NCBI GenBank assembly: GCA_038087875.1
Contig: CM075977.1
Coordinates: 268,150,001 to 268,214,000 of the forward strand
Direction: 5' to 3'
Origin: Malacoraja senta
Lineage: Eukaryota
Length of the DNA stretch: 64,000 nucleotides
Below, one piece after another: positions 1-64,000 of this stretch; within the stretch, counting starts at the first letter, position 1; the number at the start of each line of letters is the position of its first letter. The position numbers and the translations under genes are program-made. The notes beneath the pieces are model-generated. The model worked only from the letters and a program-made list of their open reading frames with translations. It was not told the origin of the DNA and searched no databases.

Positions 1-74
1 AGCATGGCACATTGGGCCGAAGAGCCTGTTTCCGTGCTGTATGAATCTATGACTCTATTACTCTAACGGATGAC

Positions 75-1570
75 AATAGGTGCAGGAGTAGGCCATTCGG
101 CCCTTCGAGCCAGCACCGCCATTCAATGTGATCATGGCTGATCATCCCCAATCAGTACCCCGTTCCTGCCTTCTCCCCATATCCCCTGACTCTGCTATCT
201 TTAAGAGCCCTATCTAGCTCCCTCTTGAAAGTATCTAGAGAACCAGCCTCCACCGCCCTCTGAGGCAGAGAATTCCACAGACTCACAACTCTCTGTGTGA
301 AAAAGTGTTTCCTCATCTCCGTTCTAAATGGCTTACCCCTTATTCTTAAACTGTGGCCCCTGGTTCTGGACTCCCCCAACATCGGGAACATGTTTCCTGT
401 CTCTAGCGTGTCCAACCCCTTTATGATCTTATATGTTTCAATAAGATTCCCTCTCATCCTTCTAAATTCCAGAGTATACAAGTCCAGCCGCTCCATTCTC
501 TCAGCATATGACAGTCCCGCCATCCCGGGAATTAACCTTGTAAACCTACGCTGCAATCCCTCAATAGCAAGAATGCCCTTCCTCAAATTAGGGTACCAAA
601 ATTGCACACAATACTCCAGGTGTGGTCTCACGAGGGGCCTGTACAACTGCAGAAGGACCTCTTTGCTGCTATACATGCCATTCGCTTTCTCTACTGCCTG
701 CTGTACCTGCATGCTTACTTTCATTGACTGATGAACAAGGACCCCCAGATCCCATTGTACTTCGCCTTATCCCAATTTGACACCATTTAGATAATAATCT
801 GCCTTTCTGTTTTTGCTACCAAAGTGGATAACCTCACATTTTTCCATATTAAACTGCATGGCATTCTCCGCACAGATCACACTGCCACCCAGCTTTGTGT
901 CATCTGCAAATTTGCTAATGTTATTTTGAATCCCTTCATCTAAATCATTGATGTATATTGTAAATACCTGCGTCCTAGCACCGAGCCTTGTGGTACCCCA
1001 CTAGTCACTGCCTGCCATTCTAAAAGGGACCCGTTAATCCCTACTCTTTGTTTCCTGTGTGTCAACCAATTTTCTATCCATGTAAGCACTCTACCCCCAA
1101 TTCCATGTGCCCTAATTTTGCCCACTAATCTCCTATGTGGGAACTTATCAAATGCTTTCTGAAAGTCCAGGTACACTACATCCACTGGCCTCCCTTGTCC
1201 ATATTGCCTTTTTAGTTATCTTCTGTTGCTCTTTAAACATTACCCATTCCTCTTGCTTCCCGCTCATCTTTGCTACGTTGTACTTCTCTTTTATTTTTAT
1301 ACTGTCCCAGATGTCCCTTGTCAGCCACGGTCGCCCCTTACTCCCCTTGGAATCTTTCTTCCTCTTTGGAATGAACTGATCCTGCACCTTCTGTATTAAT
1401 CCCAGAAATACACTGCCATTGTTGTTCCACTGTCATCCATGCTAGGGTATCTTTCCAATCAACTTTGGCCAGCTCCTCCCTCATGGCTCCATAGTCCCCT
1501 TTGTTCAACTGTAACACAGACACCTCCGATTTACCCTTCTCCCTCACAAATTGTAGATTAAAACGTACCA
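75..1570 (-). mobile_element. CR1 LINE, 5'-truncated, internally deleted (RT C-terminal part and 3'UTR)
   Basis: ORFs 152-724, 940-1185 and 1148-1387 (-): [42 protein letters not shown]; CR1 3'UTR GGCCGAATGGCCTACTCCTGCACC on the minus strand near 80-100. Confidence 0.93.
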
Positions 1571-3554
1571 TATTATATGAGCTCATACCATATGAGCTCA
1601 GGGGGAGGACTGGATGTGCTGGAGTGGATGGAGGGGATGCCCTCCTCTTCACTAGCCAAGTAAGAAGTTGGTTCTTGATTAGATAGTTTCCTGCTCGGGG
1701 AACCATCAAGCACAATCCTGCATTTTGTTTACTTGCAGGGCTCTTGTGAAGTTTTGTGTAGACAACTACCTGATGGGCTTGTGACTGAGAGCTTTCTACA
1801 AGGGAAGGTAATGTGGCACAATCCAACTAAACGGAATATTCTGCAGTAAACCAGCCACATCCATTCTTCCCAACACTGGGGTGACTTGAAACCTCGGCAT
1901 AGTAATTTCCTACCTAGGACCAATATACAGCCTGATTCAACCACTCGCCATTGGCAAACTGCACTCCTCTAATTTGGGTTTACTCATAATAAATGGGACC
2001 TCTTTTATCTGGATCGCTGTGGTGCCATTTCTGTCTGCCTTCAAAGTTGTGGTGAGGATGAGAATGGCTCTTGATAATATACAGTTAGCATTTGACATCA
2101 ATCACTCCAGTCACAGTGCGGGGAAAATATTCCTTTACTAATTATTTTTGGAAGATGAAATGAGAATTCTTACAAGTGATTTTTTGTTTCCTTTTTATTT
2201 TATTTTGAAAATACAACTAAATATTTGAGATTTTCTGTTCACACAAAGAGACATGTTAATGATATCTTTGTGATTTTTGTCTCAGGCTTCTTATTTGTAC
2301 AGCAATAGAAACATCAATAAATTAACATTTCAACCATGGGGCTGCCGTTGCATGTTTGCAATAGCTGCCCCGTGAAATGAATGGTAATAAAGTCACACAC
2401 TTTATAGTTTGCCTCATTACCTTCACATCCCTTTCCTGAATATTGTACAGACTTCACCAGATCAAAATAAAATCTTTTTCACCGTTGTTTATTCCTGGAA
2501 ATAAATTATTACTGAAACAGTTTTGAGCTGAAAAAGCAGACCTGGCATACCTTTCACAATCAGCAGCCCAGATAGAAACATGCACTTTAAATTATATCTT
2601 TTTTTTCCTTTTGAAAAGATGAAACTGATGCTTTTAACACATTTGTAGTTGGAAGAAATTGCCACTGTACAACACTTTATCAGTTGTTAAGAACGCCTCA
2701 AAGCACTTTAAATCAATTGCTTTTGAGAAACAATCACTGCCGTACATATTTTCAACTGCATTTTCAGATTGGCTTAGTGAATGCTTCAGTACTTAAGGTG
2801 CTTAAAATATGAGGTAAAAACAGGTTAAGGGCAACACAATCCAAAATACAGAGACACAGACATTGCAGGTACTATTGAAACGTTTAGCAGGTACTATTGT
2901 AACATTTAAGAAGCATTTAGATAACTACATGGATAGGCTAGGTTTAGAGGGATATGGGCCAAAAGTAGGCAGGTGGTAGATATGGATGGGGCATGTGTAG
3001 TAGAGGCATGTTGCTTGGCATGGCCAGGTTGGGCCGAAGGGCCCGTTTTCATCCTGAATGACTATGACAAGAAACTGCAACGACTGGTTTATAAAAACAA
3101 GAAACAAAGTGTTGGAATAATTCAGCGGTCAGGCAGCATCTCTGGAGAACATGGATAGATGACGTTTTGGGTCTGGACGCTGATTCAGACTGATTCCATA
3201 GGTCCAAAATATACTGCTCAGAGACTATTCCACAATGTCCGGTGAATAGATATCAGAGTTACTCTGATCATTGCAATACTAACTGACATTTATCTTAATT
3301 GTCTGGAGATGACCTTGCCTCTGTATGGGGATGTTTGTGGAATTCATGAGACAACCAGGATTTTTATCTGCACAATTGGGAATGTAGTCAGTTACAACTG
3401 GAGACCTGCTAATTTCTGCCTTTGGAATTTTCTTCACTTAAATTCAGGAAGCATTTGCTAATGCACAGAGTTCAGTTCCATGGAGAATGATCTTTTGGAT
3501 CGGAGTAAAAGGATGTTGTTGCTGAAAATCTGAATCAAAAACTGGAAAACACAA

Positions 3555-3765
3555 GGAAATGCAGATGCTGGAATCTTCAGCAAAACACAAAGCACCAGAA
3601 CCATTCAAGAAGGGTCTCGACCCAAAATGTCAACCATCAGTCTGAAGAAGGGTCTCGACCCTGAAACGTCACCCATTCCTACCAGAGTTGCTGCCTGTTC
3701 TGCTGTGTTACTCCAGAATTTTGTGTCTATCTTCACCAGAACCTTCGACAGGTCAGGCAGCATCG
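3555..3765. repeat. Penelope-end-derived palindromic repeat with hammerhead-like core
   Basis: GCAGATGCTGG arm and CTGAAGAAGGGTCTCGACCCTGAAACGTC at 3642-3670; same sequence terminates the GIY-YIG fragments at 10040-10160 and 33705-33800. Confidence 0.75.
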
Positions 3766-4189
3766 GTGAAGAGAGAAACAAAGATTGGTATTTTGGGTCA
3801 AAGACTCCTTTGAACTTGAAGGCTGAGGAAATAAATGTATTAAGTTATTGAGTAGTTGAACACTGATGGGAATTGAGGGAATGTCTGTCTGTCATAGCAC
3901 ACAGAACAACATTGTCAAAGTTGCAGTCTTTGTGGTGGCTGGAAATAGAAAAGAAAAACAAGAAACAAATTTAAATGGAAAGTAACAGTCACATCTGTGG
4001 AGAGAGAAAGCAAAATGGAATGATAACCTGAAATTGTTAAATTCAATATTACGTCTTGAGGGGTCTCATGTACACAATTGAAAAATGATGTACTGTTCCT
4101 TGAGCCAATGTTGGCCAAGGTAGAAGCAGAGTAAGAGGATGAAATCAGAAGAGAATTGAAGTATAAGTGACTGGAAGTATAGGCAAAAA

Positions 4190-4395
4190 GTACAACATGT
4201 TGGAGTAATTCAGCAGGTCAGACAACATCTGTGAAGGACATTGATAGGCAACATTTTAGGTTGGGACCCTTCTCCAGTTTGAATAGGGACCTGACCCGAC
4301 CACCACCTATCCATGTCCCCCAGTGATGCTGCCAGACCCACTGAGTTACTCCAGAACGTTGTCTTTATTGCTCACGATTCCAGCATCTGCAGTGA
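4190..4395. repeat. Penelope-end-derived palindromic repeat (degenerate)
   Basis: TTGGAGTAATTCAGCAGGTCAG ... GACCCACTGAGTTACTCCAG inverted arms. Confidence 0.7.
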
Positions 4396-5029
4396 TTTGT
4401 TTTCTGGAAGCTCAGGGTTGTCATGGGGACAGAGAATACATTTTGGAAATTTGGTGAAGTAGATGAAAGGGGATCGGTGTTTGTGCTTTAAGGAAATAAG
4501 AAAGTTGTACTAGTAAGAACAAGTGTTAAGGGTCAAGAGTGTTTAATTGCCATATATATCGATAACAGAACAATAAATTGTTACTTGCACTAAATACAAT
4601 ACACAGAGACAACATATTTTAAATTCACTATTTTTTTTTAAATTCAATGAATTAATAATCGTGATACTAATGCAAAAACCCAAAGTCCGTAGTGGAACCA
4701 CAGTCCTTAGAGGTTGATAGTTACTGATAAGAGAAGACAAGAGAGATTTGCTGATGAATTTGCAGTTTTCGTTTCTCTCTGATATGCAGCAAGTTCCAAC
4801 ATATTATGATTCAATGCAATAAGAGTAACTCAAATTGATTGCTTAAAATTAGATTAATTAAACTAAATTGCAATTAAAAGTAAAATGTCACCTGAAAAAA
4901 ATTAAATTGCTCATGAATTACGACAACTGTATCAGGGCCAGTAACATATGGTGGTGTTTGCAGTGTGTGGGAACCAGTGTTGCACTGTGGCCTCATTCGT
5001 TGCAAATGTACACAGGATCTAAATTAGTT

Positions 5030-5815
5030 GGGAACTGGGCCAAAGTATGGCAAATTAAATTTAATTCTGATGAGTATGAGGTGTTGCACATTAGTGTGAC
5101 AAACCAGGGCACCACTTCTACAGTAAATGGTAGAGCCCTGGAGAGTATTGCAGAACAGAGAGACCTTTTGCATGGTTCCCTGAAAGTTTCGAGTCAGACA
5201 AAGAGTGTGATGAAGACTGCCTTTGGCACGGTTGCGTCATTGGGAAGGTTATTGAGTACAAAGGTTGGGACATCATGATGCAGCGACATAAGTTGTCGGT
5301 GAGACCACACTTGAAGTACTGTGTGCAGTTCTGCTTTCCAAGCTGCAAGAAGGTTGTCTTAAGCTGGACAGAAGAGATTCACCAGGATGTTACTTGGGCT
5401 TGCGGGCCTAAGTTATACTGAGAGGTTGAATAGGCTGGGACGTTTTTCTTTGGTGTGCAGGAGGCTGAGGAGTGACCTGATTAAGTTTTACAAGATCATG
5501 AGTGGCACGGATAAAGTGAACGCTCACAGTATTTTTCCCAGGGTCTAAGACTATAGAGCATCGGCTTAAGGTGACAAGGGGATGATTTATGAAGGATCTC
5601 TCAAAGGGTAGTCCATTTTGGCAATGAGCTGCCAGAGGAAGCTACAGAAGGAGGTGCAATTACAAATTTTAAAAGACATTTGGAGAAATAAATGGATAGG
5701 AAGAGTTTAGAGGGCTTTGGGACAGATGCAGGCAAATGGGACTGGCCAAATATGCCAACCAGATTGGCATGAATAAGATGGGTTGAAGGTTCTCCTTCCA
5801 TGCTGTAGAAATCTA
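5030..5815 (+). mobile_element. CR1 LINE 3' fragment (older subfamily)
   Basis: WAKVWQIKFNSDEYEVLH, EQRDL, VRPHLKYCVQF motifs; CR1-type 3'UTR to about 5815. Confidence 0.85.
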
Positions 5816-6184
5816 TACTTTCAATATCTGCGGTGAGGCTGCCTTCCCTCAGCAGCGACGTCCTCGCTCCACGTGTCTGTCCTCGTCCGTCGGTTGGCGC
5901 CCCCATCGACCGCCGCACTGACCTCTCCACTAACGCTGCCGGGTCCTCTCCTGAGGCCTCTGTGCCGCCGACCTGGGCCCCACTCGCGGGCTCCGTCGGC
6001 CGCGGGCTCCGACACGCGAGGTTAGGCTGCTCCAACAGACCCGCGAGGCCCTGGCTGGGCTCCGACCCGGGCTTCTCAGTGACTATCTGGGAGGGATCGA
6101 GATCGCGACGCCTCGATAAAGACCTCCAGCCACGTTCCCAGTCCACAGCCGCGACCCAGTGGGAAGCCTTCTACACTCCATATA

Positions 6185-6945
6185 CTCCTCGAGGATTCCC
6201 TTGATCCCAGCTGCCTATATTTGACATATGGCTGCTTTTCCTTGACCAGGACCTCAACAACAGAGTTCCCCACCTAACGCAGCTCTGCTCTGCACTTTAA
6301 TTGGAGCATGTGAGCCCTGAACACTCGCTATCTCACTTTTAAAAATCTCCCATTTACCCAATATTACCCAAACGGTTTCCTTCAATCAATTGTTGAAAGT
6401 TCCTGTCTAATACCATCAAAATTGACCTTGCACTAATTTAGGAGTGCAACTTTTGGTCCAGTCTTACCCTTTTAAATAACTATTTAAAGAATAATAGAAT
6501 TATGATCACTTAGTCCCAAAGGGTTCCTCTGCCAAAGGTTTGATCACCTGTCCTACCTTATTGCACAAGAGGAGATTGTGTTTTATCCCTTCTCTAGTAG
6601 GGCCTGAATGTTCCTGAACAGACTTAACAGACTCCAACCCATTCTGCCCTTAGCACAATGGTAGACAGATGGTATTAGGAAACTTAAAATATCCTCACAA
6701 TTAAAACACTATTATTCCTGCAGCCCTTTATGATTTCCCTACATTGTTCCTCCTCTAATTCCCACTGATTATTGGGGGGCCTACAGTACAATCCCATCAA
6801 ATTGATCACCCCCTTCTATCTAATTTCCAGCCTTATAGTCACAATGGACTATCCTAAGTCAAATAACAACTTCCCTTCCAATCTTTCACCCATCTCTATC
6901 CCTCCTGTCGCATTTGTATCCTGGAAGAATGAGCTGCCAGGTGCA
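6185..6945 (-). mobile_element. CR1 endonuclease/linker fragment, degraded
   Basis: Minus strand reads like the CR1 EN C-terminus (GGFPNIxW region, ASDH region) and linker EPWL-type segment (ORF 6076-6273). Confidence 0.6.
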
Positions 6946-6954
6946 ATAATCCTC

Positions 6955-7255
6955 ACAGAGTCATAGAGTGTGGAAACAGGCCCTTCGGCCCAACTTGTCA
7001 ACATGTCCAAGCTACACTAGGCCCACCTGCCTGTTTTTGGTTCATATCTCTCCAAACCAGTCCTATTCATGTACCTGTCTAACTGTTCCTTAAACATTGG
7101 GATAGTCCCAGCCTCAACTTCCTCCTCTGGCAGCTTGTTCCATATAACCACCTCCCTTTGTGTGAAAAGGTTACCCCTCAGATTCCTATTAAATCTTTTC
7201 CACTTCACCTTAAACCTATGTCCTCTGGTCCTTGATCCACCTACTCTGGGCAAGA
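6955..7255 (-). mobile_element. CR1 3' end
   Basis: ORF 7017-7253 SRTRGHRFKVK...FTQREVVIWNKLPEE plus 3' tail. Confidence 0.88.
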
Positions 7256-7257
7256 CC

Positions 7258-8385
7258 CCTGGGGAACTTTAAACTTTTCATCAATTGGTTGAATCAAATT
7301 GAAGACAAGTTTTGGAATATATATAGGATAGTGTCTTAGAATAATACATAGTGAAACCGACCAGGGATTGGGCAATTTTAGATCTGGTATTGTGCAATGA
7401 AGCAATATTGGTTAATGATCTCATAGTAAGAGATTCTCATAGTAAGAGATTCTCTTTTAGTAAATAATCAATTTTGCTTCAGAGTTGGAAACCTGGTCAG
7501 AAAGTAATCATAAAAAAGTAAAGACAACTACAAAGACGTGAAAGCCGAGTTAGCTAAAAAAGACAGGTAAAATAGTTTAAAAGGTTAATAAGTAGTGAAG
7601 CTGTAGCAGATTTAAACAGACGTCTCATAATTCTCAACAGAGATATATTCTATTGAGATTGCAAATGGAAGATGAATGAGACATCTTTAGGGAACAAAGG
7701 AAGTTAAGGTACCAAAATGAAAGAACATGTCTATGATGTTGTGAAGATTAATGATAGGACAGCAGATTGGGAACATTTTAAAAATCATCAAAGAATGACT
7801 GTAGAAAGATAAGGAGGAACAAGAAATGATGAGAGTACGCCTGCAAGAAATATAAAAACAGAGGTTTTTCAATTGTAGAACTTCTACAATGCTACTACAC
7901 TGTGAAGGGCAGAAAAGATTTATGAAGATGTTGCCAGAACATAAGAGCTGCAGCTGCAGGGAAAGGTTGTGCAGGCTTGCACTTTAATCCTTAGTGCACA
8001 GGAGGCTGAGGGATGATCTTATAGATATGTATAAAATCATGAGAGGAATAGATAGGGTGAATGCATAGAGTATTTTTCCCAGAGTTGGGGAGTCAAGAAC
8101 TAGAGGAGATAGTTTAAGGTGAATGGGGATAAATGTAATAGGAACTCGATGGGCAACTTTGTTCACACAGAGGATAGTGGGCATATGAAGCAAGCTGCCA
8201 GAGGAAGTCATTGAAGCAGGAACAATAATAACATTTAAAAATCATTTGGACAGGTTTATGAATGTGAAGGTTTAGAGGGGTATAGGCCAAACACAGATAA
8301 ATGGGACAAACTTAGATGGGGCAACTTGGTTAGCATGGCCAAGTTGGGCAGAGGGGTCTGTTTCTGTACTGTATGACCATGATTA
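7258..8385 (+). mobile_element. Old CR1 fragments (EN/linker 7258-7860; 3' end 7905-8385)
   Basis: PTRDWAILDLVLCNE-like segment near 7355-7400; RLRDDLIDMYKI and SRTRG motifs; CR1 3'UTR. Confidence 0.75.
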
Positions 8386-8579
8386 TGGCACTAATTCTAT
8401 AAAAAGGAACTCAGTAGCTGGGGTAAAGATATGCTTTGGTGCGATGAGACTGGGGAATTAATAATGGAAAACAAGGACGTAAAGAATTTGAACAAAAATT
8501 GTGTATCTGTTATCTTGATAGACCATACTGGGAACATTGCCATGAACATTAGACTGAAGGCACAATCACTGATGAAAAG

Positions 8580-8890
8580 TTTTAGATTTTAGACTTTAAA
8601 GATACAGTGTGAAAACAGGCCCTTTTGTCGACAGAGTCCACGCTGACCAGTGATCCTCATAGGCCAACACTATCCTACACACAAGGGACAACTTTACAAT
8701 TTGACCAAAGCCAATTAACGTACATACCTGTATGTATTTAGAGTGTGGAGGAATCCAGAGCACACAGAGAAAACCCACGCAGTCATATGGAGAACGTGCA
8801 AACCCCACACAGGCAGCACCCGAAGTCAGGATTGCACCTGGGTCTCCGGTGGTGTAGGACAGCAATTCTACCACTGCGCCACTGTGCCAC
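8580..8890 (-). mobile_element. HE1-like V-SINE (tRNA head, V domain, CR1 tail)
   Basis: Reverse complement of GTGGCACAGTGGCGCAGTGGTAGA...GTTTGCACGTTCTCC...GGGCCTGTTT...GTATCT. Confidence 0.85.
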
Positions 8891-9055
8891 CTAAGCATTG
8901 TGGAAAAAATGGGATTAGATGCTACCAAGTCCTGCAAACCTGCATGTGTAGGTTTTTAATGCAATGGCTGCAGAATTAGTGGATGCACTGATTGTAAACT
9001 TTTGAAATCCCCCAAATTCTGCAAAGTTTCCAGAAATGGGGAACAAAAACTGCAA

Positions 9056-9690
9056 GTACAAGGTTTCAAGGTTTCAAGGTCTCAAGGTCAGTTTATTGTC
9101 ACATGTACTAATTAAGTGAAATTCGAATTATGATACAGCCATACTAAAAAAAAAGCAACAAGACACACAACTACATAACAGTTAATATAAACATCCAGCA
9201 CAGCGTATTCCCCACGTTCCTCACTGCGATGGTCCAATCTCCTTCCTCTTTATTCTGCCGCGGTCAGGGCAGTCGAACCATCCGCAGTCGGGGTGATCGA
9301 AGCTCCCGCAGCCGTCGGTCGAAGCCCCGGGTCTGGGCCTTCGGAACTCCCGTGTCGGGGCGATCGAAATTACCAAGTCGGGGCGGTCGAAACTCCTGCA
9401 GCTTGGAGTCCCCGCTGTCTGTCTCTAACCAGAGACCACGGGCTCTGCGATATTAAAGTCCCGTAGGCTCCCACGGTTGGAGCCTCAAGGTCGACACCCA
9501 ACATGGATCGCGAACTCCGTGATGGTAAGTCCGCAGGCCCCCGCGATGGAGCTCCCCCTCGATCTCCAGCAAAGGTAGCCAACTCCACGATGTTAGGCCG
9601 CAGTGCAGACGGAGATATGATATGGAAAAACCCCCCATCTCCATCGAGGTAAGAGATTAGAACACGTTTCCCTCAACTCCCCCCACCTCC
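9056..9690 (-). mobile_element. GC-rich non-autonomous retroelement with Rex1-like 3' tail, (CCTTGAAA)n end
   Basis: Tandem AAGGTTTC repeats then TTTATTGTCA; 3' part resembles 14860-14990; interrupts an old CR1. Confidence 0.55.
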
Positions 9691-10039
9691 ACAATGGACC
9701 TATACAATAATGGAGGAGGACAGAAATGAGGAAAACTATAGCAGGGGAAAGTTGGAATCCATGATTAACTGATAGAGAACATTTGGATATTCATACAGGG
9801 TCATTCTAATTTCATGAAAGGAAGTTTATTAGAACTCTTTGAGCATGGAACAAATGGTGTGGCTAAAGGGAAAAGAGTACATTTTAATGTGTTTGATTTC
9901 CAAGTGGAATTTATTGAAGTGTCATAAGGTTGTTACACAAGATAAGAATGTTGCATAAGAGCAAATATATTAGCATGCGTAGAGGATTGAAGGAACCAAA
10001 AACAGAATTGCAATAAATGGATCATATTCAGGATATTCA

Positions 10040-10830
10040 AGAAGGAACTACAGATGCTGGAAAATCGAAGGTAGACAAAAGTGCTGGAGAAACTCAGCGG
10101 GTGCTATGGAGCGAAGGAAATAGGCAACGTTTCGGGCCGAAACCCTTCTTCAGACTGATGCAGGGTGGGGAGGGGGAGGGGGGGGGGCGGGAAGAAGAAA
10201 GGATGAGGAGGAGCCAGAGGGCTGAGGGAGAAGCAGGGAAGGGGAGGAGACGTCAAGGGCTAACGGAAATTGGAGAAGTCAATGTTCAAGCTGCTGGGGT
10301 GCAGACTGCCCAAGCGGAATTATGTGGTGCAGCTCCTCCAATTTCTGGTGGTGCTCACTCTGGACATGGAGGAGTCCCAGGACAGAAAGGTCGGATTCGG
10401 AATGGGAGGGGGAGTTGAAGTGCTGAGCCACAGGGAGATCAGGTTGGTTAATGCGGACCGAGCAGAGGTGTTCGGCGAAACGATCGCCAAGCCTACGCTT
10501 GGTCTCACCGATGTAGATCAACTGACATCTAGAACAGCGGATGCAGTAGATGAGGTTGGAGGAGATGCAGGTGAACCTCTGTCGCACCTGGAACAACTGC
10601 TTGGGTCCTTGAATGGAGTCGAGGGGGGAGGTAAAACGACAAGTGTAGCATCTCCAGCGGTTGCAAGGGAAAGTGCCCGGGGAGGGGGTGGGAAGGGTGG
10701 GAAGGGAAGAATTGACCAGGGAGTTATGGAGGGAGTGGTCTTTGCGGAAAGCAAACAGGGGGGGAGATGGGAAGATGTGGCGAGTAGTGGGGTCATGTTG
10801 GAGGTGGCGAAAATGACGGAGGACTATTTA
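10040..10830 (-). mobile_element. Penelope-like element 3' fragment (GIY-YIG endonuclease plus terminal repeat)
   Basis: ORF 10279-10596 NLIYCIRCSRCQLIYIGETKRRLGDRFAEH; upstream Cys motif; terminal repeat at 10040-10160. Confidence 0.92.
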
Positions 10831-12371
10831 TTGTATATTCAGTATGGCAAGCTGTAATTAGTAAGGTTATGGGGAGGCAGAAGGATGACATTGCCAGATC
10901 AGCTCAGCCAAGACCTTCGTGATTGGCAAGGCAGTCTCGATGGGCCACATGTACTAAACCTGCTCAAATTCTTGTGTTAATCTTTATGTAGATGGATTTT
11001 CAGCCATGGCTGGGGATGATCAGCCATAATCATATTGAATTGCAATGCTGGCTCGAAGGGCTGAGTGGCCTACTCCTGCGCCCAATGTATATTGTCTATT
11101 GTCTATTTTGGCTGCATCTCAGGTGGATTTTGATTAGCTCAAGGAACAATTTTGATTTTGAACAACTGTGTAAGAAAGGAGACTCAAGGAACTGAAGATG
11201 CGGGTTTACAAAAAAAGACACTAACTGCTCGAGTAACTCAATAATCAGGCAGAATCACTGGAGGATATGAATAGGTGATGTCTCAAGTCAGGACTCTTCT
11301 TCAGAAACCTTCTGTAAAAAGGATATGAAGAAAGAAAGAGATACATAACTGGAACCTGATTCCCAGGTGTAATTCCATGTTTCTTTGTTTAATTGATGAC
11401 TGACGCAATAGAAGGGCAGCACAGTAGATTTCCAGCAAGTATGCCTATCGCGCTATCCCTCGCCCTCACTTCTGGAAATCCAACCATTCAGCTGTGCTGC
11501 TTCCTCCTGCATACAGGCAGCTACTGAAGAGCGCACCCCCAGATGTGAGGACTGCACAGAGCAGGTCTGGGGAGGCAGAGGAACAACTATGGGACTGCTT
11601 GGAGTCAGTAGACTGGGCAATGTTGAAGGACTCGGCAACGGACCTGAATGAATTTGCCAGTCGTTACAGACTTCATAAGGAAATGTGTGGAGGACTGCGT
11701 TCCTACAAAAACCTTCAGAGTATTTCCCAACCAGAAGCCTTGGATGAACCAGGAGATCCGCATTCTTCTCTAGACCAGATCCCGGGCATTTAGATCTGAT
11801 GACGCAGAGGTCAAAAAGAGGTCCAGATAGGGAGAACACTGATGTGTCTTCCCGAGCCCCCATACACCCTTATGGTATTACAGTCACAGAGGCTGACCTC
11901 AGAAGATCCTTCTGGGGGATGAGCCCTCAGAAAGCACCTGGACCTGATGGTATACCCGGTCGAGTTCTCAAAACCTGTGCAGCCCAACTGGCTGGAGTTT
12001 TTACGGACATTTTCAACCTCTCATTATTGAGGTCTGAGATTCCCACCTGTTTTAAAAGGGCATCAATAATACCGGTGCCCAAGACTAGCAAGATTACGTG
12101 CCTCAATGACTGTCGACCAGTGGCACTAACGTCCATGATGATGAAGTGTTTTGAGAGGTTGGTTATGGTGCATATCAACTCCTACCTCGACAAGAACCTC
12201 GACCCATTACAGTTCGCCTACTGTCACAACAGGTCAATGGAGGATGCGATCTTACTGGCTCTCCACTCCGCACTGGACCACTTGGACAATAAAAACACTT
12301 ACGTAAGGCTGTTGTTTATAGACTACAGCTCGGCGTTCAATACCATCATCCCTTCCAAGCTGGTTACCAAG

Positions 12372-12934
12372 AGGTGTTCCCTGCAACTTTTTTCTCCCGG
12401 TTCACTTTTGCGGGCTGGAAGAGTCTGTGTACCATGTGTACATGGAGTGCGTGAGGCTGCAGCCCATGTTTCAATACCTAAAGGGGCTGCTCTTTGCCTT
12501 CTGGCTGCATTTTTCACCGACCATCCTCACCTCTGGACACCCTGTGCGTAGGGGAGAGGGTAGGGCTGAAGATGTTCTGGTTGGGTTGCTCCTGGGCCTG
12601 GCCAAGCTGGCCATCCGTGAGTCAAGGCACCAGGCAGTGGAGGGCTCTACCCGAACAGGCTGCCTGCCCCTTTTCCGGGGATACGTCGGTGCCCGGGTGC
12701 GGTTAGAAAGGGAATATGCCCTGTCCACGGGCACCCTGGGGATTTCCGGGACCGCTGGGCACCGAGGGGGGTTGAATGCATCCTCGACAAGGAGTGTAAT
12801 ATAGTTATATAATAGTTTATTGTTTGTCGTGTATTATTGTGGTGGGTTCTGTTTTGGTTTTTACTGTTCTGTTTATTATTTTAATATTTGAATAAATATT
12901 TTTGATTAATAATAAAAAAATAAAAATTTAAAAA
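12372..12934 (+). mobile_element. Tx1/L1-clade LINE 3' fragment, unit 1
   Basis: Partial CCHC knuckle FCGLEESVYHVYMEC, T-rich 3'UTR, AATAAA and A tail; flanked by AAGCTGGTTACCAAG at 12357 and 12935. Confidence 0.85.
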
Positions 12935-12949
12935 AAGCTGGTTACCAAG

Positions 12950-13491
12950 AGGTGTTCCCTGCAACTTGTTTCTCTCGCGGTTCACTTTTGCGGGCTGGAA
13001 GAGTCTGTGTACCACGTGTATATGGAGTGTGTGAGGCTGCAGCCACTGTTTGAATACGTAAAGGGCCTGCTCCTTGCCTTCTGGCTGCACCTCACCCACC
13101 ATCCTCATCTTTGGACACCGTGTGCGTAGGGGAGAGAGTAGGGCTGAAGATGTCCTGGTTGGGTTGCTCCTGGGCCTGGCCAAGCTGACCATCTGCGAGT
13201 CACGGCGCCAGGCGGTGGAGGGCTTTACCTGAGCCAGCTGCCTGCCCCTTTTCCGGGGATACGTCCGTGCCCGGGTGGGGTTAGGAAGGGAATACGCCCT
13301 GTCCACGGGAGTTCCGGGACCGCTGGGCTCCGCAGGGTGTTGAATGCATCCTTGACAAGGAGTGTAAGATAATTGTACAGTAGTTTATTAAGGATATTTG
13401 TTTGTATTGTATTATGGTGGTGGGTTCTGGTTTGTTTTATTGTAGTTTAATATTATTTTTTAAATAATTGAATACATTTTTTGAATAAAAA
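12950..13491 (+). mobile_element. Tx1/L1-clade LINE 3' fragment, unit 2
   Basis: Same 5' junction and internal deletion as unit 1; flanked by the 15-mer at 12935 and 13492. Confidence 0.85.
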
Positions 13492-13506
13492 AAGCTGGTT
13501 ACCAAG

Positions 13507-14028
13507 GGGCCCCCCAGTGCGGGTCCCTCTACGCAGGGATTCTCCCCCTCTACATCGGGGACTTGGGGTGGAGGGTACTCCACCGTGGAGTCTCTTGCAA
13601 CCTGTTTCTCTCGCAGTTTACAGACTCACCAGCCACCTGCCACTTTTGCGGGCTGGAAGAGTCTGTGTACCACATGTATATGGAGTGTGTGAGGCTGCAG
13701 TCCCTGTTCCATTATCTAAAGGGGCTGCTCCTTTAGATAATGGCTCCTTTTGATACACCACCTGGGCATGGACCTAACCCTGGCTGCCTGCCCCTTTTCC
13801 ATGCCCGGGTGGTGTTAGAGAGGGACTGCTCGCTGTCCACGGGCACCCTGGGGGATTTCCAGGACCGCTGGGCACCGCGTGGGGTTGAATGCATCCTTGA
13901 CATGGAGTGTGAGATAGTTGTATAAAATTTTATCGTTTGCCATGTATTATGGTGTTGGGTTCTGTTTCGTTTTATTGTCTTGTAAATATTATTTTAATAT
14001 TTGAATTAATGTTTTTGAATTTTTTTAA
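13507..14028 (+). mobile_element. Tx1/L1-clade LINE 3' fragment, unit 3
   Basis: Complete CHFC-x7-H-x4-C knuckle; different 5' end and deletions; flanked by the 15-mer at 13492 and 14029. Confidence 0.85.
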
Positions 14029-14154
14029 AAGCTGGTTACCAAGCTCACGGAACTGGGTCTCTGCGCATCCCTCTGCAATTGGATCCCGGACTTCCTCATC
14101 CACAGACCACTGTCTGTTCGAATTGGCAGAAATACTGTACTTCTTCCTCATTAA

Positions 14155-15013
14155 TTGGGTGGGCGGCACGACTCACGTTGCAGCGGCCTCTGCAGTCCGT
14201 CTGTCTTTTTTTTTTTTTTTTTGAGTTTGAGTTTTGTATAGTGTTTTTTTTTTTAACTGGTTATGTGTGGGGGGGGCGGGGGGCGTGAGGTGGGGGTGGG
14301 GAAACTTTTAAAATCTTTTCCCTGCACGGGAGACCCGACCTTTCTCTGTCAGGTCTCCGTTGTCGTTGGGGCCTAGCACCGTGGAGCGGCCTCCAACCGG
14401 AACGACCTGGGGCTCCAGTCGCGGAGCCTGCGGACTACTCACCATCGTGGAGCTGGCCGAGTTCGGAGCGGGAGGAGCTGTGGTGGCACGCTGCTGCTAC
14501 CCGACCCCGGAGATTCGGAGGCTTCAGCCGCAGGTCTGGTGGATGGTAACATCGGGAGCTCGCGGGTCAATGGTGGGAGACCGCTTTTCGGGGCTCCCGC
14601 AACAGCAGCTACTCCCGCCGAGTTGCGGGGTTGAGGATGACCTGGAGCGGGGTCTGACATCGCCCGGCGCGGCATTGGTGGCCGTGGGACTTGCTGGCGC
14701 TACTGGGGGCTACAACATCAAGACCCGGAGCGTGGCCTTGCATCGCCCGGCGCGGCTTAATGGCCGCGGGACATATCTACAATCGCCCGCCGGGGCCTTT
14801 GACTTTGACATCGGGAGGAGAATGTGGAGTGCAGGGGAGAGATAAGACTTTGCCTTCCATCACAGTGAGGAGGAGATTCACTGTGATGGATGTTTGTGTA
14901 AATTGTGTTGTGTCTTGGTTCTTTTTACTTGTTTGTATGACTGCAGAAACCAAATTTCGTTTGAACTTAGGTTCAAATGACAACAAATAAATATCTAATA
15001 AAAAAAATATCTA
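14155..15013 (+). mobile_element. GC-rich non-autonomous retroelement with Rex1-like tail
   Basis: Interrupts Rex1 RT with ATTAA duplicated (14150-14154 / 15014-15018); ends AAATTTCGTTTG...AATGACAACAAATAAA. Confidence 0.7.
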
Positions 15014-16044
15014 ATTAACAATCAGTACAGGAACACCTCAAGGCTGTGTGCTCAACCCCCTGCTGTACTCACTCTATACTCATGACTGTGTAGCCGGACA
15101 CAGTGCGAACACCATCTTCAAGTTCACCGACGACACCACCGCCGTTGGACGAATTACAGATGTTGATGAGTAAGAGTATAGAAGTGAGATCAAGTGAGAT
15201 CAACCGATTGACCAAATGGTTGCCAGCACAACAATCTGGCTCTCAATATCAGTAAAACCCCAAAGACGTACAGGTTTGTAGGTTAATTGGCTTGATGTAA
15301 GTGTAAATTGTCCCAAGTGTGGGTAGGATAGTGCTAATGTGCAGGGATCGCTGTTTGGTGCGGACCTGGGTGGCCGAAGGGCCTGTATCTCTAAACTTAT
15401 CTAAAAGGCATTATCCACGTGGAATGGTTGTGCACGTTGGATGTATTGTTATGAATGGATGAGGGCTGAGTCTGATTACATCCACATAAGTAAACGTTGG
15501 TGAGAACCTACCAACATACTGCTTATAAGTCTGCCTGCCCACCATAAATTCTGCAGGTTGGCAGGAAGGAAATGCAGGAAACATTTTCCATTCATTGCAA
15601 CTTTCTGTTTGAATCTAATTTCTAACCAGGCACTCAAGGTATTTGCTGGAATTCGCCAGGATCTTCTTTTAGATATTCAGATTGAGGTCCAATCCTAATA
15701 TTAATGACTGCTGTTTCAAGTATAGGGTGCAGGTGGGTAATACTTACATTGAGTGATTTAATTCAAGATGCAACTCATTTAAGAGCATATCAAATATTGT
15801 TCTTCTCAGCCTCCAATAAGAAACACTGAATATTCTCAATGCTGAAATTTAAGGGGTAATTTTGTCATGAGTTTCAGCTGGCTTCCCAATGTCCTATAAA
15901 CATTGCCATCTTTAAGCCTGCCATATGTACTCTTCATAAACCCAGGCCTCCCCCACATTAACATGGAGATTGGAGTATTCTAATCTGTGATATTGGAAAT
16001 ATTATGCTGGTGATCAAGCAAACATCAACAGATCAACACCTATT

Positions 16045-16420
16045 AGGTAGACACAAAATGCTGGAATAACTCAGCGGGACAGGCAGCATCTCTGGAGAGA
16101 AGGAATGGGTGACGTTTCGGGTCAAGACCCTTCCTCGTCGGAGAGAGGAGGAGAACTTCTTCAAAGTAGACATACTCTGAGGAGATTTCACAGTGGAGTG
16201 GACAATGTGTGTAGGAAAGAACAGCAAATGCTGGTTTAAATCAAAGGTTAACACAAAATGCTGGAGTAACTCAGCGGGACAGGCAGCATCACTGGAAAGG
16301 TCGCGACCTGAAACGTTACCCATTCCTTCTCTCAAGAGATGCTGCCTGTCCCACTGAGTTACTCCAGCATTTTGTGTCTACCTTCGATTTTAACCAGCAT
16401 CTGCAGTTCTTTCCTACACC
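16045..16420. repeat. Nested Penelope-end palindromic elements
   Basis: Two forward arms ACACAAAATGCTGGA(G/A)TAACTCAGCGGGACAGGCAGCATC and one reverse arm at 16320-16420. Confidence 0.8.
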
Positions 16421-16559
16421 TATCAACATCTACAGTATTAGTAGTTCAGTCTAGATTCCGCTGTGTCATTTGCAGAAGCAAATAAGATATATTGCTGTCA
16501 ACAGAATTTCCTTTATTTAAGGCATTAACTCTTAACTAAATCTAGCCACATCATGCAAT

Positions 16560-16760
16560 GTGTAGATAGACACAAAATGCTGGAGTAACTCAGCAGGATA
16601 GGCAGCATCTTTGGAGAGAAGGAATGGGTGACATTTTCAGTCTGATCCGAAACGTCACCCATTCCTTCTCTGCAGAGATGCTGCTTAACCCACTGAGTTA
16701 CTCTGGCATTTTGTGTCTCTCTTCAGTTTAAACAAGCATCTGCAGTTCCTTCCTACACAC
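16560..16760. repeat. Penelope-end palindromic element
   Basis: About 70-bp inverted arms around CAGTCTGATCCGAAACGTC. Confidence 0.8.
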
Positions 16761-18884
16761 ACCTCCTCATACAATGTGTAGGTACCTTTGCACTTCCCTA
16801 CGCTACACCGCTTACTTTTAAATTGGACATAAACTCATACGGACAAATTAGCTATGTACATATAATGTTATATAATAAGTTAGATATTTACATATGTAAT
16901 TATCGGTCACAATGGGACTGGCCTCCCTTTCTTTAACCTCTCTGATTCTCTCAACTGCAAATATGCATTAGTTATCCATGTATTACAATAATAAACTAAT
17001 ACAATATCAGTACCAATATCAATCGGGGCAAGTCATTCATCCTCCCCATTACATGCTGGATGATATGGGGACATTTGTATTCCTCATCTAATCACTGTTA
17101 TTTCTGCGCTGGGAACCACAGAACCACAGAAAATGGAGTTGGCCGCTACTGTACCAATTTCCCATTTTTTAATGTCTTACATAGTTTCTTATTTATCAAA
17201 GCTTGTTGTGGTCTCAAATAATCTTGGTCACCCGTAACTTATTTAGTTAAAACAAATGTCTGTACAAACTCATTCTATTGATTTCATTTTTTATATTCCT
17301 AGGTCTACTGAAGTACAGTAACTAAACTATTTCTGCATAGCTGTGAACCAACAAAGCTTTGAAATGAGAATTCATCGTGTTGTCTTACTCTGCACCCTTT
17401 TCAGAGCTTCATTTTCTCTTAATACTGTATCACAAGCTATTCTTTGACAACTGGTATGATAAAAGGAAATGTTACAGTTGAAGTATACCATACAGAATAT
17501 AATGATCTGTCACATTAGTTCGGATCTTTTAATCAGTTCCAGGTGATAAATCAGGATGAATTGAATAGGATGGATATTGCCCTAAAAATGTATTCCCTTA
17601 TAAACAGGAATGCTGAACCTGTGCTGTGTGTGAGCAACCTTGGCCTAATTATATCCATGCATCTGGGACACTACGTTTCCATCGTCCTCTGGAAAATAGG
17701 TATGTTTAAATACAGACAGCTTTGTTAATCTGTGGTTAATGATAATTTGTGCTCCAAGATTGTGTTGTCACTGATGACAGTGCTCCTGCCCTTGAAGAGC
17801 TGTCTCCTTCAAACCACATTGCAGGAAAGTGTTTCTGGTGTGCTGATTTGAAATTACTCCTGAGTTGATTTAAATGAGATCCAAGTCATGAAATCTGACT
17901 GAAGCATCTGAGCAGGAATGTGTAATAGGAGGATTCTATGGTGGGCTAGGGTGAACTGAAATCCCGTCAGGCATTGCCTCTCTGATTAAATATGTTAGAA
18001 ATGCCCAAGGTTACTGAGGCACTACTGGACACAGGGGTGCGACCCATATTTCAGCAATATGAATCCACATTTCCTTGTTGATGAGGTGGAGAGGAAGAGT
18101 TACATATTCTGTACCAAGGAACCAGCAAGTCCCCGTGTGGCAAGATGAAATAAAGGTGATAGGAGATGTCCAGTGCATCAAAGTCAAGAAGTGACATGGT
18201 GGTGTAGCGGTAGACTTGCTGCTTTACAGCGCTTGCAGCATCAGGGTTCAATAATTGTAAGTTGTCCCTCGGGTATGTAGGATAATGTTAATGCGCAGGG
18301 AACGCTGGTCGGCACGGAGTCGGTGGGCCGAAGGGCCTGTTTCTGCATTGTATCTCTAAAACTCTAAAAAAAAAATAATAATAATAAAAGTGAGTCTATT
18401 CGTTCTGGGAACACTGGGAACAACTGGGAACTTGAATGGAAGTCTACGAGCTGACTTGCTTTGTCAAGGTGAGTGTTCTGATGCTTCAAGTCAAAGCGGC
18501 TTTGTGGTTGACAAGGTGCCGCAAGCATCTCTGCCCCTCCCCATCACGGCACATAGCCAGCAAAAAGGGAGAGCTCTGTGAATAAATTTATAGGTTGCAG
18601 TATTTTCCAATACAATTATTTTCCATGTGGGAAATTCAATGTTTGGCATTTTGTTCCCACTTGCACAAGTTTCTTTTTGCCATGTTCATCCTTGGGAGTC
18701 AGGGTAAAAAGGTAGAAGGAATTTGAGACTTGCTCGAATATTGATCGCACCAGTTTAAAACCCTACACATCAATATTTCTGGCTTTGTCAACTACTTAGT
18801 CTTTTCCTGTTCTCAGAGGAGCTCTTACTATAAAATTAGAATTTTTGAATGTCTCCTTGTAAACTATCTGCACCGATGATTAGT

Positions 18885-19150
18885 TTTAGTTTTGGAGATA
18901 CAGTGTGGAAACAGGCCCTTTGGCCCATCGAGCTTGTGCTGATCAATGATCACCCATATACTGGTTCTATCCTACACACTAGGGACAATTTACAGGCTAA
19001 TTAACCAACAAACCCGTGCGTCTTTGGCATGTGGGAGGAAAGCGGAGCACCCGTGCAAACTCTGCACAGACAGCATCCGTAGTCAGGATCAAACCCGGAT
19101 CCCTGGCGCTCTGAAGCAGCAACTCTACCATTGTGCTACTGTGTCCACCT
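18885..19150 (-). mobile_element. HE1-like V-SINE
   Basis: Same consensus as 8580-8890. Confidence 0.82.
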
Positions 19151-20604
19151 GAGGAAAAGGGCAAAGGAGAACCAGAGGACTGTTAGATATTCGGAGTGGC
19201 ACACCAGAGTGCCTTGACCAGGATGCACACACCAGAATATGTTAAGTGCATTGGTTAAAGAAGCTCTGCATGAAGAGGCTCCAGTTTACCATGGACCAAC
19301 ACGGAAATCTTCTATTACACATTTCAGCTCTGAGTTGTAACATAAATGGATCTCACATAAATAAATTTGGGAAATTTATTTTTTTCAGTCTTGATTCTAT
19401 TCTAACACACTATCATTCCATTGGTGGAAGAGATTATCACAACTCTCTGCATGAGACAGCTTTAATTCACCAACTCAGCCCCTGGGTATATCCTAATACA
19501 GCTTGTTGCCGTTGTGATGATTACTCGAGTCAGCAGCAATGAGTGATGCTGAAGAATCCTGAGCAGCGAATACTTAAAGTTTATTCATTGCAGCTTTGTG
19601 CATCTACAACTGCAGAACTACCAATTTGTGAGCTGAAAAAATATTCACTGTACCTAGGTACAGATGACAAAAAAAGTACCATTGAACTGTCATAGAAACA
19701 CTTTCATTTTCACTGAGCCTCTCGAAAAGAGCTGAAAGGAAGTCTCTGCAATTTTAGCACTAAGATCAAAACAAGTGATGTGCTTTGCAACGTTAAGTAT
19801 TTTAACTGTATAACCATTTAATAGCTTTGACACAGCTTATGCCTCTGTATTTACTGAGATGTGTTTTTTCCATGTGGGAAAGTTAGGAGTGGCTTAATTT
19901 AAATGGGTGCAGTAGGTAGAAGACAGGGTGATTTCCAGAATGAAAGAATGAATGAATGAATGCTATTTTATCATCACGTGACGTGTCACAGTGAGATTCT
20001 TAGTTTTGCATGCACAAGGTATACAAGATATGCATACAGAGGGCACCAACAAAGTTATAAAGTATTCAATTTAGTCCCCAATGGGTCTTCTTTGCTCTCA
20101 GCGCCTCCCCCTTCACCCCCCCCTACGCTAAGTCCCCCTTTGTTCTCCCAGTAGCTCCCCTATGCCAGGTCCTCCTATGTTCTCGGTGGCCTGGTCCAAG
20201 CTCCGGCACTCACGCAAGCCTGTCCAACCTCTGGCACCCACCACAGGTCCTGACCTCGTCCTCGACCGCTGACCCGTCCTCGAACCCTATGGGCCAAGGA
20301 ATGATGCAGAAAATGCCGATGTTCAGGATCAGTACATGTTCCGGCTCTCTTGGGAAGAGATGATGAGGCAGTGTCTAGTACTTGGCTATGTTTAGAAGAT
20401 TAGGTCATGGATGTGCAAAAGTTGGAGTGCTATCTGTAATCCAGATGAAGGAAGTGCTTGTTGCCCTATCCTATGGGAAGGGAAGCAGATCCCTACAGAG
20501 AACAGGAAGCATTCGTGTTCCTGCTGACTTAAAGCAGTGTAAAGATGTTCTTGTTTCCTCCTTGAATGATCTGCTTCGGAAAATTGAATGCCCATGGACA
20601 CAGG

Positions 20605-21040
20605 AGGCTATAGATTGGTAGACACAACCTGGTCCATCCTGACCTCCCCACCATCGAAGGGATCTACAGGAGACGCTACCCCAAAAAAGCTGCCAATATC
20701 ATCAAAGACCCACCACCAGCCTGACAATACTCTCATCTCACTCGTATCATCGGGAAGAAAGTACAGGAACCTGAAAAGCGTGACCACCAGGTTCTTTAAT
20801 AGCTACTTCCCAACAAGCATCAGACTCTTGAACACTACACAGCATCAGCAGCTATGAACTTCTATGGACTGTTCTTGTTTGCACTAAGGACTTTGTTTTA
20901 TTTTACACCAGTATTACAGCTATTGATTTATTGAACTTTTAATAAATAATATATATTATGTGTGTGTTGCATTCACGGGCCTATTAAGCTGCTGCAAGTT
21001 TTAAAAAATTCATTATTCAGTTACAATTAAACATTTTGAC
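20605..21040 (+). mobile_element. Rex1/Babar 3' fragment
   Basis: LPTIEGIY...KKAANIIKD...SGRKYRNLKSVTTRFFNSYFPTSIRLLN. Confidence 0.75.
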
Positions 21041-21704
21041 TCCAGAGTATTTCTTCCATCTCCCTGGCTGCTCGGTTTCTAGAGACTAGGGGATAGGACC
21101 ACTCAAAGTCAAAAACACATTACAATATCTGAGTGATGCAATGCTGGGATATTGTACATCCGCATTCACCCTTTATCAAAAACAGGTGGGAAGACTGGAA
21201 TTAGGTTTAGCGCCATTTGAGATTTTTAATGTTTTAACTTCTGATCTGACCCATTCCCATTCAGTTTGGTGGTTAAACTGACACACCTACTGATGTTTTC
21301 TGTACATTAAATTACAATGACATTTTTGCCATGTTTTCAAGTAGGTGGAACATAATAATGTTGATATAATGAAATATACTGGCAGGTTCAGTTTATCTTA
21401 AAAATCTACCCAAGACTGTGAATGAAATTGCAGCTGATCAATGTCACTTTCATTCTAGCGATAAAGGAAGTATGAAAGATGATGCATATGCCTGTCATTA
21501 TCCAATAGGTGATAAATTCTGTATAATTCTTAAAGGTGGAAGGGAATGTTCAATAAATTAAATTGAATTGCCTGGTGCCTGGTCGGGTTTTAATCTCAGG
21601 TCAAAACTTAGCTCCCAGAAGTTTTTACAATCAATGTCATGGTAAGTATTTGTTGCACTCTTTACTTTCTCAATGAGGTCAAAGGAAGAAGGATGAAGAC
21701 AATT

Positions 21705-23200
21705 TACAGTTCAGTTCAGTTGATTGTCACGTTTATTGTACTGATGTACAGCGAAAAGCCTTTGTTGCATGCTATCCAGACAGCAGAAAGACAATACATG
21801 ATTACAATCAATCCATTTACAGTGTATAGATACATGATAATGGAATAACATTTAGTGCAAGGTAAAGCCAGCAAGGTCCAATCAAGGATAGTCTGAGGGT
21901 CACCAAAGAGGTAGATAGTTGCTCAGCACCGCTCTCTGGTTGTGGTAGGATGATTCAATTGCCTGATAACAGATGGGAAGAAACTGTCCCTGAATCTGGT
22001 GGTGTGTGTTTTCACACTTCTATAACTTTTTGCCTGATGGGAGAGGGGAGAAGAGGGAGTGGCCAGCATGCGACTCATTCTTGATTATGCTGCTGGCCTT
22101 GCCGAGGCAGCGTGAGGTATAAATGGAATCAATAGAAGGGAGGTTGACTTGTGTGATGGCCTGTGCTGCGTCCACAAGGCGCTGCAATCTATTGCGGTGC
22201 TGGATGAGCTGTTTAAGTAAGTAAGTAAGTTTATTGGTCAAGTATTCACATACAAGGAATTTGCCTTGGTGCTCCGCCCACAAGTAACAACATGACATAC
22301 AGTAACAGTTACAAATGACTCAGAAAACACTAAACATTAATAATAATAAAACATTAATGCTAAAACACCATTGATCAAGCATGTGAAACAACAAAATACC
22401 AGATCAAAGGGAGGCTACAGAATTTTGGCTGTTGAGCAGAGCAACTAGTGGATAAAAACTGATTTTATGTCTGGCTGTGGCAGCTTTGACAATCCGGAGT
22501 CGCCTTCCAGAGGGAAGTGATTCAAAGAGTTTGTTGCCAGCATGAAGGGGGTCAGAGATGATCTTGCCCACTCGCTTCCTGGCCCTTGCAGTGTACAGTT
22601 CATCAATGGAGGGAAGGTTGCAGCCAATAACCTTCTCTGCTGATCGGATGATTCGCTGCAGCCTCCAGGTGTCGTGCTTGGTGGCTGAGCCAAACCAGAC
22701 CATGATGGAGAAGGTGAGAACAGACTCCACGATGGCCGTGTAGAATAAGACCATCATTGCCTGTGGCAGATTGTGCTTCCTCAGCTGCCGTAGGAATTAC
22801 ATTCTCTGTTGGGCCTTTTTGACTGTGGAGTCAATGGTAGCCCCCCACTTAAGGTCCTTAGAGATGATGGTTCCCAGGAACTTAAAAGACTCCACAGATG
22901 TGACTGTGGTGTTGTTGATGGTGAGTGGGATGAGGGGAGGGGGAGCTCTCCTAAAGTCTACAATCAGTGAAAAGTTTTGTTGCGTGCTATCCAGTCAGCG
23001 GAAAGACTATGTGATTATAATCGAGCCATCCACAGCGTACAGAAACTGAAAAAAGGGAATAGTGTAATATAAAGTCCAGTAAAGTGCAATTAAAGATAGT
23101 CCAAGGATCTCTGATGAAGTAGCTGGTAGCTTGGAACTGCTCTCTAGTTGTTGAGAGGATGGCTCAGTTTGTCTCATGACAGCTGGGAAGATACGGTTCC
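21705..23200 (-). mobile_element. Nested Rex1/Babar 3' fragments (younger copy about 22212-22965)
   Basis: ORFs 22404-22757 FYTAIVESVLTFSIMVWFG...LPSGRR and 22020-22298; (TTAC)n tail at 22215-22230. Confidence 0.85.
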
Positions 23201-23384
23201 CTCATTACCCATTATATTAATAATTCTGCAGCTATTTTGCATTCTCACCATGAATCCACTGTGTCTGAATTTCTAGATCAATGACTTTTACTGTAAATGT
23301 CATTTAGAATATAATGGCAATTGAAGGCACTCCAATTTGTTTTAAATCCTAATGTTCTAAGGTGACAATTTGGCAACAACACAG

Positions 23385-23935
23385 AAAGAAAGAACTGATG
23401 ATGCTGGTTTACAAAAAAGATACAAAGTGCTGGAGTAACTCACTGGGTCAGGCACCATCCTTGGACAACATGGATAGGTGATGTTTCGGGTCGGGATCCT
23501 TGTTCAGACTAATTTTTCCGAGGGGTGGGGGAAGGGGAATAGGATAGAAAGCTGGAAGAGAGGAGGGGCAGGACAAAGAATGGCAGGTAACAGGTGAACA
23601 CAGGCAATTGGAGGGTGGGGGGGGGGCTGATTGATAGGTAGAAGGTTGGACAAATGCCAGAAATGAATAAAAAGGTATGAGTTAAAAGGATTGAAGAGAT
23701 GTGAAGCCAGATGAAGGAATGTAGGCGGAGGGGGAGGGGAGAAATAATTGTGAAGCAAGGTTAGGCACAGAGAGGAGGGGGTTTGCAGAAAGGGAGGTGT
23801 GGGGGAGAGAGGGGGGGGAGGTTTGTTACCTAAAATTAGAGAATTCAATCTTCATACCATTGGATTGTAAGCTAGGCAAGTGAATATGAGGTGCTGATCA
23901 TCCAGTTTACAAGTGGGAGTTAAAATGGTTAGCAC
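23385..23935 (-). mobile_element. Penelope 3' fragment and terminal repeat
   Basis: KLxxQHLIFxLxSLQxxGMxI-like remnant near 23850-23910, C-rich spacer, terminal repeat. Confidence 0.7.
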
Positions 23936-24604
23936 CCAGTAAATTTACAAAATATAGCATAGCTGATTTTATGTCGTGAGTTTGTGACTGGAGGCATTGT
24001 CCATCTATAATTGGAAACCATTTGAATCTTGATTTTGAGGAGAATCGATATTGTTCAGTTATTCTGCTGTGTGGAAAGACTAGAAGTCCCCCGCAAATTA
24101 GGGATAACAATTTGGAAAGTCATATCTCAGGGAGAATTGCAGGCTTAGAGTAAAAAATAAAATCACAGAGCTGCAGAAGACAATGATTAGGAATAAAGTT
24201 TGTATGCTAGCTGATGGTTTATGACTAGCAATTCCCAAGAAGGGGCTCAGATGGCTTTGTTTCAAAGTATTTTATTGGAGTCTGAAAGCCACTTTCAGAC
24301 TCCAATAAAAGACTGTGAAACAACATTTTTGATGCTATATTTCTGCCTATGATTCACCAGCAACCTGTGGCTCCCAGGGTCAACAACAAATCTTAAACTA
24401 ATCTCACATGGCTGTTTGCTCAAAATTCTGCCACAAATATAAAGTTTACAAAAGCAATAAAAGAGACTTTCAACAACAGTTTGAAGCTTGTTTGGAATTA
24501 GGTGATGTTTTTGATCATAGTTCGAGTGCAAGGAGTCCATGTTATCTCCATTAATGCAGCTTGGTGTCATTTTTATTTTTCCACCATCGCTGATCAAACT
24601 AATA

Positions 24605-24820
24605 AACATGCTGGAGCAACTCAGCGGATGAGGCAGCATCTATGGAGTGAAGAAAATAGGTGACATTTCGGGTCGAGACCCTTCTTCAGAAGAGTCTGAG
24701 GAAAGGTCTCGACCCGAAACATCGCCTATTTCCTTCGCTCCATAGATGCTGCCTCACCCGATGAGTTTCTCCAGCATTTTTGTCTACCTTTGATTTTCCA
24801 GCATCTGCAATTCCTTCTTA
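24605..24820. repeat. Penelope-end palindromic element with two opposed hammerhead-like cores
   Basis: TTTCGGGTCGAGACCCTTCTTCAGA / TCTGAGGAAAGGTCTCGACCCGAAAC inverted about 24692. Confidence 0.8.
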
Positions 24821-25814
24821 AACTAATAAACATCCTGCTCACATCATGGATGACAATCTCCCCAGTACCTGCCTGGGAAGGTGGTTGGGGAGCTGCACAA
24901 CCACCACCTCACTCAGCTATCAATTCAACATCTCCACCACCTGATTCTCCCTCCAACACCCTGAACACTCCCAATCCCCTCTGCCTATTTGTGCTCTTGT
25001 GGATCTTCATTCCAATCTCCCTCATTTTCTCAGGACCCTCTTCCTTTTAAATTTCTCTCCGCTCCCACTTTTTCCAATAGCGACCCTTTGCCCAGTTCCT
25101 TTCCTCTGTGGTCTACAGCCCCCAGAACTGTCAGAGATTGTAAAAGGAAGTCTTAATCACAATGCCTTGGACCTTGAATGGAGCTTTCTTGGGCCTTCGC
25201 TTCAAGGGTAGTTCTCTTCAGTGAGAAAAGCCAAGAGATCCTGCAAGGCAAATTTGGTTCTTAAGCCAAATTTCTTATGCCATGGTCGGATTATTGTTAA
25301 ATTAGTCTGTCAACACAAAAACAGACAACATTTTAATCTATTAACTGAGAATTTTATTGATTAGGCAAATGTGACAAATGAATTTCAATGTGAGCATAGT
25401 TGAGGTTGGTTACTTAAAACTGAAAATGGATAGGAATGAGTAATATTTAATTTAGGAAAAACTAGAAGCAGTGAACATTCAAATGAGCACATTAAAATGC
25501 CAAGGAAAATTAAAGAAAATAATCAAAATTAATTTTGGGCCATATCTAGAGAATTAGTCAACAACTTAGTAAAAGCTAACAGTGCAGGTCTATTCCTAAA
25601 TCACACCCGATGAAGGATATATTGACCCTGAAGGAAATATAGCACAGAAGCTCTGGAATGGTAAGTGGGCCCCAAAGATCAATTTGGAGATTCTTCACCA
25701 AGTAGAGTGCACATTCAATGAACTTTAAGAAAGGTGAGTTGCTTGAAGATTTAAACATTTAAAAGGAACCTACGAATGGAGAGAATCAAATTTATATATC
25801 ATTAGGACAAGGAG

Positions 25815-26220
25815 CTTAGTTTAGAGATACAGTGTGGAAGCAGGGCCTTTAGCTCTCTGAGTCCATGCTGAGTGACAAGCTGTGGAGGCCAAGTCAGGAG
25901 TTATGGGGAGAAGGCACTTGAACAGCTTTAGGAGAGAGAGATAGATCAGCTATGATTGAATGGCAGAGTAGACGATGGGCCAAATGGCCTAATCCTATCC
26001 TATCACATATGACATGACAATTTACAATTTTTTACCAAAGCCAATTAATCTACAAACTTGTCTTGGAGTGTGGGAGGAAACCAGAGCACCCAGGGAAAGC
26101 CCACGCAGTCATTGGAAGCGTGTACAACATCCGTACAGACAGTACCCATAGTCAGGTTCTAACCCGGGTCTCTGGTGCTGTAAGGCAGCAACTCTACCGC
26201 TGCACCACTGTGCCTCCCCT
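25815..26220 (-). mobile_element. HE1-like V-SINE interrupted by a CR1 3' stub
   Basis: SINE head at 26170-26220, V domain, CR1 tail fragment at about 25875-26015. Confidence 0.7.
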
Positions 26221-26607
26221 GACTGTCAAGTTATGATCTAAAAATATATAGATAGGTAGCATATAGATAGGGTTGACAGTCTGAATCTTTTTCCTCGCAT
26301 GAAAAAAGCAGATAGTAGAGGGCATAGCTTTAAGGTGAGAGGGGCAGAGTTTAAAGGAGATGTGTAGGGCACGTTTTTCCACACAGAGGGTTGTGAGTGC
26401 CTACCCTCTGTGTGAGTGAGAACAAGCTGCTAGGGGTAGTGGATGAAGCAGATATGATAGAGGTATTTAAGAGACTTATGGATAGGCATATGGGTATGCG
26501 GGGAATGGAGGGATATGGTTAAGTGCAGGTGGATGGTCTTGGAATTATGTTTGGCACAGATGTTGTGGACTGAAGGGCCTGTTTTTGTGCTGTACTATTG
26601 TATGTGT

Positions 26608-28007
26608 AGGAAGGGTAGCCAATGAAACCCCACTTTTTAAGAAAGGAGGGAGAGAGAAAATGGGAAATTATAGACCAGTTAGCCTTACATCAGTAGTGGG
26701 GAAGATGCTGGAGTCGATTGTTAAAGATGTTATAGCAGTGCATTTGGAAAACAGTGACAGGATCGGTCAAAGTCAGCATGGATTTAAAAAGGGGAAATCA
26801 TGCTTGACTAATCTTTTGAATTTTTTTGAGGATGTAACATGTGGAATGGATAAGGGAGAGCCAGTGGATGTGGTGTATCTGGACTTTCAAAAAGCCTTTG
26901 ACAAGGTCCCACACAAGAAATTGACATGGATAGAGAACTGGTTGGCTGACAGGAAGCAAAGAGTAGGAATTAACGGGTCCTTTTCAGAATGGCAGGCAGT
27001 GACTAGTGGGGTGCCGCAAGGCTCGGTGCTAGGACCCCAGTTATTTACAATATATATTAACGATTTAGACGAGGGAATTAAATGTGACATCTCCAAATTT
27101 GCAGATGATACAAAGTGTGAGCTGCGATGAGGATGCTATGAGGCTGCAGGGTGACTTGGATAGGTTGGGTGAGTGGGCAGATGCATGGCAGATGCAGTAT
27201 AATGTGGAAAAAGAAAGTGGTTATCCACTTTGGTGGCAAGAACAGGAAGGCAGATTATTATCTGAACGATGTCAGATTAGGAAAAGGGGAGGTGCAACGA
27301 GACCTGGATGTGCTTGTACATCAGTCACTGAAAGTAAGCATGCAGGTAGAGCAGGCAGTGAAGAAAGCTAAAGGCATGTTGGCCTTCATTGCGAGAGGAT
27401 TTGTGTTTAGGAGCAAGGAGGTCCTACTGCAGTTGTACAGGGGCCTGGTGAGACCGCACCTGAGGTATTGTGTGGTCTCCTAATTTGAGGAAGGACATTA
27501 TTGCTATTGAGGGAGTGCTGCGTAGGTTCACCAGGTTAATTCTCGGAATGGCGGGACTGACATATGATGAAAGAATGGGTCGACTGGGCTTGTATTCACT
27601 GGAATTTAGAAGGATGAGAGAGGATCTATTAGAAACATATAACATTCTTAAAGGATTGGACAGGCTAGATGCAGGAAAAATGTTCCTGATGTTGGGTGAA
27701 TCTAGAACCAGGGGTCACAGTTTAAGAATAATGGGTGGGCCATTTAGGACTGAGATGAGGAAAAACTTCTTCACCCAGAGAGTTGTGAATCTGTGGAATT
27801 CTCTGCCACAGAAGGAAGTGGAGGCCAATTCACTGGATGTATTCAAGAAAGAGTTAGATATAGCTCTTGGGGCTAAAGGAGACAAGGGATATAGGGAAAA
27901 AAGCAGGATCGGGGCACTGATTTTAGACGATGAGCCATGATCATATTGAATGGCGGTACTGGCTCGAACGGCCGAATGGCCTACTCCTGCACCTAATTTT
28001 CTCTGTT
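26608..28007 (+). mobile_element. CR1 LINE, 5'-truncated, frameshifted RT
   Basis: ORFs 26585-27130 NYRPVSLTS...[13 protein letters not shown]...[10 protein letters not shown]...KFADDTK, 27151-27483 and 27470-27940; CR1 3'UTR. Confidence 0.95.
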
Positions 28008-28009
28008 TA

Positions 28010-28510
28010 CACTGAAGATAGACTCAAAATGCTGTAGCAACTAAAAGGGTCAGGCAGCATTTCTTGAGAAAAGGAACAGCTGTACTAGGATTAGGAAAAG
28101 GCCAGACAAATCAGGGCCAGTAACAGATGACCAAGGAAGGGTGGAGCCCATAATGGCCCATTGTTTGTTGGGGAAGAGGTGGTAACAAAGGGATGCAGGT
28201 ATGTGAACAATGGAGCCAGTAGGATGACTAGGGTGGGGGGAGAGAGGTAATGCAGGGGTTACTTGAATTTAGAGAAATCAATGTTCATAACGCTGGGTTG
28301 TAAGCTGCCCAAGCGAAATATGAGGTGCAGTTTCTCCAATTTGTGTGTTGCCTCACTCTGACAGTGGAAGAGGCCCAGGACAGAAAGGTCAGTGTGGGAA
28401 TGGGAAGGGGAGTTAAAATATTTGGCAACTGGGAGATCGCGTAGGCCAAAGTGGATTGAGGGTAAGCGTTCAGCGACACGATCGCCCAATCTGCGCTTGG
28501 TCTCGCCGAA
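28010..28510 (-). mobile_element. Penelope 3' fragment (GIY-YIG C-terminus)
   Basis: ORF 28259-28489 LGDRVAER...DLPVAKYFNSPSH...HLIFRLGSLQP. Confidence 0.85.
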
Positions 28511-29188
28511 ATTAAGAGCGGAACCATGGGAAACAGAGGGAGCTACAAGATTCTCTGGATACTCTGTATCCTGTAGTTCTGCTCTTGCTCCCCCCCCCCC
28601 ATCACAACAGGGACAGTCACCTTAGTCCTCACCTTTCATCCCATCAGCCGTGCATACAACACATCATCCACTGACATTTTTGCCACCTCCATCGGGATCC
28701 AACAACTAGTCACATCTTCCCAACATCCACCCCTTTCAGCTTTTTGCAGAGACCATTCCCTCTGCAATTATGTAGGATGCTGGTTTAGACTGAAGATAGA
28801 AACAAAATGCTGAGTAAAAGCCCTGTCTCACTGTGCGAGCTGACCCACGAGGTACCCCGAGTGAAAGACTCATCGAAGTGTACGAGATTCCAAGTGTATG
28901 ATCAAGAGTTTAACCGAGTTCCCACGGGTATGACTAAGTTTGCCGTTTACTTGTCATTTCTGCGATGTTCCAAGTTTGTCTCCCGAGTTACCAAGTTCCT
29001 CTCCCGAGTTACTCTTGAGCCAACCTTGAATGAAGGTCTGTTTTAATAAGCAACAGTGTTAAAGAAGACATCTCCATCCTGCGGCTTTGAGTTAAAATAG
29101 AATTCAGCGCGGCCGCATCTATTGATATGACCTACAAAGGGAAAATGCGCACCGTCCAGTGCAGTTATACTTATGATTTGTTTGAAAC

Positions 29189-29570
29189 AATAGCAGTGAG
29201 GAAGAAGCATTCTCACGTCTACACCAGTGACAAACCGTACAACTGTAAAGTAAGAGGCTGCGACAAGTCATACACTCACCCTAGTTCTCTTCGCAAACAC
29301 ATGAAAGTTCACTGCAAATCTCCTCCCCCTCCCGTTAGCTCAGGCTATGAGCTTTCAAACACATCCCTGGGGATGGTGTCCTCAGACGCAGAGACAGTCA
29401 GGGGCCGCACTGCCAGCGTGTCCTCGCAAGTAACTAACCTCAACGAATGGTACATCTGTCAGGGAAGCGGGGCGGCCAACAGCCTGCACGCACCTTCCAA
29501 CAATGGCACCTCGTCCGACACCGAGGATGAGGAAGTTTACACGAACTCTGATCCCAGAACTATGCTCTGA
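29189..29570 (+). pseudogene. zic5: Truncated last coding exon of a Zic4/Zic5-group C2H2 zinc-finger gene (tail most like Zic5)
   Basis: [44 protein letters not shown]...[12 protein letters not shown]...TEDEEVY; lacks the first half of ZF4; 2-nt deletion in NSSDR (AAT AGC AGT GA-- GG); ZF4 His ligand CAC>TAC at 29220. Paralog (zic5 vs zic4/zic6) not certain. Confidence 0.85.
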
Positions 29571-30960
29571 CATAGGTGCGTTGGAGAAGTGTGCAAGTGG
29601 GCAAGAGTCAACGCAGGGTTAGTGGCAATGGAGCCCATCAACTAAAGGCAGCTAGGATGTCCAATGATGACCATCTTACACCAGCTAGATTCAAACCTCG
29701 TAGGAAAGGAATTTAAGGGCTAAGTATCGGTTCTTAGGCAACATTTTGGCCTCCGTGTCAGTCAGAATTATTGTGTGTACTTCGAGGTAAAAGAGAATCG
29801 CTATCTCATTTACTTTCAGACTATAGATATTGATTTTCTGAAATCAGACGTGACTTAAATAAATAAAACATATCATCAGACCCATTTCGGACTGGCAATA
29901 GAATCTTCGACCCACGAGAAACACCTCGCTTCTTGGAAGTGATACATACATAGCCGATCTTTGCTTACTCCCAAATTAGAGACCATTGTCCGAAAGAAGG
30001 GAAATTCTACAATTCTGTGAAATATTCATGACTCCAATCCCTGGAGGGAATCAAAACGGCCATAGCCTTGTGTTCAGTGAAATGACACAGTGCCACTACG
30101 TTCGGCAACGAAGCACAAGTGACATTCTATTTACACATCCCTAACATACAAAGCTGAATTCGGACTTTCCTGCTATATGTGAAAAGAGTCTTCTATCAGT
30201 AAGAGTGAAACTCACAAGGACTCTATTTGACCCTGAAATCAGAATCGACAATATCTCAACCCTTAAATCCAAGAGCTCTAGGATTCTTTTGTGTGATCTT
30301 CTGTCCGTCATGGTAAAGTCAAAAATCGCATATTTTACACATAATTATTCAGGCCTTCAGACAAACAAACTAAAGAGCACTAATATGTCCTTAGAGGCCA
30401 GAAGATGCAAAAATGACAGGCCTGTCCCTGTAGGATTTGTACATCATTGTTGTGGGCAGCAAGTCGTTGATGTAATCGTTAGCTATCTTAAGATTTTGTC
30501 CAGAAATGCTCTTTTATTTGTAAACTATAATTTATTTGCTGATGTGTCATATCTTTCTGCGATAGTACAGACACACCAAAGAATTATATTATTACGTTTG
30601 TTGCGGTATTGTGGTGTTTATGAATCTGTGGTTTCGTCAGACAATTTAATTTTTGATTAATTGAATGAAATGTAAAATGTGAAAAGTAAAATATGTGATT
30701 GTTTATTTCCACTCAGTGGTGGTTAATCGTTGTAACTACAGTATTGGTCCATGTTATGATCATGATGCATGTTGCAGCCATCTTGTATTTCCCTTGCATT
30801 GACAAACGCCACCCAGAACTCCTGATTGAAAAAAAATGCAACAAAGACAGTTCCTTTATTGAAATGAATGGTCCACGTGTACTTTGTGTTTCAGTGAAAG
30901 AGGTTAAACCGTGTGACAGTGTATTTTCCAATTGTGAATAAAGAGATATTGTTTTTCCTC
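29571..30960 (+). other. Zic 3'UTR with polyadenylation signal
   Basis: Repeat-free 1.4 kb after the stop codon; AU-rich block at 30510-30545; AATAAA at 30937-30942 followed by a T/GT-rich tract; no poly(A) tail. Confidence 0.65.
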
Positions 30961-31765
30961 TGTTTTAATAATCGTATTCCATATTAAATGTCTAAATCCT
31001 AACAAAATGTCAAAACGTGATTTTTTTTGCGGGGTCTGCGGATGTAGCAACACTCAACTCGATCTTTGATAGTGAAGAATCGAGTAATCTCAGCCAATGA
31101 TGGAAAGCCAGATGATTTCAGGCCCCGGGAGTGAGTTTTATGTTTATATGTTTATTGTTGCACAAGGACCTCTGCCTCTGTGCAAATATTTACCTGTTCA
31201 ATGGCAGAATGGGAGACATGTAAGAGGCAGGTTGAAGAAGCTACCTGGATACAATTGGCAGCCGGATGTAAAACAGTTCACAATATTATCTGTAATCGTT
31301 ATTTGAAAACGACATAAAAAAGGCAAGCAGAAAAGTCACATTTGTTTTCGGAAATCAAAATATTCTGGAGTCCAAAATTGCAGGGAAACTGGGAGATATA
31401 TTGGTTGAGGCAAAATCAAGATTTAACGAAGATTCCCGATTTACAAATCCGGTCGCAGTACATGAATATACCGAACTGTTTTAATATCTCCACATTCAGT
31501 TGTAACCTCGCCCCACAAATGTTACACTTGATGATTTACATTTTATTGCACGGTCGCCCCCCGCAGCGCACAAAACCAAAATGCAGCATCAAAAACAATG
31601 CGGCAAAATACATCGTTTCCGCAATTCAATTTCTGATTGTCACAGTTCTAGATATGATGACGTTTTTCAAAATTCATCATCCGTCTCAGAGGAACTGAAT
31701 TTGTCTTAAAAGGATCATAATGGATATTTAAATTATTATCGTCGACTTTATGTACGTTATGGATG

Positions 31766-32777
31766 TAGCAATGTTACAAAATTTTGAGATTTAAAAAATA
31801 AAGTCTGCAATTTATCCCATCAGATAAAGCATAAACAGAAGTTTAATTTGACACCCAATTCACTTTCATATCTTCAGTATTAAAAATATTATGGACATTT
31901 TCATACTCGGAAATTAGCATCTTGTTCCCTATTGCTTTTCCATTGACTTAACACAAAAGCTGTGATCGAGGACAGTCAAAAGCCCATAACTTTCTTAAAA
32001 ATTAAGAGAACTGAAATAAATTTTCAATTATAGATTGAAGCATTCTGAAACAAATATGAAACAATCTTACTTAGATGACATGAAATTAAAGCATATAATT
32101 AGTTAGTTACCTAATTGTAGCTAATTACAAAATTCAATTACTAGATCTAAACATCTATCAATTTCTTAAGAATAGATTAACATTTTTAAATGGCATAAGT
32201 GTCCAAATAACATTCACACAATAATTCACAATATAACATAATTTTTAAATCTCATTGTCATGAATTTACAGGCCAAATGGAAGGAATTAAATTAAATCAT
32301 CTTGTGAGTGAGGATTTCTGGAACGCGATCTTTTGGAACGTTGCTTTGCGGTGAATTTAACCCCGTATTGGCATGAAAATTATTGCCGTTAGTTCGGGGG
32401 AAAAAATCACCGTGTCGCATGTAAAAATGTGAATTAAAGGCCTCTTAAGGAGAAGGTTTATACATAAAAATAAACAACTTTCGTTTACCTGTCCCGTGTG
32501 TGAAATCCGTCCCCGTTGTTGGCGTTGACGGCTTCAGAAGATGATTTTAAAATGATTCCAACGCTGAACTTGTCGGGAGATTTTTAAAACAAAATACTCA
32601 AAACGCCCCTCGGAACGATTCTTCCGCAAAAGCTTGTACTCCAACAAAATATAATTCAGGACAACGTAGGAGAAACCCACGTTTTAACCCCGCCCGCCCC
32701 TTAAAGGCGCCAAAATCGCGCACACGGCCAGTGACAGAATTACAGTGCCGCTGAAGGCAAGTATTGTAACATACCTA
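31766..32777. mobile_element. Non-autonomous TIR DNA transposon with 7-bp TSD
   Basis: Termini TAGCAATGTTACAA...TTGTAACATACCTA; ATGGATG duplicated at 31759-31765 and 32778-32784. Confidence 0.75.
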
Positions 32778-34774
32778 ATGGATGGTATATCCCATGTACC
32801 GCTGATCGCGCGCTTCAGGGTCACCTTGTGAAGGTGGATATCATACCACCTAAAAGCGCTGGAGTTACACAAAGACACAGCAGAAATTTGGAAATGTCAT
32901 CCCATCACACATTCCTTCTCTCCAGAGATGCTGCCTGCCCGCTGAGTTAAAGAGTTCCCACGGTAGACTCACGAGTCACTAAGGTAAACGCACGGGCCAC
33001 TACGTTCTTACAACGTGTTTAAATGTTTCAAATTTTAACCTCAAGAGTACATTTTACTAGTGGAAAAGTTTAAACATGTTTTAACTTTTTCAAGAGTTAA
33101 CAAGTTTCACGGGTACCTGCCGTTAGCGCCAAGAGTCGCTAAGTTGCGTCCACGAGTTTCGACGTTCCTGCTACGTTAATTGTACGTGATTACCATGAGT
33201 TAAATTTGTTTTAAACTCGTGGTACCTCGTGGGTCACCTCGCACAGTGAGACAAGGGTTTTACTCCAGCATTTTGTGTGTATTCTCTCTGTAACTCCCTG
33301 GTTAACTCATCTCTTCCCACTCAAACCACCCACTCCCCAGGAACTTTCCCCTGCAACCACAGAATTGCAACACCTGTCCCTATGCCTCCTCCCTTAACTC
33401 AATCTAGGGACCCCAACAGTTCTTTCAGGTTAGGTTAACTTGCAACTCCTCCAACCTCATCTACTCTATCCATTGATCTCGCTGTGGACTGCTAAATATC
33501 AGTGAGACCAAGTGCAGACTGGGCGATAGTTTTGCTGAACACTTACACTCAGTCCACTTTGGCCTACACGATCTCCTGATTGCCAAACATTTTAACTCCC
33601 CTTCTCATTCCCACACTGACCTTTCTGTCCTGGGCCACTGTCAGAATGAGGCCACATGCAAATTGGAGGAAAAGCACCTCATATTTTGCTTGGCCCCCTC
33701 TACTTTCAGTCTAAAAAAGGGTTCTGACCCAGAACGGCACTTGTTTCTTTTCTCCAGAGGTGCTGCTGACCTGCTGAATTGCTCCAGCACTTTGTGTCTA
33801 TGCTGTCCTTTGTGTCTATGCTATGGAAAGCAAAACTAAAAATAACCTCAACACACACTTTTCAGGAGTTAAGTTAGCAAACAATTCGATCTGAAAAGCA
33901 TGGCAGAAATTTGGAGAACTCTTCCATAATTACGTCTTGTCAAATGTTGCTAATTTCAGATTTGTGGCTGAAAGCTGTTCGCTAACCAAAGATATTAAGT
34001 TTGAGTCACAAACCAGTGTTCATAGTGAAAGGTGAAAGGTGTACATACACAAGGATATAAATGGCACGCACATTCATGGTCTTGTGTTCCCATTGAAATA
34101 AGTAAACCATTATTGAATAGATTTTTACAATGTGGACATTTTGGAATTGCTTGCTTACTTGAATTAATTAATGTTCTTCAAATATTTCAGTACTTCATGA
34201 AAGTGGCTTAATCAATCAGTAAGGTTAATTAAGAATGGAAACATTTTGAAGCATACATATATATTTTGATGTAGATAGTTAATTACTAAATTCGACAATG
34301 CAGCAAACCTAGTCCCTGACTACTAAGAAATAAATATTTGATACAAGTTATTGCCCAAAACAGGAGAATATTAGTTTTAAATATATGCAGGGATTTTTGA
34401 AATTCAAATTGGGGTGGGGGGTCAATATGAATTTTCAATAATTCTTATTCCCTTACATATTTTATACTGTATGTGTTGACTATATAAGAGGAGGGCATGA
34501 TCTTAGGGGTGGAGGAGATGGAATGATAGAAATGGCAAACCGATGGAGGTATTAGAACATCTTGATGAGACTTAAAATGGAGATAGAAGACGAACCGAGC
34601 TGATAAGCCAGTGCTTCCTTGCGTTTCAATAAAGATCTGTTCTGTTTCTCTTGTCTAAAGACAAGTCAATTATGCTCCGTTTTAAAAATAAATTGGCATG
34701 AACTTGCTCCATGACTGCTGAATATTAATGAAAGTTTAACAGTATAAAGCGCTGGAATGTAGACTTGTTCAGCA

Positions 34775-35095
34775 GCCACAGTGGCACAGCGGTAGAGTTG
34801 CTGCCTTGCAGCGCTTGCAGCGCTGGAGCCCCAGGATCGAACCCAGCTACGGGTGCCATCTGTATGGAGTTTGTACGTTCTCCCTGTGACCGCATGTGTT
34901 TTATCAGAATTCTTCGTTTTTCTCCGAGATCTTCGGTTTCCTCCCCCACTCCAAAGACGTACAGGTTTGTAGGTTGATTGGCTTAGTGTATGTGTAATTT
35001 GTCCCTAGTGTGTGTAGGATAGTGTTAATGTGCGGGGATTGCTGGTCGGTGCCGACTCGGTGGCCTGAAGGGCCTGTTTCCACACTGCATCTCTA
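34775..35095 (+). mobile_element. HE1-like V-SINE, full length
   Basis: A/B-box-like head GTGGCACAGCGGTAGAG...GGATCGAACCC; V domain GAGTTTGTACGTTCTCCC; CR1 tail. Confidence 0.88.
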
Positions 35096-36064
35096 AAAAA
35101 ACATAAGTAACTGCAGATGCTGGTTTACCAAAAAAGATGCCATGTGCTGGAGTAAAAAGGATAGGTAATGTTTTGGCTCAGGACCCTTCTTTAGACAGAT
35201 TTTAGTAGGGGCAGAATGTTGAAAGAGAGGTTGGGGGCTGGATAAAGCCTAGCAAATGATAGGTGGATACAGGTGAGGGTTGGGGGCGGGGGGGGGGGAG
35301 GGGTTGACTGGCAGATGTGTGGACAAAGTCCAGAGATAAAAAGACAAAATGTGTGAGATAAGGACATGAGGACGGAAGAGGCGAGAAATGAGGTCAGTAT
35401 AAAGCTCTAATCAGTTTCTCTCTCCATAGATGTTGTTGGTTTATTTCCATCATTATCTGCTTATTTACCACATTTACAAAATTTGCCCTCAGCAAAATAG
35501 GTTTTCAATTGTTTGTTGGTCCCTATTCTTTTCTGTTTGCTAGTTATAAATTGGCAACAACATGTGCATACATCACAGTAGCCTTTTGAAAGAAAGATGG
35601 AAAAGTCATCAGGCACTCTGCACTTGCTCTTGGTGAAACTAATGTAGCATTTTTAGGATTCTAATTCCTCTGGCCTCCTAGAGTGAGAACAGTATCTTCA
35701 AAATGCTGTGGTAATGATGTAAATTCCATATCTGATCACAAATTAAGCCATTATAATTTGAATATTACAAAATAAGCTTGCTTATAAGCTCTCTTGGGAA
35801 AGGAGAAAATTGGAAAATATAGTTGTATTGAGCAATAATAGAGCAGTTTTTGCTGGAAGAGGTTATTTTATGGTTCATAAAGTTAATTAAACCAGTCTCT
35901 TCACTTCAGCTCAATATACTTACTTTTCTGGAAGTGCATTGTAGTAACAGCGTAACAGGAGACTCGACCCATCTCAGACTGTAACATGATTATGAAACAT
36001 TTAGAACAATAGGAATGGATGAGATTGGGATCCCCTTCAAGATTTCCAATCATGCATTCAAGTC

Positions 36065-36340
36065 AGGGCGGCACGGTGGCACATCTGGGTTCGATCCTGA
36101 CTTTGGGTGCTGTCAGTAAGGAGTTTGTACGTTCTCCCTGTGACTGCATGGGTTTTCTCCGGGTGCTCCAGTCTCCTCCCACACTCCAAAGACGTGCAGG
36201 TTTGTAGGTTAATTAGCTTCAGTAAAGATTGTAAATTGTCCCTAGTGTGTAGAATAGTGTTAGTGTATGGGTTGATTACTGGTCGGCATGAACTCGGTGG
36301 GCTAAAGGGCCCGTTTCCGTGCTGTATCTCCTAAGTCTAA
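36065..36340 (+). mobile_element. HE1-like V-SINE
   Basis: GGTTCGATCC B box, V domain, CR1 tail. Confidence 0.85.
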
Positions 36341-38176
36341 AGTTTAACCAAATCTTCCCTCTAACCAAATCTAAGCCATTGCCTGTGAAGTATCACCATC
36401 GCCTGGGTTAAAGTGTATAGGCAACTGTGTGTGCAGTTTTGCTTCTCACAACACTCTCCATGGTGTCGACGGAGGGCAATCTCATGGCATTGATTACTGT
36501 GGTGTGGGAACTATTCCTATAACAGCTTGAACACGACTGTCACGTTCTCACTGCAGTTTGGCGGAATGGGTAGTAACGGCATTTAACATGTAAAAATCCG
36601 AGGGGAATGAAACGTAACAGAAAATGCTTGAAAACATTCAGTAGAACAAATGGCATCAGCGGAACGAGAAGCAGAGTTAATGATCTGATGCCCTTTATTG
36701 AACCAAGAGGGATTCCAAGAAGGATTTACAGGTCTGAAACCAAGAACATGCCTCCACCTGCTACAGGGTCCAAAGAAGATGGCACAGGATAAAAGCATTG
36801 ATCAGTTTGGATTGAGTTGAAGGGGAATTTAAAGAAACAGGTGATAATAAATCAGGGGACCAGGCAGCAAACTGGATGAAATGCAACATCGGTCATGAGA
36901 TTATTGAATGGCAGAGCAGTATAGGACGGTCACATTGCCTAATCCTGCTCCTATTTATTAATACTCTTTATTCTTGGATGCTCCCTGATGCATAAAAGTG
37001 TCTTTGGTCTCCAGTTCAAAGAATCTGCTGCCTTTAAGAGATCTTCCACTGACACTCTTATAGAACGGTTGCTTCCTCCAGCTAAGCAGGGACTTGAAAA
37101 GTGGTTTTCACATTTTTTTAATTGCGTCTGGGACAGGATTGCAGTCCCTGTTCGCGATGACAGAATTAAATAACAGGCAGAACAATGCTGCTGTTATATA
37201 TAATTTCCTTTGAGTAATATTGCTTTACTTGAACTGGAAATAATCACACCATCAAAATTACTGCACTATGATGCGGTTGAAAATTCTGCTATATTCTATC
37301 ATGACCGAGCAGCCACATCCATGATGCGAATTCAATAGCAACACGTAATTACTTATTGTAGCACCATACAAGTAAAAGACTGTATTACCTTTGGATAATA
37401 TTCTTCTTATATTTTCTCGGCAAATAAAGTTGATTTCGGCTATATTTAATTTCATTACCCTGTACATGTCCTTACCTCGAACCTATGCCTCAATGTTAAC
37501 CGTCTCTCCCAGTATCCAGTGTTTTATCATCTACAGATTAGAACCCGTCCAGATACTCACTCATGTAGCATTGATTCTTCTCAGTGTCATGCATAGGATA
37601 ATTGATTCCCAGAGTGGAACATGATTGTAACCACTTCTGAGTTGAAATACATCACCTGGAAAGTTGACTGGGTACAGCCAAGGTTCACCCTTGTACCAGA
37701 TGATGTATTTTCTACTCGCATGCACATCGAATACTATTTGTGGAACAATACAGTTTAGAGCACTGGTGGCAGAAACGGGCTGACATTTTTGAGAAATTGT
37801 ACTGTCATTGGACAGGGAGAATCGTTCAGGTTTGCAGAGTTGCCTTTCTCTTGCTGAGTGAACCCAAATGAACACCAGCTTTTCATGTTTGAAACTTTTA
37901 TATTTCACTGAGCATTGGTGACTGTTTCTGCATTTTGTGCGCAGCGGTAGAGTTGCTGCCTTTTACAGCAGCAGAGACCCTGGTTCGATCCTGACTACAG
38001 GTGATGTCAGTGCAGAGTTTGTATTTTATCCCTGTGACCGCGCAATTTTCTCCAGGTGCTCTGGTTTCCTCCCATATTCCAAAGACTTTTCTGGTTTGTA
38101 GGTTAATTGTCCGAGGTAAAAATCATAAAATTGCCCCAAGTGTGTAGGATAATGTTATTGTACGGGATGATGGCTG

Positions 38177-38381
38177 TGTAAATGACCCAGTCATTCTCAC
38201 AAACATGGTACACCAGAATTTATTAAAATACACTTAAAGTACACTACAGCATGCAGCCTCAGCTGTGTAGCGGTAAATAGACTAACAGCACAAGCTGGTT
38301 TATGATCATATGAACAGTGTAGTAGGCAGAGCTTCTAATACTAAAGCACTACATTGGTTAGTGTGGAGTAACCAATCTACA
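38177..38381 (-). repeat. 3' LTR
   Basis: Direct repeat of 42698-42902 with about 12 substitutions. Confidence 0.95.
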
Positions 38382-39018
38382 TCTTTCCTTGTTCAAATAA
38401 AAGTGAAGCACATCTAAATGCAGGTGGCCTTTAAGAATAAACACACTAATATGTGATGGCTGAGTAATACAGCACCTGAAATGCTAATAGCGCATACATG
38501 GACGTGTAGATGGTTTAAACAAAAAACCCACACCTAACGGGTGGCCTACAAACTCGTCCCGCGCAAATGCGGTATAGATCCGCGTCTCCTCCGTTCACCG
38601 GGGAAGTAACCGAGGTACCCATGCGGGGATAGCACCGGAGTCCCGGGGGGGTGAACACGGCGAAGCAGGCGAGCCGAACGTTGTGGTGAGGGTGCAGGGG
38701 GCATGGCCAGTGGCTGATCTGCAGCAGCAGAGCACGAGGGAAGAGACAGTCTGACAGTAGAAGGGTACATCAGATGCGTGACGTCTGGATACGAGACCGC
38801 AGGACGTGGTTCCTTCACAGGAAGGAGATGCTCACAGTTGCGTCTGTAAATTCCTCCGTCGGCAATCACCAGGTGTGAGCGCGGCTCCTTTGCAGGGCTG
38901 TGGATGTGACCCAAATGGCCATAGCCCTTGCCAGTCTGAAGGTGAACAGCTTGCCCACTAGAGAAAGGTTGAAGTGGTTTGCTGGATTTGTCGAAAGATC
39001 GCTTCTGTGCATCGCGTT

Positions 39019-42000
39019 TCAGCTGGAGTTGTTTCTGGACAACAGGAGGTGAACGGACCTGTGGCTGCAGCAGCAGCTGCTGGGGCACGGGCAGGGCAGC
39101 ACAGGTCTGCCGAGACGTTGGGCTGGAGACCCCAGTATTGGGTCGAGGGCGATGTTCCTTAAGTTCAGCAGGTCCAAGAACACATCAGATTCAGCAAGGT
39201 GTGAGCGCTCTATTAATTGTTTGGTGCTACATACCGCCCGTTCTGCGACTCCGTTGGACTGTGGAAATTCAAGACTGCTGGTGACATGGCGAAAATCCCA
39301 TCGTTGAGCAAAGTTTTTGAAACACTGACTGGTGAACTGGCTGCCGTTATCTGACTGGAGACGTGCAGGGGCGTTGCGTATGGAGAAGTGGCGTGACAGC
39401 TTTTGGATGACTGTGTCGGATGTGAAGTTTAGGAGTAGGTCAATTTCGAACCAGCCCGAATACAAGTCAACGAGAACCAGATAGTGTTTTCCACGCCACT
39501 TGAATATGTCGGTAGCGACTGTGGACCATGGCAGAGGAGGAACGGGGTGTGAGAGCAAGGGTTGTTTCTGCTGGTGTGGCATTAGGCTGTTGCAGACAGC
39601 GCAGGCTTCGACTCATTCGCGTATATACTCGGTCATACCAGGCCAGTAAAACATGCTCTTTGCCCGATGTAAGGTCGCTTCCACACCGAGGTGGCCCCTG
39701 TGGATGGCATCAAAGTACTTGTCCTGAAGAACAGCTGGGATGACTGCTTTATGACCCTTGATTATGACCCCGTCCTGTAGCACCAGTTCATCGTGAACCA
39801 GGTAGAATGGGCGAATCGCAAGTGGGGTATTATGTTGTTTATCCGGCCAGCCATGCTGGATGACTGAGGACAGTAGTTGTAGAGTTTTATCTGCAGCCGT
39901 GTGCTCTGCCAGGCTGCTTAGGCATTCAGTGGGTACGTATGACACCATTATTACTGTGAACTGGTCTTGTTCTGAGAGCTGTTGTTCGCAGGTTTTGCGT
40001 GGGGCTCTTGATAGCGTGTCAGCTAGGTGCATGTCCTTGCCCTTTTTGTAGAATATAGTGAAATCGAAACAATGTAGCTGCATCATCAACCGTTGCAGGC
40101 GAGCTGGAGCAGCATGAATGGGTTTGTTCAGAATGGTGACCAGCGGCTGGTGGTGTGTTTCCACAAACACGGAGTTGCCAAAAATAAAGTCTTTGAATTT
40201 CGTGCATGCAAAAACCACAGCAAGCAATTCTTTTTCGATCTGGGCGTAACGTTGTTCAGTCTCAGACAGAGTGCAGGAGGCGTAAGCAACAGGTCTGCAG
40301 TCACCTTTGGTGGAAGACTGTAGGCAAGCAGCGCCAGGTCCATATTGGGATGCATCACATGTGAGCGTCACCAGCAACGCCAAAGCAAAGTAGGCGAGTG
40401 TTGGCGCACTGACCAGTTGCAACTTAAGGATTTCAAAAGCACTCTGGTGTTGTGGGTTCCAGGACCAGGCAGTGTCCTTGGGAGTCAGGGGGGGAAGATA
40501 TATCGCTAAGGTTGGAAATGAATTTACCCAAGTAGTTGACCATTCCCAGGAATCTCTGTAAACTCATAACGTCAGTGGGAGCTGGCATCTCGTTGATGGC
40601 AGTGGTATTAGAGGGGTCTGATCCGAGGCCATCACTGGTGAATCCGACATAGTTGATCTCTGTGACACAAAATTTGCATTTTAGAGGGTTGAGCTTGAGA
40701 TGGATGTCTTTTGCACGGTCTAGTACTTTTTTCAAATTGGCATCATGTTCAGCCGTGTTGTGTCCGGCAATGAGAATATCATCGACAATGATGGAGCACA
40801 GGTACTCTGCAAATAATTGTTCCATTGTACGTTGGAAAACCTCACTCGCAGTGTTGATGCCAAAGGGCTTCTGCAGAAATTTATAGCGGGCAAAGTGGGT
40901 GCCGAACGTGATGAGATTGGATGAGTCAGGATCCAGCTGGATCTGCAAAAACAACCTTTTGGCATCCAGAACAGAGAACACAAATGCACTGCCTATCTGA
41001 GCAGCAACTTCCTCTACTGTACGCATCGGGTAGTGTGGGCATCTGATCGCTGTGTTTAGGTCTCTGGGGTTGATGCAGATTCGGATTTCTTCCTTGTTCT
41101 TCTTTGTTGCAACTACCATGGTGGAAACCCAGTCAGACGGGTCGGTGACCATAGCAATGACACACAGGGACCCCATCCGCTGGAGTTCATTGTATACTCT
41201 GTCGCGCATAGCATGCGGAATACGGTGTGGTGCTCAGACCACAAATAAGACATTTGGATCAGTGCCGATGTTGTACTTAATGGGCAGTTTCCCAAGCTTG
41301 TTGTCAAGTAGTTCTTTGTATTGTGAAAGTATCTGCTGAGTGGAGCCCTCAGTGGGAGAAATTTGATGAACAGCAGGCCCAAAGGTGACCAGTCCTAGAC
41401 CCTGGCATGCGTTAATGCCAAGCAGAGTTGCAGAATTCTCACGGACAATGAAAAACTGCAGTTTGTGAGCGTGTGAGACCAGGCGGCAATTCAGTTCAGT
41501 TTGTTCAAGTGGGAACAGTTCCCCTCCCCCGTAGGCTTGAAAAGTGGCCGAAGTGTTTGCAAAACGGTCGGCATTATGGATTTGTTTAAATTCAGATAAA
41601 GACTTGACATTGCACTTGGCACCAGTGTCGATCTTTGCAAAGGTGATGTTGATGTTAACGAGCAGAGAAACTTCAGGGTCACGTTGCTTGTTAGTGGAAG
41701 CAATCTGCGAGTTGATGTTAGGACGGTTGTCTTCATGTTCTGGGAACCGAACAGGAGATGGTGCTTCCTCATGTTTTAACAGGTGCACAGCCTGCCTTGG
41801 GAATGAATGAACTTTGCATGAATGACAGCATTTCATGAAGTGATTCATCTTCTTACAGTAGTGGAAATTTTTTCCAATAGCAATGCAGAATTCGCAACCT
41901 GGAATGTGGGAGCCGTCACAGTTAGAACCGTTTGATAGATCTCCGAGGCTGTCGAGGTGGTGTGTTGGGTTGTGAACATCGGTTATGATAAGAGGTGTCG

Positions 42001-42600
42001 GTAGCATTGACACTGTACGAGGAATATAGCCCCGGGCCCAAAGACTTTGTGTGAGAAACAGTTCAGAAATCCTGCAAGCATTCTCATCTCGGGCCAAGGT
42101 TCAGTAACGCGGAGCAGTTCATCTCGTGCCTTATCACTAACCAGACCTCCTACCAGTTTGTCATGGACGAGATCCTCACAACGATTCCTAAAACGACAGC
42201 ATGCAGCCATGTGTTTCAGATCACTAATGAAATTTTCAACAGGTTTTCCTTGTAGTTGGTAGTGAGCAAAAAACTTTGTACATTCAAGTAGGCAGTTGAC
42301 ACGAAGGTCACACAGCTGTCTGAACTTAGCAAGTAGGACTGCAGGGTCATCAATAGTTTCAGCAGGTACCACGATCTGGTTGTTGTGATCCAGAACTGCA
42401 GGCACGTGGTCGAAATGCTCAGCGCACTTCATTGCTTCAGGGCCAGCGACATTGAGTAGTATAGAAGCACGCACGTCTGGTGCAGCGTTGCGATGAGCAG
42501 CACGAATGTAATAGCTGTAGTCGCGCTCAAAAATGCGCCAACGTTCAGTGATGTCTGAGTCAAAGATCAGAGGGTCTGGACAGCGAAGTGAGCTGGCCAT
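39019..42600 (-). pseudogene. Gypsy gag-pol (disrupted)
   Basis: gag 41983-42600; protease AKIDTGAKCNV (41234-42097); RT IIVDDILI (40433-41209); RNase H TCDASQYG, YAQIEKELLA, ADTLSR (39613-40422); integrase VATDIF, SDNGSQF, PQSNGVAER (39019-39582). Confidence 0.93.
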
Positions 42601-42697
42601 GGCAGCGATAGTGAATACACAAAACAAAACTCAGCGGACAAAATAAAAACCGATATACTTAAACACGGAGTGGGTTACCAACCACTTCTTGACACCG

Positions 42698-42902
42698 TGT
42701 AAATGACCCAGTCATTCTCACAAACATGGTACAACAGAATTTATTAAAATACACTTACAGTACACCACAACATGTTGTCTCAGCTGTGTAGCGGCAAATA
42801 GACTAACAGCACAAGCTGGGTTACGATAATATGAACAGTGTAGTAGGCGGAGCTTCTAATACTAAAGCACTACATTGGTTAGTGTGGAGTAACCAATCTA
42901 CA
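42698..42902 (-). repeat. 5' LTR
   Basis: Adjacent to the PBS-like sequence at about 42681-42697. Confidence 0.95.
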
Positions 42903-43769
42903 GGCTGGTCAGTGCAGACTCAGTGGGCAGAAGGAGCTGTTTCCATGCTGTATCTCTAAAGTCTCAACTGTTTCTGTGTTCTTTTTTAGGGAAGGTTGGA
43001 TCCTGGGATTAAGATCTATTCCTCCCTTCTCAGCTTCTGAATCTATCTTTCCTCTAACTAGACCTAGAGCCACAGCACTACAAGGAAGATGGAAGACAAT
43101 GGCAGTGAGCTCCATATAATGAGATTCAGCAGTCTACACCACCTTTGAGGCAGAGCAAAACAAATCACTCCACAATAGGACAAATGGTGTCCTAGTCATG
43201 CAGCATGGAAACAGACCCTTTGGCCCAACTTGCCCACAACGACCAACATGCCCCATCCAGTCTCAAGAACAGCATAAAAAGCGGGATGCAGCAAGAAGAG
43301 GGATTACAATCATAAACTTAGTTTTGCTTCTGAGTCACACAGATAACATCTCAAACATTAAGAGAAAATCAGATCCATCTTACTTTAAAATGTGCTTAAT
43401 GTTTCAATTTCCTCAACTGTGAACATTTCTTTAAAAGATTTAGTACAAGACTGCCTCATTATTTCTCTCTGAAAAATAGTCACCCATTATAACCAGCTAC
43501 AAAGATACTTAATTAAATGGAAGAACAGCTGTTCTTTCATTTCATTCCGTTACAGATCTGCAGGCCCTCCTCCCCATTCATGTCTGGCTGGTAGACGGTT
43601 CTTCTTGCTCTGTAGCGGCAACATTTCATTCCCAGAGTTGAGGAGTGAAGGTGTTTGATCATGTCGTATCTTTGCGTCTTTGGATCAATTACCATTGCTC
43701 CAGAAGATTAGGTTACTTTATCATGCCAACGTGTGCCAGTGATGAGCTGTGTTTCTTTCCATCCCAGAC

Positions 43770-44300
43770 AGACCACAAAATGCTGGAATAACTCAGCAGG
43801 ACAGGTGGCATCGCTGGATAGATGGAATGGGCGACGTTTCCGGTCGAGACGCTTCTTCAGACTGAAAGTCGTGGGAAAGGGAAGCAAGATGATGTAGAGA
43901 GATATTGATCAAATGAATGAAAAATATGCAAAAAAGTAACAATAAAGGAAACAGGCCATTGTTAGCGGTTTGTTAGGTGACACTGAGAAGCTGGAGTGAG
44001 TTGGATAGGAGAGGGATGCAGAGAGAGGGAATGCAGGGATTACTTGGTTAGAGAAATCAATTTCATACCACTGGGCTGCAAGCCACCCAAGTGAAATAGG
44101 AGATACTGTTCCTCCAATTTGCGTTTGGCCTCACGCTGACAATGGAGGAGCCCTAGGAAAGAAAGATCAATGTGGGAATGGGGAGGGGAATTAAAGTGTT
44201 TAGCAACCAGGAGATCAGGTAGGTCCAGGCAGACTGAGCGAAGGTGTTCAGCAAAACGATCGCCCAGTCTAGGTATGATCTCGCCGATGTATAAAAGTCC
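43770..44300 (-). mobile_element. Penelope 3' fragment plus terminal repeat
   Basis: CGLLYIGEIIPRLGDRFAEHLRSV in ORF 44040-44522. Confidence 0.88.
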
Positions 44301-44304
44301 ACAA

Positions 44305-44660
44305 ATTGAAGTACTTTCTTTCCATACTATTTGAATCAATTGCTTGAAGCACTGTACCATCTCATCTTCTCCTGTAACCTTCTCAATCTCCTTTATCATT
44401 GACAGAGAGATTGGAATATATGAAGCCATGTTGATCATCTCATGTGCAATATCCTTGACTTCTCTCCCATCTTTCAGAGGTTCAGTAAGCATGTTGTTTT
44501 CTTCTTTTGGCCAGACAATCACAAATCTTTACATTGTATGTTTGCATCCTCACAATCATCCACTGTAAGTTGTTCAGTTATAATACAGAGGTTTCACAGC
44601 AATGATTCTCAGGTGATGTTACTCATCTGCACATATGCAGTTCACTCAGATATACATAGT
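44305..44660 (-). mobile_element. Old Gypsy pol fragment (RNase H-integrase linker)
   Basis: IKEIEKVTGEDEMVQCFKQLIQIVW resembles EHTAADKTLQLLSSVIQHGW of the Gypsy at 39613-40422. Confidence 0.6.
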
Positions 44661-44707
44661 AAAACAGTGCAACTTCACAAGAAATACCTTCTTCGTAATG
44701 TGCATGT

Positions 44708-45010
44708 CTCCCCGTTCGATTGCAACCTTGTCATGGTCAGGGAGCTTGTGTGTCTCAGTGACCCCTAGAGCTATGCCAGCGTGAGATTTGTCTCCTGTTT
44801 GGGTCTCCAATGCTGGACATGTCAAAGGGTAGAGGCGAGACGAAGAGCGATCCACTGGTCCTCCAAGTTGGAGATTGAGCACAGGGCTAACAACCCCGTC
44901 TCGTAAAACAAATATGTTACGGAAACAGCAACTGAAGGAATCAACAAGGAGTGGAGGACCTTTGTTGCGGCCCTAAATGCCAGGAGGCATAATAGGCAGT
45001 AAGTAAGTAA
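44708..45010 (+). mobile_element. Bipartite non-autonomous RTE element (5'UTR fused to 3' end)
   Basis: 13-bp TSD GTAATGTGCATGT (44695-44707, 45011-45023); RTE-like 5'UTR ACCTTGTCATGG...GAGCTATGCC; WRTFVAALNA C-terminus; (TAAG)n tail. Confidence 0.8.
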
Positions 45011-46916
45011 GTAATGTGCATGTAGCACACCTTCACCTATTAGAATTCGACTTGCGTATGTCATCAGCTAACCTTCTAACAAGACCTTTGCTCCAAGCAG
45101 TCACAAAGTGCTGGAGTAACTCAGCACGTCAGGCAGCATCTCTGGAGAAAAAAGGCCTCTCTCACTGAGACCTGCAATGAAACCCAACTTTACTTCATTC
45201 TATATAAACCAGCATCTGCAGTTCCTCGTTCCTACATTTTGCTCTCAGGCATCCGACTACGACACCTTCTCCCCTTGTCATCCAAGCATCACAAATTAGA
45301 TTCTGTTGTGACTACCTCTTGGATTTCTTTGACTGTCTGCACCCGGGCATCTCTTAAACATAGCTCCACATCCTTCTTCAGCATTCAGGGCACAGCAATG
45401 GAATTATAAATAGCTGCACAGAAGTCCTACAAATAACATTTAAAAGGTTTCCTTTACCTGTGCTGAAATACCTTTACTTATAGTAGAAAGATTACAGTAA
45501 CCTTAATGAATGACAGCCAACACTTTCTCTCCCCATCTAAGCTATGAGCTGAACCCGGCAATTTTTTTCCGAACATTAGTCAGAAAAATTATGTATACAA
45601 CATGTGCAAATTTCTTCTGACATTTTCAGAGGATATACGTACATTTTATTTCAAAGTCACATGAGTGACTACGTGAAGAACCCCGCCAGCCCGCATGCGC
45701 GTCAATATGTCTAACGCATGGCGCACGACAGGCTGGGAGGAGGGTCGGCTCCTCCAGCGGTAAGTTTAAAAACCTCACAGGTAAGTGTGCAACTTACTCG
45801 GAGGAATTTTCTTGTATGTATTTTTTCTAATAACAAAAGTCGCTAGAGTGATGGAAAAACCTAGGACTAACAAACCTAGACGGGCCGCGGGGAAACCGGC
45901 TATAGGGAACCGCGGGAGTGCGGAGAGCCGGCGGCTGTCAGTTTCATCTTCAGAGTCGCTGGAAGTGTGCTCAGCTACTTCAGATTTGGTTCCTGCAAGG
46001 AGCAACTTGGCAACCCCGAAGGGGGGTAAAGCCAAACAAAAGTCTATCAGACATGTATTGTCTGATGATTCAGGCCCGGTGGATTCCCCTCCTACATCAA
46101 TGAGTGATGTCTGAGGGCGTCTATCTCAAATGGAGCACCTCATGGAGAGGATGCTGACACACACTATGCTCCGTGGTATGGAGGCATATACAGGCAGGTC
46201 TACTCTAACACCTGCGGCAGCGCCTGGGACAGGGCTGCTTAGTTCCTCTCGCTCAGATGAGGGGAGTTTCGGAGGTCATAATACGGCTGACTCCGAATAT
46301 AGATGTGTGTCGGAGGAACATGCTGTTATGCATGATATGCACGAGCCGCATACACAAGAGTTGCCAGCTCTTGCCTCCAGATTTGCTGTGCCTTCACAGA
46401 CAGGGAAACCACTTCTGGAAGAATAGGCTTCAAGCGTCTGCTACCTGACTTCACATCAACTTAAAGAGGAGACCATGGTAGAAACAGCTGCCAAATACCC
46501 CACTCCAGAGAATTGTCCAACTCTGAATGTGCCCTCTGTCAACAATACTAATTGGGGGTAGCATCAAGACCCAAGAGATGAAGCTCCAGCGCATCCTGAA
46601 GTTGCTATCTGCAGGCATCACGGCTTTTGCCAGATCAATAGATGGCGGTCCATTATCAGATGCTATGATGCTATGGCGCTGATGTGCAACGCACATTTCG
46701 AGATAAATTGTTTCCGGAAGAACGCCATCAGGCCAGCATTGAACCCTAGGTTTGCGCATCTGTGTAGAGCTAGTAATGTCCAGCCTCCCAATCTACTGTT
46801 CCGAGAAGACCTGAGAAGATGCGGCATCCTCATGCACCAGCAGCTCAACCCTTCAGAGGAAGGGGAAGGAAGCAAAACCAGAATTAGGGTCCGCTGGGCC
46901 TGCTATCGAACCACCT

Positions 46917-48708
46917 GTGACCGTTGAGGTAGGTGGGTCTGGTTCCATCAGTCACACAGGGTGTGAGCAGCAATTACAAATTGGTGGTAGATTAAGTTTG
47001 TTTTTGCATGAATGGCGGCAGATAATCTCAGATCCATTTATATTGCACAGTGCAAAGGGTTGCGAAATTGAGTTTTTACCTAACTCATTGCCACCCACAC
47101 AGCATACGCCAAGTCAGTCGTATATTTATTCCAAACAAGAGGCTTTGGATATGCAAGCGGCAATACACGCATTGCACAAAAAAGGTGTAATTGAGAGATC
47201 AATGTATGAAAAACATCAATACATCACTAGTATATTCTCCAGGGAGAAGAAAGATGGTGAATGCCGTATCATCCTTGATTTGGCAGAATTTAACATATGT
47301 GCAATATAGACATTTTAAGATAGAGAATTTCTTTACTGTTAAGTAACTAATTTCTGAGGGCTACTTTATGGCATGCATCGATCTCATGGATGCATATTAT
47401 TCCGTTCCACTTCACAAGGATCACCGGAGATATCTGAAATTCAGCTGGATGGGACAGCTGTGGCAGTTTAAAGCATTACCTAATGGTTTAACCTCAGCTC
47501 CTCGGTTATTTACTAAACTGTTAAAGCCAGTGCTTGGTCTGCTCAGAGCTAAAAAACATATTGTTATGGGCTATTGGGATGATATCCTGTGCATAGGGAA
47601 AACACTACATTTGGCTAAACTAGCTGTTTCAGCCACAAAGCTTATATTTGAGAAATTGGGGTTTCTCACCCATCCAGTCAAATCCAGGTTGATACCAACA
47701 AGGGTTATTGATTATTTAGGGTTTACTATTAACTCGCTGGAAATATCTGTGACCCTACCCAGGGGAAAGAAATTAGATTTAATGGAAGCTTGTAATAACC
47801 TTCTCATTACAGAACAGCCATCTATTCGCCAGGTGGCTAGAGTAATTGGCAAAATACGACGAATATTCAACATTGCTCCAGCAACATTTTGATTAGTAAA
47901 CCTTTAATTGTACTACAGACTGATGCAAGTGCACTGGGATGGGGAGCTACTAACACCATCTCTAGTTGCAGTGGCAGATGGGACATGCACGAATTATCGT
48001 TAATCCATCAATATGGTATCAATTACCTGGAAATGTTGGGGGAATTCTATGGTTTAAAAGCTTACTGTGGGAAGCTACATAATGTGCATGTTCAACTTCA
48101 ATTCGATAACACTACAGCGGTGGCATATATTAATCATATGGGTGGAATCAAATCAATATCCTGTGATGATTTAGCTAATCTCATTTGGAGTTGGTGTATA
48201 AACAGGAGGATTTGGATCTCAGCTACCTACTTGCCGGGTAGATTTAACACAGTGGCAGATACCAGATCTCATCAATTTAATGGTCACACAGAATGGATGT
48301 TAAATCACAAAGTATTTAACAACATTATTGCTCATTATGGAACACCTGATATTGATTTGTTTGCATCCAGGCTTAATCACCAATTGCCAAGATATATAGC
48401 ATGGGAGCCAGACCCAGGGGCGGAAGCTATAGATGCATTCTCTTTAGACTGGGGAGGAATGTTCTTCTATGCCTTCCCTCCATTTTGCCTCATCGGTCGC
48501 TGCTTGCAAAAAAATCAAGCAAGACTCTGCGATGGGGATTATAGTAGTGCCTGACTGGCCTACGCAACCATGGTTCCCTTTGCTGTTAGCAATGCTAACA
48601 GAACCATATATGGTTATTCATAAACATATATACTTGCTTGTTCATCCCATGTCGTGGGAATCTCATCCTCTGCATGACAAAATCAACCTATTAATTTGCA
48701 GAGCCTAA
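46917..48708 (+). pseudogene. DIRS RT / RNase H / adenine-methyltransferase-like ORF (disrupted)
   Basis: IGGRLSLF, CRIILDL, IDLMDAYY, LPNGLTSAPRLFTK, GYWDD, TDASALGWG, INYLE, DNTTAVAYINHMGG, DLFASRLN, FYAFPPF, VVPDWPTQPW. Confidence 0.93.
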
Positions 48709-49658
48709 GAAGACCTTTTTTGGGGCTCGGAATATCCGACCTAACGGTGGACGTAATCACTGCAGCTTGGCGGGACAGCACTAAAAAGCAGTACACTTCT
48801 TACATTAGACTATGGGAAGTTTTTTGTGTTAATTCAGATATAACTTACGGTTCGGCAGATATAGCCAATGTGTTGGAATTCCTTTCAACATTATATTTTG
48901 ATAACAATTAAGTTACAGTGCTATCAACACTGCTAGAAGTGCTTTATCGTCATACTTGCTGCTGGGATCAGGACACCATTCTGTCAGTTCTCACCCATTG
49001 GTATCCAAATTTATGAGGGGTATCTTTAACAAAAACCCTCCCAGGCCCAGATATACGGAAGTATGGGATATTAACGTAGTGTTAACACTGCTTCGCAGTT
49101 GGGTTCCAGCCGCATCTTTATCCTTGGTTCAGCTCACCTATAAATTAATAATGCTCATGGCGCTCGTTTCAAGCCAACGTGTCCAGTCATTGCATAAATT
49201 AAGGCTGGATAAGGCAGTTATGTCTAACAATAGGGTAACCTTTTACGTAAATGAGTTGGTTAAGCAAAGTAGACCAGGTGTGCTAGGACTTAAGCTGGAT
49301 TTTTTGGCATATCTACCTGATCGTAGGTTATGTGTTGTCACATATATTAAACAATATACAAAGGTTACAAAGGACCTTTGAGGCACCGAATTGGCTATGT
49401 TCATCAGTCACAGAAAACCACACGGAAGGGTGTCAGACCATTTCTAGATGGTTGAGACATGTTTTAGCATTCGCAGGAATGGACACTGATGTTTTTAAAT
49501 CTCACTCTACCAGGGCTGCAGCAACGTCTGCAGCAACATTCATGGAAGTTCCGCTGGACCGCATCCTAGCGACAGCAGGATGGTCGAATGAGCGAAATTT
49601 TCAAGCATATTATAATAAGCCTATTGCCAGCCTGGTTCGTTTGCTAGTAAAATTGTAA
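48696..49658 (+). pseudogene. DIRS tyrosine recombinase (disrupted)
   Basis: WRDSTKKQY, HPLVSKFMRG, SSQRVQSL, HSTRAAATS, ILATAGWS, FQAYY. Confidence 0.92.
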
Positions 49659-49828
49659 GTTCTGTTAATTAATCTATTCTTTATCCCTGATGTAAGGGAC
49701 CATTATTATTATTTCTATTAAAAGCATAAACATGTTTAAGTCAACATCATGTTTTGATGCAGTATGTTTTTTCAGCCATATCTGGTCAACTGAAGCAATA
49801 TGCTTGCATGGACTTTGGTTCACTGCAT

Positions 49829-51792
49829 ACAACCATAGAAACATAGAAAATAGGTGCAGGAGTAGGCCATTCAGTACTTCGAGCCTGCACCACCATTCAA
49901 TATGATCATGGCTGATCATCCAACTCAGTATCCTGTACCTGCTTTCTCTCCATACCCCCTGATCCCTTTAGCCACAAGGGCCACATCTAACTCCCTCTTA
50001 AACATAGCCAATGAACTGGCCTCAACTACATTCTGTGGCAGAGAATTCCAGAGATTCACCACTCTCTGTGTAAAAAATGTTTTCTCATCTCAGTCCTAAA
50101 AGATTTCCCCTTTATCCTTAAACTGTGACCTCTTGTTCTGGACTTCCCCAACATCATCAACAATCTTCCTGCATCTAGCCTGTCCAACCCCTTAAGAATT
50201 TTGTAAGTTTCTATAAGATTATCCCTCAATCTTCTAAATTCTAGCGAGTACAAGCCGAGTCTATCCAGTCTTTCTTCATATGAAAGTCCTGACATCCCAG
50301 GAATCAGTCTGGTGAACCTTCTCTGTACTCCCTCTATAGCAAGAATGTCCTTCCTCAGATTAGGAGACCAAAACTGTACGCAATACTCCAGGTGTGGTCT
50401 CACCAAGACCCTGTACAACTGCAGTAGAACCTCCCTGCTCCTATACTCAAATCCTTTTGCTATGAATGCTAACATACCATTCGCTTTCTTCACTGCCTGC
50501 TGCACCTGCATGCCTACTTTCAATGACTGGTGTACCATGACACCCAGGTCTCGTTGCATCTCCCCTTTTCCTAATCAGCCACCATTCAGGTAATAGTCTA
50601 CTTTCCTGTTTTTGCCACCAAAGTGGATAACCTCACATTTATCCACATTATACTGCATCTGCCATCCATTTGCCCACTCACCCAGCCTATCCAAGTCATC
50701 TTGCAGCCTCCTAGCATCCTCCTCACAGCTAACGCTGCCCCCCAGCTTCGTGTCATCCGCAAACTTGGAGATGTTACGTTCAATTCCCTCGTCCAAATCA
50801 TTAATATATATTGTAAATCGCTGGGGTCCCAGCACTGAGCCTTGCGGTACCCCACTAGTCACTGCCTGCCATTCTGAAAAGGACCCATTACCTCCTACTC
50901 TTTGCTTCCTGTCTGCCAGCCAGTTCTCTATCCACATCAATACTGAACCCCCAATACCATGTGCTTTAAGTTTCTATACTAATCTCTTATGTGGGACCTT
51001 GTTGAAAGCCTTCTGAAAGTCCAGATATAACACATCCACTGGTTCTCCCTTATCCACTCTACTAGTTACATCCTCGAAAAATTCTATAAGATTCGTCAGA
51101 CATGATTTATCTTTCATAAATCCATGCTGACTTTGTCCAATGATTTCACCACTTTCCAAATGTGCTGCTATCCATCTTTAATAACTGACTCTAGCAGTTG
51201 CCCCACTACCGATGTTAGACGAACTGGTCTGTAATTCCCCGTTTTCTCTCCCTCCCTTTTTAAAAAGTGGGGTTACATTAGCTACCCTCCAATCCTCAGG
51301 AACTACTCCAGAATCAAAAGAGTTTTGAAAAATTATCACTAATGCATCCACTATTTCTGGAGCTACTTCCTCAAGTACTCTGGGATGCAGCCTATCTTGC
51401 CCTAGGGATTTATCGGCCTTTAATCCATTCAATTTACCTAACACCACTTCCCGGCTAACCGGGATTTCACTCAGTTCCTCCATCTCATTTGACCCCCGGT
51501 CCCCTGCTATTTCCGGCAGATTAATTAAGTCTTCCTTAGTGAAGACAGAACCAAAGTAGTTATTCAATTGGTCTGCCATGTCCTTGTTCCCCATGTTCAA
51601 TTCACCTGTTTCTGACTGCAAGGGACCTACATTTGTTTTTACTAATCTTTTTCTCTTCACATATCTATAAAAACTTTTGCAGTCAGTTTTTATGTTCCCT
51701 GCCAGTTTTCTTTCATAATCTATTTTCCCTTTCCTAATTAAGACCTTTGTCCTCCTCTGCTGGACTCTGAATTTCCCCCAGTCCTCTGGTAG
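49829..51792 (-). mobile_element. CR1 LINE (5'-truncated) inserted into the DIRS 3' region
   Basis: ORFs 50056-50559, 50575-50940, 50974-51159 and 51178-51804; ATAGAAAC tail repeats; GCAT on both sides. Confidence 0.95.
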
Positions 51793-52451
51793 GCATGAAA
51801 TCACAGTGCTTTGAAATCTTCACGTAGGCACTCGCGTGACTTCGAAATAAAATAGAAAGATTAAACGAGAACTTACCGTTTGAAGTTTGATCTTTATTTT
51901 ATAATCCAAACCCTATAAAGATCATTTGGTAGTTCTAGTCCGTTAAATCTTCCTATAGCTTAGGTCAGCAACTATTCTGTGGTTTCATACAGCTGCTTTA
52001 AAGGTTGATGTGCATGCGGGCTGGCGGGCTTCTTCACGTAATCCCTCACTTCAACCTCATAAAATAAAGATCAAACTTCAAACGGTAAGTTCTCGTTTAA
52101 TCTTTCTATTTTTTTGCGTATTTGATAGTGTTGACAGAAATATCCTCATATCCAGGCCCCTCATGGGACTCCTTGGGGTGATATCCCTTCCCTCGTTTGA
52201 GGGACATCTACACCACTTCCTACCCCCCAATGTCCAGCAGCAGAAGGACCCCAGACAGTCATCCTCCTCCATAGAGCCTTGGCTGCACTAAGCTTCATGG
52301 AGTATCTCAGCACTCACTCCTGCAGTCTGGAGCGGGCTAGTTGACAACATTCACCTGATGGACATCTCGTTCTGCCGGGAGGTCAACAAGTTTTGGGCAG
52401 ACCAAAGAGCGTCTTTCACTGAGTGGATAACCGTCCAGCAGAACTTGACCC

Positions 52452-53560
52452 CTGGGATCCAAGGAGAGGTGGCTGAATGGATAGAAAACTGGCTTCATGG
52501 AAGGAAGCAGAGGGTGATGGTGGAATGCTGCTTCTTGGACTGGAGGCCTGTGACTAGTGGTGTGCCTCAGGATTCGGTACTGTGCCTGTTACTGTTTGCC
52601 ATTTATATCAATTATTTGGATAAGAAGATACATGGCAAGATTAGCAAGTTTGCAGATGATACAAAAGTGGGAGGTTTTGCAGAAAGTGAAGATGGTTGGG
52701 AACGATTGCATCAGGATCTATTGGCCAAGTGGTCTGAGGAATGGTTGATGGAATTTAATACGGAGAAATGTGAGCTGTTGCATTTTTGGAAGTCTAACAT
52801 GTGCAGGACCTTCACAGTGAATGGTCAGGCTCTGGGGAGTGTTGTAGAGCAGGGGGATCTCAGAGTGCAGGTGCATGGTTCCTTGAAGGTGTAGTCGCAG
52901 GTAGATAGGGTGGTCAAAAAGGTGTTTGGCACACTGGCCTTCATCAGTCAGGGTATTGTGTATAGATGTTAGGAGGTCATGTTGCAGTTATATAAGACGT
53001 TGATGAGGCCGCATTTACAATATTGTGTTCAGTTCTGGGCACCAAGTTATAAGAAAGATGTTGTCAAACAGGAAAAGTTACCGAGAAGATTTCCAAGAAT
53101 GTTGCCAGGGCTAGAGGGTCTAAGCTATAGATTAAGGTCGAGTAGGCTGGGAGCCTATTCAATGGAGTGCAGAAGGATGAGGGATGACCTTATTGAGGTG
53201 TATAAAATCATGATAGTTATAAGTTGGGTAGTACAGAGTCTCTTGCCCAGAGTAGGTGAATCGAGGACCAGAGGACACAGGTTTCAGGTGAAGGGCAAAA
53301 GATATAATAGGAATCTGAGGGTCTCTCATTTCCAGGCATGGAAAGGGTGCTGCGGATATGGAACAAGTTGCCAGAGGAGGTAGTTGAGGCTAGGACCATC
53401 CCACCATTTAAGACACAGTTAGACAGGTACATAGATAGGACACGTTTGGAGGGATATGGAGCAAACACTGGCAGGTGGGACCAGTGTCTCTGGGATATGT
53501 TGGCCGGTGTGGGCAAGTTGGGCTGAAGGGCCTGTTTCCACACTGGATCACTCTATGACT
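52452..53560 (+). mobile_element. CR1 LINE 3' portion
   Basis: WIENWLHGRKQRV, SGVPQDSVL, KFADDTK, RPHLQYCVQFW, RTRGHRF; 3' tail. Confidence 0.9.
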
Positions 53561-53561
53561 T

Positions 53562-53990
53562 GACGTCCATCTCTGAATGTGTCCCTGGAAACAGTATGCA
53601 AATCAGAGGGTCCTCTGTTACGGAGCTGTTTGGGATAAACCGTGACAAGGACCCTGGTATTCTTTTCCAGACTCTTCACAAATCCACACTTTGTGAAGAG
53701 GTGGGCAACTGTCTCCTCTCTGTAGATATACAAAACGCTGGAGTAACTCCGCAGGACAGGCAGAATCTCTGGAGAAAAGGAATGGGTGATGTTTTGGGTC
53801 AAGACCCTTCTTCAGACCGATGTCAGGGGACAGGCAGATGCATAGATAAGGAAGATACATAGATTTGTCTGCTCCTCTCCGTAGCAGGCATCCCAAGGGC
53901 AGCGTGTGCCAGTGGCAAGATTATAACAGTGCACGAAGGATGTGACTGGGAAGGCCCCTCTCACCACCAGCAAGCCTAACCCAGCAAATT
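53562..53990 (-). mobile_element. Tx1/L1-clade C-terminal fragment split by a Penelope-end repeat (about 53722-53860)
   Basis: VVRGAFPV...CPWDACYGEE / ETVAHLFTKC zinc knuckle; LFPGTHSE. Confidence 0.7.
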
Positions 53991-55786
53991 CTCATAATCA
54001 TTCCAGTGTCCATCCAATGGTGATCCAATTAGGCACAATGTCCGACACCTCTCCAAATGCAGTATCTTTGTGGCTGAGGCTTTACTTTATGGTAAAATAT
54101 CACAAATGCCTAATATCATAAATGCTTAAGAGTGCAAACTCCTTTGATCTGGTACTATATTTCCACACTCCTCCCTGCCTACTGATCAAAGAGAGTTTAG
54201 CTCTCCTCCCCTTTCCTATCTGGAATATCTATTGCTTGATTAACATTTTTGTACTGTTTCAAAGTAATAATTTATATACCAAGGGATCAAATATAATTTC
54301 AACTCTTTGAAAAGGCTGATACATTTTTATTCCAATGAGGTTTCAAGTGGGAAAACAATTTCAATGGAATTCCATTTTCACAATGAGTTTTCACACAACT
54401 TCCCAGCATGGCTCTCTGTACATTGTAAACTAAGCCTATTGACTTGAATGTGCAATGTGTGAACGAACACATTTTACACAGTAGCGTTTCTAAAGGATTC
54501 TGAAAACACAGCTTAGACATTGGGTCCTATTTAGTTAGTTTGGTGAATATTTTAAGCTTCGGGACAAACAGAAAGCACAAGGGGTCGGAAAAGAAAAGGC
54601 ATAGTTAAACTATCAAAGCTCACCTTGTTCTCTCATTCTCACTCTGTCAGAGGATTCTGAAATGGAAAGGACTCAAATGTAGGTTCACCAAGAAGTACTG
54701 AAGAAAGCCCAAAATCCAGATGCGAATAGAACTGAAAGCTATAGACCATAAACCAACAGAATGCAGAACTGATTAGTCAGCACCCAATTGGTGATGATCT
54801 CAGGGATTTATACCAAGTGATAGATTTGGGGAGCAGATTAAATGCAGGTGTAACTCCTAATTGCTCAGGGAAGGAGTGTGGAAGAGTCTCAAGTGTCTAG
54901 AGGCGTGGCAAGTGTAACACACTCTCTCTGCCCTCACAGCTTGTACATTTACACAGATTTAGTCTTCTCGTAGCATGCTAACATATCAAACTGTTGCTGA
55001 TATTCTGGATATGTGGGCCACAAACTATCCCTCCTCTGACGAATGAGATGCAATTGCAGAATGAATCACACTCAACCTAATGGACATCTAATAACACCCC
55101 ATACTCACCCTCCCCACCCTTCACAGCTCTCTGGCTCATCGTGCAACTGGGCCGTGAAGACCTCAAGGCTTCAGTTCAGTCGCCATTTTGAAAGTGGATC
55201 AGGGTTCAGCGACCAATGAGCTGCTCATTGCACTCTGAGGCTGCTCATTCAGCGTCACCTTAGTGTCCTTTGACTGTTCTTGCTGTCAAACTCCTGATTG
55301 TCATGCAGAATTCTTGCCATTACTTTCTCCAAGACAATGTTCCTTACTCAAAGAAGTAATACCCTGAGATTGGTTGAAAGAAAATACAGCAGTTAGTCGT
55401 ACAATCAAATCATTAAGTATCACACCTTTAAAAAAACAACAATGTGACAATGAAATTATTATATGTTTTACTAAAGATCATTATTGTTGACCCAGTTGTT
55501 TTGGTTATAGTCCAACACCCAGCAAGAAAGAAACATTGCCACAAAGAATTAATTTGTGGCCATCAAGGTGCAATGTTCTAATGAGTAATTGTGACAGGTA
55601 GATAACTCTGCCTATTGTGTTAAGATGGTGCCTCAAGAGATGCCATTAAAGTGCTTACCTGAGTTATGTCAGCTATTACCCTAATGGACAAGAATTGATC
55701 CTGTTAAATATCCAATCTCTGCAGTAGATCATTTTTACATGAGATAATATTTCACAAGAGGACCAATGGTTTGCTGATCAAACTAA

Positions 55787-56453
55787 TGGGCCTGTTCCAC
55801 TTAGGTAATTATTTTTGGTGACTGTCGGCGACTTTCACAGTCATAGCAGGTCACCGAAAAAGCGACGACTGGACCCCCCTTATGACAATGTCTACGACAA
55901 CCTACCACCTAGTCGACGTCAAGCTACGGCAAGCTACGGACAACCAGCGACCCAATCGTCGTGACTTAGGACGTCCACCTACGACCACCCCTACAACAAC
56001 CTATGACCACACAGACGACAACCTACGACAACCGAAGTCAGCCTACGTCCACCCGCGACAAGCTACAACAAGCAACGACCCTGTCAGCGACAACTGAAGA
56101 CAACTGAAAACAATTCAGTCACCGGTACCTGTCGCTGGTTGACGTAGGTCGATGTAGGTAATCGCCAATGGAATTCACCAAAGTCAGCACCCGGCGACAA
56201 CCTACGTCACCTGGCGACAACCTATGTCATCCTGGCGACAACCTACAACAGGAGAAGACAAGCTACGTCAAGCCCACAGTCGCCGAAAAGTTTTGAACAT
56301 TTCAAAATCCAACGGCGACTAGAAAAATATTACGACTCTTTAGGCGACCTGAGGAGACTACTCATAACCATACAGGTGTCACCCCGCGACCATGTGAAAA
56401 CTGCCTTGTCGCCTGTAGTCGCTGAAAAAAATCACCTAAGTGGGTTAGGGGCA
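55787..56453. mobile_element. PIF/Harbinger MITE
   Basis: TAA duplicated (55784-55786, 56454-56456); TIR TGGGCCTGTTCCACTTAGGT / ACCTAAGTGGGTTAGGGGCA; internal CGACAACCTAC repeats. Confidence 0.85.
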
Positions 56454-56779
56454 TAAGGTTGCTTTGCTTGTAGTAGCAAAGGGAGTTGAGTTTTCATGAG
56501 AAATTAGATAACATTTCACTATGAGGTAACAATTTACTCTTTCACCTAGATAACTTGATCTATTCCGCAACTAAAAGTGCTGATGCCACACGTTGTCACA
56601 GCTTTTTGCATGTAGCAAGTGTGCTATGTGAGAATTTAACGACAGAAGTGTAAACAAGTCAGTATTTAACCAATTCACATGATATCACTGAGTGTCAGAA
56701 TAATTATCCAGCTGTTTCAAGACATATTACTTGTACTGCTGAATCCAGTTTATGTCTTGCTGTCTTGGCTCTGTAGGCC

Positions 56780-57350
56780 CAGACTGCTGGAAGTATACAG
56801 AGCTATGCTTCTAGCTGACAGCATGTCAAAATCCATGAGGAAGGGCATTATCACCCTCATCAGCAAATGTAAGGGGAGAGGGAGACCCATCTCACTATTG
56901 AATGTGGATTACAAGATCCTGTCCAGGGTCATTGGCAATTGGATCAAGTCTGGTTTGAGACAGGTGATCCATCCCGATCAAACCTGTGCTATATTTGTGC
57001 TGCTCAGCCATACCATTGCCTGCACGCAGGATGGGAGTGGGGTCACTTGCCTGATCAGCTTGGACGAGGAGAGGACCTTTGACGGGATGTTTTGCTCGTT
57101 CACGATAGACGTGCTGCCCAAAATGGGCTTTGTGAAGGGAAATAGAAGTATGGATTCAAATCTTTCTTCATGGGCATTAGTCGTGCAGAGCAAATTAATT
57201 GGTGCAAATCGATAGCTTTCCCATCAAGTCTGGAGTCAGGCAATGTTGCCCAATCTCCCGGTAATGTTTGTGTATTGCATAGAACCCTTTCCAAAGTCCC
57301 ATCAGGAATGACGTGGGCATTAGATTAGTGATAATGTCAGGGTGTTGGAG
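56780..57350 (+). mobile_element. Tx1/L1-clade RT fragment
   Basis: MRKGIITLI...RPISLLNVDYKILSRVI...VIHPDQTC...LISLDEERTFD; GVRQCCPISR. Confidence 0.85.
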
Positions 57351-57759
57351 GTGAATCACCCCGTGTGTGGATCGTGGTCCGGTGGTCAGGGGTGGCTGAA
57401 TCACCCTGGTGTGGGGGTTAGGGTCCGATGGCAGTGCATCGCGGTAAGTTCTGGGTGGGCAGAGGGACCAGCCTGTCCCACACCTCTGCTCCACCTGGCG
57501 CTGCCGACACACAGCCCATCACAGTGCGGCCGCAAGGGGGAGACAAGGCGGAGGGCGGCCGTGGCCGTGGGAGAGTGGGGGCTGTCCCGAGGGATGCGCT
57601 ACTTTGGCCAATTACAACTTGGTGCTCGGGTTCAGAGCGCCCAGTCACCTATGGCTTGTGTGGGAAAATGACCCCCACCCTCCCGTCTCCATCGGCCGGT
57701 GATGCGGCGGTCTGGACCAATCACTGACAAGTTCCACCCCCCCCGGCGACGGCATGTCC

Positions 57760-58066
57760 GTTATTTGACTTTTCGGTAGAGCAGCCATTCAGTGAGTTGG
57801 CTTGTAGTCGATGCAGCCTTTCAATGAGTTGGCCTTTCGGCAGAACGGCCTTTCGGTGAGTTCGCTTTTAGGCATCCCACCCTTTCGGTTAATTGGCTCT
57901 TAGGCATCCCGCCCTCTCGGTTAATTTGCTTTTAGGCGTCTGTTAGTTGACGTTTCGGATTCGTACGCTTTCAGTTATTTGGCGTTTCGGCTACTTTTCC
58001 GGTCGGTTATTTGACTTCCACTTCTTTGCTTCGGCTTCTCGTCCTTCAACGCCACGTCCGGGTACC
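57760..58066. repeat. Degenerate ~15-bp tandem array (TTTCGG core) ending GGGTACC; possible Foldback/MULE-type terminus
   Basis: Repeated CTTTCGGNNAGTTGG-like units at about 15-bp period; no partner end found. Confidence 0.55.
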
Positions 58067-58754
58067 ATGCTCTCTCCCCTTTCATTGACCTTCTCTATCA
58101 GAACGAGAGATTAACATTACAATGAGGGTTACGATGGACCACGGCATTCATTCATTGCACAGCACTCTGCAGTCTTTATTCATTGCCGAATTAAAATGGA
58201 TTCCTGACATAACAACGACCGACCAAAAATATTTTAATGGAATTTATAATATAAGGATTCTGTTCAAAATGTAAATTATAACATTGATATGCTACTGATA
58301 AACGTTGTAGTACATCCCCTTTGAATGCCTTCAAAAATTGTTTTATTGGCTTGATGCTACCACGAGAGATTCACCTTTTGCTACTGCCAGGCTGTTGGAT
58401 GTCTTTTGCTTTTACTCGGATGTCCACAACGCCTACCTGCAATGAGCAAACTGAAGTGTTAGAGTTTCTCACCTTATCTTGGCCGTTTATAGCATTATAC
58501 CATATTTTTCTTGGGCAGCTTACAGCCCAGTGGTATGAATATTAAATTATCTAACCTGGTAGCATCGGCATTCCATCTCCCTCTATCCCCCCCCCCCCCC
58601 CACCTAAGTCACACTAGCTTTTCATTTTCACCAAAGAAAAATGCTAACAATGGCTTGTTTCCTTTATCATCATTAGTTTTTTGCTTATCTTTCATTCATT
58701 GTTCTTTATCTCATTACATTATCGTCTATATCTCTTTATTCCCTTATTCCTAAC

Positions 58755-59055
58755 GTCTGAAGAAGGGTCTCGACCAGAAACGTCACCCATTTCTTCTCTC
58801 CAGAGATGCTGCCTGTCTCGCTGTTATGCCAGATTTTTGTGTCTATCTTTGGTTTAAACCAGAATCTGCAGTTCCTTCCTACACATTATACCATTACATC
58901 GTTGCTCCATTCTTCTTCAGACTGAAGAAGGGTCCCGCCCCAAAACGTCGCCTATCCATACTATTAATGTTCACCAGAGAACCTGCCTGACCCGCTGAGT
59001 TACTCCAACACATTGTGTCTTTTTTTGGTTGTAAATCAGCATCTGAAGTTCCTTG
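58755..59055 (+). repeat. Two Penelope terminal-repeat copies with hammerhead-like cores
   Basis: CTGAAGAAGGGTCTCGACCAGAAACGTC (58757-58784) and CTGAAGAAGGGTCCCGCCCCAAAACGTC (about 58922-58949). Confidence 0.75.
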
Positions 59056-59129
59056 CAGAGACCTAAACCACCAAATTCTACCTTGGTTACAGCCCTCAAG
59101 AGCCTTTCTGTGCAAATCCCACCATACAT

Positions 59130-60222
59130 ATTTGTTTGTTGATTTTAGCTCTGCTTCAACACCATTATGCCAGAGCTACTACACTCCAAACTTTCCAAGT
59201 TAACTGTGCCTGAACCCCTCTGTCGGTGGATCACCAGCTTCCTGACAGACAGGAAGCAGCATGCGAGGTTGGGAAAGCACATCTCGGACCCGCAGACTCT
59301 CAGCATAGGAGCACCGCAAGACTGCGTACTCTCCCGTCCTCTACTCTCTGTAAACCAACGACTGCACCTCCACTGACTCCTCTGTCAACTTCTCAAGTTT
59401 GCGGATGACACAACCCTGATTGGACTGATCCAGGATGGGGAGGAATCTGCCTACAGACAGGAAGTGACACAGCTGGCGTCCTGGTGCCATTGCAACAAGC
59501 TAGACCTTAATGCTCTTAAGACAGTGGAATTGATTGTAGTCTTTAGGAGTGCTCCCCCTCCCCTCCCCCCACTCAACATCCTTGGCCCCCCATTTCTCCA
59601 ATGACCTTAAATGGGGGGCCACCATCGACTCCACAGTCAAAAAGGCACAACAGAGGAAGAACTTCCTGTGGCAGCTGAGGGAGCACAACCTACCACGGGC
59701 AATGATGGACCAATTCTATACGGCCATTGTAGAGTCTGTTCTCACCTTCTCCATCATGGTCTGGTTTGGCTCAGCCACCAAGCACGACATCCGGAGGCTG
59801 CAGCGAATCATCCGATCAGCTGAGAAGGTTATTGGCTGCAACCTTCCCTCCATTGACGAACTGTACACTGCAAGGGCCAGGAAGCAAGCGGGTAAGATCA
59901 TCTCTGACCCCTCTCACCCTGGCCACAAACTCTTTGAATCACTTCCCTCTGGAAGATGACTCAGCTGGAAGCTGCCACAGCCTGACATAAAAACAACTTT
60001 TTCCCATGAGTAATAGTTCTAGTCAATAACCAAAAATCTGTAGCCTCCATTTGCTCTGGTATTTTATTTAATTCACATGTTTAATCGATAATGTTTTATT
60101 TTTAATGTTTAATGTTTTATGTGTCATTCCTAACAGTCGCTGTATGTCATGTTGTCACTTATGGGCGGAGCACCAAGGCAAATTCCTTGTATGTGACTAC
60201 TTGGCCAATAAACGTATTCATA
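59130..60222 (+). mobile_element. Rex1/Babar LINE, 5'-truncated
   Basis: FVDFSSA, GAPQDCVLS, KFADDT, FYTAIVESVLTFSIMVWFG, LPSGR; same subfamily as 22212-22965. Confidence 0.9.
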
Positions 60223-60230
60223 AACTTGTT

Positions 60231-60638
60231 CATATGTGCAGATGAATTACGTCACCTGAGAATCATTGCTGCTAAACGTCTGTATTATAACTGAACAACT
60301 TACAGTGGATGATTGTGAGGATGCAAACATATAATGTAAAGATTTGTGATTGTCTGGCCAAAAGAAGAAAACAACATGCTTACTGAACCTCTGAAAGATG
60401 GGAGAGAAGTCAAGGATATTGCACATGAGATGATCAACATGGCTTCATATATTCCAATCTCTCTGTCACTGATAAATGATATTGAGGAGGTTACATGAGA
60501 AGATGAGATGGTACAGTGCTTCATGCAATTGATTCAAATAGTATGGAAAGAAAGTACTTCAGTTTGTGGACATAAATCAATGAGATCATACGTAGACTGG
60601 GCGATCGTTTTGCTGAACACCTTCACTCTGTCTGCCTG
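60231..60638 (-). repeat. Inverted copy of 44226-44637
   Basis: Near-identical antisense ORFs 44344-44568 (+) and 60300-60524 (-); includes the Gypsy/Penelope junction. Confidence 0.92.
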
Positions 60639-60644
60639 TTTGAT

Positions 60645-60772
60645 TATTAATGTTTAATGTTTTATGTGTCATTCCTAACTGTTACTGTATGTCATGTTGT
60701 CACTTGCGGGTGAAGCACCAAGGCAAATTCCTTGTATGTGAATACTTGGCCAACAAATTTATTCATTCATTT
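60645..60772 (+). mobile_element. Second Rex1 3' end (about 130 bp)
   Basis: Direct repeat of 60100-60220; (ATTC)n tail. Confidence 0.88.
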
Positions 60773-61494
60773 ATACATCCTACATGCCTCACCCATCCTC
60801 CCTCCCCCCATCGCCCACTCTGCCCCCCACCTCTCCTGACATTCTTGACAATGATTTCCAAATGGTTGTCTGGAAGTTTAGTGGTTCATTCTTTCCCTTT
60901 TGCAGCCATGACAGCCTGTGGTGTGTAACACAGTGCCATAACAACAGTGGTGTGTGGTCATGGAGGGTTACTTGAAAAGCAAGATCCTAAGGTGATTGCT
61001 GCAGAGAACTGTGCCAGTAGCTGTGCAAAATTGCCTCAAATTCCTCAGGGTGAAGTACAAGGAATTGCAGATGCTGGAATCTTGAGAAAAATACACAATG
61101 TGCAGGAGTAACTCAGCAGGTCAGGCAGCATCTGGAGTACATGGATACAGACTTTAGTGTCTGAAGATGTGTCCCAACCCGAAACCTCATTTATCCCTGT
61201 TCTCCAGAGATGTTGCCTGACCCATTCAGTTAATCCACCACGTGTTTTTTGGATCAGGGTCCATGTTATTTCCCTTGCTAAGATGAGATGTACTGTTGCA
61301 CTAGCTATGTGAGTTTAAACTGTAATGTTAAAATGCTCACAATCTTTGTTGGAGGGAATTTTGTGTTTAACCTGTACCGTAAACCTTACTTTCACATGGG
61401 GCACAGTTACCCTCTTAATAGCTCTGATAGAAACAATTACAAAGAATATCTGGTAGAGCAGTGGTGTGTTTGTCAAACAATCGATTTGTGCAAA

Positions 61495-62720
61495 GCGGCA
61501 CGGCAGCATAGCAGTAGAGCTGCTGTCTTACAGTGCCAGGGACCCAGGTTTGATCCTGTCCATGGGGCTTGCCTGACGGAGTTTGTACTTTCTCCCAGTG
61601 ACTTGCGTGGGTTTTCTTCGAGATCTCCGGTTTCCTCCCACACTCCAAAGACAAACAGGTTTGTAGGTTAATTGGCTTGGTATAAATGTAATATTGTCCA
61701 TAGAATGTGTTAATAATAATAATAATAATAACTTTATTTATAGAGCACTTTAAAAACAACCACAGTTGCAACAAAGTGCTGTACATGATTAATCATGGAC
61801 AAGAAATTATTACATAACAATAAAAACATTAAACGAAAGAGTAAAAACAATAAAATTAAAAACATTAAAAGCACTGAAAACAGGAGCAAAGTCTCAAGCA
61901 GTGTCAAAAGCCAAGGAATATAAATGTTTTAATACTGGTTTTGAAGATGGACAATGAGGGGGCATGTCTGATGTGCAACGGCAGGGTGTTCCAGAGTGCC
62001 GGAGCAGCAACAGAGAAGGCTCTATCCCCTCTGAGCTTCCGCTTAGACCTCGGTACCTCCAGGAGGAGCTGATCAGCTGACCTGTGGCACCGGGCAGGAG
62101 CGTATGGGTGGAGCAGTTCAGAGAGGTAAGGCGGGGCGAGCCCATTTAGAGATTTAAAAGCAAATAAAAGAATTTGAAAATGAACTCGAAAGTGCACCGG
62201 GAGCCAGTGGAGGGAGGCCAGAATTGGCGTTATGTGCTCCATCTTTCGAGTTCCAGTTAAAAGGCGAGCAGCAGCATTTTGAACCAACTGGAGACGAGCC
62301 AGTGAAGATCGTGCAACTCCAAAATAGAGTGCGTTACAGTAATCCAGCCTAGATGTAATAAAGGCATGGATTACTGTTTCAAAATGCTGCCGCTCGAGAA
62401 TGGGCTTCACCTTTGCCAGCTTCCTTAGGTGAAAGAAGCTGGACTTAACCACCGCGCCTATTTGATGATCTAATTTAAAATCACTGTCCATCCTAAAACC
62501 TAGGTTCAAAACTGTTGGCTTCACGTACCGTGCCAGTGGACCCAAGTCAACAAGGGGAGGTTCACGGCAGCCATTGGGGCCAAACAATATCACCTCTGTC
62601 TTCTTTTCATTAAATCCTAGAATGTGCGGGGATTGCTGGTCGGCGCAGGCTCGATGAGCTGAAGACACTGTTTCCGCACTGTATCTCTAAATTAAACTAA
62701 ACTAAACTAAAATAAACTGA
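61495..62720 (+). mobile_element. HE1-like V-SINE split by L2
   Basis: SINE 61495-61709 resumes at 62618; (TAAAC)n tail. Confidence 0.82.
61710..62617 (-). mobile_element. L2 LINE 3' fragment
   Basis: ORF 61904-62668 NEKKTEVILFG...HAFITSRLDYCNAL...LQLVQNAAARLL...LHWLPV; (ATT)n tail; 9-bp TSD TAGAATGTG (61701, 62618). Confidence 0.93.
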
Positions 62721-63751
62721 ATTAAACTAAACTAAACTTAACAGTACACATTGGGAAACAGTCTGAGAGAACCCAAGATTCAAAGATTCACAGCATCCGC
62801 AGCAATTTTATATTCTCATGACACATTGGTCACATGTGGAATTTTCACCTTTGAAACAATTCACCACTGATCAATGTCTCTGTAGCCTTTCATCTTTGTT
62901 TTTTCCCAAAGTTATCTTTAGCCTTCTGTTTCTTTTTACTTGTGGCTTTCACACCTTTAAAACAATTCACTATTGATCAATGTTTAACCTTCCTGTTTCC
63001 TATTGCTAAAAAAATAATCCTTCCATTTATCTAACAAATGGATGCATTAAAGGACTCCTCTATTTCCTGTTACCTGTGGATTTTACACTCTATAAATCTA
63101 TTTGCCACCTCTCCTAACATCTTTAAGTTCCGTTCACTATGTTGGCATCTTTTCCCATCATGCTTTCCCAGTACATATGCTTTTGGGGTATATTACAAAC
63201 TACTCACCTTTCTTATAATTTTTGGAATTTCTTACATCAATCTTCAATTAAAGTTGAAGAATTGGCAAATAATTTCAGCATGGATGAGTGTTATATTGGG
63301 GTGAAGTTTGGGATTAAGTATGGGTGTTTGGAGATCAGAAATGATTGAATTTGTAAGGAATCTGCAGCAACCAGATATGTTTAGACAACCTCACCTCTGC
63401 TCTGCAAGTGAATGTAGTCAACTTGAGGGCTAGTATCGCTTCCTTATTGTATAGTGTGGGGATGCTTCCCTTCCACAGTTCTCTCCCATTTTAACATTTA
63501 TTCTGAAAGAGAAATAATGGCACTAATGGTCCTTGTACATGTGATGCTTTACATAGATAAACAACTCCATCTGAAATGAGATTGTGCCTGTGAAAATGCA
63601 ATATTTAAATATTTGTCAATGCCAGTGAATAATCTGATGCTTTATGCAATGTATTGAGTTTTTTAATATTCGACAATACAACTGTCTGCTTATGAGATGG
63701 AACATTTCTTTGCTTAGAGAATGCCCGCATTCTCCAATAGACCTTTTTTTC

Positions 63752-63945
63752 TTGGTGGCACGGTGGCGCAGCGGTAAGTTGCTGTCTTACAGCACTTGCA
63801 GCGCCGGAGACCCGGGTTCAATCCCGACTACGGAGTTTGTACGTTCTCCCCATGACCGCGTGGGTTTTCTCAGAGACCTTCGGTTTCCTCCCACACTCCA
63901 AAGACGTACATGTTTGTAGGTTAATTGGCTTGGTGTATGTGTAAA
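63752..63945 (+). mobile_element. HE1-like V-SINE, 3'-truncated
   Basis: GGTGGCACGGTGGCGCAGCGGTA head, GGTTCAATCC B box, V domain. Confidence 0.85.
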
Positions 63946-64000
63946 TAACGTTGCATCGTCTCAAATTCTTTCAAATGTGAAAAATTCAAATTGCCTCAAA

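Follow-up and report, generated by a model that had tools for sequence, protein, structure and literature searches.

Stacked 3' ends of a Tx1-type LINE at a single site in the reverse transcriptase sequence of a Rex1-like LINE of Malacoraja senta

Introduction

How does one short site within the coding sequence of a LINE come to hold three tails of another LINE family, all pointing the same way, and does the stack record a preference of the incoming element for that site? The question is posed by a 64-kb stretch of the Malacoraja senta genome (the window, below), in which the tails interrupt the reverse transcriptase (RT) sequence of a Rex1-like element. Among APE-type retrotransposons, those that home in on fixed sequences belong mainly to the Tx1 clade of LINEs. 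The best-supported reading of the locus, held here with moderate confidence, is that a sequence-preferring Tx1-type LINE struck one Rex1 site repeatedly. A preference of the whole family for a Rex1/Babar coding motif is not established.

The host element and the anatomy of the stack

The host is a Rex1-like LINE extending from ~11480 to ~15265 of the window on the + strand. Its left arm, which is 5'-truncated and comprises the pre-RT sequence and the first part of the RT, lies at 11480-12371 (delimited by translation, with an approximate 5' limit); within it, the ORF at 11799-12371 matches positions 2-87 of the Pfam family RVT_1. The next part of the RT is found by translation at 14044-14137, and the last part, which begins ISTGTPQGCVLNPLLYSLYTHDC, at 15016-15265 (RVT_1 positions 115-159); the copy breaks off near 15265. 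When 12371 is joined to 14044, the Rex1-like RT frame stays open across the junction. The RVT_1 matches on both arms and the restored frame therefore place the insertion site inside the RT domain of a 5'-truncated Rex1-like LINE, and they bear out a preliminary description of the window according to which removal of the three intervening units restores the Rex1 RT. A teleost RT fragment carrying RVT_1 and ALKBH8_N shows 67-73% identity to the right arm. The Rex1/Babar-type name comes from recognition of the motifs FIDYSSAFNTI and GTPQGCVLxPLLY, and the host is best called Rex1-like.

The same RT carries a second, unrelated insertion at 14138-15015 (+ strand), a non-coding, GC-rich retroposon whose tail is rich in A/T and holds a 16-bp repeat (14985-15015); T runs occur near its 5' part. 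Its core is very abundant from ~14340 onward, where depth jumps to 10^5 in four skate runs.

The stack itself is punctuated by the 15-mer AAGCTGGTTACCAAG, which occurs four times unchanged on the + strand, just as the preliminary description had it. The first target copy (T0, 12357-12371) supplies the Rex1 RT codons K-L-V-T-K in the context CCCTTCC^AAGC...; the second (T1, 12935-12949) and third (T2, 13492-13506) match it exactly, and the fourth (T3, 14029-14043) runs on into the right arm of Rex1 (...CCAAG^CTCACGG). The 64-kb window holds no fifth match, even at up to two mismatches, and none of 100 shuffled windows reached four matches. Between the 15-mers lie three units in the same orientation, of 563, 542 and 522 bp. 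The presence of stacked LINE tails within a Rex1 RT is thus confirmed. Tandem insertions of one orientation around a target-site duplication (TSD) of ~12-16 bp are a Tx1 trait, and they are what is found here, with three units and four exact 15-mers. The duplication itself is put at 13-15 bp, because the first two A's of the 15-mer blend into the A tails of the units.

All three units (+ strand) are built alike: the end of an ORF2 is followed by a T-rich UTR of ~130 bp and a short A run. Unit 1 (12372-12934, 563 bp) is a 5'-truncated Tx1-type LINE 3' end that joins its target as CCAAG|AGGTGTTCC; the C-terminus of its ORF2, with one late frameshift, occupies ~12373-12801, and its tail is an A-rich composite. 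Unit 2 (12950-13491, 542 bp) is its sister: both begin at the same point of the LINE and have one 22-bp deletion in common, their identity is 84% (gaps included), and unit 2 has an A7 tail. Unit 3 (13507-14028, 522 bp; A4 tail) reaches ~80 bp further into the LINE on its 5' side than units 1 and 2 do and has two internal deletions, of ~130 bp together, so that the distinctness originally ascribed to it in 5' end and deletions stands. The description of every unit as a Tx1/L1-like 3' end with CCHC knuckle, T-rich UTR and A tail needs to be narrowed: UTR and tail are present in all three, but the CX2CX7HX4C motif is complete only in unit 3, its first Cys having been lost from units 1 and 2 through their common 22-bp deletion. 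Searches of the window with blastn and tblastn disclosed no further copies of the LINE family, nor was a full-length member found within it.

The LINE's own coding sequence contains, at 12602-12610 of unit 1 (the GLAKLAI region), the nonamer CCAAGCTGG. The same nine bases stand at 12355-12363, forming the left half of the Rex1 target with the inferred nick included. The site in unit 1 is unoccupied.

Affinity of the LINE family

The units appear to be 5'-truncated 3' ends of one Tx1-like LINE family, an assignment supported by comparison of their translations with known proteins. The unit protein is collinear with residues 1036-1143 of a 1173-aa catfish protein (P0242; E 9e-15) that bears the name 'transposon TX1 149 kDa' by automatic annotation. 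Compared with proteins from elsewhere, the units reach no more than 68% amino acid identity (unit 1 with P0001), and a short C-terminal query gave no candidate. The units hold only the C-terminal domain; a 68%-identical relative with APE and RT domains resides on contig L001, where the full-length element, which ends in a long poly(A), has a 766-aa ORF1 and combines an APE endonuclease and an RT with the C-terminal domain seen in the units. The ORF2 of this relative scores 537 bits against P0242 (40% identity over 89% of the length) and 217 bits against human L1 ORF2p. When a profile of the C-terminal domain (A2) was compared with all PDB chains, human L1 ORF2p included, nothing matched at E up to 10 save one chain by chance; the close C-terminal similarity that would mark the L1 clade proper thus seems not to be there. 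It is because of the similarity scores and the collinearity with a Tx1-named protein that the family is labelled Tx1-type.

The relative on L001 (positions 1-12190 of an 18-kb contig of ENA assembly ERZ25070917) forms a head-to-tail array of full-length elements with a period of 6699 bp and 96.6% identity between copies. A poly(A) of ~35 A closes each copy, and ~530 bp follow before ORF1; the contig shows neither the target of the array nor its borders.

A candidate fusion of a Tx1 C-terminus with a Rex1 RT (P0080) was rejected, its gene model joining two fragments 3.6 kb apart. The record (KAI4884328.1; L006:2780-9680, Prochilodus magdalenae, GCA_024036415.1) is a chimaeric model in which a Tx1-like ORF2 is spliced to a Rex1-like RT fragment 3.6 kb downstream.

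The site in other runs and databases

Logan contigs of four skate runs, from four organisms, were aligned to 12000-14400 of the window, with the A-rich 3' junction at 12899-12938 left out. In all four runs the summed depth is ~10^5 on the Rex1 flanks and 10^3 to 10^5 on the units, and on this ground the LINE family is taken to be multi-copy in several species. Rex1 sites that retain the 15-mer and lack an insertion are frequent: contigs passing from 12356 directly to 14029, with the 15 bases shared, number at least 4-10 per run among the matches listed, and this frequency argues for low occupancy of the Rex1 site. Sequence from upstream in Rex1 is also found on many loose contig ends at 14029.

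One contig of run X5 carries a further Rex1/LINE junction near the site of the window. Its Rex1 sequence (to 12367) is followed by 12 unaligned bases and then by the LINE from 13590, with at least 79 bases on each side, and the truncation point is unlike those of all three units. Joints of 12369 to 13094 in two runs were not counted, since they span only 22-25 bases on one side, and their likeness to Rex1 is one of low-complexity sequence. No protein record was found for the junction ORF of the window, DNA and protein scans of the JGI metagenomes and IMG/VR gave no matches, and 11000-16500 contains no Rfam families.

Within the window, no other Rex1 copy has the 15-mer. At 59120-59340 there is a Rex1/Babar-like RT fragment of another subfamily (VDFSSAFNTIMPELLHSKLSKL...), which shares 43% amino acid identity with the host over 42 residues. 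This copy had been cited, at 59130, as lacking both the 15-mer and an insertion. The absence is real, but the copy does not serve as a control: because it belongs to a distant Rex1-like subfamily, its empty state says little.

Number and history of the insertions

Four relatives served as outgroup to polarise the history of the units. Units 1 and 2 have 13 derived sites in common, where the other pairs have 3-4. The share of private changes is 3.5% in unit 1, 5% in unit 2 and 8.7% in unit 3, and root-to-tip distances are similar across the three (8-9%). In non-CpG divergence, units 1 and 2 stand 11.8% apart, and each differs from unit 3 by ~19%. Many of the differing bases are private to the window copies when set against nearly all family contigs of the four skate runs.

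Because units 1 and 2 share their 5' end, the 22-bp deletion and the 13 derived sites, both are derived from one defective truncated copy, and local tandem duplication is probably the simplest origin of the pair. Unit 3 is assigned to a separate insertion because the conversion of a unit-3-like into a unit-1-like sequence would need a deletion stopping exactly at the 15-mer. At least two independent insertions at one staggered cut make up the most economical history, and this is the best reading of the stack. The earlier proposal of two or more independent hits on the same nucleotide is accordingly upheld by the ~80-bp difference in 5' ends; its count of three insertions is not, and is probably to be replaced by two insertions and one local duplication, units 1 and 2 having their 5' end and deletion in common.

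The first LINE base of unit 3 is also the point at which truncated copies of a related family start in two other runs (L003 and L004), and their flank at the 5' junction ends in AAG(C), as it does at unit 3. The coincidence points to 5' joining by microhomology at the start point of unit 3. At L003:560-620 and L004:600-660, which come from different runs, the 5' junction reads identically as ...CATAAACTAAGC|GGTCCCCAGTGG; AAG/GAGC is suggested to be a favoured microhomology for 5' joining in this LINE group.

The stack might alternatively have grown from one insertion amplified in place: unequal exchange or replication slippage between copies of the target duplication, and then between units, would have multiplied it, and a later deletion would have trimmed 80 bp from the 5' side of the ancestor of units 1 and 2. 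The common features of units 1 and 2 (identical 5' ends, 22-bp deletion, 13 derived sites) and the even root-to-tip distances are as this history would have them, and a relative on contig L002, described below, offers a case of LINE-plus-flank composites amplified as tandem repeats. We nonetheless hold it to be rather unlikely: the 5' deletion must end exactly at the 15-mer, the tails are unlike in length and make-up, and at the observed divergence of the units the probability that all four 15-mers stayed unchanged is ~0.003-0.006.

That probability applies to every history that gives the units the age of their divergence and has them decay neutrally in place; if the duplication of units 1 and 2 alone is old, the probability that the 60 bases of the 15-mers remain unchanged is 0.06-0.08. 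Private changes in the units beside none in the 15-mers are thus awkward for any history in which the changes arose in place. There is a hint that part of the divergence is older than the insertion, in that units 1 and 2 differ by 23% in the UTR and by 10% in the coding part (counted from the list of differing positions) and in that there is a weak excess of synonymous differences between units. The synonymous excess (P ~0.04 per pair) was set aside as too weak, and as opposed by the frame-breaking deletion common to units 1 and 2, which argues against divergence built up before insertion. Recent copying from old dead copies would reconcile these data, speculatively.

One form of such copying would make the units recent, trans-mobilised copies of dead truncated copies in other Rex1 elements, produced by way of Rex1 read-through RNA, with the Rex1 sequence guiding 5' joining and so re-creating the 5' end. 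Perfect 15-mers beside decayed units would then be explained, as would the 5' end common to units 1 and 2, and co-transcription of the target has been discussed for Tx1-mobilised SINEU (PMC4494074). Direct evidence for this route is lacking, however, LINE proteins usually prefer their own RNA, and no second copy with the unit-1 junction appears among the contigs listed; we judge the route extremely doubtful. Its extension, a skate Tx1 lineage with the Rex1 RT motif as its home site, whose dead copies would spread from Rex1 to Rex1 through read-through RNA while Rex1 sequence guides both ends of integration, is highly doubtful. If true, it would describe a LINE parasitic on the copies and the transcription of another LINE.

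Choice of site and a proposed mechanism

On the top strand the occupied site reads CCCTTCC^AAGCTGGTTACCAAG^CTCACGG, the carets marking the inferred nicks of the bottom and top strands. A related family on contig L002, from another organism, provides a comparison: a 5'-truncated copy lies there between the two copies of a duplicated 16-mer, AGGGTTAATCAGCAAG, whose surroundings read CACTTCC^AGGG...GCAAG^GAGAG. Both families have CTTCC^A at the left nick and CAAG^ at the right one; the sequence between differs, and L002 does not have the 15-mer. From these two families, and noticed after the fact, it would seem that the endonuclease may read two short nick contexts 15-16 bp apart, which Rex1 bears by chance. 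The pattern CTTCCA-N9-11-CAAG has one site in the 64 kb, the occupied one, against ~0.66 expected by chance; the window was picked for the site, so the match is not independent support. None of the relatives' contigs (L001-L005), which represent other families with other flanks, carries the 15-mer.

The LINE of L002 has also been amplified together with its surroundings. At L002:3170-7070, three LINE 3' parts with ~640 bp of flank constitute a 1511-bp tandem repeat whose copies are 93-98% identical; the first copy bears the 16-bp TSD, and the LINE-plus-target composite forms a satellite-like array.

Repeated hits by a sequence-preferring element could have proceeded as follows; where the strands are nicked, what sequence the enzyme prefers, and how many events occurred in what order are inferred. 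Two or more times, a Tx1-type LINE family would have made its staggered cut at one and the same place in the Rex1 copy. The family's endonuclease would nick the bottom strand at CTT^GGAAG (top strand CTTCC^AAG), and the top strand would be nicked 15 bp downstream, after CCAAG. Each round of target-primed reverse transcription would leave a 5'-truncated copy and duplicate the 13-15 bp between the nicks, and the duplication would restore a target open to another hit. Separate insertions would account for unit 3 and for the ancestor of units 1 and 2, units 1 and 2 themselves most likely arising afterwards by local tandem duplication.

A local hot spot, with no specificity of the family as a whole, might also stack tails. 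A first copy would have landed by chance in the manner of L1; a later one would have been primed within the T stretch facing the A tail already present, a kind of site that L1-type elements favour, and its second nick would have fallen where the earlier one did. The leading AA of the 15-mer merges with the A tails, so that a nick within a tail would be invisible, and the copy number of the family is high, as for a dispersed LINE. The top-strand nick would have to recur on the same base, however, and both nick contexts are present in the related family; there is, besides, the further Rex1/LINE junction near the site in run X5, and kinship with the Tx1 clade makes a true sequence preference the default expectation (PMC4494074). 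We regard the local hot spot as a decidedly improbable course.

Comparison with known Tx1 systems

A family with its preferred site in the coding sequence of another LINE would bring a new target class to the Tx1 clade. The families of the window and of L002 would then also offer two related endonucleases that nick in similar contexts (CTTCC^A ... CAAG^), a pair made by nature on which to study DNA reading by APE-type enzymes. No description of a Tx1 family with a non-LTR (Rex1) target was found in the literature searched.

The targets known for the Tx1 clade are U2 and other small RNA genes, microsatellites, DNA transposons of the piggyBac, Mariner and Harbinger types, and LTR retrotransposons (Kojima 2015, PMC4494074). 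A family is there counted as specific when one kind of sequence makes up >20% of its flanks, and one insertion after another is the explanation given for tandem SINEU-3 copies 'sandwiching a TSD' of 16 bp (PMC4494074). The statement of the preliminary description that Tx1-clade families are site-specific and can form tandem arrays agrees with these published tandem insertions around a TSD. The present locus is one clean case that fits the known behaviour of the clade.

The founding Tx1 LINE, Tx1L of Xenopus laevis, which lies in the piggyBac-type element Tx1D, resembles the skate stack in residing inside another mobile element (as cited in PMC4494074); its target is of another class, and the stack consists of 5'-truncated tails only. 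Tx1-8_Crp and Tx1-4_AMi are likewise Tx1 families that prefer other retrotransposons, but their targets are LTR retrotransposons (PMC4494074). The likeness to the crocodilian Tx1-Mar LINEs and SINEU-3 lies in the Tx1-type affinity, in the use of a single position within a different transposon (Mariner-N4_AMi), in the TSD (16 bp in their case) and in the tandem copies (PMC4494074). Their target, however, is a DNA transposon, whereas here it is the coding region of a LINE; and their specificity was established by a census of flanks, in which 90% of SINEU-3 copies occupy the site (PMC4494074), whereas the skate stack is one locus.

What the first reader, a model, noticed from the sequence alone, without database searches (positions are those of the whole stretch)
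28768..33280. Zic (Zic5-like) exon and 3'UTR captured inside a TIR-bounded 4.5-kb insertion: candidate Pack-Harbinger element in a cartilaginous fish
Seen: (i) a Penelope fragment is cut in two and its halves rejoin across 28767/33281 with a 13-bp duplication (11/13, both differences C/T), so 28768-33280 is an insertion; (ii) just inside are 45-bp inverted repeats (41/45) next to TAA/TTA, like the Harbinger MITE at 55787; (iii) between them lie about 3.7 kb that include the end of ZF4, ZF5, the C-terminal tail, the 3'UTR, AATAAA and further sequence with no poly(A). Known: Zic4/5 last exons begin at GEKPF, and vertebrate Zic genes are compact head-to-head pairs. Neither exon 1 nor a partner gene is visible in the 29 kb upstream. 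Inference: DNA-level capture of a developmental transcription-factor gene end by or between Harbinger ends, not a retrocopy. Caveat: the flanks are TAA vs TTA, not an identical TSD, so capture by repair between two separate MITEs is an alternative.
Basis: partly seen in the sequence, partly recalled or inferred. Interest (0 to 1): 0.85.

Follow-up and report, generated by a model that had tools for sequence, protein, structure and literature searches.

The report
Decayed transposon copy carrying Zic5 fragment

Summary
The sequence features are real, but the boundaries were drawn wrongly.

- **Penelope split:** a Penelope copy is split at 28767/33281 with a true 13-bp duplication. That duplication belongs to a roughly 190-bp foldback (hairpin) repeat, whose arm pieces abut both ends of the insert.
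- **Two separate insertions:** two Harbinger-like elements then landed at the mirror-image TAA/TTA of the hairpin's two arms.
  - On the right is a 310-bp element (32950-33259) with its own perfect TTA duplication.
  - On the left is an element whose end starts at 28818 and carries the Zic cargo.
- **Cargo size:** only 29188-31765 (2.58 kb, not 3.7 kb) is Zic-derived. It runs from mid-ZF4 through ZF5, the tail and the stop codon to about 0.8 kb past AATAAA.
- **Paralog and donor:** it is Zic5-type. Related skates hold the intact last exon (GEKPF start) at 97% identity.
- **Right of the cargo:** 31766-32898 is unrelated high-copy repeat. No right end of the cargo element is found.
- **Copy number:** the transposon/Zic junction occurs only in runs of one organism. 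There it has 10-25 times the depth of the lowest-depth contigs laid on the same stretch, and its sequence looks like a family consensus.

The scan already found this family on other DNA of the same genome (s1-140097). My verdict is a degraded member of a multicopy Pack-type family carrying a dead passenger.

The parts
28520..28767 (+). Left half of the target Penelope copy. Its last 13 bases (28755-28767) are the left copy of the target-site duplication.
   Evidence: Colinear with Penelope copy 10836-10729. The reading frame ends in SLCN (read).
28768..28817 (+). Outer part of the left arm of a foldback (hairpin) repeat, ending in GAGTAA. TAA at 28815-28817 is the target triplet of the cargo element.
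   Evidence: Aligns with the left arms of foldback copies 16195-16440 and 16540-16795 up to GGAGTAA. Also matches 16401-16359 and 16740-16698.
28818..29187 (+). Left arm of the cargo-bearing Harbinger-like element. It comprises a terminal inverted repeat (about 50 nt) and 320 nt of high-copy transposon sequence.
   Evidence: The first 50 nt are 88-90% complementary to 33208-33259. Positions 28874-29045 are weakly homologous to the inside of the 310-bp element. Summed contig depth is 6e4-6e5 in organism A.
29188..31765 (+). Zic5-derived cargo. It holds the last-exon part from mid-ZF4 (frame from 29199), ZF5, the C-terminal tail, the stop at 29568-29570, the 3'UTR with AATAAA at 30937-30942, and about 820 nt more.
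   Evidence: 97.0% identical to L001:703-1642, which holds the intact exon. Contigs of 4.8-6 kb from three other skates match only 29199-31764 and run on unlike for at least 1.7 kb upstream in all three, and for 1.7 kb downstream in two (one contig ends after 447 nt). The tree places it with ZIC5.
31766..32292 (.). Two fragments of a very high-copy repeat (about 31766-32030 and 32031-32292). They are not Zic and not seen in the donor contigs.
   Evidence: Summed depth is 1-4.5 million in all DNA runs, and the repeat is present in RNA runs. Loose ends at 31766, 32027-32031 and 32288-32292 mark the fragment borders.
32293..32898 (.). Another repeat, high-copy mainly in organism A. It has no significant similarity to the transposon arm or the 310-bp element.
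   Evidence: Depth is 5.6-7e5 in X1 against 4e4-2.6e5 in X3. Alignments to the arm and to the 310-bp element do not exceed shuffles.
32899..32949 (-). Inner part of the right arm of the same foldback repeat, ending in GAGTTA.
   Evidence: Joined to 33263 onward it aligns without a break to the right arms of two foldback copies. Other copies continue into the hairpin loop before 32903 (loose ends).
32950..33259 (+). Separate 310-bp Harbinger-like element with an exact TTA/TTA target duplication.
   Evidence: TTA at 32947-32949 and 33260-33262. Removing 32950-33262 restores the hairpin arm. Its depth profile across species matches that of 28843-29023. Its own left end is not a clear inverted copy of its right end.
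33260..33280 (-). Outer part of the right foldback arm, truncated after GTGTGT.
33281..33693 (+). Right half of the Penelope copy. Bases 33281-33293 are the right copy of the 13-bp duplication.
   Evidence: Colinear with 10734-10310.

Best explanation
The locus is a nest of four events.

1. A foldback (hairpin) repeat of about 190 bp inserted into a Penelope copy and made the 13-bp duplication.
2. A 310-bp Harbinger-like element inserted at the TTA of the hairpin's right arm.
3. A member of a gene-fragment-carrying ('Pack-type') Harbinger-like family inserted at the mirror TAA of the left arm. Its cargo is 2.58 kb of the 3' end of Zic5, copied as DNA from mid-ZF4 to about 0.8 kb beyond the poly(A) signal.
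4. The right arm of that copy, together with the inner left arm and loop of the hairpin, was lost. About 1.1 kb of other repeat fragments now stands in its place.

Because the hairpin is a palindrome, two independent insertions at the same triplet look like one TIR-bounded element.

The capture itself happened elsewhere and earlier, in one skate lineage. After that the chimeric element was amplified to roughly 10-25 copies. The Zic piece is a dead passenger: ZF4 is cut in half, a zinc-binding His is now Tyr, there is a 2-bp deletion at its 5' edge, and this copy's private changes are mostly non-synonymous.

**Shown:** the anatomy, the cargo limits, donor-type exons in relatives, and the restriction of the junction to one organism's runs.
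**Inferred:** the copy number, arrival by transposition, and the order of events.
For: **Target duplication and the foldback**
- The 13-bp duplication and Penelope colinearity are shown.
- The foldback pieces abut both ends of the insert and reconstitute a hairpin arm once 32950-33262 is removed.

**Cargo limits and paralog**
- L001 holds the intact exon, with the acceptor followed by GEKPF. It matches the window only from 29188, at 97.0%.
- Contigs X3, X4 and X8 match only 29199-31764 and are unlike on both sides.
- The piece groups with ZIC5 with 97/98 support. The window branch is 0.041 against 0.007 for the intact exon.

**Multicopy family**
- X2 contig 25 covers 29161-29601 across the junction. 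It has T29220 together with T29231, a combination found in neither the window copy nor the donor.
- Zic-part contigs have depth 90-105 in X2 and 490-920 in X1. The lowest contigs in the same tables have depth 3-10 and 25-47.
- The contigs are short and fragmented in A, but 5-6 kb in the other species.
- At 26 of 27 differences between A and the window, A carries the letter of at least one other skate species. That fits a family consensus compared with one decayed copy.
- Junction words 29158-29230 are held 4/4 by X1 and X2 only.
- Earlier notes of this scan report the same cargo in a 3.4-kb element on another piece, with 20-30 copies.

**Decay of the coding part**
- His to Tyr at 29220, plus four non-synonymous private changes against one synonymous.
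Against: - The copy number rests on contig depths of runs whose library type is unknown.
- The right arm of the family was not seen, so 'lost right end' is inferred from the absence of a second inverted end in 31700-32950.
- The 310-bp element lacks a clear left TIR, so the family's Harbinger nature rests on TAA/TTA triplets and one type of end. No transposase was examined.
- The donor locus in this very genome was not seen.
- Assembly of 31765-32900 was not checked with long reads.
Confidence: 0.67

Rival explanations
1. One 4.4-kb Pack-Harbinger element (28818-33259), bounded by the two inverted ends, carries about 3.7 kb of Zic locus.
For: The ends are 88-90% complementary and sit next to TAA and TTA.
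Against: - The flanking triplets differ (TAA against TTA).
- The right end is paired with an exact TTA 310 bp to its left, inside a continuous hairpin arm.
- The flanks of the two ends are mirror images of each other rather than a continuation of one target.
- 1.1 kb of the supposed cargo is unrelated high-copy repeat.
Confidence: 0.05
2. Local, transposition-independent capture. A break between two resident elements in this hairpin was repaired by copying the Zic5 end, giving a single-copy gap-filling Pack-TIR as in Tan et al. 2021. This locus would then be the only copy, or the birthplace of the family.
For: - Most animal Pack-TIRs are single-copy and arise this way (PMC8277862).
- The patchwork of truncated repeats right of the cargo looks like filler DNA.
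Against: - The junction contigs in organism A have 10-25 times the depth of the lowest contigs laid on the same stretch, and they carry a haplotype that is neither the window's nor the donor's.
- The 26:1 polarity of differences does not fit a single locus.
- Earlier notes list the cargo on other pieces of this genome.
Confidence: 0.08
3. This is the same multicopy family, but this copy arrived by break repair rather than by transposase. A break in the fragile hairpin was healed by copying from another family copy, primed by homology in the foldback or the transposon end, with template switches into other repeats.
For: - Only one transposon end is present.
- The hairpin's inner left arm and loop are deleted.
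- Three truncated repeat fragments without duplications follow the cargo.
Against: - The left end sits exactly at the TAA that the 310-bp element also used in mirror image, as expected for transposase-made insertions.
- Later deletion explains the rest equally well. Tan et al. note that multicopy Pack-TIR copies quickly lose a flanking element on one side.
Confidence: 0.15
4. It is a 5'-truncated processed retrocopy of Zic5 mRNA that landed in repeats.
For: - The piece starts inside the last exon and contains no intron.
- A 13-bp duplication flanks the whole insert.
Against: - The 13-bp duplication flanks the foldback, not the Zic piece.
- There is no A-tail at 31765.
- The piece runs about 820 nt past AATAAA, and the only RNA contig found (organism E) covers 30621-30913.
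- The 5' junction to transposon sequence is shared by the whole family.
Confidence: 0.03
5. It is the genuine Zic5 last exon of this species, in a locus invaded by repeats.
For: There is an AG-ended stretch just upstream (29180-29193) and an open frame to a normal stop.
Against: - It lies inside an insertion in a Penelope copy.
- The upstream 21 codons of the exon and 700 nt of intron present in L001 are nowhere in the 64 kb.
- ZF4 is broken.
- No Zic exon 1 or partner gene is present.
Confidence: 0.02

Closest known systems
Pack-TIR elements of animals (Tan et al. 2021, Nat Commun, PMC8277862) and Pack-MULEs or Pack-CACTA of plants
   Same: A non-autonomous terminal-inverted-repeat DNA transposon with host gene sequence inside it. 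The sequence was copied at the DNA level, is a gene fragment, and is usually non-functional. As that paper notes for a multicopy frog family, copies soon lose an element on one side.
   Different: - In that survey only 4 of 370 animal Pack-TIRs were multicopy; the copy counts it gives are three for one frog case and five for another. The median captured size was 224 bp, and 87% were hAT or Tc/Mariner.
- Here the cargo is 2.58 kb, the vehicle is Harbinger-like, and the depth suggests about 10-25 copies.
- This particular copy is one-ended.
PIF/Harbinger MITEs (TWA target duplication)
   Same: The 310-bp element has an exact TTA/TTA duplication, and the cargo element's end abuts TAA. The ends share a short core (CCTGT..CACT) with the Harbinger-type MITE at 55787.
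   Different: - No transposase or Myb-like partner gene was examined.
- The 310-bp element has only one recognisable end.
- The family differs from the MITE at 55787.
Vertebrate ZIC5 last exon
   Same: It groups with named ZIC5 proteins. It has the [22 protein letters not shown] finger and the QVTNLNEWY...EDEE tail.
   Different: - It starts in the middle of ZF4.
- His is changed to Tyr in ZF4, and Val to Ile in NEWYV.
- There are no upstream exons.

Membership tests
Pack-TIR (gene-fragment-carrying DNA transposon) | Non-transposon host sequence with an identifiable parental gene | tested here: met
   29188-31765 is 97% identical to intact Zic5 last-exon loci of related skates.
Pack-TIR (gene-fragment-carrying DNA transposon) | Host sequence flanked on both sides by the two ends of one TIR element, with one target duplication | tested here: not met
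For this copy there is only a left end at 28818 next to TAA. No right end is found in 31700-32950. The inverted end at 33259 belongs to a separate 310-bp insertion.
Pack-TIR (gene-fragment-carrying DNA transposon) | Multicopy: the same cargo junction at several loci | tested here: inconclusive
   Supported by the depth ratio of 10-25, a third haplotype and consensus-like polarity. No second locus was read directly.
PIF/Harbinger superfamily | 3-bp TWA target-site duplication | tested here: met
   The 310-bp element has TTA/TTA. The cargo copy has TAA on its one preserved side.
PIF/Harbinger superfamily | Terminal inverted repeats on one element | tested here: inconclusive
   The cargo copy has one end only. 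The two ends of the 310-bp element are not clearly complementary: score 13 against a null mean of 8.5, reached by 3.5% of shuffles.
PIF/Harbinger superfamily | Autonomous partner encoding a DDE transposase and a Myb-like protein | not tested
   Not searched. None was noticed in the ORF list of the window.
ZIC5 orthology group | Groups with ZIC5 rather than ZIC4 in a tree of the last-exon product | tested here: met
   The clade with named ZIC5 proteins has 97/98 support.
Processed retrocopy | Ends at the mRNA poly(A) site with an A-tail and has its own target duplication | tested here: not met
   There is no A-run at 31765. The piece extends 820 nt past AATAAA. The 13-bp duplication flanks the foldback instead.

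The most novel reading that the evidence does not exclude
A Harbinger-type element that picked up 2.6 kb of Zic5 has amplified to about 20 copies in a single skate lineage. That would be the largest and most amplified Pack-TIR family known in an animal. The family may home to one TAA inside an abundant hairpin repeat. Its many copies of the Zic5 3'UTR, or the 147-codon chimeric frame at 29127-29570, might feed back on Zic5 regulation as small-RNA sources, as microRNA decoys, or through a ZF5-only peptide.
Probability: 0.07. Interest if true: 0.8.

Novelty: new member of a known kind. Interest (0 to 1): 0.55.

Why it matters
Gene-fragment capture by DNA transposons is a major source of new gene structures in plants. 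In animals it is thought to be rare, small and almost always single-copy. A multicopy family with a 2.6-kb piece of a developmental transcription-factor gene in a cartilaginous fish would extend that picture. It would also give a natural system for asking how such chimeras arise and spread.

For this window, the practical lesson is about annotation:
- Insertions at mirror sites of a palindromic repeat can mimic a single TIR-bounded element.
- A target duplication can belong to the innermost host repeat rather than to the conspicuous cargo.
- The stray Zic5 exon should not be annotated as a gene.

Tried and rejected
- **Hammerhead ribozyme in the foldback unit.** I suspected a Penelope-tail hammerhead. 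Rfam gave no hammerhead hit in 27500-34500 or 15900-16900, only sub-threshold hairpin-type matches, so I call it a foldback repeat only.
- **Further copies through proteins.** The Zic frame and a 3'UTR frame of the window are not on record as exact products. The homology search returned only the intact-exon ORF P0001 from older skate runs.
- **The 6-kb contig carrying P0001.** It could not be fetched because the file was too large.
- **RNA runs.** X15 and X16 covered only the repeats. X19 gave a single 3'UTR contig, so the mRNA 3' end is only weakly placed.
- **A right end for the cargo copy.** Local alignment of the left arm in both orientations against 31700-32950 found nothing above chance.
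- **Organism A's contigs as an orthologous single copy in a sister species.** Rejected because of the 26:1 polarity of differences.
- **Organism A's contigs as the donor only.** Rejected because contig 25 carries the transposon junction.
- **The right 13-mer as part of the foldback arm.** It resembles the arm loosely, but the Penelope alignment and reading frame (SLCN twice) explain it fully.
Full report
**1. What is in the sequence**

The region 28400-33700 was read directly and compared with itself and the rest of the window.

The flanks are a Penelope-type retroelement. 28654-28762 and 33283-33693 are colinear with another copy at 10836-10310 on the minus strand. In a base-by-base alignment, both 28755-28767 and 33281-33293 cover the same 13 bases of that reference copy. 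They also share two differences from it.

**2. What owns that duplication**

The sequence just inside both ends is not transposon end. It consists of pieces of an abundant foldback repeat of about 190 bp.
- Complete hairpin copies lie at 16195-16440 and 16540-16795.
- 28768-28817 aligns with the left arm up to GGAGTAA.
- 32899-32949, joined to 33263 onward, aligns without a break to the right arm.

The insert in the Penelope copy is therefore a foldback element, and everything else is nested in it. Rfam finds no hammerhead or other curated RNA in it.

**3. The inverted ends**

But about 20 nt of each arm is the foldback flank.

The right end closes a 310-bp unit, 32950-33259. This unit is flanked by TTA on both sides, and removing it restores the hairpin arm. 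The left end (from 28818) abuts the mirror TAA of the other arm.

Because the target is a palindrome, two independent insertions at the same triplet imitate one bounded element. That explains why the flanking triplets are TAA and TTA.

Other points about the two elements:
- They belong to one family by end sequence, by weak internal homology and by the same depth profile across species.
- Their ends differ by 10%, whereas the cargo copy differs from its own family by only about 1.4%. The two ends are therefore not a recent duplicate of each other.
- The 310-bp unit has no convincing left inverted end.

**4. The Zic piece**

*Identity.* Translation from 29199 gives [14 protein letters not shown]..., then ZF5, the tail and the stop at 29568-29570. 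An exhaustive profile search finds one close relative, P0001. P0001 is an ORF call on Logan contigs of older skate runs.

*Intact exon in a relative.* Its contig L001 holds the intact last exon: a pyrimidine tract, AG, then [25 protein letters not shown]. L001 matches the window only from 29188 onward, at 97.0% over 940 nt. The 'W' after TML in P0001 is a TGA read as Trp by the gene caller. L001 has the stop.

*Paralog.* A tree puts the window piece and P0001 with named ZIC5 proteins (97/98 support). The window branch is six times longer than that of the intact exon.

*Decay.* Relative to L001, the window copy has:
- a 2-bp deletion and a CpG transition at the 5' edge;
- His to Tyr at the last zinc ligand of ZF4;
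- twelve coding differences in all.

*Rest of the window.* No other Zic-like segment exists in the 64 kb.

**5. Limits of the cargo**

Contigs of three other skate species (X3, X4, X8; 4.8-6 kb) match only 29199-31764, with about 3% differences. Upstream they continue as unlike sequence for at least 1.7 kb in all three. Downstream they do so for 1.7 kb in X4 and X8, while the X3 contig ends after 447 nt. The Zic-derived stretch is therefore 2.58 kb.

The rest breaks down as follows:
- 31766-32292 is made of two fragments of an extremely abundant repeat that is also present in RNA runs.
- 32293-32898 is another repeat, abundant mainly in organism A.
- No second inverted end of the cargo element occurs in 31700-32950.

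The evidence for copying at the DNA level:
- AATAAA lies at 30937-30942.
- The one RNA contig found covers 30621-30913.
- There is no A-tail at 31765.
- The piece runs about 0.8 kb past the likely mRNA end.

**6. One copy or many**

In the two runs of organism A:
- The Zic part is covered by short contigs of depth 490-920 (X1) and 90-105 (X2).
- The lowest-depth contigs in the same tables have depth 25-47 and 3-10.
- In the other species the same stretch is one long contig at the lowest depth of the run.

Contig 25 of X2 spans the transposon/Zic junction (29161-29601). It combines T29220 with T29231. Neither the window copy nor the donor type has that combination, so at least one further junction-bearing copy exists.

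Of the 27 differences between A's contigs and the window, 26 have A agreeing with at least one of the other species. That is expected if A's contigs are a family consensus and the window holds one decayed member. It is not expected for an orthologous neutral copy.

Words spanning the junction are held by organism A's runs only, 4 of 4. Of this copy's five private coding changes, four are non-synonymous.

My estimate is 10-25 copies. It rests on depths from runs of unknown library type and is therefore provisional.

**7. Earlier findings of the scan**

Earlier notes on other pieces of this same genome describe a 3.4-kb 'Pack-Harbinger' with ZIC5 cargo, and a follow-up estimating 20-30 copies (s1-140097). 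Further Zic-cargo notes are s1-140336, s1-141395 and s1-141466.

So the scan found this family before on other DNA. I used those notes as a lead. My depth, haplotype and polarity evidence agrees with them independently, but I did not see another copy directly.

**8. Mechanism**

*Most likely (about 0.65-0.7).* Capture of the Zic5 end by a Harbinger-like non-autonomous element happened once in this lineage. The chimera was then amplified. One copy inserted at the TAA of this hairpin. It later lost its right arm along with the hairpin's inner left arm and loop, and repeat fragments now fill the gap.

*A variant (0.15).* This copy was laid down by break repair of the fragile hairpin, using another family copy as template.

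These are listed under rival explanations.

**9. Comparison with what is known**

Tan et al. 2021 (PMC8277862) found 370 Pack-TIRs in 100 animal genomes:
- 87% were hAT or Tc/Mariner.
- The median captured size was 224 bp.
- Only four were multicopy. The copy counts given are three for one frog case and five for another, and copies were already losing a flanking element.

The present family is of that kind. It differs in having a Harbinger-like vehicle, a tenfold larger cargo and, if the depth estimate holds, several-fold more copies.

This particular copy fails the two-ended criterion. It is best filed as a degraded member.

**10. Limits**

- The library types of X1 and X2 are unknown.
- Contigs drop rare variants.
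- The donor locus of this genome, the family's right arm and the assembly of 31765-32900 were not seen.

Noticed in passing
window 16195-16440 and 16540-16795 (also 28005-28076 and 33696-33801): An abundant foldback repeat of about 190 bp with roughly 85-nt arms. The copy at 16566-16767 is flanked by 14-nt direct repeats (16552-16565 and 16768-16781, 13/14), and the copy at our locus by 13 nt. In each, one arm is shortened at the outer end. This suggests a retroposon-like insertion mode for a hairpin element. The 14-mer partly overlaps the element's own GTGTAG terminus, so its length is uncertain.
   Followed up: partly
window 31766-32292: This repeat has a summed contig depth of 1-4.5 million in every skate DNA run and is clearly present in RNA runs, yet it has no second copy anywhere in this 64-kb window. 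It may be clustered or satellite-like rather than dispersed.
   Followed up: no
window 28309-28516 versus 33492-33693: A 208-nt inverted pair (85-87%) of the Penelope GIY-YIG end. The left flank holds an inverted, truncated Penelope fragment that butts against the plus-strand Penelope copy near 28517-28520.
   Followed up: no
window 29127-29570: A 147-codon open frame starts at an ATG in transposon sequence and reads into the Zic5 frame, giving a broken ZF4, ZF5 and the tail. No exact product is on record, and no RNA evidence was found.
   Followed up: partly
L001:392-1162 (protein P0001): The public ORF call reads the Zic5 stop codon TGA as Trp and runs 25 codons into the 3'UTR. It also starts in the intron. 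P0001 is a gene-caller artefact, not a protein.
   Followed up: yes
window 28843-29187 and 32950-33259: This Harbinger-like family is 10-20 times more abundant by summed depth in organisms A and B than in organisms C and E. That points to recent lineage-specific expansion.
   Followed up: no
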